NCBI GenBank assembly: GCA_027317185.1 | Contig: DAHVFB010000048.1 | Coordinates: forward strand, 1-27,396 | Length of the DNA: 27,396 nt | Source of the DNA: Deltaproteobacteria bacterium | Lineage (GTDB): Bacteria; Desulfobacterota; Binatia; Binatales; Binataceae | Direction: 5' to 3' | Shown: positions 1 to 27,396 of the stretch, in pieces | Numbering within the stretch: the stretch's first letter is position 1 | Layout: every line of letters starts with the position of its first letter | Made by a program: the position numbers and the translations under genes | Notes under the pieces: generated by a model | What the model was told of the DNA's origin: nothing | Databases searched by the model: none | The model's input: the letters and a program-made list of their open reading frames with translations, nothing else

Positions 1-563
1 TTCCAATCGTGAATTGAGCGCAGCTTTCACCCGCCGGATAGTGCCGAGCAGCGCGGACAGGCCTTCGAGCGCGTAGTACTCACATTGAAGCGGAATTAAC
101 ACGGTATCGGCCGCGACCAGAGCGTTCAGGGTGAGCAAGCCAAGAGACGGCGGCGAATCTATTAGAACGTAGTTATATTGCTGTTCCGAGGCTAACAGGG
201 CGGTTAGTTTTTGCTCGCGTCCCTCGGCGGTGGCCAGCTCGATCTCGGCACCAACCAAATCCGAACTCGCCGGCGCCAGCATCAGATTATCTCTGACCTG
301 TTTGAGCACCTCCGAAATGGACTTGCGATCGATCAGGGCGTCATAAATTGTGGCTTGCGGAGCGGCATTCTTACGATCAGCCGCGTCTTTAGCCAAACCC
401 GAGGTGGCATTCCCCTGCGGATCGAGATCGATCAGCAATACGCTCGCGCCGGATTGCGCCAGCGCGACCGCCACGTTGATGGCCGTCGTGGTTTTGCCAA
501 CCCCCCCTTTTTGATTGGAGATCGCGATGACACGCCTCACAACACCACCCAACCTCCCGCTCA
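1..563 (-). CDS. parA: Chromosome partitioning ATPase ParA/Soj (5' portion; gene continues beyond window start)
   Basis: Minus-strand translation from ATG ~563 gives MSGRLGGVVRRVIAISNQKGGVGKTTTAINVAVALAQSGASVLLIDLDPQGNATSGL...LIDSPPSLGLLTLNAL... It has the deviant Walker A motif KGGVGKTT and the DLDPQGN motif typical of ParA/Soj/MinD-type ATPases. An alternative GTG start lies at ~541. It sits downstream of rsmG as in canonical origin clusters. Confidence 0.85.
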
Positions 564-625
564 TTAGCGCGATCATCGCCGTGTCCGATGGAGCGGACAC
601 CTGCGCTCGAAGTGAAGACTATCTT

Positions 626-641
626 CGTTTCACGTGAAACG
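626..641. promoter_or_regulatory. parS: parS centromere-like site (CGTTTCACGTGAAACG; 14-bp perfect palindrome GTTTCACGTGAAAC)
   Basis: It matches the canonical 16-bp parS consensus tGTTTCACGTGAAACa at the 14 central positions. It lies in the intergenic region just upstream of parA (minus strand). Confidence 0.75.
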
Positions 642-739
642 ATCCAATTTCCTGTGAAAATGTTAAACCAACTTTTCGCGTATAAAGCAAACGAAGCGGC
701 GAACAACCCTCCACTGGCGCCGATCGCCGCAGGCATTTC

Positions 740-1915
740 TTATGAAGCCTTGCGCGTTGAGGCCTTTTCGGAGACTGGTATTTTGTAGAAAGCCGAAGCA
801 TTGCCGACCAGCAGCCGATACTTGTCTTCGATACTGATGTCCTCGCGCTTTTGAAACTCGATTGCGCCGGCAATTTCCCGGTCGGCATGTGGAATGTCCG
901 AGGCCCACATGAAACATTGTGCGCCAAATTTCTCGATACAGTACGGCAGCAGACCTTCGTCACCCTCAAAACCCACGTATATATTCCCGCGCCGGAAGTA
1001 TTCCATCGGTTCGAGCTTCGCGTGGTAGCCAAAAAAACCCGGATCGTCCATCGCGGTATCCAACGGACGTCCCGCAGCGACCCGTGACCTCATCCGTTGC
1101 GGCGCGATACGCTCTTCCAGCCGCTCCATGCGCCACGGCAGCCATGAGCATCCCAGCTCCAGGAACGCCACCCTTAAATTCGGATGCCGGTCGAACAGGC
1201 CCGACGGGATCATCGCGTCGAAGGCCATCAGCGACGTGTAATGGAAACCCGCCAATCCCAATGGCGTGCAATAGCCGACGTGAATTCCCAGCGCCAGATT
1301 GACCTTTTCGGCGGTTTCGAAGATCGGCTCGTAACGCGGCATCAGTATCGAATCGACCCCGACCATCGGTGGAATCATCACTCCCGCCGCTCCGAGCTTT
1401 TTACTGCGCGCCATTTCGCGCGCGGCCTCAGCCGGATCGTTGGCGTCAACTACCGACACCCAGCGCAGACGTCCACCCGACTCGCCGCAAACATCGGCCA
1501 TCCAGTTGTTATAGGACCGGCATAGCGCCGCTTCGAGCAGGACATCATCGGACAAAGGCCGCGTGATGAAGAGCGTCGGATAAATGATCGAGACGTCAAT
1601 TCCCTCGGCATCCATTAGGTCGAGCCGGGCTTTGGCGCCCCGCAACTCGAGCACTTCGAGTGTTTCAGGCTTCTTTTGAATCCCATCATAGCGGGCCCCG
1701 CCCATACTGACTGGCGAGCCGTGAAAATTGCGCAGCTTGCCATAGAGCGAAGGATGGACGGTTGAATCGATCAGCCAATGCACATGGTTATTCGACAGAA
1801 TCACCTTGGGCTTTCGATCAGCAAAGGCTGGATCGAAGTATTTATCGGCAAAGGTGCCCTCCCACTCGATCACGTGGCCGTCAGCATCCCAGGCCTTAAT
1901 CAAATCGCTCACCAC
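740..1915 (-). CDS. Amidohydrolase-2 family metal-dependent hydrolase (TIM-barrel, ACMSD-like)
   Basis: 391-aa ORF with an N-terminal HxH metal-binding motif (NNHVHW). Its length and conserved Asp/His pattern resemble PF04909 amidohydrolase-2 proteins. It is inserted between rsmG and parA. Confidence 0.6.
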   Translation of the reverse strand: MVSDLIKAWDADGHVIEWEGTFADKYFDPAFADRKPKVILSNNHVHWLIDSTVHPSLYGKLRNFHGSPVSMGGARYDGIQKKPETLEVLELRGAKARLDLMDAEGIDVSIIYPTLFITRPLSDDVLLEAALCRSYNNWMADVCGESGGRLRWVSVVDANDPAEAAREMARSKKLGAAGVMIPPMVGVDSILMPRYEPIFETAEKVNLALGIHVGYCTPLGLAGFHYTSLMAFDAMIPSGLFDRHPNLRVAFLELGCSWLPWRMERLEERIAPQRMRSRVAAGRPLDTAMDDPGFFGYHAKLEPMEYFRRGNIYVGFEGDEGLLPYCIEKFGAQCFMWASDIPHADREIAGAIEFQKREDISIEDKYRLLVGNASAFYKIPVSEKASTRKAS

Positions 1916-1943
1916 ACTATCCTTTCGTTAGGGGTTTGATGAA

Positions 1944-2747
1944 TCAGGTCTTGCGCCACAATACTAACGCTCGCCTGACCGATTCTCCATCGCGCGATAG
2001 TTCATAGCTGTCGTCAGTGACCAACTGCAATCCAGCGGCTTGCGATTCAGCCATCTCAGCCGCCTGTCGCGAGCTGGCATATAGCATCGCGATACCGCCG
2101 GGCTTAAGCGCTGCGCGGGCCACTGCATGGAAATCGCCGGCATCGCCGACCGCGCGCGTCGTCACCAAGTGGTATTTGGCTTCAAAGGTACGCGGGGTAG
2201 CGCGATCGCCCATGACGGTCAGATCGAACAGGCCTAGTTCCTCGGCCGTCACCGCCAGAAAACTGGCGCGTTTGCGGCGTGACTCGCATAAAGTGAAATG
2301 CGCGCGGGATGCAGCGGCCAGCACCAGGCCGGGGAAACCGGCTCCGCTGCCGAGATCGAGCACCTCGCTATCGGGAGTAAAGGCCTTGGCGAGGGCCGGG
2401 ATCTTGCCGCGATCTGACATCACATACGGCATCAAACTGTCGATCACATGAAACGCGAGGTCGTCGGCATCCGAGGGTCTCGCGGTCAAACTCATTTTTT
2501 CGCCCCACACCGCCAGCAACACGCCGTACATCCTGATACGCGCGAAGAACGCCGGTGGCAATTCGAGATCGAGGCGCGAAACTTCCGCTTGCACAATCTC
2601 GCTGACCGCGCTTCCGATCGCTTCGGGGTCAAGTACGCCCGGACGGCAGCGCGCGGATGCGGATTTGATGGGTTTGGATTTCGGAAGGCTTCGGGTTTCA
2701 CGTGAAACATCCGAGGTCAAGGCTCTACGCGGCACGACCGCCTCCAC
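1944..2747 (-). CDS. rsmG: 16S rRNA (guanine527-N7)-methyltransferase RsmG/GidB (ORF as drawn; true start probably internal, ~2600-2650, so the first ~35-50 codons are likely not translated)
   Basis: It has the SAM-binding motif LDLGSGAGFPGLVLA and an RsmG-like N-terminal helix (...YGVLLAVWGEKMSLTA). Typical RsmG is ~210 aa whereas the ORF is 267 aa. It lies immediately downstream of mnmG as in gidA-gidB operons. Confidence 0.8.
   Translation of the reverse strand: MEAVVPRRALTSDVSRETRSLPKSKPIKSASARCRPGVLDPEAIGSAVSEIVQAEVSRLDLELPPAFFARIRMYGVLLAVWGEKMSLTARPSDADDLAFHVIDSLMPYVMSDRGKIPALAKAFTPDSEVLDLGSGAGFPGLVLAAASRAHFTLCESRRKRASFLAVTAEELGLFDLTVMGDRATPRTFEAKYHLVTTRAVGDAGDFHAVARAALKPGGIAMLYASSRQAAEMAESQAAGLQLVTDDSYELSRDGESVRRALVLWRKT
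2694..2709. promoter_or_regulatory. parS: parS centromere-like site (GGTTTCACGTGAAACA)
   Basis: 15/16 match to the consensus TGTTTCACGTGAAACA. It lies at the mnmG-rsmG junction, inside the dubious 5' extension of the rsmG ORF. Confidence 0.75.
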
Positions 2748-4593
2748 TTTTGATATGAATCGCCAAAATCGAGATGGCCGCGGGAGTCACCCCTGGCATC
2801 CGCGCCGCCTGGCCCAAAGAGCGCGGACGCGTCGACGACAGCCGCTCTCGTACCTCGGTCGAAAGCCCTGGCACCAGTTCATAGTCAATTGAACCTGGAA
2901 TCTGGGTATCTTCGAGACGTTTGAAGCGCTCGATCGACTCGTTCTGCCGCCGAACATAGCCCGCGTACTTCACTTCGATTTCGAGCTCGGCTTCCTCATC
3001 GAGATTGAGTGCGCTCTCCAAACCGGCCATCTTCAACACCGACCGATACGAACTTTCGGGCCGCCGCAGCAATTCGATCGCTCGGACCGCCTGCGAAATC
3101 GGCGCCGATCCCATCTCCGCCAATTCCATATTTACGGCCGCAGTCGGATAAATAATCGTTTTTGAATATCGTTCTATTTCCGTACTCACGCGCGCGGTCT
3201 TCAGATCGACCCCGGCGGCATTGGCGGCGTCAAGCAACCCAAGCTGCAAGCCGATTTGCGATAACCGACGATCGGCGTTGTCCTCCCGCAACGTCAGACG
3301 GTACTCCGCGCGCGAGGTAAACATCCGGTATGGCTCGCCGCCGATACCCCGCGTCACCAGGTCGTCGATCATCACGCCGATGTAGGCCTGATCGCGCCGC
3401 AGTATCAGCGCATCTTCGCCACGCAATTTCAGCACCGCGTTGATCCCGGCCATCAGTCCCTGTGCCGCGGCCTCTTCGTAGCCGGTGGTGCCGTTGATCT
3501 GCCCCGCCATGAACAGCCCCGCTATCAGCCGCGTTTCAAGTGACGGACCAAGCTGACGAGGGTCGGAAAAGTCGTACTCGATCGCATAGCCGGGGCGCAT
3601 TATCTCAGCATTTTCAAGCCCTTCGATGGAACGCACCATCGCGATCTGCACATCGAGCGGCAAACTGGTGGAGAGTCCGTTGGGATAAACCTCGACCGTA
3701 TCGCGGCCTTCGGGCTCGAGAAAAATGTGATGGCGATCCTTGTCGCGAAATCGCATCACCTTGTCTTCAATCGAGGGACAGTAACGCGGACCACGGCTCG
3801 AAATCACGCCGGAATACATCGGCGAGCGATCGATTCCGCTCCGAATCAGTTCGTGAGTACGAAGATTAGTATAGGTCAGATGGCAAGGGAGCTGTTCCCG
3901 TTCAATCCGTTCGGTGCGAAACGAGAACGGCGGCGGCGGCGTGTCGCCGGGCTGCAACTCAAGTTTCGCGTAATCGATCGTGCGCGCGTCGAGGCGCGGA
4001 CAGGTCCCGGTCTTGAGCCTTCCAATTGTAAAACCTAGTTCTGAAAGATGCCCGCTGAGGCCCATCGCAGCGAAATCACCAGCTCTTCCCGCCGAATAAT
4101 TTTTCAAGCCGACGTGAATCAAGCCCTTCAGAAAGGTGCCGGTGGTGAGGATCACCGTTTTGGCTTCGAACTCTTCGCCGATCTGAGACTCGACCCCACG
4201 GATGGTCCCGTCCTCGACCATCAGGCGTTCGACCGAGGCCTGACGGATATTCAGATTCGGGGTGTTTTCCAGCACGCGCTTCATGCGGCTGCGGTAGGCC
4301 GCTTTATCCGCCTGGGCGCGCCGCGCACGCACGGCCGGCCCCTTGCGCGTATTCAGAAAACGGAACTGAATCCCGGTTTCGTCGATTGCAAGGCCCATCT
4401 CGCCGCCGAGCGCGTCGATTTCGCGCACCAGGTGGCCCTTGCCGATGCCGCCGATCGCCGGATTGCACGACATCTGACCGATATGGTCAAGGTTGAGCGT
4501 GAGCATCAACGTCGCCGCGCCCATCCGGGCCGCCGCCAGGGCAGCCTCGATCCCGGCATGGCCGGCGCCCACCACGATTACATCGTACTGCAT
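2725..4593 (-). CDS. mnmG: tRNA uridine-5-carboxymethylaminomethyl modification enzyme MnmG/GidA
   Basis: 622 aa. The N-terminal FAD-binding motif MQYDVIVVGAGHAGIEAALAAARMGA and the length are typical of GidA. It is flanked by mnmE and rsmG. Confidence 0.93.
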   Translation of the reverse strand: MQYDVIVVGAGHAGIEAALAAARMGAATLMLTLNLDHIGQMSCNPAIGGIGKGHLVREIDALGGEMGLAIDETGIQFRFLNTRKGPAVRARRAQADKAAYRSRMKRVLENTPNLNIRQASVERLMVEDGTIRGVESQIGEEFEAKTVILTTGTFLKGLIHVGLKNYSAGRAGDFAAMGLSGHLSELGFTIGRLKTGTCPRLDARTIDYAKLELQPGDTPPPPFSFRTERIEREQLPCHLTYTNLRTHELIRSGIDRSPMYSGVISSRGPRYCPSIEDKVMRFRDKDRHHIFLEPEGRDTVEVYPNGLSTSLPLDVQIAMVRSIEGLENAEIMRPGYAIEYDFSDPRQLGPSLETRLIAGLFMAGQINGTTGYEEAAAQGLMAGINAVLKLRGEDALILRRDQAYIGVMIDDLVTRGIGGEPYRMFTSRAEYRLTLREDNADRRLSQIGLQLGLLDAANAAGVDLKTARVSTEIERYSKTIIYPTAAVNMELAEMGSAPISQAVRAIELLRRPESSYRSVLKMAGLESALNLDEEAELEIEVKYAGYVRRQNESIERFKRLEDTQIPGSIDYELVPGLSTEVRERLSSTRPRSLGQAARMPGVTPAAISILAIHIKSGGGRAA

Positions 4594-4637
4594 AAGTGAA
4601 TTAGCCGATTGGATTATGGTATCCAGCGCACGCCCGC

Positions 4638-4659
4638 AAAAGCCAGCGACGCGGCTTTT
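4638..4659 (-). terminator. Hairpin between mnmE and mnmG (AAAAGCC-N8-GGCTTTT), an intrinsic-terminator/attenuator-like structure
   Basis: A 7-bp perfect inverted repeat with an 8-nt loop sits in the 168-bp mnmE-mnmG spacer. On the minus strand the stem is followed by UUUUGCGGG. Confidence 0.35.
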
Positions 4660-4761
4660 CGCGAAACCTGCGCAAATCAGCTTAACTATGGACTACCAGC
4701 TTTGCCATCACTGTCGCGCAGCATTCGGGTATTGCCGGTTCCGTGATCGATTTTGTTTGAT

Positions 4762-6150
4762 TTATTTGCCGATGCAGAACTCGCGGAAGATAACATCGAG
4801 CACGTCTTCCGAGTCCACCGCGCCGGTAATCGCCGTCAGCGCCTCGGATGCGAGGGTCACCTCGACCGCGACAATTTCGGGCGGCATGCCGTCGAGCGCC
4901 GCCTGCCGCGCCGATCGCAGCAGTTCGATTGCCCGGGCCAGCGCCTCGCGATGGCGTTCGCGTGAAATCGCCACCGTGTCGGTCAGTCCCTCGCCAGTGG
5001 CCGCTTCAATCTGATGAAGAATCGCATCGCGAAGCTCGTCCACTCCCTGCGCGCGCAGGGCCGAAAACCGAATTATCGGCGCGGTCACGCCGCGATCATT
5101 AAACTGTCTCTCGCTCGCCGAGGGCGGCAGATCCGATTTATTGAGCAGCGCGATACCTGCCCGATTCGCCAGCAGTTCCATCACCCGGAAATCATCCGCT
5201 TGAAGCGCTTCAGAGGAATCGAACACCGCGATCAGCAGGTCGGCGTCGCGGGCGCGTTCGAGCGCGCGCTCGATACCAATCCGCTCGACCTGATCGCCCG
5301 CTTCACGGATCCCGGCCGTGTCCTGCAACACCACCGGGTAACCGCCAAGCTGGAGAGTATCCTCGATCACGTCGCGCGTGGTGCCGGGTATCGGAGTGAC
5401 GATCGCGCGTTCGATACCGAGCATCAGGTTAAGGATGCTCGACTTGCCCACGTTGGGACGCCCGATAATCGCCGCCCGAATGCCCTCGCGGGCGATTCGT
5501 CCGCGATCGAAGGTCGCGTGCAGCGCCGCAACGTCCTCGATCAGCGCTTCAATCTCCGCCGCGATCTGAGCGCGCGAGGGCAGCTTCAGGTCCTCGTCGG
5601 AAAAATCGATCTCGGCTTCCAGATGGGCGCGAATCGCCAGCACCTGGCCGCGCAGACCGTCGACGCGAACAGCCAGCGCACCGTTAAGCTGCCCCAGCGC
5701 CAGCGTCAGCGCCCGCTCGCCGCGCGCCTCGATCAGATCGCGAATCGCTTCGGCCTCAGTCAAATCGATGCGCCCGTTCAAAAATGCCCGCCGGGTGAAT
5801 TCGCCGCGCTCAGCCAGCCGCGCGCCAGCCGCGACCGCCAGTCCGGCGACGCGTCGTATCAGGTAGGCGCCGCCATGGCAGTGCAGCTCCGCAACATCCT
5901 CGCCGGTGAAGCTTTTCGGCTGCGGAAAGAAGACCGCCATTGCGCGATCGATACCCGCGCCGCCGCGCGGATCGCGAATTTCGCCCAGCCGCAGCACGCG
6001 CGCCGCAGCACCATTCGGGATGGCGCCGCCGAGCGGGGTCCAGATCAGCTTGACGATACTGAAGGCCGCGGGCCCCGAGAGCCGCACGATACCGACCGCC
6101 CCGGTTCCGGGCGGCGTTATCGGCGCGACGATAGTATCTTCGAAGTACAT
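4762..6150 (-). CDS. mnmE: tRNA modification GTPase MnmE/TrmE
   Basis: 462 aa. It has a G-domain (GRPNVGKSSILN, DTAGIRE) and the hallmark C-terminal CIGK tetrapeptide. Confidence 0.93.
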   Translation of the reverse strand: MYFEDTIVAPITPPGTGAVGIVRLSGPAAFSIVKLIWTPLGGAIPNGAAARVLRLGEIRDPRGGAGIDRAMAVFFPQPKSFTGEDVAELHCHGGAYLIRRVAGLAVAAGARLAERGEFTRRAFLNGRIDLTEAEAIRDLIEARGERALTLALGQLNGALAVRVDGLRGQVLAIRAHLEAEIDFSDEDLKLPSRAQIAAEIEALIEDVAALHATFDRGRIAREGIRAAIIGRPNVGKSSILNLMLGIERAIVTPIPGTTRDVIEDTLQLGGYPVVLQDTAGIREAGDQVERIGIERALERARDADLLIAVFDSSEALQADDFRVMELLANRAGIALLNKSDLPPSASERQFNDRGVTAPIIRFSALRAQGVDELRDAILHQIEAATGEGLTDTVAISRERHREALARAIELLRSARQAALDGMPPEIVAVEVTLASEALTAITGAVDSEDVLDVIFREFCIGK

Positions 6151-6428
6151 TGCAGAGTGGATTGTCCGGCGCGGATCGGCCGGACGTATGACGATTCAGT
6201 TTGATCCAGCCGCCGGCGCAGGGTAATTTTGCGTTCCATTGTAATGTTGCCGGGGCCGCTTGCGAAATCGAGCTGAGCTGGCAATCGTTGGTAGTCGCTC
6301 CGGGTATTCGCTCCATCTTAAAACCCACGATCGGATGGCCGCGCGAGTTCGCCGCGGACCTGCGCCGGAGAAAATTCGCATCCCGAGAGCTTGCCCGCTC
6401 TGGCCGGGTATGGTTCGATGGCGAGCAC

Positions 6429-6456
6429 TGCGAAACGAACAAAAGTCTGATATAAA
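6429..6456 (+). promoter_or_regulatory. Candidate sigma70-type promoter for rpmH/rnpA (TGCGAA-16 nt-TATAAA), overlapping the near-direct repeat AAAAGTCTGA/AAAAGTCAGA
   Basis: Hexamers with a 16-nt spacer lie ~45-60 nt upstream of the rnpA/rpmH starts. This is sequence inspection only. Confidence 0.25.
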
Positions 6457-6500
6457 AGTCAGAATACAACTTGCCGGCCGTCTGAGCCGGAGCGTGAAAA

Positions 6501-7031
6501 TTGGCCTTAACTGATGAAAAGGACTTATCAACCCCACAATCGGCGACGAAAACGAACCCACGGCTTTCTGGCGCGAATGGCGACGCCGGGAGGGCGGGCG
6601 GTGATAAAACGCCGCCGCAACAAGGGCCGCAAGCGGCTGGCGATATCGATTCCGCCGAAGCAGCCCGGCTAGGCCGGCGGCCCGAGAGTTTTAGCTCTGC
6701 CGATCGTATACGCCGGCGAGCAGAATTTCTCCGGCTCCAACGCTACGGAATTCGAGTACAGAGCGATCATTTCGTCCTGTATGCAATACGTTTTGCGGCG
6801 GGCGAACCCTCGCGGCTGGGAATCACGGTATCGCGGCAGGTTGGCCAGGCGGTCGTCCGTAATCGTATCAAGCGGCGCGTGCGCGAGTGTTTTCGGCGCT
6901 CGATTAGATCGACGATACCTGCCGGAATCGGTATGGTGGTGATTGCCAGGAGGGGTGCCGGAACGCTCGATTTTGCGACGATACGTTCCGAGCTTGGAAC
7001 AGCAGCCTTCAGAATCGGTCAAAACCTTTGA
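6501..7031 (+). CDS. rnpA: Ribonuclease P protein component RnpA (TTG start; N-terminal ~60 aa overlaps rpmH in another frame)
   Basis: The conserved RnpA core is [26 protein letters not shown]...[27 protein letters not shown]. There is no ATG/GTG/TTG in frame between the rpmH stop and this conserved core. The only canonical in-frame start is TTG 6501, with GGAG 8 nt upstream. Confidence 0.75.
6514..6672 (+). CDS. rpmH: 50S ribosomal protein L34
   Basis: 52-aa [55 protein letters not shown], a near-universal L34 sequence. It is below the ORF-track size cut-off, so it was found by manual translation. Confidence 0.92.
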
Positions 7032-7330
7032 ATATCGACTCAAATGCGTCCTGCCCTTACGTGCGATCCTTGACCGGTCGCGTCGCGTGCGCGATCGCGT
7101 TGTCGACGCTCAGTTTATACCGCATTATTGTCTCGCCACTTTTGAGCGCCGTGCTTGGTCATGCATGCCGTTTCGATCCGACCTGCTCGGTTTACGCCCA
7201 TGATGCGATTGCGAACCATGGCGTTGCGCGCGGCGCCTGGCTGGCGATCAGGCGACTTTTGCGCTGCCGTCCGGGCGGCGGATGGGGCTACGATCCCGCG
7301 CCGCATACGGGATCAATCGCACAGCTCTGA
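7028..7330 (+). CDS. yidD: Membrane protein insertion efficiency factor YidD
   Basis: [11 protein letters not shown]...[17 protein letters not shown] matches the YidD/hemolytic-domain signature (CRF.P[ST]CS.Y...RC[HR]P.GG.G.DP.P). The TTG 7028 overlaps the rnpA stop (TTGA). An alternative GTG start lies at 7061. Confidence 0.85.
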
Positions 7331-7340
7331 CGGAGATTAA

Positions 7341-8996
7341 TTGGATTCTCGCACATTGATTGTCGTCCTGCTTTCGATCGGCCTCATCTTCGCCTATCAA
7401 GAGTTGGTTCTGAAGCGGCTGTATCCGCCGCACAAACAAGTCGAGCAGGCGCAGAGTATCGCCAGCCCGGAGGGCGCCGGACCGCAATCGGATGCGGCCG
7501 GCGGCGGATCGTCCGCCCAGATTGCCGCCAATTCGATGATCGGCGCCGCGAACCTCGCGCCGCGCACGATCGAGATCGACACCCACCTGTATCAGGCGGT
7601 CCTGACCACCAGGGGCGGACGGTTGCTCAGTCTGCGGCTGAAGGACTTTCGCGAAACCGCCGCGCCGGGCAGTCCCTGGTACGAGATGGTACCGACTGCG
7701 CCCGGCGGCAAGCTGCCGTTGGGATTAGTGGTCAATCGCGCCGGTACGACGCTGACCGATTCCGCGCTCGATTATGCGACCGACGCGCCCGCGCGGCTCG
7801 ATGCCACTGCGGGACACCCGGTAACCATCACCTTCCGCGCGAAAACCCACGATGGCCTCGCAGTCGAGAAATCCCTGATTTTTCGTGATGACAGCTACGC
7901 CTTCGACCTCGATGCCGCGATCACGGGCGAGACCACCGGCCTCACCCAGACCGGCTTCGGCATCAGTCAGCCGCTGACCAAGCATGCCGGCTACGCCGAC
8001 ATCCCGGAGCTGCAGGCCGAGGTTCAGGGTAAGACGCTCACCGAGCGAGAAAAGGCGCTGGAAAAGGGCGCGGCGCCCGCCAGCGGCCAGATCACCTATG
8101 CCGGCTTCGGCGATCGGTACTTCCTCTCCGTTTATCTGCCGATTGCCCCAAACAGCGGCACGCTGCAGATGAGCTATGGCGGCGATGAAGCGCAGGCTCG
8201 AATTCTTTTCGACCGCACGGCCAAAATCAGCACGGCCGTTTACATGGGTCCCAAGAAGCTCGAGATCCTGGAGCAGGTCAATCCGTCGCTGAGCAAGGCC
8301 ATCGATTTCGGCTATCTCGGGATAATCGCGCTGCCGCTGCTGCGTACATTAAAATTATTTTATTATGTCGGCCACAATTACGGGATTGCTATTATCCTGC
8401 TGACTTTGGTGGTGCGGGCGCTTACGCTGCCGATGTCGATCAAAGGGCAGCGCTCGATGATGCGGATGCAGCGGCTACAGCCCCAGGTGGAACGGATTCG
8501 GGAGAAATTCAAGGACGATCAGGAGCGGCTTAATCGCGAAATGGTCGATCTGTACAAACGCAATCACGTTAACCCGCTCGGCGGATGCCTGCCGATGGTG
8601 ATCCAACTACCGATCCTGTATGGGCTGTACGAGGCCTTTCTGAACGCTTTCGAGCTGCGGCAGGCGCCGTTTATCGGATGGATCAGGGATCTTTCGGCGC
8701 CCGATTGTCTAACCATACCGGGGATGCCGGCGCTGCCGTGGACCGCCTGTCACGGCATCCCTGTGCTGGTAATTCTGCTAGCGATAACCTCGTTATCGCA
8801 GCAGTGGCTCTCGCCCAAGCAGCCCGACCCCAATCAGCAGAAAATGATGATGTACATGCCGGTTGCATTCAGTCTAATCTTCATTAATCTGCCAGCCGGG
8901 CTTACGTTGTACTATTTATCGTCAAACGTGCTCGGTATTTTGCAACAGGTTTTTCTAAACTACGAATTTAAACAGTACACCCCCGCGACGACATGA
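7341..8996 (+). CDS. yidC: Membrane protein insertase YidC
   Basis: 551 aa. It has an N-terminal TM anchor, a large periplasmic domain, and the conserved C-terminal TM core (…PLLRTL…GCLPMVIQLPILYGLY…YYLSSNVLGILQQ). Confidence 0.92.
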   Translation: MDSRTLIVVLLSIGLIFAYQELVLKRLYPPHKQVEQAQSIASPEGAGPQSDAAGGGSSAQIAANSMIGAANLAPRTIEIDTHLYQAVLTTRGGRLLSLRLKDFRETAAPGSPWYEMVPTAPGGKLPLGLVVNRAGTTLTDSALDYATDAPARLDATAGHPVTITFRAKTHDGLAVEKSLIFRDDSYAFDLDAAITGETTGLTQTGFGISQPLTKHAGYADIPELQAEVQGKTLTEREKALEKGAAPASGQITYAGFGDRYFLSVYLPIAPNSGTLQMSYGGDEAQARILFDRTAKISTAVYMGPKKLEILEQVNPSLSKAIDFGYLGIIALPLLRTLKLFYYVGHNYGIAIILLTLVVRALTLPMSIKGQRSMMRMQRLQPQVERIREKFKDDQERLNREMVDLYKRNHVNPLGGCLPMVIQLPILYGLYEAFLNAFELRQAPFIGWIRDLSAPDCLTIPGMPALPWTACHGIPVLVILLAITSLSQQWLSPKQPDPNQQKMMMYMPVAFSLIFINLPAGLTLYYLSSNVLGILQQVFLNYEFKQYTPATT

Positions 8997-10117
8997 GTGC
9001 CAGGATTTCGATCGAAAAAACCGCAGCTTCAGTCGAAGACGCCATTCGGCAGGCGCTTGAAGAACTCGGCGCACATGAGGACGATGTCATTATCGAGGTG
9101 CTGAGTACCCCGCGATCCGGGGTGCTGGGGCTTGGCGCGCGACAGGCCAAGGTCCGAGTCACCCGTCGGCCACCCGAGATTGCGCGCAGCGAGGCGCAGT
9201 CGCCACCGCCTGCGCCGCCACCGCAACGCACGCCCGATCAACCACGCCGTCCCTTGCCGCAGCGCCAGGAAACGAGCCGTCAGCCTGAGAATCAATCGCT
9301 TCCGCGTCCCGAAGAACGGCGTCCCGAAGAAAGACGGCCTCCGCGCCAGGAGCATCGGCAGAACCGTTCCGATGATCAGCGGCCTCGCGACGATCAGCGG
9401 CCTCGCGACGAACGGCGGCCTCGCGACGAACGGCGGCCACGTCCCGAGCGTGCGCCGCGAAACGATTCGCCAACGCCATCGCCGGAGCGTCCGCCGCGCG
9501 ATGAGGAACGCGGAAGTGAATCGGGATTGCCCGACAATCGACCTAATCTGGACCGCGCGGCGCAAACCCGTGAAGCGATCGAAGCGCTGACGCGCATCCT
9601 CGATCTGATGGGCGAGCGATGCGTGGTGGCCGAAGGCGACCAGGATCCGGAAAATATTGAACTCGAGATTAAGGGTGATGGCTCCGGGATCCTTATCGGC
9701 CGTCATGGTCAGACGCTGGATGCGCTCGAATACATCATCAACCGGATTCTCGCCCGGCGGGTGAAAGAGGCGCTCAACGTCGCGCTGGACACGGAGTCAT
9801 ATCGCGCCCGCCGCCGTCAGCAGATTCATCGGATGGCGCTTTCGATGGGTGAGCAGGCCAAACGCGAACATGAGACGGTGCACCTCGAGCCGATGCCGCC
9901 GCGTGAGCGCCGAATCGTCCATCTGGCGCTCAAAGACGATCCTTTGATAACCACCCGTTCCGCCGGCGAGGGCTACCTGCGCACGATCGAAATCGTTCCG
10001 GTCGGAGGTGGTGCGCCGCGTGAGGGCCATTCGCGCGATCGGAATCGTGAGCATAACCGCGAACCGGCGATTGGCGAGCAGGGCGGCTTCAAACACGGCC
10101 AGAAACGGATCATCTAA
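8993..10117 (+). CDS. khpB: Jag/KhpB RNA-binding protein (Jag_N + KH + R3H) with a ~130-aa Arg/Pro/Glu/Asp-rich repetitive insert
   Basis: The Jag N-domain is MSARISIEKTAASVEDAIRQALEELG. A KH-like region follows (ENIELEIKGDGSGILIGRHGQTLDALEYIINRI), then an R3H region (RRIVHLALKDDPLITTRSAGEGYLRTIEI). Its start overlaps the yidC stop (ATGA). It has the canonical position after yidC. Confidence 0.85.
   Translation: MSARISIEKTAASVEDAIRQALEELGAHEDDVIIEVLSTPRSGVLGLGARQAKVRVTRRPPEIARSEAQSPPPAPPPQRTPDQPRRPLPQRQETSRQPENQSLPRPEERRPEERRPPRQEHRQNRSDDQRPRDDQRPRDERRPRDERRPRPERAPRNDSPTPSPERPPRDEERGSESGLPDNRPNLDRAAQTREAIEALTRILDLMGERCVVAEGDQDPENIELEIKGDGSGILIGRHGQTLDALEYIINRILARRVKEALNVALDTESYRARRRQQIHRMALSMGEQAKREHETVHLEPMPPRERRIVHLALKDDPLITTRSAGEGYLRTIEIVPVGGGAPREGHSRDRNREHNREPAIGEQGGFKHGQKRII
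9374..9445 (+). repeat. Four tandem 18-bp coding repeats (GATCAGCGGCCTCGCGAC x2, GAACGGCGGCCTCGCGAC, degenerate 4th) inside jag/khpB
   Basis: Direct inspection shows they encode DQRPRD-DQRPRD-ERRPRD-ERRPRP. Adjacent 15-bp repeats encode PEERR x2 (9309-9340). Confidence 0.8.
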
Positions 10118-10160
10118 CAAAGCTCTGCATCAGGCCCACGTTGTCCAATTGCGCAGAGAG

Positions 10161-10190
10161 ATAGCCGGACGTGAACTAACGTCCGGCTAT
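10161..10190. terminator. Perfect 11-bp stem hairpin (ATAGCCGGACG-tgaactaa-CGTCCGGCTAT) between convergent jag and ferredoxin genes; likely a bidirectional terminator
   Basis: It is a perfect inverted repeat. It is the only strong structure in the 129-bp convergent spacer. The plus strand downstream has TTTCTTTCC. Confidence 0.5.
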
Positions 10191-10246
10191 CGCGCATTGA
10201 TACGATTTCTTTCCAACCCGGCCTTGCGGTTGGATGGACTCACCGC

Positions 10247-10606
10247 TCAGGCGTTGGGATCGAGTCCCCACTTCTTCTTGTTCGCCGCCACTTGTTCAGA
10301 AGTCGGATGCTCTACGGTACCGAAGGTTTTGACCTTGAATTGATCATTCAACTCAACCGATTTCCGGTTCAGCGCGGTATCGTCCTTGAAGACCTCGGGC
10401 ACCGCCGGCTCTTCGAAGATCGCCTGCCACGGGCATTCGGGTTCGCAGGCGCCGCAGTCGATGCATTCATCCGGATTGATATAAAGCTGATTCGGAAAAT
10501 GTTCCTTGTCCGAACCAACATACTCGTAGATGCAATCGACCGGACACACGCTCACGCATCCGGTATCGACACAATCAATGCAAAGACGGGTTATGACCCA
10601 TGGCAT
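10247..10606 (-). CDS. fdxA: 7Fe ferredoxin ([3Fe-4S][4Fe-4S], FdxA-type) with C-terminal extension
   Basis: It has [28 protein letters not shown] and [22 protein letters not shown], the classic CxxCxxxxCxxxCP / CxxCxxCxxxCP spacing of FdxA-type ferredoxins. The likely start is the Met at 10606. The upstream 14 codons of the ORF (to 10648) are doubtful. Confidence 0.85.
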
Positions 10607-10811
10607 AGCTCTAGTATCCTCTCCTTCAACGACCAGACTAATCGTCAAACGGCCGCGATTTAAATTCCGCGATCAAACGGGCCGGTGATAAATTCTGCCG
10701 GCTGCTTTCGCGGCGTATACAGGTATCGGCCACTTTGCACGATCGAATTCTCGGTTACAATAACCCTGAATACTCGGCCCAACGGCTAGCACAAAGCAGG
10801 ATGATATTGAA

Positions 10812-12230
<1,419 letters not shown>

Positions 12231-12255
12231 CACAACCGCCGCATCGGGAGGGGGA

Positions 12256-12417
12256 ATGATGGCCGCGAGAGTTGCGCCGTTGGTTAGTTCGGTGATTATC
12301 GCCGGATCGATAGCGATGATCGCCGCGATACTGGCGATCGCATCGGTGGTACATGCCGCGGGCCCGCAACTCCCGCCCGGCGATCCGTTGATCGACCCGC
12401 CGATCGTCAATGGGTAG
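12256..12417 (+). other. SD-preceded ORF segment encoding a signal peptide (MMAARVAPLVSSVIIAGSIAMIAAILAIASVVHAAGPQLPPGDPLIDPPIVNG), terminated by TAG 12415-12417 in the same frame as the downstream pLGIC ORF
   Basis: GGGAGGGGG lies 5 nt upstream of ATG 12256. It has a hydrophobic h-region and an AxA-like site (VHA-AG). Its frame is identical to that of ORF 12442..13338. Confidence 0.6.
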
Positions 12418-12441
12418 CCGGTCAAAGTCCGGATTGCGCTG

Positions 12442-13338
12442 GTGATCACCAACATCGCGGGCATCGACGAGGCCGCCGAGCGTTTCCAGATCAACGCCTA
12501 CCTGTTCGCCGATTGGCGCGACCCGCGCCTGCAACATCCGCCGAAACCCGGCGGACTGCCGGTCAGCTACCGGCCCGGCGAGATCTGGCATCCGCAGGCC
12601 GAGTTCGTCAACGCGGTCAGGCCGCACGAACGCCAGGATATCTCGCTCGCGGCCGAGGCCGACGGCACGGTGCATTACGTGGAACGGCTGGACGCCGAAC
12701 TATCATCGAAATTTTTTCTGCGCAGCTTTCCCTTCGATAGCCAGACTTTGCAGATCGTTATTCATCCGTTCGCCAGCGAGGCCCGCTATGTGACCTACAC
12801 CGTCGATCGCGCGCGCAGCTCGACCGCCTCGGAATTCAATGCCTACAGCTCGCTGGCCGATTGGAAGGTGACCGGAATGACGCCGGTCGAATCGATTGTG
12901 CGCTCGGTAAACGGCGGCGAAGTCTCCGAGGTCCGCTTCGAAATCAAGGCTGTGCGCCAGTATGAATTTTATATCTGGAAAATTTTCCTGCCGCTGTTTC
13001 TGATGGTGATGCTGTCGTGGACCGTGTTCTGGATGGACCCGTTCGATTTAAAGAACCAGATTCAGGTCGCGGTGGTGACGCTGCTGACAGTAATCGCCTT
13101 CGCGCTGGCGATTTCTTCCAGCCTGCCCAAGGTTCCATATCTCACGTTCTCCGATGCTTTCTTCCTCACCTGCTACATCTTCGTTTTCATTTCGATTATC
13201 GAGCTGATGACGGTACATGTCACTCATCGCAGGCGCGGCAAGGATTTCGGCCTGCGCATCCGCCGAGTCTCGCGATGGCTGGTGCCGCTCGGTTTCTGCC
13301 TGACGCTGGCGGTCATCGCATTCCGCTTTCTGACCTAA
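12442..13338 (+). CDS. Prokaryotic pentameric ligand-gated ion channel (Cys-loop receptor superfamily; ECD + 4 TM). The ORF shown lacks its signal peptide because of an upstream in-frame TAG, so it is a possible pseudogene
   Basis: The extracellular-domain beta-strands (IALVITNIAGIDEAAERFQINAYLFADWRDPRLQ) resemble the GLIC/ELIC N-terminus. There is a 'Cys-loop' equivalent FPFDSQTLQIVI. M1-M3 run ...YIWKIFLPLFLMVMLSWTVFWMD...VAVVTLLTVIAFAL... There is a short M3-M4 loop and a C-terminal M4. Confidence 0.8.
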   Translation: MITNIAGIDEAAERFQINAYLFADWRDPRLQHPPKPGGLPVSYRPGEIWHPQAEFVNAVRPHERQDISLAAEADGTVHYVERLDAELSSKFFLRSFPFDSQTLQIVIHPFASEARYVTYTVDRARSSTASEFNAYSSLADWKVTGMTPVESIVRSVNGGEVSEVRFEIKAVRQYEFYIWKIFLPLFLMVMLSWTVFWMDPFDLKNQIQVAVVTLLTVIAFALAISSSLPKVPYLTFSDAFFLTCYIFVFISIIELMTVHVTHRRRGKDFGLRIRRVSRWLVPLGFCLTLAVIAFRFLT

Positions 13339-13374
13339 AGACGGAATAAAAAGAATTAGGTGCCGAGGTAATCG

Positions 13375-13647
13375 ATGAACTTTAATTTCAGCCCGCTTAG
13401 CTTCGCACACGCACTTGAATTTCTGCATTGGTGGCAATGGGCGGTCCTTGCAGTTTGGGGTTTGCTATTTTTGTGGATTCTTGAAGATTTCCCGAAACTT
13501 GCTGCCTTTTTCGCTCTTATGCCTCGTCACCCGGTAATTGCGGGCGTAGCATCCTTCTCTACAGTCTGGTCGCTCGGCACACTTTTCAACGATTTGGTCA
13601 TCAAGCGGCAACTAGCCAAGAATCACAAGCTGGAGACCCTAAATTAA
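13375..13647 (+). CDS. Small hypothetical membrane protein (90 aa, 1-2 predicted TM helices), compositionally atypical (low GC)
   Basis: GAGGT lies 6 nt upstream of the ATG. It is a 270-nt open frame in a ~47% GC stretch, where random ORFs are unlikely. It has a hydrophobic core, WQWAVLAVWGLLFLWIL. Confidence 0.45.
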   Translation: MNFNFSPLSFAHALEFLHWWQWAVLAVWGLLFLWILEDFPKLAAFFALMPRHPVIAGVASFSTVWSLGTLFNDLVIKRQLAKNHKLETLN

Positions 13648-13864
13648 TTTCGGACGATTCACGCCGGAGCTGATTTGACATGCGCCAAAGTAGCGTGATC
13701 GCGAACGCTCGCATTGGTGATGCTTATTGCTGCGCGCAGAACTACAATCGGAATCTAATGGAGCGCGAACGCGAAACCCGAACTGGCCGCCAACCATCAT
13801 TCACCCAGCCGGTCATCATTAAAACTGTGATTAACAATTGCGTTGATAACGCGAGGAGCCGACG

Positions 13865-15022
13865 ATGAAATTCGGTGCTTTCTACCTGCATCAGGTGCCA
13901 CGTCCCTGGGATCAAGAGACCGAGCATCGCTATTTCAAGGACGCGCTGGCGCAGGTCGAACTGCTCGACCGTGTCGGTTTCGATTATTTCTGGGTCGCCG
14001 AGCATCATTTTCTGGAGGAATATTCGCACTCCTCGGCCCCAGAGATTTTCCTCGCCGCCTGTACCCAGCGCACCTCGCGAATCCGGCTCGGCCAGGGCAT
14101 CGTGCAGCTTCCGCCCTTGATCAATCATCCGGTGCGCGTCGCGGAAAGGATCGCCACGCTTGATCTGATCAGCGACGGCCGCATCGAGTTCGGCACCGGC
14201 GAAGGCGCTTGCGAGGGCGAGCTGGAAAGCTTTCACGTCTCGCTCGATGAGAAGCGGGCGATGTGGCTCGAAGGCTTGCAGGCGGTCTCCCGGCTACTGG
14301 TCGAGGCTCCATTTCAGGGCTACCAGGGTAAGTACCTGGATCTTCCGATCCGCAATCTCGTGCCCAAGCCTTATCAGAAGCCGCATCCGCCGATGTGGCT
14401 CGCCTGCTCGCGCTACGAAACCATCCTGCGCGCGGCGCGGCTCGGATTAGGCGCGCTGTGTTTCGCCTTCGTGACGCCGGAAGAGGCGGCGAAATGGGTG
14501 CGCGACTATTACGAGACCTTTGAAAACGAGTGCGAACCGGTGGCGCAAGGTATCAACCCGAACATCGCCGTCATGTATCCATTTTTATGCGATCGCGACG
14601 AAGCGCGGGCGAAAGCTCTCGCCTCGCAGGACCAGGGCTTTTTCACGTACGGACTGGCGCATTATTCGATGTCGAAAGACCACGAAGCCGGCAAAACTGA
14701 TCTGTGGGACGAATACCGCAATCATCCGCGCGAAGTGAATCTGCCGTTCGGCAAGACCAACTGTGTCGGCACCCCGGAGCAGCTCACCACGATGCTGCGC
14801 GAGTTTGAACCGGCCGGACTCGACCAGATCATCTTTTTGTCGCAGGCCGGCAAGATTTCGCATCAGACCCTATGTTCATCGTTCGAGCTTTTCAGCCAGG
14901 AAGTGATGCCCGCCTTCAAGCAGCACGAGCAGCAACGCGCCGCGGAAAAACAGGCGCTGGTCCAACGTCTGACGGAAAAGATTCAGCGGCGATCGCAGGC
15001 CCGGAAGTCGAACGCGGCCTGA
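13865..15022 (+). CDS. LLM-class (luciferase-like) flavin-dependent oxidoreductase/monooxygenase
   Basis: 385 aa. The N-terminal MKFGAFYL...RVGFDYFWVAEHHF is the hallmark start of bacterial luciferase-like TIM-barrel oxidoreductases. The cofactor (FMN vs F420) cannot be decided from sequence alone. Confidence 0.8.
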   Translation: MKFGAFYLHQVPRPWDQETEHRYFKDALAQVELLDRVGFDYFWVAEHHFLEEYSHSSAPEIFLAACTQRTSRIRLGQGIVQLPPLINHPVRVAERIATLDLISDGRIEFGTGEGACEGELESFHVSLDEKRAMWLEGLQAVSRLLVEAPFQGYQGKYLDLPIRNLVPKPYQKPHPPMWLACSRYETILRAARLGLGALCFAFVTPEEAAKWVRDYYETFENECEPVAQGINPNIAVMYPFLCDRDEARAKALASQDQGFFTYGLAHYSMSKDHEAGKTDLWDEYRNHPREVNLPFGKTNCVGTPEQLTTMLREFEPAGLDQIIFLSQAGKISHQTLCSSFELFSQEVMPAFKQHEQQRAAEKQALVQRLTEKIQRRSQARKSNAA

Positions 15023-16633
15023 TCACATCCGGAAGATGCCGAAGCTGGCGGCGGGCGGTATCGGCGCGTTGAGCGACGCCGCGATCCCGAGCGCCAGCGC
15101 CTTGCGGGTTTCGATCGGATCGATCACGCCGTCGTCCCACAAGCGCGCGCTGGAATAATAGCAACTCGACTCGCGCTCGTATTTTTCCAGCGTTGGGCGC
15201 ATGAATTCGGCCTGTTCCGGCGGCGTCATGGTCTGGCCCGCGGTCTTCATCTGGTCGAGCTTGACCGTCAGCAGCGTGTTCGCCGCCTGCGCGCCGCCCA
15301 TCACTGAGATGCGGGCGTTGGGCCACATGAACAGCAGCCGCGGCTGATAGGCGCGTCCGCACATGCCATAGTTTCCCGCGCCGTTGGAGGCGCCGATCAT
15401 CACCGTGAACCGGGGCACCTGGGCATTCGCCACCGCGTTGACCAGCTTGGCTCCGTCCTTCGCGATGCCGCCCTGTTCGTAGCGCTTGCCGACGATAAAG
15501 CCGGTGATGTTTTGCAGAAAAATGAGCGGTATCTGGCGTGCGCAGCATAGCTCGACGAAATGCGCCGCCTTGAGCGCCGATTCGCTGAACAGAACCCCGT
15601 TGTTCGCCACGATTCCAACCGGATAGCCAAAAATGCGCGCGAAGCCGGTCACGATCGAGGTGCCGTAGCGCGCCTTGAATTCGTGCATCCGGCTGCCGTC
15701 CACCATCCGCGCGATAATTTCCCGCACCTCGAAGGGCTTGCGCGGGTCGCTGCTGACGATGCCGTACAATTCGGCCGGGTCGTAGTAGGGATCTTCGGGT
15801 TGGTCCTGAATGATCGCAGGCGCGGCTTTCGGGCCGAGGTTGGAAAAAATCGAGCGCGCGATCTGGAGCGCATGCCGATCGTCGTCGGCCAGATGGTCGC
15901 TCACACCCGAAATCCGCGTATGCACATCGCCGCCGCCCAGTTCCTCGGCGGTCACCTGTTCCCCGGTCGCCGCGCGCACCAGCGGCGGTCCGGCCAGAAA
16001 GATCGTGCCCTGGTCTTTGACGATTACGTTCTCGTCGCACATCGCGGGCACGTAGGCGCCGCCGGCCGTGCATGATCCCATCACCACCGCGACCTGCGGA
16101 ATACCGATCGCGGACATTCGCGCCTGGTTGTAAAAAATACGCCCGAAGTGGTCGCGATCCGGAAACACCTGGTCCTGCAGCGGCAGGAATGCGCCACCGG
16201 AATCGACCAGATAAGCGCAGGGCAGCCGGTTCTCAGCGGCGATCTCCTGGGCCCGCAGATGCTTCTTCACCGTCATCGGATAGTAGGCGCCGCCCTTGAC
16301 CGTGGCGTCGTTCGCCACCACCATCGTCTCGCGCCCATGCACCCGTCCGACGCCGGTGACGATTCCCGCCGACGGCGCTTCATCGTCATACATTTCGAAC
16401 GCGGCCAGCGGCGACAATTCCAGGAACGGGCTTTCGCGATCGAGCAGGCCGCGGATACGATCGCGGGCCAGCAGCTTGCCGCGCTTGAGATGCCGCTCGC
16501 GCGCATGTTCCGGTCCGCCGAGCTGCACCCGCGCGATGGTCTCGCGCAATTCCTTCGTGATCGACTCCGTCAGCTCGCGATTGATCCGAAACTCCTCGCT
16601 GTTCACCTTCACGCGCGTCTGAATTCGTTCCAT
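15023..16633 (-). CDS. Biotin-dependent carboxyltransferase, methylcrotonyl-CoA carboxylase beta-subunit type (acyl-CoA carboxylase CT subunit)
   Basis: 536 aa. The motifs [43 protein letters not shown] and [37 protein letters not shown] match the MCCase/PCC beta carboxyltransferase family. Confidence 0.85.
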
Positions 16634-16747
16634 CTTGGTTACCCTTCAGTTGCAGCGTCCGGCCCTGCTGCTCCCCGCTCCGGCCTGAGTTAGGCTAGAT
16701 ATTACCCATCTGAAAGATTCCGGGCGAAGCGTGGTGATACCCGAACG

Positions 16748-19075
16748 ATGCGTAATCGCGACCTGAGAGCGTTGGAATTCGACAAAGTGCTTGAAATCGC
16801 CGAGGGCTTCGCGGTCTCGGCACCGGGCCGCGATGCGGTCCGCGATCTCGCGCCATCGCGCGACCGCGATCAGGTGCGCGAACGGCTGCGCACCGCGGCC
16901 GAGTTGGCCGAATTGCGATTGCATTCTGGATCCCTTCCGGTCGGCGAGTTCACCGACCAGCGCGGCTTGATTCTGGCGGCCGCGCGCGAGGGCGCCGTAC
17001 TCGATGGAGCCTCGCTGGTCCGCATCCGCGATTTCGTGCTCGCCGCGCGGCATCTGTCGGCCTTCATGCGATCGCGGGTCGAACCATATCCCCATCTCAG
17101 CACAATCGCTGCGATGCTGGTGGCGCCGAAGGAGCTCGCCGATGCGATGCTGTCGGCGCTGGCCGACGACGGCGGTCTGCTCGACGATGCCAGCCCTGAA
17201 CTGCACCGGCTGCGAAAGCGCCTGCGCGAGGGCCGCCTCGACCTCGAGACCCGGCTTTTCCGGGCGCTGAACGCGCCGGGAATGGAGCCGTTCATCTCCG
17301 ATTCCGTCGTCACTTTGCGCAATCGCCGCTTCGTCGTCCCGCTCAAGCTCAATTATGCCGACAAGCTGGAGGGCATCGTTCAGGATCGATCGGTCTCGGG
17401 CGAAACCCTGTTCGTGGAGCCGCTGTGGGCGATCGAACTTAACAACCGGCTGATGATGTTCGAGCGCGAGGCCGAGGCCGAGGAACGGCGCATCCTGATG
17501 GCGCTGAGCGCGATGGTGCGCGGTTATGCGCGCGAGTTGCGGATGACCTTCGATGCGATGGTGCGCCTGGACATGCTCAATGCCTGCGCAGTTTTCGCCG
17601 AGCGTTTCGGCGGTATCGAGCCCGAGCTTACCGAATGGGGCCTGGAGCTGACGGCGGCGCGCCATCCGATGCTGGTGGCGAGCGGGCGTGAAGTGGTGCC
17701 GATCGACATCGCGATCGGCGCTGATCAGCACGGCATCGTCATTTCCGGTCCCAACACCGGCGGTAAAACGGTGGCGCTCAAGACCGTCGGACTGCTCTCG
17801 ATGATGGCGCAGGCGGGGCTACTGATACCCGCGCAACGCGCGCGGCTGCCGGTCTTCAGCTCGTGTTTTGTCGATATCGGCGACGAGCAATCGATCGAAC
17901 GGAACCTTTCGAGCTTCGCCGCCCATATCATGAACCTGCGCGAAATTGTCGATTCTTTCGCCGAACCGGCGCTCGTGATCCTCGATGAACCGGGTGCCGG
18001 CACCGACCCCACCGAAGGGGCCGCGCTCGCGATCGGGATGATGAACTATTTCAAGGCCCGCAAGTGCCTGCTCGGGATCGCGACGCATTCAAACGCGGTC
18101 AAGCTGCACGCTTATTCGAGCGGCGGTTTCGAGGCGGCGGCGGTCGATTTCGATCCCGAACGGCTGCTGCCGCGGTATCGGTTGAAACCGCATACCATTG
18201 GCGAGAGCTACGGCCTGGCGGTGGCGCGCCGGCTGGGCTTGCCCGACGAGATCGTCAGTGCCGCCGAAGCTGCCCGTGGCGAGGCGAATATCCAGCTCGA
18301 TCGCGTTCTTCGTCAGCTCGAACAGGAACGCGACGCACTGCACGCCGCGCGGGAGCGGCTGACAGAACGCGCGCGCGAACTCGATATGCAGCAGCAGCGC
18401 AATCTCGAACAAGCCGCGCACGAACGCCGTAAGTACACGGCCGAGACAGAACGATTGCGCGCCGAAGCGCAGAATTTAATCGCGGAGCTGCGCCGTCAAA
18501 GCGCCGATCTGGCAAAAGAAATCCGCGCGGGAACAAAGCCGCGATCGAGCATGACCGCGATGCTCAACCAGGCCGTGGAACGGATGGCCGGTCTGACGCC
18601 GGAGGGCGCGGAAGCTGACCCCGGATCGCAGACGCCGTTTAAGGTCGGCGACCAGGTCGAGGTCGGCGATCTGCGGGGCGAACTGCTGCAACTGGATCAG
18701 AATCGCGCGGTGATCGGACGCGGCGGCCTGCGCATCGAAGTCGCCCTCGACCGGCTGCGGCATGCGCGCACGCCACAACCCTCAAGATCTTCCCGGCGGC
18801 CGCAGGTCAGTGTCGCGGCTGCCGCCAGCGGCGACGCCGAGATCAATTTGATTGGAATGCGAACCGCCGAGGCGCTCCACAGGCTCGAAGAGTTCCTCGA
18901 TCAGGCCTACCTGACCAACCGCGCCGAAGTGCGTATCGTACATGGAATCGGTTCGGGCGCGCTGCGCAAAGCGATCCACGAATACCTGGGCAACTCGGCG
19001 TACTCAGCTTCGTTCCGCGAAGCCGAGCCGCATCAGGGAGGCGCCGGCGCGACGGTCGTGACACTCAGCCTGTGA
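16748..19075 (+). CDS. mutS2: Endonuclease MutS2 (MutS domain III/ATPase + C-terminal Smr)
   Basis: 775 aa with Walker A GPNTGGKTVALKTVGL and Walker B ILDEPGAGTDPTEG. The C-terminal Smr domain is INLIGMRTAEALHRLEEFLDQA...VRIVHGIGSGALRKAIHEYL. Confidence 0.9.
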   Translation: MRNRDLRALEFDKVLEIAEGFAVSAPGRDAVRDLAPSRDRDQVRERLRTAAELAELRLHSGSLPVGEFTDQRGLILAAAREGAVLDGASLVRIRDFVLAARHLSAFMRSRVEPYPHLSTIAAMLVAPKELADAMLSALADDGGLLDDASPELHRLRKRLREGRLDLETRLFRALNAPGMEPFISDSVVTLRNRRFVVPLKLNYADKLEGIVQDRSVSGETLFVEPLWAIELNNRLMMFEREAEAEERRILMALSAMVRGYARELRMTFDAMVRLDMLNACAVFAERFGGIEPELTEWGLELTAARHPMLVASGREVVPIDIAIGADQHGIVISGPNTGGKTVALKTVGLLSMMAQAGLLIPAQRARLPVFSSCFVDIGDEQSIERNLSSFAAHIMNLREIVDSFAEPALVILDEPGAGTDPTEGAALAIGMMNYFKARKCLLGIATHSNAVKLHAYSSGGFEAAAVDFDPERLLPRYRLKPHTIGESYGLAVARRLGLPDEIVSAAEAARGEANIQLDRVLRQLEQERDALHAARERLTERARELDMQQQRNLEQAAHERRKYTAETERLRAEAQNLIAELRRQSADLAKEIRAGTKPRSSMTAMLNQAVERMAGLTPEGAEADPGSQTPFKVGDQVEVGDLRGELLQLDQNRAVIGRGGLRIEVALDRLRHARTPQPSRSSRRPQVSVAAAASGDAEINLIGMRTAEALHRLEEFLDQAYLTNRAEVRIVHGIGSGALRKAIHEYLGNSAYSASFREAEPHQGGAGATVVTLSL

Positions 19076-21598
19076 TCAAAACAGGCCTTTGAACTTGTTC
19101 AGTGGATTGGACGGCGTCGGCGATCCTTGCGGAGCAGTCCCGCCACCCGCATTGCCGCCGCCAAAAATCCCACCGAGCCCGTTCTTGCCTAAAAATTTAC
19201 CGATCGCCTTCTGCCCCTTTTGTTGGATGGCCTGCGCGGCTGCCCGTTGCGCGAGATCGGCAACATCGGGCACCACCGCCGGCCGGGGCAGTTGACCAAC
19301 GATCCGCAACGGGATCGCCACCTGGCCATTCTGATTCTGCAGGTACACGACGTTCTTCTTGTTCGCCCGTATTTCGCTGCTGAACTGCGGCGTCAGCAGG
19401 AGGCGAATTGCCATGTCAATTTGTTTGTTGAGATCGAACCAGCCCTCGCCCAGCGCCTGATAGTCACTCGCCGCGACGGTCAGATCGTGCGTGGTGATGC
19501 GCGGGCCTTCGATAACGAAACTCAGCTTCGCCTGGTCGATATCGGTATTGGGGTTTTTGAACAGTTCCGGATGACGCGCGATCACCGGCATCGGCAGCAA
19601 TGCCCCGATTCCGGGAATGTGATCGACTTTTTTCAGCGCAGTCGCCGCCACATTGATGCCGATCAACTCGCCCTTGTTCACGGTGAGCTTGCCATTACCG
19701 GCCAGCGTCGGTTTGATCTGATCGAAATTGATCCCCGCGCCCGACGCTTTAACCTCACCGGTCACGATGCCGCGAACGATTCCGGCAGCGTTCATCTTCT
19801 GCGAGGCCAGCGCCTGCTGAATATCCACGTTGCCCAGGTCGGCGGTGAGATTGAAGTGATGGGCCGCCGCCAATTCCGCCGTCGCGGTCGCGTTAATCGC
19901 GCCGCCAAAAGCGCCGAGCGTCAGCGACTTAATTACCGCCTCATGGTTTGCATATTGGGCCGCCAGTTTCAGATTTTGATAGGCGGCATTATTCACGTCG
20001 CCCGACGGCGAAGTGAGGTTCGCCGTGACCGAAACTTGGCTGGGGGTACCCGAGGCGGTCCCATCGATCTTTAAATTGTTCAATATTTCGTTCGGCGGGC
20101 GGGACGGAAGCAGATTGGCGGTTTTCAGTTGATCCGCACTCAAACTATAGGTGGCCTGAAGCGGATGAATCGAGGCCGCATGCGCCACCAGTTGCGCATG
20201 GCCGCCGCCGAGCACGAAATTCAGCGGCCCGATATCCGCCGCATTCCCTCTCATTTTGAGGTCGCCGCTCAAGCCTTCAATGCCTGGAAGGTTGCCGCCC
20301 GGCGAGAGCGCTACGTTGGCCAGCGTCAGGGTCCCATCCATGGTCGTCGCGTTCTGCACTATCGCAACGTTGGCGTGAATCTCAGCCGCGCCCGCACTCT
20401 TATACTTTTGCAAGGCCACGACGATCTGGCTCAGCGGCCCGAGATCGAAGCGATTGCTGTCGAGCCGCGCCGCCATCCGCCCGGGCTGAATCTCAACGTT
20501 GGTGGCTTTTAGTCGAATATCCGCCAGCGTGAGGTTTGCAGTTTTGACTAGCAAGTTGCCGTCTGCGCGCGAGCCACTGGCGGTGACGATCAATGGAACC
20601 CCGGCCGGTTTCTCCAGTATGCCCGCGTAAGCCACTTTGTCGCTGCTGAGATCGGTATTGAGATCGAAAACTGGACGCTCCAGCGTGCCCGCAACCTTGC
20701 CCTTCGCCGCGATCGATCCATCGACCGCCAGCGGCGGCGGAATCGCGCCGGCCAGCGGCTTTATCGCGCGCAAATCCGCGAGCTGGAGCGGTCCCGCCTC
20801 GAAACTCATCGCGAGCGGCGTCTGCTGAAGGTTCAACGCGCCGCCGCTCATCAGCGGCCCCATCTGTCCCTTGAGCTTCAGGTCCTGCCGGTCGGCGAGC
20901 GCGGCCATCGCAAGCGTCAGATCGAAGGGCGCATCGGCGCGGAAATGCTCGAGGTCGAGGTCCAGCCGCCGGATAGCGATCGGATCCGGTCCCCACGCCG
21001 CGTCCTGGTAGAAAACGGTGCCGTTGGCGATGATCAGGCTGTTCAAATCCAGCGCGTTGAGCGGATTAGCCACGGCTTTCGATTGCGGTGCGGCTTCCAT
21101 CGGCATCGCATGCAGCGCCGGCGCGGTCGGCTCGATACCGGGGGTTGCCGCTACTGGCATCTGCTGGCGCGAGCTTTTGCGGCCGAGGCTGGCGACGTTC
21201 AGATCGCCGGCCTGGTTGCGAATAATACGAATCGTGGGACTGTTGATTTCGAGCTGGGCGATTCTGACCCGCTTCGACAGCAGCGGGAGCAATTCGACTT
21301 TGCAGTTCACGTCCTGGGCGGTCATGAGCGGCTGATTCGAGAACGCCGGATCGCCCGCTATCGTCACTCCGCTCAAATCGATTGAAATGCCCCATCCGAG
21401 GCTGCCCTTGATCGACGAGACCTCCACTTTCCGTCCCAGCGCATCGCTGGCCGAAGCCACAATCCGATCCCGGTTAGCTTCGACGATCGAATTCAGATTC
21501 AGAATCGCATAGACGAACAGCCCGGCGATGACGACGATACCGATACCGAGGATAGAGCCTCCGAGGATAGAGCCTCCGATGATCAACGCTCGTCGCAT
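19076..21598 (-). CDS. AsmA-family outer-membrane biogenesis protein (N-terminal TM anchor, long beta-rich periplasmic body)
   Basis: 840 aa with an N-terminal TM helix (ILGIGIVVIAGLFVYAIL). A Gly/Ala/Asn-rich repetitive body with DLxxxxV/I periodicity and a C-terminal Gly-rich tail resemble the AsmA/TamB-like family. Its stop abuts the mutS2 stop (TGATCA). Confidence 0.65.
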   Translation of the reverse strand: MRRALIIGGSILGGSILGIGIVVIAGLFVYAILNLNSIVEANRDRIVASASDALGRKVEVSSIKGSLGWGISIDLSGVTIAGDPAFSNQPLMTAQDVNCKVELLPLLSKRVRIAQLEINSPTIRIIRNQAGDLNVASLGRKSSRQQMPVAATPGIEPTAPALHAMPMEAAPQSKAVANPLNALDLNSLIIANGTVFYQDAAWGPDPIAIRRLDLDLEHFRADAPFDLTLAMAALADRQDLKLKGQMGPLMSGGALNLQQTPLAMSFEAGPLQLADLRAIKPLAGAIPPPLAVDGSIAAKGKVAGTLERPVFDLNTDLSSDKVAYAGILEKPAGVPLIVTASGSRADGNLLVKTANLTLADIRLKATNVEIQPGRMAARLDSNRFDLGPLSQIVVALQKYKSAGAAEIHANVAIVQNATTMDGTLTLANVALSPGGNLPGIEGLSGDLKMRGNAADIGPLNFVLGGGHAQLVAHAASIHPLQATYSLSADQLKTANLLPSRPPNEILNNLKIDGTASGTPSQVSVTANLTSPSGDVNNAAYQNLKLAAQYANHEAVIKSLTLGAFGGAINATATAELAAAHHFNLTADLGNVDIQQALASQKMNAAGIVRGIVTGEVKASGAGINFDQIKPTLAGNGKLTVNKGELIGINVAATALKKVDHIPGIGALLPMPVIARHPELFKNPNTDIDQAKLSFVIEGPRITTHDLTVAASDYQALGEGWFDLNKQIDMAIRLLLTPQFSSEIRANKKNVVYLQNQNGQVAIPLRIVGQLPRPAVVPDVADLAQRAAAQAIQQKGQKAIGKFLGKNGLGGIFGGGNAGGGTAPQGSPTPSNPLNKFKGLF
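21546..21575 (-). repeat. 2x tandem 15-bp repeat (CCGAGGATAGAGCCT) encoding GGSILGGSILG at the AsmA-family N-terminus
   Basis: Direct inspection. Confidence 0.7.
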
Positions 21599-22293
21599 CA
21601 GCCACCTCTCACCTGCAGGCGCTCCAGTTCGTGCCGAATCAGCCGGGCGAGCCGATCTTCATAATCCGTGAGCGAGACTATGCCCGCTCTGCGCATCCCG
21701 ACGATGTTGGCGGTTGATGGATGCATAAATGGAATAACTCGAATGCCCCTAAGACTACGATGGACCTTGCCATGCGCCAAGTTCAATTTTACGTCGTAAC
21801 CCAACGCCGCGCGCGCGGCGCGGACGCCAAAGGCCAGGATCAGTCGCGGGCGCACCAGATCGAGCTCCGGTGCCAGTTTCTCCGCGGTGCAGATGCGGAC
21901 TTCGCTCGCGATCGGAGATCGATTGGCGCCGGTCGCACTTGCGGGCCAGCACTTCACCGTATCGGTGAGGTAAAAGATATCCTCCAGTTCGATTTCGCTC
22001 GGCGCAACTGCGCGGGCGAAAGCTCGGCGGATAGTCAGATTGCGCGGATTCGAAAATCCGCGGCCATTATCGAGTGAAACCCGCCCCGGCGCCTCGCCGA
22101 GGATCATCAGTCCGAACCGCGGCGTACCGTGCGCGTCAGCGGGGAATTTTCGCCACGGCGCAATGGTTGTGCAGCGCCGGCAGGCGACCGTTTCGCACCA
22201 CCATTGATGCACGATTTGCTCGAGATCCCGAGCAATATCCCGGTTCGGCTCTGTCATTTTCCATTGGAAGCCACGTGTGCGTCCAATCGCCAA
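21598..22293 (-). CDS. Uracil-DNA glycosylase superfamily protein, family-4-like (Fe-S type)
   Basis: Motif A is ILGEAPG and motif B is FMHPS. The Cys pattern (CxxxxCxxC ... C-x18-C) is consistent with the [4Fe-4S] cluster of family-4 UDGs. The stop overlaps the asmA-family start (ATGA). Confidence 0.6.
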   Translation of the reverse strand: MAIGRTRGFQWKMTEPNRDIARDLEQIVHQWWCETVACRRCTTIAPWRKFPADAHGTPRFGLMILGEAPGRVSLDNGRGFSNPRNLTIRRAFARAVAPSEIELEDIFYLTDTVKCWPASATGANRSPIASEVRICTAEKLAPELDLVRPRLILAFGVRAARAALGYDVKLNLAHGKVHRSLRGIRVIPFMHPSTANIVGMRRAGIVSLTDYEDRLARLIRHELERLQVRGG

Positions 22294-22320
22294 CAGATAA
22301 CATAAGTCAGGAACATTCAG

Positions 22321-23085
22321 ATGGCGCGCAAAGGAAAATCCCGGAGCCAGCCCCCCAAGCCGGAATCCTCCAAGCCGGTGTTTCCTTCGCCGTTCAAGGA
22401 TCTCCGTAAAATGATCGGCGACGGGCGCCCAAACCCCGCACCGGCCACGACAGCGATCAAACTACCCGCCGCGCCATCCCAAGCAGTTTCACCTGCTCCG
22501 CAAATCAACGACGAGGCTCTGTTTCGCGAGGCGATGGACGGCGCGCGGCCGTTGTCCGGTCCGCGCAAGGCCCGCGTGGCGATTGAGCCGCGCGTAGCGG
22601 TCAACATCGTGAGCGAAGAATCGGAGGTGCTGGCGGAGCTTTATGACCTGGTATCCGGCCAGGGGCCGTTCGAACTTACCGAAACCGAGGAATACGTCGA
22701 GGGCGCGCGGAACGGAATCGATCCGCGGGTGGTGAGCCGCCTGCGGCGCGGCGAGTTCGCGCTGCAAGGGCATATCGATCTGCACGGGATGGTACGCGAA
22801 GAAGCCAAGCGCGCGCTGACGGATTTCATCATCGATTCGCTGCACAAGGGCCGCCGCGCAATCCTGGTGGTGCATGGTCGCGGCCACGGATCGCCGGGCG
22901 GGCGTCCGATCCTGAAACATCTTACCGCACGTTGGCTCTCGCACGGGGTGATCGGCGGCTACGTGCTGGCGTTTACCTCGGCGCGGCCCAACGACGGCGG
23001 CGCGGGCGCGATGTACGTGCTGCTGCGGCGCGAGCGCCGCCGCGGCCAGTTCGAGGTGCTCAACGGCACCCACGGGCGCGACTGA
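22321..23085 (+). CDS. Smr-domain protein (SmrB/YfcN-like) with a disordered Pro/Ala-rich N-terminal region
   Basis: The C-terminal Smr domain is HIDLHGMVREEAKRALTDFIIDSLHKGRRAILVVHGRGHGS...GRPILKHLTARWL. Confidence 0.75.
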   Translation: MARKGKSRSQPPKPESSKPVFPSPFKDLRKMIGDGRPNPAPATTAIKLPAAPSQAVSPAPQINDEALFREAMDGARPLSGPRKARVAIEPRVAVNIVSEESEVLAELYDLVSGQGPFELTETEEYVEGARNGIDPRVVSRLRRGEFALQGHIDLHGMVREEAKRALTDFIIDSLHKGRRAILVVHGRGHGSPGGRPILKHLTARWLSHGVIGGYVLAFTSARPNDGGAGAMYVLLRRERRRGQFEVLNGTHGRD

Positions 23086-23170
23086 GCGTTACCGGATACT
23101 TCTCCGACTGAGACATGCTAGATCGTGAGCGGAACCGGCAGGCAGCCGATCGAGCTTTGGGAGGGGAACA

Positions 23171-24349
23171 ATGGCGTCGATTAAACGACTGGTCAAATTA
23201 AACGGCGGTTCGGGAACACGGGATGCAGATCCAGCAAAGATCAAGCTTTTTGGCGCCCTGAAATTAGTCGTAATCCTCGGCATCGGCATAATGCTGATGA
23301 TGATCCTGACCACCCGGGCGTGCGACCTGATCGATTCGCAGAGCCGTTTCGGCATCGCCTCGGGCGTGGTGCTGTTGTCGCTCGCCTTCGGCATACTGGC
23401 CGCGCTGGTGCTCAAAGGCATCCAGTTATCGATCAAAACCATGAAGCGGCTCGGGATGATGGCGATCGCGGTCGTGATCCTGGCTGCCGTCAACGGCTGT
23501 AAATATGTCCCGCCCGGCTATGTCGGAATCAAAGTCGATTTGTATGGACCGCAACGCGGCGTACAGGATCTGCCGATCGTGACCGGACGGATTCTCTATA
23601 ATCCCTGGACCGAGCAGATTTATGAGTTTCCCACCTTCATGCAGTACAACATCTGGACGGTAAGCCCGAACGAGGGCCGCGGATTGGATGAAAGCCTCAC
23701 CTTCGTCACCAAGGATCGAATCCAGGTTAACGTCGATGTCAGCGTCGCGTATCAATTCATGCCCGATAAGGTGGCTCAGCTTTTCATCATCTTCCGCCAG
23801 CCACCCGAAGTGATCGCGGACACCTATATTCGATCCCGGGTGCGCGATGCGTTTACCCGCGATGGGGCTACGCTCAATGCGATGGACGTGCTGGGGGCCG
23901 GGATTTCGCAGCTCGACGCCGACGTGAAGAAAACGGTGGACGCCGAGATGGCGCCGCTTGGAATCCGTTTCGATTACATTTCAATCATCAACAAGCCCCG
24001 CATTCCCCCGCAAATTCAGGAGGCGATCGAGCAGGCGCTGGAGGCTACGCAGCGCGCTCAGACCGCACAAAATCAAGTGGCCGTAGCCGAGGCCGAGGCC
24101 CGTCAGAAGGTCGCTGTAGCGCAGGGAAACGCCAACGCGTTACGGACCGAGGCGCAGGGCCGCGCCGACGCGCTGCTGATGGAGAAAGAGGCTGAGGCCA
24201 AAGCCAACCAGCTAATCGCAGCCAGCATGACGCCACAGCTCATCCAGTACATGGCGATTCAGCGCTGGAAAGGCGAGGTTCCGACGTGGCAGACCGCTGG
24301 CGGCCAGGCCTCGATTCCGTTCGTCTCGATGCAGCCCCCGACGCGCTGA
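23171..24349 (+). CDS. SPFH/band-7 (stomatin/prohibitin/HflKC-like) membrane protein (start uncertain; possible alternative start at MKRLGMMAIAVVILAAVNGC ~23441)
   Basis: The SPFH core is ...GIKVDLYGPQRGVQDLPIVTGRILYNPWTEQIYEF...VNVDVSVAYQ... A coiled-coil Ala/Gln/Glu-rich C-terminus follows (QAIEQALEATQRAQTAQNQVAVAEAEARQKVAVAQGNANALRTEAQ). 2-3 N-terminal hydrophobic segments are present. Confidence 0.8.
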   Translation: MASIKRLVKLNGGSGTRDADPAKIKLFGALKLVVILGIGIMLMMILTTRACDLIDSQSRFGIASGVVLLSLAFGILAALVLKGIQLSIKTMKRLGMMAIAVVILAAVNGCKYVPPGYVGIKVDLYGPQRGVQDLPIVTGRILYNPWTEQIYEFPTFMQYNIWTVSPNEGRGLDESLTFVTKDRIQVNVDVSVAYQFMPDKVAQLFIIFRQPPEVIADTYIRSRVRDAFTRDGATLNAMDVLGAGISQLDADVKKTVDAEMAPLGIRFDYISIINKPRIPPQIQEAIEQALEATQRAQTAQNQVAVAEAEARQKVAVAQGNANALRTEAQGRADALLMEKEAEAKANQLIAASMTPQLIQYMAIQRWKGEVPTWQTAGGQASIPFVSMQPPTR

Positions 24350-24379
24350 TTGGCGGTAAAAAAACGGGGGCGGGCATCA
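24283..24379 (+). repeat. Left copy of a 97-bp imperfect direct repeat (94/97 identical to 25740..25836). It covers the SPFH 3' end and stop plus an A7 run and half of a hairpin
   Basis: Direct alignment gives GACGTGGCAGACCGCTGGCGG...GATTCCGTTCGTCTCGATGCAGCCCCCGACGCGCTGATTGGCGGTAAAAAAACGGGGGCGGGCATCA, with three mismatches clustered at repeat positions 23-29. Confidence 0.9.
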
Positions 24380-25739
24380 GACAAGCTGCGGCGGCGCGAG
24401 CGCCGCGGCAACGCCACCACCGACGCGACTGAAACGTTACAGGACATGCCGATGCTCCTGCCTCTTTACTGCGTCCGACCTCGACCCCCCGGTGTGAGAC
24501 AATGGGTGGACAATACATCGACTTCGGTGCAACAATAGGCACATGAAGTCGCGTCAATTTGGCCCTATTGACCTGCGTAAGTGGATTATCCAATCTATAC
24601 GAGCTGGTCAACTTAGAATAGTTTCAAGCGCCGCAGCTCAGTTTGGAATTTCCCGTCAAACCGTCCACCGTGAAATTCAGGAGATGATTCGGCAAGGTTT
24701 GCTGACGTCTGCCGGAAATACTCGCGCGCGGCAATATCAGTTGCCAATTATCAACCAATTTGCTGTCGACATGGCGGTCACACCGAATTTGGAAGAAGAC
24801 CTGATCTGGCGAAAACATATTGAACCAATATTTGCTGATTTGCCGCCCAACGTGCAGTTAATCGGCCAACATGGATTTACCGAAATGCTAAACAATGTGA
24901 TCGATCATTCGGGGTCCGTGATAGTTCATCTTTTGGCGCTACGCACTGCCGCGAACGTTTCGATGATGGTATCCGACGAGGGGATCGGCATTTTCAAGAA
25001 AATTTATATGGAGCGGTCGCTCGAGGATCCGCGTCACGCGATTCTGGAGCTTTCCAAAGGCCGGTTAACCACTGATCCGGACAGGCACACGGGAGAGGGA
25101 ATATTCTTCACGTCCCGTATATTCGATCGATTCGCAATTTTGTCCGGGAACCTATCGTTAACGTGCACGCCCGAACAGGGAGATTGGCTGTTTGATTTGG
25201 CCGACTGGGGAGTCAAGGTTGACGAACTGCCGTCCGGTATGCCCGGAACGCAAGTGCTAATGGAGATTAGTGCTTTCAGTGAACGTTCGCTTAAACAAGT
25301 GACGGATGAATTTGCGGGCGAAGATCAAGATTATTCGTTTTCAAAAACTCAGGTGCCGGTGCGGCTCGCTCGATATGGAGCAGAACAACTCGTTTCGAGA
25401 TCGCAAGCCAAAAGATTGCTAACGCGCGTAACCATCTTTAAAGAGGTAATTTTGGATTTTGAAGGGGTCGAAACGATCGGGCAGGCCTTTGCTGATGAGA
25501 TTTTCAGGGTCTTTAAAAAGGACCATCCAGGTACCCATCTGACCGTCTCAAGAGCGAACTCTCAGGTCGCGGCCATGATTAAACATGTTCAGCACAGTTC
25601 CGAATCCCACTTCCCCGCCGTTTAGCCTCTCGGAGAATCTTCAATTCGCGCTAACGAAGGGCGACCGCCGGGGATGTGAATGATGAACCCGTGCCGACGT
25701 ATATCGTATAGCCAAAGCGGAACAGTGGAGGGCGGTTAC
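24380..25739 (+). mobile_element. Candidate ~1.36-kb low-GC insertion/islet bounded by the 97-bp direct repeats, carrying one gene and no recognisable recombinase
   Basis: GC drops visibly (to roughly 48-52%) relative to flanks of ~62-65%. The repeat structure duplicates the target sequence. The element interrupts the SPFH-stop/atpE-terminator junction. Confidence 0.45.
24543..25625 (+). CDS. Three-domain protein: N-terminal winged-HTH, central GHKL (HATPase_c; RsbW/SpoIIAB-like Ser-kinase/ATPase) domain, C-terminal DUF4325 (STAS-like) domain
   Basis: The HTH is WIIQSIRAGQLRIVSSAAAQFGISRQTVHREIQEMIRQGLL. The GHKL N-box is TEMLNNVIDHS, the G1 box SDEGIGIF and the G2-like box TGEGIFFTS. The C-terminal ~90 aa (…AKRLLTRVTIFKEVILDFEGVETIGQAFADEIFRVF…) matches the DUF4325/STAS-like family as remembered. 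The ORF is AT-rich relative to the genome. Confidence 0.65.
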   Translation: MKSRQFGPIDLRKWIIQSIRAGQLRIVSSAAAQFGISRQTVHREIQEMIRQGLLTSAGNTRARQYQLPIINQFAVDMAVTPNLEEDLIWRKHIEPIFADLPPNVQLIGQHGFTEMLNNVIDHSGSVIVHLLALRTAANVSMMVSDEGIGIFKKIYMERSLEDPRHAILELSKGRLTTDPDRHTGEGIFFTSRIFDRFAILSGNLSLTCTPEQGDWLFDLADWGVKVDELPSGMPGTQVLMEISAFSERSLKQVTDEFAGEDQDYSFSKTQVPVRLARYGAEQLVSRSQAKRLLTRVTIFKEVILDFEGVETIGQAFADEIFRVFKKDHPGTHLTVSRANSQVAAMIKHVQHSSESHFPAV

Positions 25740-25836
25740 GACGTGGCAGACCGCTGGCGGCTAGGGCCCGATTCCGTTCGTCTCGATGCAGCCCCCGACG
25801 CGCTGATTGGCGGTAAAAAAACGGGGGCGGGCATCA
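25740..25836 (+). repeat. Right copy of the 97-bp direct repeat. Here the sequence continues into the complete terminator hairpin, and an in-frame TAG disrupts the duplicated SPFH C-terminal coding segment
   Basis: See the left copy. In this copy the SPFH-frame has acquired a TAG (GGCGGCTAGGGCCC). Confidence 0.9.
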
Positions 25837-25848
25837 AGCCCACCCCCG
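25814..25848 (-). terminator. Rho-independent terminator of atpE (minus strand): stem CGGGGGCGGGC / GCCCACCCCCG, loop ATCAA, followed on the minus strand by U7
   Basis: An 11-bp stem (one G-U/T mismatch) lies 33 nt after the atpE stop. The A7 run on the plus strand (25814-25820) is the U-tract on the minus strand. Confidence 0.7.
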
Positions 25849-25880
25849 TGGTCGAACAATTCAGCTTTTCGTTGGATTTG

Positions 25881-26210
25881 TTAGATCTTGGCGTACAGGA
25901 AGAACGCGATCACGAAAGCATACAGGGTCAGCGACTCGACGAACGCCAGGCCGATGATCATCGGGACGAACAACTGGCTGGTGCTGTTAGGATTACGTCC
26001 GATCGACTCCATCGCCGAAGCGGCCAGCTTGCCCTGACCAAGACCGCAGCCGAGCGCCGCGATACCCAGGCCGAGGCCGGTACCAAGGCCGATCAGACCT
26101 CTGCTCATCCCGCCATCGGCAACCGCCGCCGTCTGCGCCATTGCGAATAACGGCGAGCCGAGCATCAGCGCCATCAGGGCGCCCAGGGTCAACCCAATTT
26201 TGCGAACCAT
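25881..26210 (-). CDS. atpE: F0F1 ATP synthase subunit c (AtpE) with a ~30-aa N-terminal signal-peptide-like extension
   Basis: The c-subunit hairpin is GLIGLGTGLGLGIAALGCGLGQGKLAASAMESIGRNPNSTSQLFVPMIIGLAFVESLTLYAFVIAFFLY, with the conserved carboxylate E in TM2. The start is assigned to ATG 26210 (MVRK...) because AAGGAG lies 9 nt upstream. The ORF-track extension to 26258 is rejected. Confidence 0.88.
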   Translation of the reverse strand: MVRKIGLTLGALMALMLGSPLFAMAQTAAVADGGMSRGLIGLGTGLGLGIAALGCGLGQGKLAASAMESIGRNPNSTSQLFVPMIIGLAFVESLTLYAFVIAFFLYAKI

Positions 26211-26339
26211 CCTCTTTTCTCCTTGTTCTCGCGCCGCCGCCCAACCTTGATGGCCCACCGCCTTCTCTTATCATCTCCTCCGATTGCCCGGATTGGCCGG
26301 CGGATCGCGGAATTCAATTTTTTGCGGATATTGAAACGG

Positions 26340-27038
26340 TCAGTGTGCTTCTTCCTGCGCCATCCTGACGTAGGCCATCGCCAGCACCGTGAAGATCAAC
26401 GCCTGCACGATACAAACGATCGAGCCCAGGACATAAAAGATCACCGGGACAACCAGCCTGGTGGCAGAAATTTTGGTGGTGAAAATACCGAGCATCGTAT
26501 GGTCGGCAAACATGTTCGCAAACAGACGGATACCGAGCGAGACCGGGCGGAAAATATGGCTGGCGACCTCGATCGGCAGCATCAGCGGCGCCAAAAACAG
26601 CACTGGACCCAGGAAGGATTTTAGATAACCGAGGCCATTGGCGCGAAACCCATAGTAGTTGTAAAAACCAAACGCGATTATCGCCAAGGCGAAGGTCAGG
26701 TTGGAATCGCTGGTCGGCGGCTCCATCCCGGGCACCAGGCCGAAGAAATTCGCCGCCAGAATAAACACAAACAGGCTGCCGAAAAAGCCGACGAACTCGC
26801 GCGCACCGTGACCGATCACGTCATGGCTAAAACTGTCGAGCCATCCGACCAGCACTTCGCTGATGGAGCGGATACCGACGTGATCTTCGGGCAGTATCGG
26901 ATCCGCCGCGCGATCGATCGATCGGCGGGCGATCAGCGCAAATCCAACCAGCAGACCCATCACGATCCAGGTGCTAACCAGCACCAGCGGGATATGCGTG
27001 GTTCTGGAAATTAATTCTATAAAATTGACAGCCGGCAA
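26340..27038 (-). CDS. atpB: F0F1 ATP synthase subunit a (AtpB)
   Basis: The conserved TM4 Arg region is VSLGIRLFANMFADH. The C-terminal ...ALIFTVLAMAYVRMAQEEAH parallels E. coli ...[20 protein letters not shown]. The apparent start is TTG. Confidence 0.9.
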   Translation of the reverse strand: MPAVNFIELISRTTHIPLVLVSTWIVMGLLVGFALIARRSIDRAADPILPEDHVGIRSISEVLVGWLDSFSHDVIGHGAREFVGFFGSLFVFILAANFFGLVPGMEPPTSDSNLTFALAIIAFGFYNYYGFRANGLGYLKSFLGPVLFLAPLMLPIEVASHIFRPVSLGIRLFANMFADHTMLGIFTTKISATRLVVPVIFYVLGSIVCIVQALIFTVLAMAYVRMAQEEAH

Positions 27039-27039
27039 T

Positions 27040-27396
27040 TCACGCCTCCGGATCAGTGCTCCCCAGCAGCGGGCTCCGCGTTATCAGACGCCCCGTTTCG
27101 ATCATAATCGCGACTGGTTGCGTCAGGATACCGAGCCCGAAACCGAGCAGATTGAGATGGGCCCGCGTGAGGAGAATGTAAACCAGCCCAATAATTAACA
27201 GCAATTTCAGCGGCGCGGCAAGCGCACCGAGGACGCCGGCGCCGCCGGTTCCGCGCGCGACCGCAAGCAGCGTGCGCGCAATCGCGGCCAGCGCCAGCAG
27301 GTCGAGCATCATCACCACCGCCCCGCACATTACGCCGACGGCCGCGGCAGGAGTGCCGTACCACCACACCACCGCGGCTATCGCCCCGGCCAGCAC
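27040..27396 (-). CDS. Small hydrophobic AtpI/AtpZ-like ATP-synthase-associated membrane protein (gene likely continues beyond window end)
   Basis: It is polytopic and hydrophobic at ~118+ aa, immediately upstream of and 1 nt from atpB, which is the usual position of atpI. No specific motif was recognised. Confidence 0.45.
   Translation of the reverse strand: MLAGAIAAVVWWYGTPAAAVGVMCGAVVMMLDLLALAAIARTLLAVARGTGGAGVLGALAAPLKLLLIIGLVYILLTRAHLNLLGFGLGILTQPVAIMIETGRLITRSPLLGSTDPEA

Follow-up and report, generated by a model that had tools for sequence, protein, structure and literature searches.

Where does translation of rnpA, which encodes the RNase P protein, begin when no conventional start codon is found at the stop of the preceding gene rpmH or a few codons downstream of it? 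This question is raised by the rpmH-rnpA locus of an uncultured soil bacterium of the family Binataceae, which we studied within a stretch of 27,396 nucleotides (hereafter the window). The original prediction for this locus was that rpmH, encoding ribosomal protein L34, is wholly embedded out of frame in the 5' part of a longer rnpA, as in Thermus. The Thermus pair, in which rpmH is fully nested in rnpA and the two starts lie 4 nt apart in the sequence AUGGAUG with one GGAGG, is the only described case of this arrangement, and also the only described bacterial essential gene that is fully nested out of frame with adjacent competing starts (PMC9841429, 2022). If true, an upstream rnpA start would couple RNase P protein synthesis directly to competition with L34 initiation, and an independent origin of such nesting in a second lineage would show it to be a recurrent solution.

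Layout of the locus and of the predicted protein

On the forward strand of the window, rpmH runs from ATG 6514 to the TAG at 6670–6672 and encodes 52 amino acids, of which residues 1–43 are spanned by Pfam family PF00468 (E = 1.1e-23; 83.3 bits against a gathering cut-off of 25). The long rnpA open reading frame extends on the same strand from TTG 6501 to the TGA at 7029–7031 (176 codons plus stop), comprising an extension of ~60 amino acids followed by a canonical RnpA core. It lies in the +2 frame relative to rpmH, and the rpmH coding sequence at 6514–6672 falls entirely within 6501–7031, so that all coordinates of the predicted out-of-frame nesting hold. The RNase P protein domain (PF00825, Ribonuclease_P) covers residues 64–170, at 6690–7010 on the forward strand (E = 5.8e-27; 94.3 bits against a cut-off of 22.3), includes the RNR motif and starts 3' of the rpmH stop.

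The rnpA frame is closed by an in-frame TGA at 6495–6497, two codons 5' of the proposed initiation codon TTG (6501–6503), which stands at -13 relative to the rpmH ATG. An open reading frame scan agrees with the prediction that this TTG is the sole ATG, GTG or TTG in the rnpA frame between TGA 6495 and the core. Where relatives have a conventional rnpA start, ATG or TTG, the window has GAG (Glu62, 6684–6686) according to the locus comparison, and at 6669, where relatives read TTG(A), the window codon is CTA. The conventional coupled arrangement, with a canonical rnpA start at the rpmH stop or a few codons 3' of it, is thus not found in the window. The neighbourhood is otherwise the usual origin-proximal cluster, with mnmG, rsmG and mnmE on the reverse strand and rpmH-rnpA-yidD-yidC-jag on the forward strand. 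The genome had been described as high-GC; the window itself measures 59.9% GC.

Annotators disagree on the rnpA start at this locus (128 versus 176 amino acids). The GenBank entry MBF6568453.1 ('ribonuclease P protein component', Candidatus Binataceae bacterium) is 128 amino acids long, and its N-terminus, MDSAEAARL, corresponds to the sequence from the in-frame ATC at 6645–6647 onward. That protein and the exact 176-residue sequence were both placed on a single contig of 140.6 kb. For relatives, most JGI-style gene calls are long RnpA forms of 177–250 amino acids.

The 61-residue extension had been characterized as rich in Arg, Pro and Gly; it is instead rich in Ala, Gly, Asp and Pro and has a net charge of 0, compared with +15 for the core. 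In an AlphaFold model built on a 20-sequence alignment, pLDDT was ~40 for residues 1–55 and ~90 for residues 65–176. Variation in the extension tracks the third codon positions of L34, and the extension has relaxed constraint, in-frame indels and no predicted structure, as in Thermus. By analogy with the Thermus extension, it appears to behave as a passenger peptide. Feltens and colleagues reportedly found in 2003 that the Thermus RnpA extension is dispensable in vitro.

RnpA starts among Binataceae relatives and controls

To compare this locus with its relatives, we took 80 loci from GTDB species genomes and a further 80 metagenome loci picked by RnpA-core-only patterns, which makes the latter unbiased as to overlap; at least 11 of the metagenome loci among the matches listed are of Binataceae type. 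In each locus, rpmH and the RnpA core were placed by phmmer on stop-to-stop translations. Binataceae-type L34 was defined as a gene of 156 nt with the usual ending IPPKQPG or minor variants of it, which gave 33 loci including the window.

In 22 of the 33 loci, among them relatives L013, L005, L014 and L020, rnpA has a canonical start that overlaps or follows the rpmH stop. These starts take the form of a TTG, ATG or GTG overlapping the TGA stop, a GTG at +164, or an ATG or TTG at +170 to +179, the last yielding the N-terminus M-S-F-x-x-x-D-R-L. Twelve of these 22 loci keep an open +2 frame together with an upstream start, and the other ten do not: the overlap frame contains TAA in four (L013, L018, L025, L103), the upstream start is absent in three (L005, L014, L102), and rnpA is in a different frame in three (L020, L086, L093). 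In the clade that has lost this frame, CTG stands in place of the -13 TTG or the TTG is shifted out of frame, and the adjoining TGGCC is kept. In relatives, the core lies 11 to 38 nt from the rpmH stop, in frame throughout.

A canonical downstream start is missing from the remaining 11 of the 33 loci (the window, L001, L002, L004, L007, L009, L012, L017, L083, L084 and L106). All 11 have an upstream start and a +2 frame that is open across rpmH, and in ten of them a TTG stands exactly at -13. Across the 33 Binataceae-type loci, absence of a downstream start is significantly associated with an intact upstream open reading frame (Fisher one-sided p = 0.007), and none of these loci was seen to have neither start (0/11 among those without a downstream start). 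In a rough neighbour-joining tree, the 11 loci are scattered over at least six branches, with conventional relatives in between; counted by lineage, the association becomes about 7/0 versus 6/5 (p ~ 0.05), an estimate from that rough tree. An alignment of homologues had been proposed as the check on the original prediction, and its outcome is divided: the upstream open reading frame is intact wherever the downstream start is missing, but some relatives carry stops in the overlap frame. Within Binataceae, the arrangement is polymorphic and not a fixed trait of the clade, with two thirds of the relatives being conventional.

How much these counts say depends on how often the overlap frame is open by chance. 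Among unrelated control loci whose rpmH has a GC3 of at least 0.7, the +2 frame was stop-free over rpmH in 24 of 32. The +1 frame over rpmH was never open because ATGAAA contains TGA. Under a synonymous-recoding null, the probability of an open +2 frame was 0.23 when codon usage was that of the genome and 0.45 when it was pooled from rpmH genes, and that of an open +1 frame was 0. At codons where a third-position T would risk a stop in the +2 frame, T was used at 0 of 74 sites in the 11 loci, compared with 17.5% at other sites of the same genes and 12.7% at equivalent risk sites in ordinary genes of the window; in the 5' half of rpmH, the count was 0 of 27 (P = 0.026). We had considered the recoding null and the avoidance of T as strong evidence and downgraded both, as the same bias is seen in unrelated GC-rich rpmH controls, where T occupies 4.3% of the risk sites. 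GC-rich genomes thus come by an open +2 frame easily, and openness of 11/11 loci is marginal evidence, because 0.75^11 is approximately 0.04.

Absence of a canonical start 3' of rpmH is a different matter. The automated procedure counted it in 2 of 55 controls, or ~5 after hand inspection of offset alignments, versus 11 of 33 Binataceae-type loci. Among loci whose rnpA start lies apart from rpmH, 11 of 14 of Binataceae type have kept the +2 frame, compared with 15 of 37 controls. What is informative is that the downstream start is missing and that its absence coincides without exception with an intact upstream open reading frame. The case for nesting is good but not closed.

A feature of L34 itself was also observed in these loci. 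Binataceae L34 has a conserved C-terminal tail of eight amino acids, S/T-I-P-P-K-Q-P-G (SIPPKQPG at 6646–6669 in the window; also L001–L020 and L081–L086), which is not present in typical L34 proteins of 44–46 amino acids; other Binatia carry VPPKRART. Because of the tail, rpmH ends inside the region that would otherwise hold the start of rnpA.

Initiation signals and alternative explanations

The Shine-Dalgarno (SD)-like GGAG at 6489–6492 on the forward strand lies 8 nt 5' of TTG 6501 and 21 nt 5' of ATG 6514, in agreement with the positions originally predicted. Its proposed role as the SD of rnpA fared less evenly. The GGAG-TTG spacing equals that of SD-like motifs at other genes of the window, roughly half of which have one, but no GGAG was found upstream of the -13 TTG in the relatives compared, and its first two bases belong to the 3' arm of a GC-rich hairpin (CCGGC-N7-GCCGG, 6474–6490, forward strand) in the centroid fold of the rpmH/rnpA leader. 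What is conserved in relatives is an A-rich stretch followed by TTGGCC-N7-GATG. In the same centroid fold, the region from ~6491 to 6560 is unpaired, which fits SD-independent initiation at both codons. No SD precedes the rpmH ATG, whether the relatives are nested or conventional; since this SD-less rpmH start is family-wide regardless of nesting, the puzzle of how L34 is translated, which the nesting was thought to raise, is not created by it.

Searches of the leader for other elements were negative: Rfam returned no match for 6100–7100 at E <= 1, a promoter and terminator scan found no sigma-70-like promoter on the forward strand and no terminator, and folding of the whole leader was no better than that of shuffled sequences. 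A local GC-rich hairpin nonetheless recurs 20–45 nt 5' of rpmH (L001–L019 and L081–L085; 6446–6463 and 6474–6490 in the window). Its sequence varies while its pairing is kept (GGCTCG-GCA-CGAGCC, CGAGG-ACGAG-CCTCG, GCCAGA-TCT-CTGGC), and it is often followed 3' by a GAATAC-like and A-rich sequence and then by the conserved TTGGCC. This hairpin could be a candidate stabiliser of the mRNA 5' end or an L34 leader element. We also considered coupling through a leader mini-ORF (start GTG 6494 or ATT 6500) that ends in the cTGATG at 6512–6516, and rejected it because it is not conserved, relatives reading CCGATG; judged from these sequences, the TGA overlapping the rpmH ATG is probably incidental.

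We consider it likely from the comparison of loci that RnpA is initiated at TTG 6501 and read in the +2 frame through rpmH into the core. The conventional start at or just after the rpmH stop would have been lost from rnpA of this Binataceae genome. The product would be a protein of 176 amino acids, with ~60 disordered, charge-neutral residues dictated by the codons of L34 and then a basic core of 115 residues, and L34 would be made from ATG 6514 on the shared mRNA. With the TTG and ATG sites in one unstructured A/T-rich stretch, initiation complexes on them may be mutually exclusive. The weak TTG, with its GGAG partly buried in the hairpin, would then yield little RnpA and the ATG much L34, and synthesis of the two proteins would thereby be linked, as proposed for Thermus. 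As to its origin, the downstream start could have become dispensable because a GC-rich rpmH usually has no stop in its +2 frame and an upstream TTG is in frame, and it may have been lost repeatedly and independently on this route. The original proposal of nesting is the best-supported explanation, with the start itself deduced from the comparison, but an open frame by itself is common in GC-rich controls.

The alternative already named in the original prediction is that RnpA starts at a downstream non-canonical codon (ATC 6645, ATA 6708 or another) and that the long open reading frame is an untranslated by-product; initiation there might be performed by ribosomes terminating at the rpmH stop. 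We regard this main rival as unlikely, while noting that ATC 6645 is the start used by GenBank entry MBF6568453.1, that a downstream start is at ease with the open +2 frames of the unrelated GC-rich controls, and that inefficient initiation could suffice given a need for RnpA of ~1/130 of that for L34 in E. coli (PMC9945441). CTG-only rnpA genes near the rpmH stop in L087, L105, L131 and L150, a CTGA in L106 and L046, and the annotation of some Sphingomonas RnpA proteins by NCBI from such a CTG (P0160) point the same way, and in L106 the CTG overlapping its own TGA stop may be an alternative start. However, both predicted codons, which are in frame as was said, are specific to the window lineage: an ATC equivalent to 6645 is absent from every relative compared, ATA 6708 is likewise not conserved, and a start at the latter would cut away part of the Pfam domain. 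In the 11 loci, the stretch that separates the rpmH stop from the core has no conserved near-cognate codon. Six of the ten loci with a -13 TTG have no CTG, ATT, ATC, ATA or ACG at all in that stretch, and L083 has no near-cognate codon there (none from +100 onward). The codon aligned with the start of the relatives is GAG, CAG, CGC or TTA, each two mismatches from AUG. A downstream start also predicts loci with neither canonical start, and these were 0 of 11, though the upstream open reading frame is broken in 45% of the other loci.

The conserved TTG could also reflect another role, as a -10-like element or an rpmH initiation element. If it were kept because it belongs to a promoter or an rpmH leader element (A-rich-TTGGCC), with transcription starting downstream of it, the TTG would be off the mRNA and rnpA would be decaying or otherwise expressed. 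TAAAAT-TGG or TATAAAG-TTGG in some relatives does resemble a -10 hexamer, and TGGCC persists even where the overlap frame is broken. Against this, the scan gave no sigma-70-like site on the forward strand, many relatives (L003, L006, L009, L019) have no -10-like sequence at this position, and loci that have lost the overlap frame have also lost the first T of the TTG; nor is rnpA decaying, given an intact and strongly conserved RnpA core. We therefore hold this explanation to be very improbable, and still more so an L34-RnpA fusion, in which translation would start at ATG 6514 and shift by -1 into the rnpA frame within rpmH. Such a shift would indeed enter the +2 frame, which is open, but no X XXY YYZ slippery heptamer was seen in rpmH on visual inspection, L34 would be tied up in the fusion, and T is avoided at risk sites in the 5' half of rpmH as well, for which a late shift has no need.

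Non-canonical initiation of rnpA seems plausible in principle because other lineages have rnpA genes with probable CTG starts. The four unrelated metagenomic loci L087, L105, L131 and L150 have no ATG, GTG or TTG before the rnpA core and have CTG at the expected N-terminus, for example CTG-CCT-GCC-GAC-TTT in M-P-A-D-F-P-K-R. In L095, only ACG is available and rnpA lies in frame 0 with rpmH, directly after its TAG, where reinitiation or readthrough are possibilities.

Relation to Thermus and other rpmH-rnpA pairs

Initiation of RnpA at TTG 6501 would make Binataceae, quite likely on the comparison of sequences, an independent second lineage of the Thermus-type nested pair, in another phylum and with a somewhat different initiation geometry. 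As in Thermus thermophilus and T. filiformis, rpmH lies wholly in rnpA with the rnpA start 5' and in the same relative frame (-4 and -13 are both +2), and the RnpA N-terminal extension is long and poorly conserved, with in-frame indels 3' of rpmH. The differences lie first of all in the starts, which are two ATGs 4 nt apart in Thermus and here a TTG 13 nt 5' of an ATG. One GGAGG is shared in Thermus, whereas the GGAG in the window would serve the TTG only, is not conserved, and leaves the ATG without an SD. Thermus belongs to Deinococcota and this genome to Binatota, in a family where the arrangement is polymorphic; nesting is proven in Thermus, and the pair in the window is known from sequence alone.

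The conventional rpmH-rnpA operon of E. coli and most bacteria (PMC9945441) shares with this locus the order rpmH-rnpA-yidD-yidC-jag, a weak GTG or TTG start and an expected scarcity of RnpA relative to L34 (PMC9945441), but has its rnpA start at or after the rpmH stop, where the window has no start codon. Ambiguous AUGUG and GUGUG sites of E. coli (pqiA, tamA, narQ; PMC9841429) are alike in that close out-of-frame starts compete and the reading frames overlap. In those cases, however, the starts themselves overlap and the alternative reading frames are short, while the two starts of this locus are separated by 13 nt and each leads to an essential, conserved protein.

A comparable organization was observed in 12 Sphingomonadaceae loci (L036, L042, L046, L051, L053, L054, L057, L059, L061, L069, L070 and L078; rpmH start at ~1501–1507 in most of them), a sample that is ascertainment-biased, as the query contained the extension. 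Within this sample, all 12 loci have an ATG or GTG of the rnpA frame at -7 together with a +2 frame open across rpmH, T was used at 0 of 48 risk sites, and ~5 of the 12 have no canonical downstream start. NCBI records include long RnpA forms (P0151, Sphingomonas sp. Leaf22, 159 amino acids; P0171, S. psychrolutea, 165 amino acids) as well as short forms from a CTG overlapping the rpmH stop (P0160, P0209). The likeness to the window is an rnpA reading frame from an ATG at -7 through rpmH in +2, in some loci without a canonical downstream start. The difference is that the SD-like GGGA or GAGGA adjoins the -7 ATG, at a distance that suits the rpmH ATG rather than this one, with a CTG at the rpmH stop in some loci. 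On this sequence pattern, Sphingomonadaceae look like a third nested lineage, and we found no published description of a long-form or nested rnpA in Sphingomonas. We tentatively raise the possibility, on which we lean slightly to the doubtful side, that nesting of rpmH in rnpA is recurrent and overlooked in GC-rich bacteria, with a TTG at -13 in Binataceae and an ATG at -7 in Sphingomonadaceae. The +2 frame of rpmH is by its nature poor in stops, and the rnpA start could therefore shuttle between sites after rpmH and sites just before its ATG.

Binataceae provide a natural experiment in this respect, as relatives with and without the conventional start coexist. The coexistence of both states makes the evolutionary route testable, namely that an upstream in-frame start came first and the downstream start was lost later. 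On the practical side, public databases are inconsistent on rnpA start sites in Binataceae and Sphingomonas, with pipelines resolving such loci variously by a long open reading frame, a CTG start or an ATC start.

Further along the operon, yidD (7028–7330) begins with a TTG that overlaps the rnpA stop and is followed by yidC (7341–8996) and jag (8993–10117), all on the forward strand. Two junctions have four-base start/stop overlaps, TTGA at 7028–7031 between rnpA and yidD and ATGA at 8993–8996 between yidC and jag, both of which are typical of translational coupling. The jag product, a Jag/KhpB homologue, carries a long low-complexity repeat insert rich in Arg, Pro, Asp and Glu between its Jag_N and KH domains (9230–9500), which includes the sequence RPRDDQRPRDERRPRDERRPRPER.

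Follow-up and report, generated by a model that had tools for sequence, protein, structure and literature searches.

A probable recent CAG-to-TAG nonsense allele of a GLIC-type pentameric ligand-gated ion channel gene next to fumC in a Candidatus Binataceae genome

The gene described here for a pentameric ligand-gated ion channel (pLGIC) is most likely a recent CAG-to-TAG nonsense allele, and thus a young pseudogene, of a GLIC-type channel, and it would represent the second gene of a fumC-pLGIC operon. It lies in the window, which is the whole stretch of DNA that was analysed (27,396 nt) and which originates from a Candidatus Binataceae MAG. A single recent C>T transition would have turned the glutamine codon 54 (CAG) into TAG. 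Translation from the ATG at 12256 would then end after 53 residues, comprising the signal peptide and a short segment in front of beta1, and the channel body would not be made in meaningful amounts. A restart at the GTG at 12442 would yield a product which is devoid of the signal peptide and of half of beta1, and which would not form a folded periplasmic ligand-binding domain. The gene would be a null allele, in which no further damage has accumulated yet. We infer that the function of the gene has been lost and that the allele is fixed in the population. The original prediction had left three options unranked, namely a recent nonsense pseudogene, an assembly error and a regulated readthrough event. 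The first of them is favoured by the undecayed state of the gene and by the sense codon of its orthologues, which is CAG in the closest ones.

The fumC gene (10812..12230, forward strand) encodes a class II fumarase of 472 aa with matches to Lyase_1 (1.9e-111) and FumaraseC_C, and it terminates with a TAG at 12228-12230. On the same strand the ATG of the pLGIC gene follows at 12256 after the 25-nt spacer that had been described for this gene pair; a second ATG is located at 12259. The Shine-Dalgarno sequence GGGAGGGGG of the pLGIC start can be read at 12246..12254 (forward strand). A strong Shine-Dalgarno sequence with a 5-nt spacer had been proposed, which is correct for the motif and trivially wrong for the spacing, as 4 nt separate GGGAGG from the ATG. 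The frame opened by the ATG at 12256 encodes MMAARVAPLVSSVIIAGSIAMIAAILAIASVVHAAGPQLPPGDPLIDPPIVNG and then runs into the amber codon TAG at 12415-12417 (forward strand). The 53 codons in front of the stop (12256..12414, forward strand) form the N-terminal fragment of the pLGIC. Judged by eye, this fragment resembles a Sec signal peptide with Arg5 and a long hydrophobic core, followed by VHA/AG; the signal-peptide-like part covers residues 1-34 and is followed by the pre-beta1 segment PQLPPGDPLIDPPIVNG. Downstream of the stop the GLIC-like channel body comprises 306 codons plus TAA (12418..13338, forward strand) and consists of an extracellular beta-sandwich followed by four TM helices, without any further lesion. 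The channel frame is open from the TAG up to its terminator TAA at 13336-13338 (forward strand). The original prediction of an in-frame TAG between the ATG of the signal peptide and the channel body, with no other stop in the channel frame, holds in all its coordinates.

A sigma-70-like promoter match is located upstream of fumC (10734..10761, forward strand; TTTGCA-16-TACAAT, 9 of 12 positions matching); it is a candidate for the promoter of a transcript covering fumC and the pLGIC gene. Such sites are no more numerous in the region than in shuffled sequence, so the match is weak promoter evidence. Between fumC and the pLGIC gene no promoter-like or terminator-like site was matched in the window sequence.

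The assignment to the pLGIC family is based on the product joined across the stop. It matches the Pfam domains Neur_chan_LBD (PF02931) with 69 bits, the cut-off being 26, and Neur_chan_memb (PF02932) with 52.6 bits (cut-off 28.1). With phmmer the joined product aligns with GLIC from the PDB (E about 2e-47, chain residues 5-314). This alignment begins at query residue 36-45, which is upstream of the stop at residue 54, and the stop codon itself aligns with Glu14 of GLIC. The segment DPLIDPPIVNG, which precedes the stop, is kept in relatives, and DPPIVNG-stop-PVKV of the window pairs with DPPIVNG-Q-PVKV in these proteins. Because the pLGIC homology crosses the stop, the two reading frames are not juxtaposed by chance.

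An AlphaFold model was calculated for the post-TAG product only, with an alignment of 38 sequences. At a mean pLDDT of 81.7 it predicts a beta-sandwich at residues 2-180, in which beta1 corresponds to residues 2-17, and then four helices at residues 183-206, 211-235, 244-273 and 275-305. A comparison of the model with GLIC chains by Foldseek resulted in TM values of 0.85-0.88 and an E of about 3e-27 over approximately 310 columns with about 29% identity. The FPFD motif (F158, P159, F160, D161), which is invariant in the family alignment, is present in the window copy, and so is the nearly invariant pre-M1 arginine R234. The leader and the extracellular domain are not contained in one uninterrupted ORF but are split by the TAG. 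Judged from its sequence, the gene is a member of the pLGIC family by descent, but as it stands it is presumably not a working one.

A scan of species-representative genomes revealed 80 loci, of which about 70 belong to Binataceae, and the codon homologous to 12415-12417 was mapped in each. Together with metagenomic loci, 76 other orthologous or paralogous loci are available for comparison, 75 from the codon tally and in addition L084. A comparison of this codon among orthologues had been suggested before, and its outcome is uniform: a sense codon is found in all 76 loci and a stop in none. The most frequent codons are CAG (20), AAG (10), AAA (9) and GAG (7), and AAT, TAT, CGN, CAA and others occur less often. 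L001, the window's own population, is the sole locus with a TAG at this site. All five closest relatives (L002, L004, L005, L006 and L084) contain CAG. In L002, L004, L005 and L006, whose proteins are 64-70% identical to the window protein, this codon is embedded in (I/L)V(N/D)G-Q-P(V/I)KV. L084 was the one further contig revealed by a codon-degenerate motif scan of the JGI metagenomes with NAG at the site, and it belongs to a different lineage. Since the closest relatives all carry CAG, the ancestral codon was CAG (Gln54), from which one C>T transition at 12415 produced the lesion. Across the family the residue is variable (Q, K, E, N, Y, R), which indicates that there is no special requirement at residue 54.

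A single C>T change is also the commonest class of error and damage. The T at 12415 might accordingly be an artefact of sequencing, of the consensus or of mixed strains, or else a minority allele, with most cells carrying the intact CAG. MAGs are consensuses of populations, the remainder of the gene is perfectly intact, as it would look in the case of an artefact, and the species was seen in no second sample of the searched collections. Nevertheless, we consider an artefact or a minority allele unlikely. Over the 281 nt that were compared, the TAG among them, the Logan assembly of SRR12886061 and the window are 100% identical, and the Logan contig shows the same split into ORFs of 53 and 298 aa and passes through the site without a break. 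The GenBank MAG and the Logan assembly are the output of different pipelines that agree through the site, both working on the reads of the same run. Furthermore, about 19 other genes of the window are undamaged and have domain matches from end to end, among them mnmE, mnmG, rsmG, yidC, a ferredoxin gene, fumC, genes for a luciferase-like oxidoreductase and a carboxyltransferase, mutS2 and an asmA-like gene. The pLGIC gene is the only broken gene out of about 20, and no other stops or frameshifts were seen in the genes of the 27-kb window, which argues against a generally error-prone assembly. The clean state of the other genes and the identical Logan assembly make an assembler artefact unlikely, and with it the second of the three options mentioned above. 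An exact 30-mer scan of the JGI metagenomes revealed no contigs of the same population with a C at 12415. A search of 5.8 billion proteins revealed no intact allele and, except for the window's own call, no relative of more than 72% identity.

If the nonsense allele is real, the next point concerns its age. For this purpose the window protein was aligned with 115 full-length homologues. At the columns conserved to at least 95%, the window copy departs at 1 of 77, and the intact siblings P0002-P0009 depart at 0-2; at the columns conserved to at least 90%, the window copy shows 8 departures and these siblings 4-9. The sole departure at a column of the former kind is R124H, which corresponds to R85 of the vestibular carboxylate pocket of GLIC. 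The window pLGIC is 68.5, 70.3 and 67.6% identical to those of L002, L004 and L006, respectively, and the L002 pLGIC is 68.9 and 67.5% identical to those of L004 and L006, at a comparable FumC identity of 86-89% across the compared loci. Measured by these identities relative to the siblings at equal FumC divergence, the branch of the window pLGIC is not lengthened. In front of the stop GC3 amounts to 0.72 and behind it to 0.77, compared to 0.79 in fumC; it is coding-like on both sides. As relaxed evolution was not seen, the mutation must be recent relative to the divergence of the compared species. A long-standing pseudogene was rejected on the basis of the conserved-column, relative-rate and GC3 tests.

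It should be mentioned that missing secondary decay would equally be expected if the gene were still expressed by means of some suppression mechanism.

The original prediction had also considered that the amber codon is read through in a regulated manner. A suppressor tRNA, pyrrolysine or context-driven near-cognate decoding would then allow a low or conditional production of the full-length channel by design. We regard this as very improbable, even though the signal peptide, the Shine-Dalgarno sequence and the channel body are all preserved and the context of the stop is of some interest. How efficiently a stop codon terminates is known to depend on the +4 base, with more readthrough at +4C in yeast, and UAG is usually misread by tRNA-Gln(CUG) (PMC5289835). 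The base 3' of the window amber codon is indeed a C (UAG-C). Trace near-cognate readthrough by tRNA-Gln would restore the ancestral glutamine and should occur at a very low level; any such readthrough is background leakage and not a programmed mechanism. Against a readthrough by design stands the uniqueness of the stop to the window genome, with none of the 76 other loci sharing it, as well as the variability of the residue in the family, which leaves nothing special to be inserted. A stimulatory RNA fold was not detected in the 99 nt from the TAG (MFE -30.3 kcal/mol compared to a shuffle mean of -32.15 kcal/mol, z = +0.51), and 131 of 200 shuffled sequences fold at least as well. No Rfam match was obtained near the stop at E up to 1. 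A readthrough-stimulating RNA element was rejected on the basis of this z value and the missing Rfam match.

In addition, TAG is an ordinary terminator in this genome region. It ends fumC, mnmG and the gene at 24543-25625 of the 27-kb window at their normal C-termini. The window FumC is 86-87% identical to the FumC proteins of L002, L004 and L006 and has the same C-terminal end (…GPEA), and the fumC orthologues terminate with TGA, TAG or TAA at the very residue at which the window fumC has its TAG. Because fumC ends at the C-terminal position of its orthologues, TAG works as a stop in the window. There is no tRNA gene in the 27-kb window. A reassignment of the code or the use of pyrrolysine was rejected for the window due to the three TAG codons at conserved termini, the lack of a tRNA and the variable residue at the site.

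Downstream of the stop the gene caller has assigned a start to the GTG at 12442..12444 (forward strand), which is the first ATG, GTG or TTG after the TAG. The resulting ORF (12442..13338) encodes the 298-aa 'hypothetical protein' IVW54_06250 of GenBank (P0001, Candidatus Binataceae bacterium), which is 100% identical to the translation of this ORF. According to the model, the GTG corresponds to residue 9 of the post-TAG product and would be located within beta1. This protein could be a real functional product, which is synthesized by reinitiation 24 nt past the stop. Such a distance permits terminating ribosomes to reinitiate, and the relative P0010 has also been called at 298 aa. We give this possibility hardly any credit, as the GTG has no Shine-Dalgarno sequence and its product has neither a signal peptide nor the first 7 of the 16 beta1 residues, which agrees with the earlier view that it would miss the start of the extracellular domain. 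An N-terminal hydrophobic leader is found in full-length homologues, the GLIC precursor among them. The strongly basic M3-M4 loop HRRRGKDFGLRIRRVSR would fix a topology in which the N-terminal domain has to be exported. The length of P0010 is a gene-caller effect, since its DNA has CAG at this codon, preceded by an open frame that resembles a signal peptide but offers no ATG, GTG or TTG; a conserved truncation shared with P0010 was rejected for the same reason. With the nonsense allele as the preferred reading, the annotation of IVW54_06250 should be flagged as the 3' remainder of a pLGIC gene that has been disrupted and not be kept as a plain 'hypothetical protein'.

Further irregularities were found in the sister lineages. 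L084 carries an in-frame deletion of 31 codons, which removes beta9, loop C, beta10 and the pre-M1 region including the near-invariant pre-M1 arginine. In L002 and L084 the signal-peptide-like frame is open, but the stretch from the fumC stop to the mature domain contains no ATG, GTG or TTG. This lack of a canonical upstream start explains why P0010 and P0013 have been called at 298 aa and 237 aa, respectively. For L004 and L006 the first ATG is reached only within the hydrophobic core, and a conserved P-I-R-x-A-x-R-S-G-R follows in frame directly after the fumC stop. Either selection on the channel seems weak or fluctuating in this subclade, or these lineages initiate translation in an unusual way. 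Under weak or fluctuating selection one more knock-out is not surprising. From the independent lesions in the sister lineages the channel appears to be dispensable in the window's subclade. The amber codon itself is of little weight; it adds one more young pseudogene, and a new broken member, to a known family.

The genomic context of the channel is of more general relevance. The placement behind fumC had been regarded as unusual, but it turned out to be the rule in Binataceae. In 45 other loci of this family fumC is located directly upstream on the same strand (FumC 73-87% identical), usually with 6 nt between the genes. The spacing TGA-N6-ATG is found exactly in 27 of these 45 loci, in one locus the genes overlap, and the database protein P0120 has been called as a C-terminus of FumC fused to the pLGIC. 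The linkage is absent in homologues from outside the Binataceae and in a paralogous Binataceae clade. On the evidence of gene order and spacing, fumC and the pLGIC gene are predicted to form a conserved operon with tight, translational coupling across Binataceae.

To our knowledge, no physiological role has been established for bacterial pLGICs. A literature search for a fumarase-pLGIC linkage or for a survey of the genomic context of pLGIC genes found nothing relevant.

No positive modulator of GLIC is known to be more effective than fumarate. For GLIC it has been reported that short dicarboxylates potentiate the channel in the order fumarate > succinate > malonate > glutarate (bioRxiv 10.1101/2023.03.03.530963). 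Co-crystals of GLIC with fumarate exist (PMC7336382), and an agonist of GLIC is not known (10.1101/2023.03.14.530991). The ELIC gene is part of an operon with an amino-acid decarboxylase, which matches the amine ligands of ELIC (PMC3119659). By analogy, it is conceivable, although rather doubtful, that C4-dicarboxylates such as fumarate or malate act as physiological gating ligands or modulators of the GLIC-like clade of the Binataceae. Because the residues of the GLIC carboxylate pockets are only partly conserved, dicarboxylate sensing is a lead and not a finding: R85, Y102, E104 and R105 are kept in the family, and R77 is replaced by Glu and R133 by Phe. The fumarase-channel operon nevertheless offers a concrete and testable ligand hypothesis for bacterial pLGICs, and the intact orthologues P0002, P0008 and P0016 are a set which can be used for dicarboxylate tests.

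Among the known systems the proton-gated GLIC of Gloeobacter violaceus (glr4197) is the closest one, and the top 60 PDB sequence matches of the window channel are all GLIC. Both share the same architecture over the full length, with a leader in front of an extracellular beta-sandwich and four TM helices, and the joined window product has a length of 360 aa compared to 359 aa of a deposited GLIC chain with leader sequence (6hja_A). GLIC Y102, E104 and R105, the FPFD 'Pro-loop' and the pre-M1 arginine are conserved in the family of the window channel. Differences are found at the pivot residue R77, which is Glu throughout this family, at R133, which is Phe throughout, and at the equivalent of R85, which is Arg in 112 of 116 family members and His in the window copy. 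In the window gene, an amber codon interrupts the frame where GLIC has Glu14, and, unlike GLIC, the gene is situated in the putative fumC operon. ELIC, the pLGIC of Dickeya/Erwinia which is gated by GABA and primary amines, is more distant from the window channel than GLIC. Its gene shares an operon with an enzyme acting on the likely ligand, which follows the same logic as the fumC-pLGIC pair, but the partner enzyme and the presumed class of ligand are different. With ordinary bacterial nonsense pseudogenes the window gene has in common the one-base change from a sense codon to a stop, the uniqueness to one lineage and the otherwise conserved gene. As in those cases, it is broken up by gene callers, with a short ORF on the 5' side and a truncated 'hypothetical protein' on the 3' side, and it differs from them only in its very young age, which is indicated by the absence of secondary lesions.

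In GenBank the 3' fragment of the pLGIC gene of the window is listed as IVW54_06250 (12442-13338), an ordinary hypothetical protein of 298 aa and not a pseudogene, and the Logan gene calls split the gene identically into 53 aa and 298 aa. Among the columns which are conserved to at least 95% the window copy departs at a single position, codon 124 (CAC, 12625-12627), which encodes His where 112 of 116 family members carry Arg. This position is the equivalent of R85 in the vestibular carboxylate pocket of GLIC. The exchange could mark the onset of relaxed constraint, or else be a variant particular to this lineage.

The pLGIC gene of the sister lineage L084 (2162-3142 in JGI Ga0209415_10004241, protein P0013) carries CAG at the codon homologous to the amber codon of the window. 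It lacks, by an in-frame deletion, the 31 codons corresponding to window residues 209-239, with which beta9, loop C, beta10 and the pre-M1 segment are gone, and its signal peptide has no ATG, GTG or TTG start. Because of these two defects L084 probably represents an independent inactivation.

In the subclade of the window the signal-peptide-like frame opens right after the fumC stop and in the same frame as fumC. No canonical start is present in this frame in the close relative L002 (5833-6000), while in two further relatives, L004 (2938-2991) and L006 (2878-2913), the sole canonical start is an ATG within the hydrophobic core. In both of the latter the codons after the fumC stop read CCG ATT CGG. 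As judged from the sequences, this pattern may reflect non-canonical initiation at ATT, termination-reinitiation or loss of the start codon.

Downstream of the channel gene, the stretch 13339-13864 looks like a lineage-specific insertion, because the same two genes that flank it, the pLGIC gene and a luciferase-like gene, are just 82 nt apart in L002 and 129 nt apart in L084. It contains a hydrophobic ORF of 90 aa (13375-13647, GC3 0.53), for which no Pfam match was found. The GC content of the stretch is 0.47-0.52, compared with 0.60 window-wide. A low GC content (0.49) is also seen for the gene at 24543-25625, which encodes a C-terminal DUF4325 (STAS-like) domain and ends with TAG; its composition points to a possible foreign origin. 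The window further contains a divergent cluster (1944-10117), in which minus-strand rsmG, mnmG and mnmE face away from plus-strand yidC and jag. Clusters of this type are usually located near the replication origin. The Jag homologue carries a long low-complexity insert rich in Pro, Arg and Glu.

The tightly coupled pair of fumC and pLGIC (10812-13338 in the window) is kept across the Binataceae, where the channel gene lies directly downstream of fumC in 45 other loci (listed for the pairing: L002, L004, L006-L012, L015-L047 and L059-L074). The junction is exactly TGA-N6-ATG in 27 of these 45, and in one the two genes overlap. On a JGI contig of 4142 nt, the C-terminal domain of FumC (PF10415) and a complete pLGIC are called as one ORF, P0120 (448 aa); as read from this protein call, the fumC stop would be absent or frameshifted.

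Of the positive modulators known for GLIC, fumarate is the strongest (bioRxiv 10.1101/2023.03.03.530963). The pocket residues of GLIC are only partially conserved in the Binataceae channel clade. The fumC-pLGIC operon may hint at what the channels of this clade bind as their natural ligand. An analogous operon is described for the ELIC gene (PMC3119659), in which the partner is a decarboxylase, whereas the GLIC-like channel of the Binataceae is paired with a fumarase.

Follow-up and report, generated by a model that had tools for sequence, protein, structure and literature searches.

A foreign single-gene insertion bounded by duplicated junction sequence at the atpE terminator hairpin of a Binataceae bacterium

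Here, we report a 1354-bp segment lying between an SPFH/Band 7 gene and atpE in a contig of a Binataceae bacterium (DAHVFB010000048.1, positions 1 to 27,396, the whole of which is called the window below). The evidence supports that this segment is an acquired, compositionally foreign single-gene insertion, and that the direct repeat bracketing it is a duplicate of junction sequence which was already there. The gene was probably acquired horizontally into a hotspot between an Smr gene and atpE, through host recombination and repair at a terminator hairpin and with DNA from another copy of the locus. The features that the argument needs are as follows.

22321-23085, plus strand: stand-alone gene with an Smr domain, conserved on the left side of the hotspot (Pfam Smr, E 3.6e-21).
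23019-23096, plus strand: A, the true Smr 3' end with stop codon and about 11 nt more, source of the relic A' (blastn, local alignment).
23171-24349, plus strand: SPFH/Band 7 gene that was inserted into this hotspot earlier; its GC3 of 0.74 is native-like (Pfam Band_7, E 1.4e-22).
24277-24379, plus strand: B, left repeat copy, with the last 73 nt of SPFH, a 14-nt spacer including an A-run, the terminator 5' arm (24364-24375) and the loop.
24380-25733, plus strand: inserted segment, 1354 bp, GC 0.513, identical in Logan unitig L001.
24385-24444, plus strand: A', degenerate copy of the 3' end of Smr through the stop codon and into the bases after it, with a 19-nt deletion and about 15% substitutions.
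24507-24536, plus strand: predicted promoter-like site (TGGACA, 18 nt, TG-AACAAT) just 5' of the cargo ATG; a consensus match, of a kind found in numbers not above shuffle expectation.
24543-25625, plus strand: cargo gene, 360 aa, with winged-helix HTH, SpoIIAB-like GHKL ATP-binding domain and STAS-like DUF4325.
25734-25836, plus strand: B', right repeat copy, an SPFH 3' relic with an in-frame TAG (25762-25764).
25821-25849, minus strand: intact intrinsic terminator of atpE, 12-bp stem, predicted to fold at -33.6 kcal/mol (z -4.5).
25881-26210, minus strand: atpE (F0 subunit c), conserved on the right side of the hotspot (Pfam ATP-synt_C; synteny in relatives).

The repeat search returned one dispersed direct repeat of at least 30 nt in the 27.4-kb window, i.e., the pair 24277-24379 and 25734-25836, 103 nt long and identical at 99 of the 103 positions (96%). 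The two 97-nt copies with 94 identities that an earlier note had described from the letters are contained in it. Mismatches between B and B' are located at 24281, 24305, 24309, and 24311, all within the left 35 nt, so the right-hand 68 nt are identical. The variant on the SPFH side, CCAGGCCTC, stands at 24304-24312 in copy B, and the alternative variant of the repeat is CTAGGGCCC; past the 68-nt block the sequence reads GACAAGC on the insert side, and AGCCCACC would follow the block in an empty-site form. We also tried to extend the repeat leftward into SPFH and found no similarity past approximately 24268 (z -0.2). The earlier reading of the two copies holds, since the left one contains the genuine SPFH 3' end and stop codon (TGA, 24347-24349) and the right one an acquired in-frame stop, CAG having become TAG at 25762-25764. 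The low GC of the insert, previously judged by eye, is borne out by computation: 0.513 for the insert and 0.491 for the cargo ORF against 0.603 for the remaining window, where sliding segments of the same length have a mean of 0.605 (sd 0.026) and a minimum of 0.525, making the insert the lowest-GC segment of the window. GC3 is low as well, 0.52 in the cargo vs 0.66-0.79 in six neighbouring genes. Both junctions are reproduced by the independent Logan unitig L001 (run SRR12886061), which equals window positions 24350-25798 at 100%.

The right copy continues into the complete atpE terminator and the left copy carries half a hairpin that cannot form the stem, as had been proposed. The repeat ends after ATCA within the loop ATCAA, which confirms a boundary inside the loop and places the breakpoint at the 3' edge of the terminator loop in plus-strand terms. 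The loop reads ATCAG in a relative that is 93% identical (L119), and the left copy B likewise reads ATCAG. The joint between the loop and GACAAG shows no homology.

What the junction looked like before any insertion can be read from related metagenomes. The Smr gene was found in 80 metagenome loci, mostly convergent straight onto atpE, and the two genes occur together on 55 related contigs. The gap between them is at most 350 nt and holds just the hairpin in 48 of these 55; in the other seven a different single gene lies between Smr and atpE (GST-like, glyoxalase/VOC, or NHL-repeat). SPFH and the cargo are both absent from all 55 loci. An empty junction with one shared hairpin in 48 relatives indicates that SPFH and the cargo are both insertions, and the SPFH/atpE junction, which had been taken as the original one, is not: SPFH itself had entered the Smr|atpE slot earlier. 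The ancestral state is thus shown to have had the stop codons of Smr and atpE, with a single hairpin terminator serving both genes, all within about 50-250 nt. The order of events is shown as well, with the SPFH module first (it adjoins Smr in the 93%-identical relative, L118, and has native-like GC3) and the low-GC cargo later, added to the Smr-SPFH-terminator arrangement already in place. The immediate empty site, Smr-SPFH-terminator-atpE with no cargo, was not found; the two contigs of the 93% relative (Ga0494325_026456 and Ga0494325_016991, JGI sample 3300045140) break off no more than 30 nt from the junction on either side, with 29 nt missing between them. The closest SPFH homologues (72-77% identical) were considered as an empty site and rejected, as their locus is another one, in which SPFH follows a zinc-ribbon gene and a small ORF. 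Scanning genome contigs with SPFH gave distant Saprospiraceae matches only, and exact-protein look-ups of SPFH, the 313-aa call of the cargo, and AtpE returned no record. Decayed repeats of the Smr end were also sought around the GST and VOC insertions (L038, L101, L050, and L052), and a 17-nt match of 88% in L050, the only one, was unconvincing. Please note that the locus is in an origin-proximal core region with mnmG, mnmE, yidC, and rnpA nearby.

The left end of the insert is not free of locus sequence either. Its best blastn match in the whole window is the Smr 3' end (local alignment z = 6.1), where A matches 24385-24409 and 24409-24444 in two collinear blastn matches (E 2e-5 and 0.012); in many relatives, too, the corresponding part of the Smr 3' end matches the first block of A'. 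This relic indicates that the insert formerly adjoined an Smr gene, i.e., that it came from the same kind of locus. The bases CGTTAC after the stop codon are shared by A' with the window's own Smr flank and not with the 93% relative. A' differs by about 15% plus indels and B' by 4%; this difference is marginal (Fisher estimates, p about 0.02-0.08) and does not discriminate between the models considered below.

A second islet with the same layout was found on contig L098, where an unrelated 725-bp segment is bracketed by 85-nt repeats that are 99% identical, of which the right one leads into the complete atpE terminator and the left one ends 2 nt past the loop. Contig L100 represents the empty site of this islet, with one repeat copy and no islet. 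Across 876 kb of sequence there are six long direct-repeat pairs, two of which are the window pair and the L098 pair; these two are the only hairpin-edge cases seen so far. A candidate relic in L098, 14 identical nt at the left end of the insert and in atpE (E 0.15), did not extend and was taken as chance. Since L098 has the same arrangement of repeats at the hairpin with a different cargo, and homologues of our cargo elsewhere have no such repeats (none bracket the gene at ten other loci of the family), the architecture is a property of the site rather than of the cargo.

The cargo is an intact protein with a winged helix, a SpoIIAB-like ATPase/kinase domain, and a STAS-like domain, and it belongs to a large uncharacterised family of at least 7990 matches. 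Its C-terminal part matches Pfam PF14213 (DUF4325, STAS-like; residues 288-342, E 3.4e-15, 55.9 bits vs a cut-off of 23); three papers of the literature searched mention this domain. Pfam HATPase stays below its cut-off (18.8 bits) and the HTH match is weak. Profile searches hit histidine kinases, DesK and VraS among them, in their ATP-binding domains, and E114, N118, D145, G147, G149, G184, and G186, which make up the N, G1 (DxGxG), and G2 boxes, are invariant in 43 homologues. The AlphaFold model (pLDDT 84.8) has SpoIIAB structures as its top PDB matches, with target-normalised TM of 0.70-0.73. The residue at the position of the phospho-serine in the SpoIIAA DSSG motif is variable across homologues, by a register set by eye (consensus GVExIGQAF), and no sigma factor gene adjoins the cargo. 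Judging from fold and motifs, the cargo is most plausibly an ATP-dependent, self-contained transcription switch. Its best non-self homologue is 67% identical, and a donor was not found. Homologues were seen among toxin-antitoxin and type I restriction genes. Assignment of the cargo to a defence system was considered and dropped, with no PADLOC match and only weak matches of the HTH region to CARF-linked models (E about 3e-3); PHROGs gave one unannotated family (E 1.5e-5). In four unrelated lineages the homologues are 6-14 GC points below their own flanks, hence low GC alone cannot date the insertion.

We then considered what could have carried the gene in. The observation that the insert has no integrase, transposase, or terminal inverted repeats stands, and there is no integrase or transposase anywhere in the 27-kb window; the repeat search found no inverted repeat joining the insert ends. 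The 360-aa regulator is the sole ORF of the insert with family support, and no recombinase stands beside an att-type site. An integron cassette came to mind because small toxin-antitoxin ORFs form same-strand arrays around the homologue P0060 and L033 has a 91-nt repeat. It was rejected: the 27 kb hold no integrase and no repeat array, and no attC-like fold was found in the window or in L033. An attC site would be an imperfect hairpin, 57-141 nt long and with R''/R' boxes, at the cassette 3' end; the 120 nt 3' of the cargo give z values of +1.0 and +1.2 on the two strands and thus show no more structure than shuffled sequence. Duplications of 103 bp in the window and 85 bp in L098 differ from the short target-site duplications of fixed length (2-14 bp) that IS and transposons make. 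The repeat does copy the 3' end of its target gene, the last 73 nt of SPFH, as integrative elements often do, which alone is non-diagnostic. Two features expected of host recombination are present: the repeat is host sequence (SPFH 3' end plus half of the terminator), one joint is without homology, and the insert carries DNA homologous to the locus, namely the Smr 3' relic on the left and the SPFH 3' segment on the right. The description of the islet as a cassette with target-site duplication is not supported as it stands, since the insert is not free-standing, with an Smr relic at its left end, homologues that lack repeats, and the same layout around another cargo in L098. Of the mechanisms listed in the earlier note (recombinase in trans, long-homology recombination, or a decayed element), recombination assisted by homology is the best fit.

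The course of events that we favour starts from the two joints of the cargo, one at the 3' edge of the atpE-terminator loop and the other inside the SPFH 3' end, which together account for the 103-bp duplication of the SPFH 3' end, the 5' hairpin arm, and the loop. The agent would be host recombination and repair, with no recombinase encoded by an element. The incoming DNA would have come from another copy of the same locus, either that of a related strain or a duplicated one, as indicated by the relic of the Smr 3' end on its left and the SPFH 3' segment on its right. One joint would have formed via homology in the SPFH 3' end/terminator region and the other illegitimately at a break in the hairpin, either by break repair or template switching that re-copied 68-103 nt left of the break, or by single crossover of a circularised fragment. 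The confinement of the B' mismatches to the left 35 nt, together with the state at 24311 that is common to the 93% relative, is in keeping with the joining of homeologous sequences. Had the crossover been of the plain Campbell type, a donor diverged by 11-15% should have left differences in the 68-nt block, where there are none; either of the two routes may thus have been taken.

Other histories have to be weighed against this one. A tandem duplication may have come before the cargo, which we consider unlikely. Repair of a break in the hairpin loop would have drawn on the sister chromosome, with excess synthesis and end joining, and would have doubled a unit of 1366 bp (Smr 3' end through loop) into Smr-SPFH-B-A'-SPFH'-B', and foreign DNA with the cargo would later have replaced the spacer and most of the second SPFH, leaving A' and B' as remains. 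This would give the interleaved order A-B-A'-B' and the junction of loop and Smr 3' end just as seen; CGTTAC in A' matches the window's own Smr flank and not the 93% relative, decay of A' and B' at the same age is not firmly rejected, and a redundant copy is a harmless target for insertion. It requires, however, two separate rare events with three illegitimate joints, and there is no trace of SPFH between A' and B' (z -0.2); the perfect 68-nt block beside four mismatches in 35 nt would need later gene conversion, and L098 has the same hairpin-edge repeat with no detectable relic of a duplicated unit. It is quite improbable, in our view, that a site-specific recombinase or transposase acted in trans, with the repeats of about 100 bp as att-type sites or as a long duplication made by an enzyme recognising hairpins. 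Integrative elements often duplicate the 3' end of their target gene, which counts for such an enzyme, and so do two independent islets at the identical position of the hairpin loop with similar repeats (85 and 103 nt). But no recombinase gene is found in the 27 kb, terminal inverted repeats and an attC-like fold are missing, the two repeats share no sequence except the hairpin, and the two cargos and their ends are unrelated; the enzyme also leaves the Smr relic unexplained, and homologues of the cargo sit elsewhere without repeats.

A mis-resolved assembly or a mixed population, in which a chromosome with the empty site and a 1457-bp circle, or a unit of a sub-population, were threaded in series, is very improbable to us. 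The ends of L001 (24350 and 25798) are exactly as expected for a node of the 68-nt repeat at k=31, and the graph thus cannot tell the tandem arrangement from a circle plus an empty site. Nevertheless, both junction sequences are present in the reads, reads of 100-150 nt span a 68-nt repeat so that the MAG assembler probably resolved it, and the NCBI annotation has the four genes consecutive on a 140-kb contig; a 1.46-kb circle would hold one regulator gene and no replication function, and it would still be the excised form of the same islet. We give almost no weight to the cargo being an old resident gene with low GC as a property of its family. The GC deficit of the homologues relative to their flanks in four unrelated lineages is in its favour, yet the gene is absent from 55 of 55 related Smr-atpE loci, and it interrupts a terminator hairpin within a near-identical flanking duplication that includes a pseudo-copy of the SPFH 3' end.

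Taken as insertion by host recombination at the hairpin, this is a known kind of event at an unusual, recurrent breakpoint. Compared with the integration hotspots generally known from published surveys, the Smr and atpE flanks similarly hold differing accessory genes or none, and the insert is foreign with no mobility gene of its own; the slot here differs in being tiny (one or two genes), and its recent insertions lie at a defined structural point, the edge of the terminator hairpin loop, with one-sided duplications of 85-103 bp. The event also resembles homology-facilitated illegitimate recombination and crossover of circles, with one homologous and one non-homologous joint and duplicated host flanks (PMC3240628; PMC5361080). 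In Escherichia coli, circular DNA with short homology gave single crossovers that left flanking duplications of 109-950 bp and were commoner than the classical events with one-sided homology (PMC3240628). In those classical events the host usually loses about as much DNA as it gains, whereas host DNA is duplicated here, and the identical 68-nt block is not what one would predict from plain single crossover with a divergent donor. The orphan immunity genes of T6SS and the 3' ends of Rhs genes (PMC5361080) similarly record serial acquisitions as 3'-end relics of earlier genes with no integrase. In contrast to those displacement arrays, SPFH is intact here, the relics are the 3' ends of Smr and SPFH, and there is no kinship to toxins or immunity proteins. 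As for the cargo, its central domain is SpoIIAB-like with N, G1, and G2 motifs and its C-terminal part is STAS-like, which recalls the modules of SpoIIAB/RsbW with SpoIIAA/RsbV; unlike them, it is one fused chain with an N-terminal winged helix, a variable phospho-serine position, and no sigma factor nearby.

The locus is a clean natural example of a single foreign gene in a core region without machinery of a mobile element, where the order of events can be read from relics. That two unrelated insertions share one edge of one terminator hairpin suggests the hairpin as the weak spot at which the slot is opened; should this hold more widely, the accumulation of small accessory genes at convergent terminators would become easier to understand. 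Going further, it is conceivable, though we would put only a small chance on it, that terminator hairpins at convergent junctions serve as recombinase-independent sites of gene capture, where a break at the loop edge is repaired from another version of the locus, bringing in one gene each time with a one-sided duplication of about 85-105 bp. If true, single accessory genes, those of the widespread wHTH-GHKL-STAS family among them, would have a general route into core regions that is directed by structure. The cargo itself provides a well-defined example for a very large uncharacterised family, and its fused architecture suggests a one-protein switch that is testable.

The window covers a core region of origin type (rsmG, mnmG, mnmE, rnpA, yidC, jag, fumarase, carboxyltransferase, MutS2, AsmA, UDG and Smr, then the atp operon), and no integrase, transposase or tRNA gene was found in it. 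The features considered here lie between Smr and atpE:

22321-23085, plus strand: stand-alone Smr-domain gene, with A, its 3' end, at 23019-23096
23171-24349, plus strand: SPFH (Band 7) gene
24277-24379: B, left copy of a direct repeat
24380-25733: insert, 1354 bp
24385-24444: A', decayed copy of A
24543-25625, plus strand: cargo gene
25734-25836: B', right copy of the direct repeat
25849-25821, minus strand: intrinsic terminator of atpE
25881-26210, minus strand: atpE

Searching metagenomes with Smr as the protein query gave 80 related loci at 45-75% identity, 55 of which have Smr and atpE on the same contig. The two genes are convergent and 43-298 nt apart in 48 of the 55, with a single hairpin in each of the 11 such gaps that were read. 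The gap is 421-2256 nt in the other seven; six of these contain one or two unrelated genes, with a GST-like gene in L038 and L101, a glyoxalase/VOC gene in L050 and L052, and an NHL-repeat gene in L098 and L100, and the seventh (L060, 421 nt) has no family-supported ORF. Neither SPFH nor the cargo occurs in this gap in any of the 55 relatives, indicating that the Smr-atpE junction is a recurrent small insertion slot and that SPFH is an insertion too. In a 93%-identical relative (JGI sample 3300045140), UDG, Smr and SPFH are together on contig L118, i.e., SPFH arrived before the split of the window and this relative. L118 ends at the equivalent of 24340 and L119 (atpB-atpE-terminator, same sample) at the equivalent of 25827, so that both contigs stop no more than 30 nt from the hairpin junction, one on either side; they may end there for want of coverage across the GC-rich hairpin, or because that population has a branch, from an insert or a polymorphism.

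The segment 24380-25733 is an insertion. B and B' form a 103-nt pair of 96% identity, the only dispersed direct repeat of at least 30 nt in the window, and the 97-nt repeat described in the earlier note is real and lies inside it. The two copies differ at four sites (24281, 24305, 24309 and 24311), so that the right-hand 68 nt are the same in both. As the earlier note had read from the sequence, the SPFH stop (TGA, 24347-24349) is within B, and B' has a TAG at 25762-25764, the counterpart of the CAG at 24305, before it leads into the intact atpE terminator, which has a 12-bp stem on the minus strand (-33.6 kcal/mol, z -4.5); on folding, this stem cannot form from the sequence after B. The low GC content was borne out as well, the insert having 0.513 against 0.603 for the remaining window and 0.605 on average for segments of equal size elsewhere in it (sd 0.026, minimum 0.525); GC3 is 0.52 in the cargo and 0.66-0.79 in six neighbouring genes. 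An independent Logan unitig of run SRR12886061 equals window 24350-25798 without differences, so the reads contain both junctions. The unitig ends are those expected at k=31 for a 68-nt repeat, and the graph alone is therefore compatible with either the tandem form or a 1457-bp circle alongside an empty site; the tandem form is asserted solely by the 140-kb MAG contig (Candidatus Binataceae, consecutive proteins MBF6568467-71).

The first reading had missed a relic at the left end of the insert: A' reproduces, in decayed form, the Smr 3' end through its stop codon and into the bases that follow. Its two collinear matches to A, with E values of 2e-5 and 0.012, outrank all others of the insert left end in the whole window, the gapped local alignment (a 19-nt gap, ~15% substitutions) scores 6 sd over dinucleotide shuffles, and the first block also matches Smr at the equivalent position in many relatives. 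The order is thus Smr[A], SPFH[B], loop, A', cargo, B', second hairpin arm and atpE, SPFH and the cargo being bounded by the same pair of sequences, as relics in the case of the cargo; it follows that the inserted DNA formerly adjoined an Smr gene. Judged from these relics, the source copy would have been either a related strain's version of the slot or a duplicated copy of the slot. Two other observations concern Smr. Genes for two proteins with an Smr domain, MutS2 (16748-19075, MutS_V + Smr) and the stand-alone one, lie within 6 kb of the window. In L050, 17 nt (1896-1912, 88% identical) between the terminator and atpE, beyond the VOC insertion, resemble the last Smr codons; this may be a faint trace of an earlier duplication or a chance match.

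A second, independent case was found in L098, in which an 85-nt repeat (12103-12187 and 12913-12997, 99% identity) surrounds a 725-bp islet with a MITE-like element and a 142-aa ORF that is unrelated to the cargo and has no Pfam match. Here, too, the right copy leads into an intact atpE terminator, while the left copy stops 2 nt beyond the loop and is unable to fold. L100 has the same NHL gene, one copy of the repeat sequence and the hairpin directly after it; it is the empty site of this islet, although the lineages are only ~83% identical there. In the window, B plus the following base gives ATCAG, the same as the complete terminator loop of the 93% relative, which places both breakpoints at the edge between the loop and the 3' arm (+0 nt in the window, +2 nt in L098). 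Long direct repeats with such spacing form only six pairs in the 876 kb of sequence compared, of which these two alone lie at a hairpin. The MITE-like element (~100-125 nt, inverted ends TTGTCATTCTGAGCG...CGGGATGACA) recurs in several Binataceae-like contigs: L098 12741-12842 (inside the islet), L038 6562-6678, 11614-11737 and 11805-11831, and L108/L109 ~1126-1251; its sites include the L038 Smr-atpE gap.

One joint of the insert is at the hairpin edge without homology, the other is inside SPFH 3' sequence, and the duplication consists of host sequence. No recombinase comes with the insert, the repeat-at-hairpin architecture recurs with different cargo in L098, and flanking repeats are absent at cargo homologues elsewhere. 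We infer that the host's own recombination and repair made the insertion where the hairpin had broken: the end left at the loop, broken or stalled, would become joined to foreign DNA, and synthesis or pairing would then re-enter the chromosome via SPFH 3' homology, so that the stretch up to the break would be copied twice. The four differences between B' and B, one of which is shared with the 93% relative, all fall in the outer 35 nt of B' and leave its inner 68 nt unchanged, a pattern which would fit a homeologous joint followed by re-copied host sequence, as from break repair or template switching. SbcCD-type hairpin nucleases cut the loop on its 5' side, which, for a bottom-strand hairpin, we take to be the observed breakpoint edge.

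The same map results when a circularised fragment integrates by a single crossover, and such events in E. coli gave 109-950-bp duplications (PMC3240628); a diverged donor, however, should by this route leave differences in the 68-nt block, which has none. A tandem duplication running from the Smr 3' end as far as the loop, with the second SPFH copy replaced later, also fits but requires more steps. Rough Fisher tests on how unequally A' and B' have decayed (p about 0.02-0.08) do not separate the routes.

The cargo ORF is intact and encodes a 360-aa protein of three parts: an N-terminal winged helix (weak Pfam matches; weak profile matches to ArsR, MarR and GntR regulators), a central Bergerat-fold ATP-binding domain whose N, G1 and G2 residues are invariant in 43 homologues, and a C-terminal STAS-like DUF4325 domain (E 3.4e-15). 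The closest solved structures to its AlphaFold model (mean pLDDT 84.8) are of the anti-sigma kinase SpoIIAB (target-normalised TM 0.70-0.73). We propose that the protein may act as a one-protein ATP-driven switch with DNA-binding output, after partner switching; the by-eye counterpart of the SpoIIAA phospho-serine is not conserved in the family, and partner switching is therefore meant as an analogy, not a claim of membership. The family is very large (at least 7990 matches, many phyla) and essentially unstudied. The cargo matches none of the PADLOC models; homologues are found amid toxin-antitoxin pairs and a type I restriction gene, and in four lineages their GC is 6-14 points lower than that of the flanks. 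A 64%-identical homologue in another Binataceae MAG (GCA_015470965.1, L009 2793-3902), with an identical copy in the window's own run (L010, SRR12886061), is a single-gene low-GC islet (0.52 vs 0.66) at a different locus, between CxxCxxCC-protein and acyl-CoA dehydrogenase genes, with no flanking repeat. In L033, a 91-nt direct repeat (4718-4808 and 5897-5987, 93%) surrounds a small toxin-antitoxin block (DUF2281, BrnT) within a same-strand small-ORF array adjoining the cargo homologue P0060; strains vary by single ORFs in this array, and no attC-like fold was detected.

Three other genes of the window deserve mention. Homologues of the 392-aa SPFH ORF at 72-78% identity span just its last ~71-78%, and their genomes have a separate 89-91-aa ORF upstream with an 11-nt overlap (L012 5742-6011 and 6001-6969; L018 5736-6011 and 6001-6984); the 392-aa ORF resembles an in-frame fusion. 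In the second-lowest-GC patch (~12.7-14.0 kb, 0.51-0.53) lies a gene for a prokaryotic homologue of pentameric ligand-gated ion channels (12442-13338; Neur_chan_LBD, Neur_chan_memb), which may be a further acquired gene; no long flanking repeat was found. Within the jag/KhpB-like gene (8993-10117), about five head-to-tail copies of the 18-nt unit CGACGATCAGCGGCCTCG (9352-9441) would be an in-frame six-residue repeat.

The acquired single-gene islet of the earlier note thus stands. It belongs to a known class, recombinase-free acquisitions at hotspots between core genes, and is no new kind of mobile element. It stands out for its recurrent breakpoint at the terminator-hairpin edge together with long one-sided duplications, a pattern which, with two cases so far (the window and L098), merits a wider survey.

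Follow-up and report, generated by a model that had tools for sequence, protein, structure and literature searches.

What does a gene do that joins a winged helix-turn-helix (wHTH) domain, a GHKL domain and a STAS-like domain in a single polypeptide and stands alone between direct repeats, and how did it come to be there? We addressed this question for one such locus in the window, i.e. the whole 27,396-nt stretch of Candidatus Binataceae DNA that was analysed. The features on which the argument draws are the following.

24277..24379, no strand assigned: left copy of a 103-nt direct repeat (repeat search; pairwise alignment)
24380..25733, plus strand: inserted cassette of 1354 nt, consisting of the probable promoter/operator array and the gene, and nothing else
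24496..24536, plus strand: degenerate copy of the family array (promoter scan; family motif and PWM)
24543..25625, plus strand, stop codon counted: gene for the wHTH-GHKL-STAS-like protein, 360 aa, ATG start
24564..24743, plus strand: winged helix-turn-helix domain, residues 8-67
24753..25316, plus strand: GHKL (Bergerat-fold) domain of the RsbW/SpoIIAB type, residues 71-258
25338..25598, plus strand: DUF4325 STAS-like domain, residues 266-352
25734..25836, no strand assigned: right copy of the 103-nt direct repeat (repeat search; pairwise alignment)
25821..25849, minus strand: intrinsic terminator of the host ATP-synthase operon, a 12-bp stem followed by T7 (terminator scan; alignment)

The islet between the repeats carries this one gene and is of low GC content and foreign codon usage, as the first-pass annotation had proposed: GC is 0.51 in the cassette and 0.49 in the gene compared to 0.60 in the host, and GC3 of the gene is 0.52 compared to 0.66-0.81 in nine neighbouring host genes. 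The two repeat copies are 96% identical (4 mismatches). In the left copy, the host SPFH gene contributes its final 73 nt (stop codon at 24347-24349), and 30 additional nt follow, extending to the loop of the terminator hairpin of the atp operon, of which atpE and atpB were identified in the window by Pfam. The functional 3' end of the SPFH gene lies in the left copy, and the right copy is a degenerate, non-functional duplicate of that end, with a CAG>TAG change, continuing into the other half of the terminator hairpin; the boundary between repeat and insertion is located within the terminator loop. Neither a transposase or integrase nor fragments thereof were found in the 1354-nt insert. Long target duplication is recognized by direct repeats longer than 30 bp around an insert shorter than 20 kb that lacks mobility genes (Furuta et al. 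2010); here, a 103-nt repeat encloses 1354 nt with a single, non-mobility gene. When the corresponding empty site was sought through exact records of the focal, SPFH and atpE proteins, none was on record; the nearest SPFH orthologues, which share 72-77% identity, lack synteny with the window, and a junction-spanning pattern scan of a metagenome collection gave 0 matches. Because the empty site was not found, the target-duplication reading of the window relies on the repeat content and on the analogy with other loci. The cassette would, in our best explanation, to which as a whole we give slightly better than even chances, have entered the chromosome at a point flanked by the SPFH gene and the terminator of the atp operon, via a long target duplication of 103 bp.

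Comparison of loci across the family reveals the same footprint elsewhere. Of 62 loci, 8 have direct repeats (39-513 nt) on both sides of the gene; among 317 shifted controls, the number is 4 (odds ratio 11.6, p = 1 × 10−4). No repeat sequence is shared between loci, and nine further loci contain equivalent inserts of 1.16-2.2 kb, with only the array and the gene between locus-specific direct repeats. An insertion sequence, transposon, integron cassette or integrase island was considered as the vehicle and rejected, given the lack of flanking inverted repeats in the 62 loci, the lack of a recombinase in the insert and the variable repeat length. Insertion with long target duplication is documented for restriction-modification genes (Nobusato/Furuta/Kobayashi; PMC2853133), and the similarity is extensive: a small low-GC insert without mobility genes, bounded by long, variable, locus-specific direct repeats that measure tens to hundreds of bp and may overlap the 3' ends of host genes. 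Unlike restriction-modification units, however, the present cargo belongs to another class and encodes no nuclease, and no empty site was recovered here.

The family is already in the databases and is not rare, its function being uncharacterised; a literature search found no characterisation of it. At least 7990 matches, all about 340-395 aa, were found, with 1261 clusters at 50% identity (E ≤ 1e-30); the members come from at least 598 species and more than 10 phyla, and the groups represented include Chloroflexota, Binatia, Planctomycetota, Acidobacteriota, Cyanobacteria, Proteobacteria, Spirochaetia and Nitrospirota. Proteobacterial members occur, for example, in Paraburkholderia tropica and Caballeronia. 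Thousands of members are labelled 'DUF4325/STAS-like domain-containing protein' or 'anti-sigma regulatory factor'. Sequence identity is about 45-50% and does not track taxonomy, other Binatia copies being no closer than Chloroflexi copies. Of 76 genome loci, 71 show a GC content of the gene below that of the flanking DNA, the median difference being −10 points; the same applies to 50 of 57 viral loci. Prophage carriage was observed in 58 IMG/VR loci, where the gene occupies moron positions and the neighbours match terminase, integrase, endolysin and tail PHROGs; there were no family matches among 50,697 reference phages and 72,556 plasmids.

Gene neighbourhoods show no conserved association. 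Among 80 loci, no neighbour gene is conserved (the commonest neighbour cluster occurs in 9), no Pfam family exceeds 4 occurrences among the 117 immediate neighbours, and the closest homologues (64% and 53% identity) reside in unrelated housekeeping contexts. In agreement with the initial description of a stand-alone unit without a sigma factor nearby, no linked sigma factor, PP2C phosphatase or other partner is conserved in the 80 loci (80 genomes). The adjacency of the SPFH and Smr genes, which had been considered meaningful, is incidental to the insertion site: neither family recurs beside the homologues among the 117 immediate neighbours, and both are therefore rejected as functional partners. 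The association of the family with defence genes is weak as well, with only a handful of PADLOC matches among the 117 neighbours; embedding in defence islands is restricted to a minority of loci. Taken together, as part of the same explanation, the family is probably, by a modest balance, a horizontally mobile one-gene cassette that moves between phyla and prophages.

The proposed combination of a wHTH, an RsbW/SpoIIAB-like GHKL domain and a STAS-like domain proved real, both in the folds and in the conserved motifs. The 360-aa start appears to be the correct one, supported by the conservation of residues 10-47 and by the position of the putative promoter; the database annotation of the window protein (P0001) begins at M48, comprises 313 aa and truncates the HTH. 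The N-terminal domain folds as a three-helix bundle with a beta-hairpin wing, and its recognition helix, ISRQTVHREI, is near-invariant family-wide in the alignment of 36 sequences. In the same alignment, the N, G1 and G2 motifs quoted in the first-pass annotation are all invariant or near-invariant: the N-box TEMLNNVIDHS (residues 113-123; key residues E114, N118 and H122), the G1 box SDEGIGIF (residues 144-151; D145-x-G-x-G149) and the lid/G2 region K172-G-x-L-T-T-D-P...H182-x-G-E-G186, with HTGEGIFF at residues 182-189. The middle domain thus combines the Mg-binding Asn of the N-box, DxGxG and a Gly-rich lid with an alpha/beta sandwich. Profile searches with the window protein bore out one of the three assignments: DUF4325 (PF14213) matched residues 288-342 with 55.9 bits, above the cut-off of 23 (E = 3.4e-15), the match spanning positions 1-63 of the 64 in the profile, whereas HATPase_c and HATPase_c_2 (18.8 bits, E about 2e-3; cut-offs 26.4 and 27.4) and the HTH families stayed below the Pfam gathering scores. 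Precomputed PF13581 or PF02518 matches are present in many homologues.

When GHKL domains were compared, the anti-sigma-type kinases gave the scores RsbW 14.7, SpoIIAB 14.6, Rv1364c 14.3, UsfX 13.6 and SiaB 11.4, and the other GHKL proteins DesK 9.9 and topoisomerase II 9.8. By these scores, the domain resembles anti-sigma Ser kinases more closely than it does histidine kinases or GHKL ATPases. A sequence search of the PDB with the whole window protein yielded nothing significant, only a search with the family profile led to the catalytic domains of DesK and VraS, and no full-length analogue was found in BFVD.

The C-terminal domain has the alpha/beta fold of STAS domains and contains invariant residues S285-R-S-Q-A289 and G313-Q314...D318. 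In the literature, DUF4325 has also been noted in linkage with PIN.4 (PMC5499597). The canonical STAS acceptor is a Ser or Thr at the N-terminus of the helix that follows beta3 (the Ser58 position of SpoIIAA). Judged by secondary-structure topology (strand 301-305, loop, helix 314-327), this position corresponds to the invariant G313-Q314; sequence and profile alignment of DUF4325 to SpoIIAA and classical STAS domains detected no sequence-level similarity. The canonical phospho-serine thus appears to be absent, and, with an invariant Gly-Gln at the acceptor position, RsbV-type phosphorylation at that site is unlikely, such that the earlier notion of a classical kinase substrate finds no support in its canonical form. 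Speculatively, phosphorylation could instead occur at a non-canonical acceptor, for which the invariant S285/S287 or the ATP-lid residues T176/T177 are candidates. Family proteins may be active kinases whose kinase and STAS-like domains would interact in cis or in trans.

Upstream of the gene, the family carries an array of same-orientation AAnGTTGACAAT repeats with a spacing of 21-22 nt (the unit is also written TTGACAAT and GTTGACAAT). TTGACAA was found in 75 of 127 upstream regions compared to at most 26 in shuffles, with 145 forward vs. 20 reverse occurrences; at least one PWM site was present in 105 of 127 loci compared to 54 of 416 controls, and among 132 adjacent site pairs, 110 were exactly 21-22 nt apart. 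The degenerate copy in the window comprises the units GAGACAAT (24496-24503), GTGGACAATA (24506-24515) and CAACAAT (24530-24536), with a single good PWM site (24503-24516, score 11.5). It can be read as a promoter with TGGACA as the −35 box (24507-24512), an 18-nt spacer and AACAAT as the −10 box (24531-24536) with a TG extension, 6 nt separating the end of the −10 box from the ATG. The geometry unit-11-unit-22-unit-ATG is common to the window and its closest homologues L145 and L147, and comparison of the non-coding spacers of the inserts across loci detected nothing conserved beyond the repeat motif. These patterns suggest that the array is probably a built-in promoter and operator, and the near-invariant recognition helix of the wHTH is consistent with a conserved DNA target; the array could also serve as a promoter only, without an operator role. 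Leaderless mRNA was rejected as a family-wide trait, an in-frame start 30-42 nt past the last strong site being present in only 26 of 104 loci. A leaderless-type geometry holds for the window, the closest homologues and some other loci.

The mobile-cassette explanation was weighed against two other histories of the locus. The gene might encode a host stress regulator, i.e. a fused anti-sigma factor and antagonist that controls a sigma factor encoded elsewhere, housekeeping and not mobile, as would fit the RsbW/SpoIIAB fold of the GHKL domain, the precedent of Rv1364c, a fused kinase-STAS protein that binds the sigma factor SigF, and the housekeeping nature of most neighbours. We regard this as improbable in view of the foreign GC content in 71 of the 76 genomes, the patchy distribution with an identity that does not follow taxonomy, the target-duplication footprints and prophage carriage, and the lack of a linked sigma factor or phosphatase gene; moreover, classical partner-switching modules contain nothing equivalent to the wHTH and the dedicated cis-array. 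The other history, decay of a larger integrative element (island or prophage) with the 103-nt repeats as old attL and attR, derives some appeal from the occurrence of family members in prophages and from direct repeats over a gene 3' end, which are typical of integrase-mediated insertion (PMC2853133). However, in ten independent loci of unrelated genomes the insert amounts to only 1.16-2.2 kb of array and gene, and repeats of 39-513 nt without a common sequence are unexpected from convergent decay or from a defined att core; the 1354-nt insert in the window also holds no integrase or transposase fragment. This history is therefore highly improbable, and the same ten minimal inserts contradict the suggestion of a regulator left behind by a larger element.

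A further alternative concerns the biochemistry of the protein. Instead of a phosphotransfer system, it may be an ATP-dependent DNA-binding switch, in which the GHKL domain would act as an ATPase, nucleotide-gated clamp or pure binding module, a role that anti-sigma factors also play, the STAS-like domain would be regulatory or ligand-binding and the output would be transcriptional only. Gly313-Gln314 at the phospho-serine position (by fold topology), the lack of sequence-level similarity between DUF4325 and classical STAS domains, the lack of a conserved PP2C phosphatase nearby for resetting, and a wHTH with a conserved operator-like array, which points to a DNA-level output, all speak for such a switch, and we consider it a real, if minor, possibility.

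We favour, with somewhat more confidence than doubt, an autoregulated, self-contained, partner-switch-like accessory gene that travels on a mobile cassette with its own array. In this model, adjacent array units would form a portable sigma-70-type promoter, with TTGACA as the −35 box, ACAAT of the next unit as the −10 box and a spacer of 17-18 nt. The same units would serve as the operator for the wHTH of the encoded protein, such that the gene would be autorepressed. The GHKL domain would bind ATP and engage the STAS-like domain, either in cis or between the chains of a dimer, in the way that RsbW engages RsbV, and this internal pair of kinase and antagonist would toggle the protein between states that differ in DNA binding and/or in the availability of the kinase for an external target. 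Given the accessory, selfish behaviour of the gene, a role in genetic conflict (phage defence, superinfection control or addiction) would be likely, rather than housekeeping stress signalling.

A more specific version of this role would be a novel class of one-gene conflict system, in which the wHTH would autorepress the gene on the iteron-like array, the STAS-like domain would restrain the kinase, and a phage or stress cue would free the kinase or DNA-binding activity, resulting in cell arrest or a block to the invader; the unit would spread as naked DNA via recombinase-independent long target duplication and would be expressed from a promoter portable across phyla. We consider this version doubtful. 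No model of PADLOC-DB v2.0.0 matched the window protein, which shows weak, wHTH-level similarity to the HTH part of CARF3 (E about 3e-3). HipA/HipB is a small mobile module in which a kinase toxin, fused to or partnered with an HTH, is autorepressed through that HTH; the kinase of HipA is PI3/4-kinase-like. The resemblance is at the level of the concept only, the GHKL fold of the present family being unrelated to HipA.

Compared to RsbW/RsbV and SpoIIAB/SpoIIAA, in which a GHKL Ser kinase/anti-sigma factor and a STAS antagonist are two proteins, the family unites both in one polypeptide with an N-terminal wHTH, lacks a linked sigma factor or PP2C phosphatase, has DUF4325 rather than PF01740 as the STAS-like domain, with the canonical phospho-serine apparently missing, and consists of mobile accessory genes, each accompanied by its own cis-array. 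Fusion of kinase and STAS in one polypeptide has a precedent in Rv1364c of M. tuberculosis, the STAS domain of which is autophosphorylated (PMC7693655). However, Rv1364c is a lineage-specific chromosomal protein with a sensor(PAS)-PP2C-GHKL kinase-STAS arrangement that acts on SigF and contains no DNA-binding domain, whereas proteins of the present family contain a wHTH and a divergent STAS domain but no phosphatase, and their genes move horizontally. The initial view of the architecture as undescribed is thus tenable insofar as no PADLOC model and no literature characterisation cover it, but not with regard to the kinase-STAS fusion of Rv1364c and the thousands of annotated members.

If the model holds, the family would represent an autonomous single-polypeptide partner switch with a direct DNA-binding output, in contrast to the usual multi-gene modules tied to sigma factors, and such a compact switch would be relevant to signalling and to synthetic biology. 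The promoter/operator array, which seemingly works from Chloroflexota to Proteobacteria, would be a natural broad-host-range expression unit, and gene mobility by long target duplication would reach beyond restriction-modification, and about ten independent natural examples of it would be available. Given the size of this uncharacterised family, assignment of its function would cover well over a thousand protein clusters.

The ORF at 24543–25625 (+) encodes a protein of 360 aa, with a solid Pfam match to DUF4325 (PF14213; residues 288–342, E = 3.4 × 10−15) and sub-threshold matches to HATPase_c_2/HATPase_c (residues 110–213) and to many HTH families (residues 11–67); NCBIfam and PADLOC scans of the protein gave no specific match. 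The family profile matched the catalytic domains of DesK and VraS in sequence (E ~ 1 × 10−4), with the N-box and G1 box aligned, and the motifs of the GHKL and C-terminal domains are invariant in a 36-sequence alignment. Thus, the first-pass annotation read the three domains (winged HTH, GHKL and STAS-like) correctly.

Motifs invariant in the 36-sequence alignment of the family
N-box: GFTEMLNNVIDHS, with E114, N118 and H122
G1 box: D145-x-G-x-G149
Lid/G2 segment: K172-G-x-L-T-T-D-P-x2-H-x-G-E-G186
C-terminal domain: S285-R-S-Q-A289 and G313-Q314-x-F-x-D318

The database record of this protein (P0001) is 100% identical, comprises 313 aa and begins at M48, so that most of the HTH is missing from it; in favour of a 360-aa start (24543–24686, residues 1–47) are the conservation of residues 10–47 family-wide and a promoter array just upstream of 24543. 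The DUF4325 consensus 'vSRSQAkRLL...f..v.ldF.gVe.IGqaFadEifRvf' (residues 284–327; 25392–25523) showed a weak, non-significant resemblance to the Hef (HhH)2 domain (1x2i, E = 0.28), probably a coincidental pattern, the predicted fold being STAS.

The family forms one length class with at least 7,990 significant matches in the protein search, annotated as 'DUF4325/STAS-like domain-containing protein' or 'anti-sigma regulatory factor', and 1,261 clusters at 50% identity in an exhaustive HMM search (E ≤ 1 × 10−30). It is encoded in at least 598 species genomes from more than 10 phyla at rather uniform identity (43–51%); copies from other Binatia (46–47%) are no closer than those from Chloroflexi (49%). 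When all ORFs within 6 kb were clustered, no conserved neighbour emerged (top cluster, 9 of 80 loci). The 117 immediate neighbours are functionally mixed, each Pfam family occurring 4 times at most. The two homologues nearest to the focal protein (64% and 53% identity) stand alone amid unrelated housekeeping genes. Because homologue loci share no conserved neighbour, the gene is a stand-alone unit, and its adjacency to SPFH and Smr genes, to which significance had been attached, is incidental: neither family, nor PP2C, is among the top-listed Pfam families of these neighbours. The same list contains no sigma factor. The association with defence islands is weak, with few of the 117 neighbours matching defence models (one JetC/JetD pair, SoFic, RT/DRT, Cas1, PDC-S09 and PDC-S17).

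The window derives from a Candidatus Binataceae MAG, and the gene order at the insert is AsmA, UDG, Smr, SPFH, insert, atpE, atpB. The GC content of the focal gene is 0.49 and its GC3 0.52, compared to a GC3 of 0.66–0.81 in the nine surrounding host genes. A direct repeat of 103 nt (4 mismatches) encloses 1354 nt that hold the gene, its upstream region and nothing else, which bears out the earlier description of a low-GC, repeat-flanked islet with a single cargo gene.

Features of the insertion site
24277–24379: left repeat copy, 3′ end of the host SPFH gene (in frame) and a further 30 nt
24380–25733: insert
25734–25836: right repeat copy, a degenerate duplicate with a CAG>TAG change
25849..25821 (−): intrinsic terminator of the convergent ATP-synthase operon, with the repeat end in its loop

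The initial ~100 nt of the insert (24380–24480) are GC-rich (about 0.65), unlike the focal gene, and begin with a GC-rich palindrome, GCTGCGGCGGCGCGAGCGCCGCGGC (24385–24409), which has a 92%-identical copy at the end of the Smr gene (23019–23046) and is possibly a REP-like element or terminator hairpin. A 156-aa ORF at 25680–26150 (+), with no Pfam match, is almost certainly spurious, given its overlap with the right repeat copy and its antisense position relative to atpE. The SPFH/Band-7 ORF (23171–24349) comprises 392 aa and its orthologues (L139–L144; 72–77% identity) 322–327 aa; an overlapping ORF of 89–91 aa precedes the orthologues, in contexts non-syntenic with the window, and the ORF in the window may result from a fusion, or its start may be called too far upstream. 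MutS2 (MutS_V + Smr; 16748–19075) and a separate stand-alone Smr-domain protein (22321–23085) are encoded at most 4 kb apart, both with host-like composition.

Low GC is typical of the family: in 71 of 76 genome loci (median −10 points) and 50 of 57 viral loci, the GC content of the gene falls short of that of its flanks by more than 3 points. Direct repeats of 39–513 nt flank it in 8 of 62 testable loci, compared to 4 of 317 shifted control positions at the same loci (odds ratio 11.6, p = 1 × 10−4); no comparable inverted repeats were found around it in the 62 loci. These repeats have no sequence in common between loci and are therefore host-derived; several overlap host gene ends, and the inserts (1.16–2.2 kb) consist of only the family gene and its upstream array. 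Restriction-modification units inserted with long target duplication have repeats of 46–423 bp, are often low-GC and sometimes have repeats overlapping gene 3′ ends (PMC2853133). Because searches found no empty site for the window insertion, we only infer that it occurred by this route. Two other loci, L052 (4081–7486; 253-nt and 513-nt repeats contiguous on one side and separated on the other) and L008 (2969–5778; several repeat pairs around the family gene), suggest repeated rearrangement or amplification at the repeats. No family member was found in 50,697 reference phages and 72,556 plasmids; 58 IMG/VR contigs carry members, in typical moron positions next to genes matching PHROGs for terminase small and large subunits, integrase, endolysin, tail, HNH and regulator.

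Upstream of the family gene, TTGACAA occurs in 75 of 127 loci (at most 26 in shuffles) and GTTGACAATA in 36 (at most 6), mostly in the orientation of the gene (145 vs. 20 opposite), ~20–110 nt before the start and with a 22-nt period. At least one PWM site was detected in 105 of 127 loci compared to 54 of 416 control pieces, and 110 of 132 adjacent site pairs are exactly 21 or 22 nt apart, a pattern absent from the controls. Every unit holds a −35-like TTGACA and a −10-like ACAAT, so that units 21–22 nt apart make a sigma-70 promoter with a 17–18 nt spacer. The array in the window is degenerate (GAGACAAT, 11 nt, GTGGACAATA, 22 nt, CAACAAT), with the same geometry in the two closest homologues (L145 and L147); a promoter scan yielded TGGACA-18-AACAAT (−10 within 24531–24545), with 6 nt between the −10 end and the ATG, and no clear Shine-Dalgarno was seen upstream. 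This −10-to-ATG geometry recurs non-uniformly (26 of 104 loci; the distance varies family-wide) and hints at leaderless or very short-leader mRNA in the focal subfamily. The wHTH recognition helix is near-invariant in the 36-sequence alignment, which fits a conserved DNA target, and the array is probably both the portable promoter and the operator for autorepression. Motif-like sites within the coding region, namely an overlapping inverted pair at 24737–24758 (TCAGTTGCCAATTA (+)/TTGGTTGATAATTG (−)) and AAGGTTGACGAACT (25215–25228), could be chance occurrences or internal operator sites.

Most likely, we infer, the protein is an autoregulated, self-contained partner-switch-like module, in which the GHKL domain, whose ATP-binding residues are intact, would engage the fused STAS-like domain in the manner of RsbW on RsbV, and this engagement would control DNA binding and/or whether the kinase is free to act on an external target. 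By topology, the place of the canonical phospho-serine of STAS domains (N-terminal end of the helix that follows β3) is taken by the invariant G313-Q314, so that any phosphorylation would be non-canonical, with candidate acceptors in the invariant S285/S287 (same face, where the neighbouring helix begins) or in T176/T177 (ATP lid). No linked phosphatase gene was found at family loci. The leading alternative is a switch that works purely by ATP gating or by binding, without phosphotransfer.

The closest families are RsbW/RsbV and SpoIIAB/SpoIIAA, and the fusion itself has its nearest precedent in Rv1364c (PAS-PP2C-GHKL-STAS). Because Rv1364c autophosphorylates its own STAS domain (PMC7693655), the fused kinase-antagonist pair is not a new idea; what is new is the output through a wHTH, the divergence of the STAS domain (DUF4325), the lack of a partner sigma factor or phosphatase, the conserved iteron-like array as predicted promoter/operator and the gene's behaviour as a mobile, naked cassette of one gene. 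The literature searched contained no characterisation of a DUF4325 protein. We rate the gene as a partner-switching-type kinase/STAS pair in a widespread, uncharacterised family: the initial observation stands, the interpretation is supported in part, and the features at the level of the cassette, namely a portable promoter made of a repeat array and mobility by long target duplication, had not been foreseen. For small DUF4325 proteins that stand alone, the literature reports transcriptional coupling to a VapC-like PIN.4 group and, for one of them, a location in a Francisella prophage close to the repressor/integrase region (PMC5499597, PMC7924643), which suggests that DUF4325 serves more generally as a module of mobile or conflict loci. 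For the focal family, the foreign GC content, patchy distribution, restriction-modification-like insertion footprint and prophage moron positions are the behaviour of an accessory, selfish gene and point to a role in genetic conflict rather than in housekeeping stress signalling.
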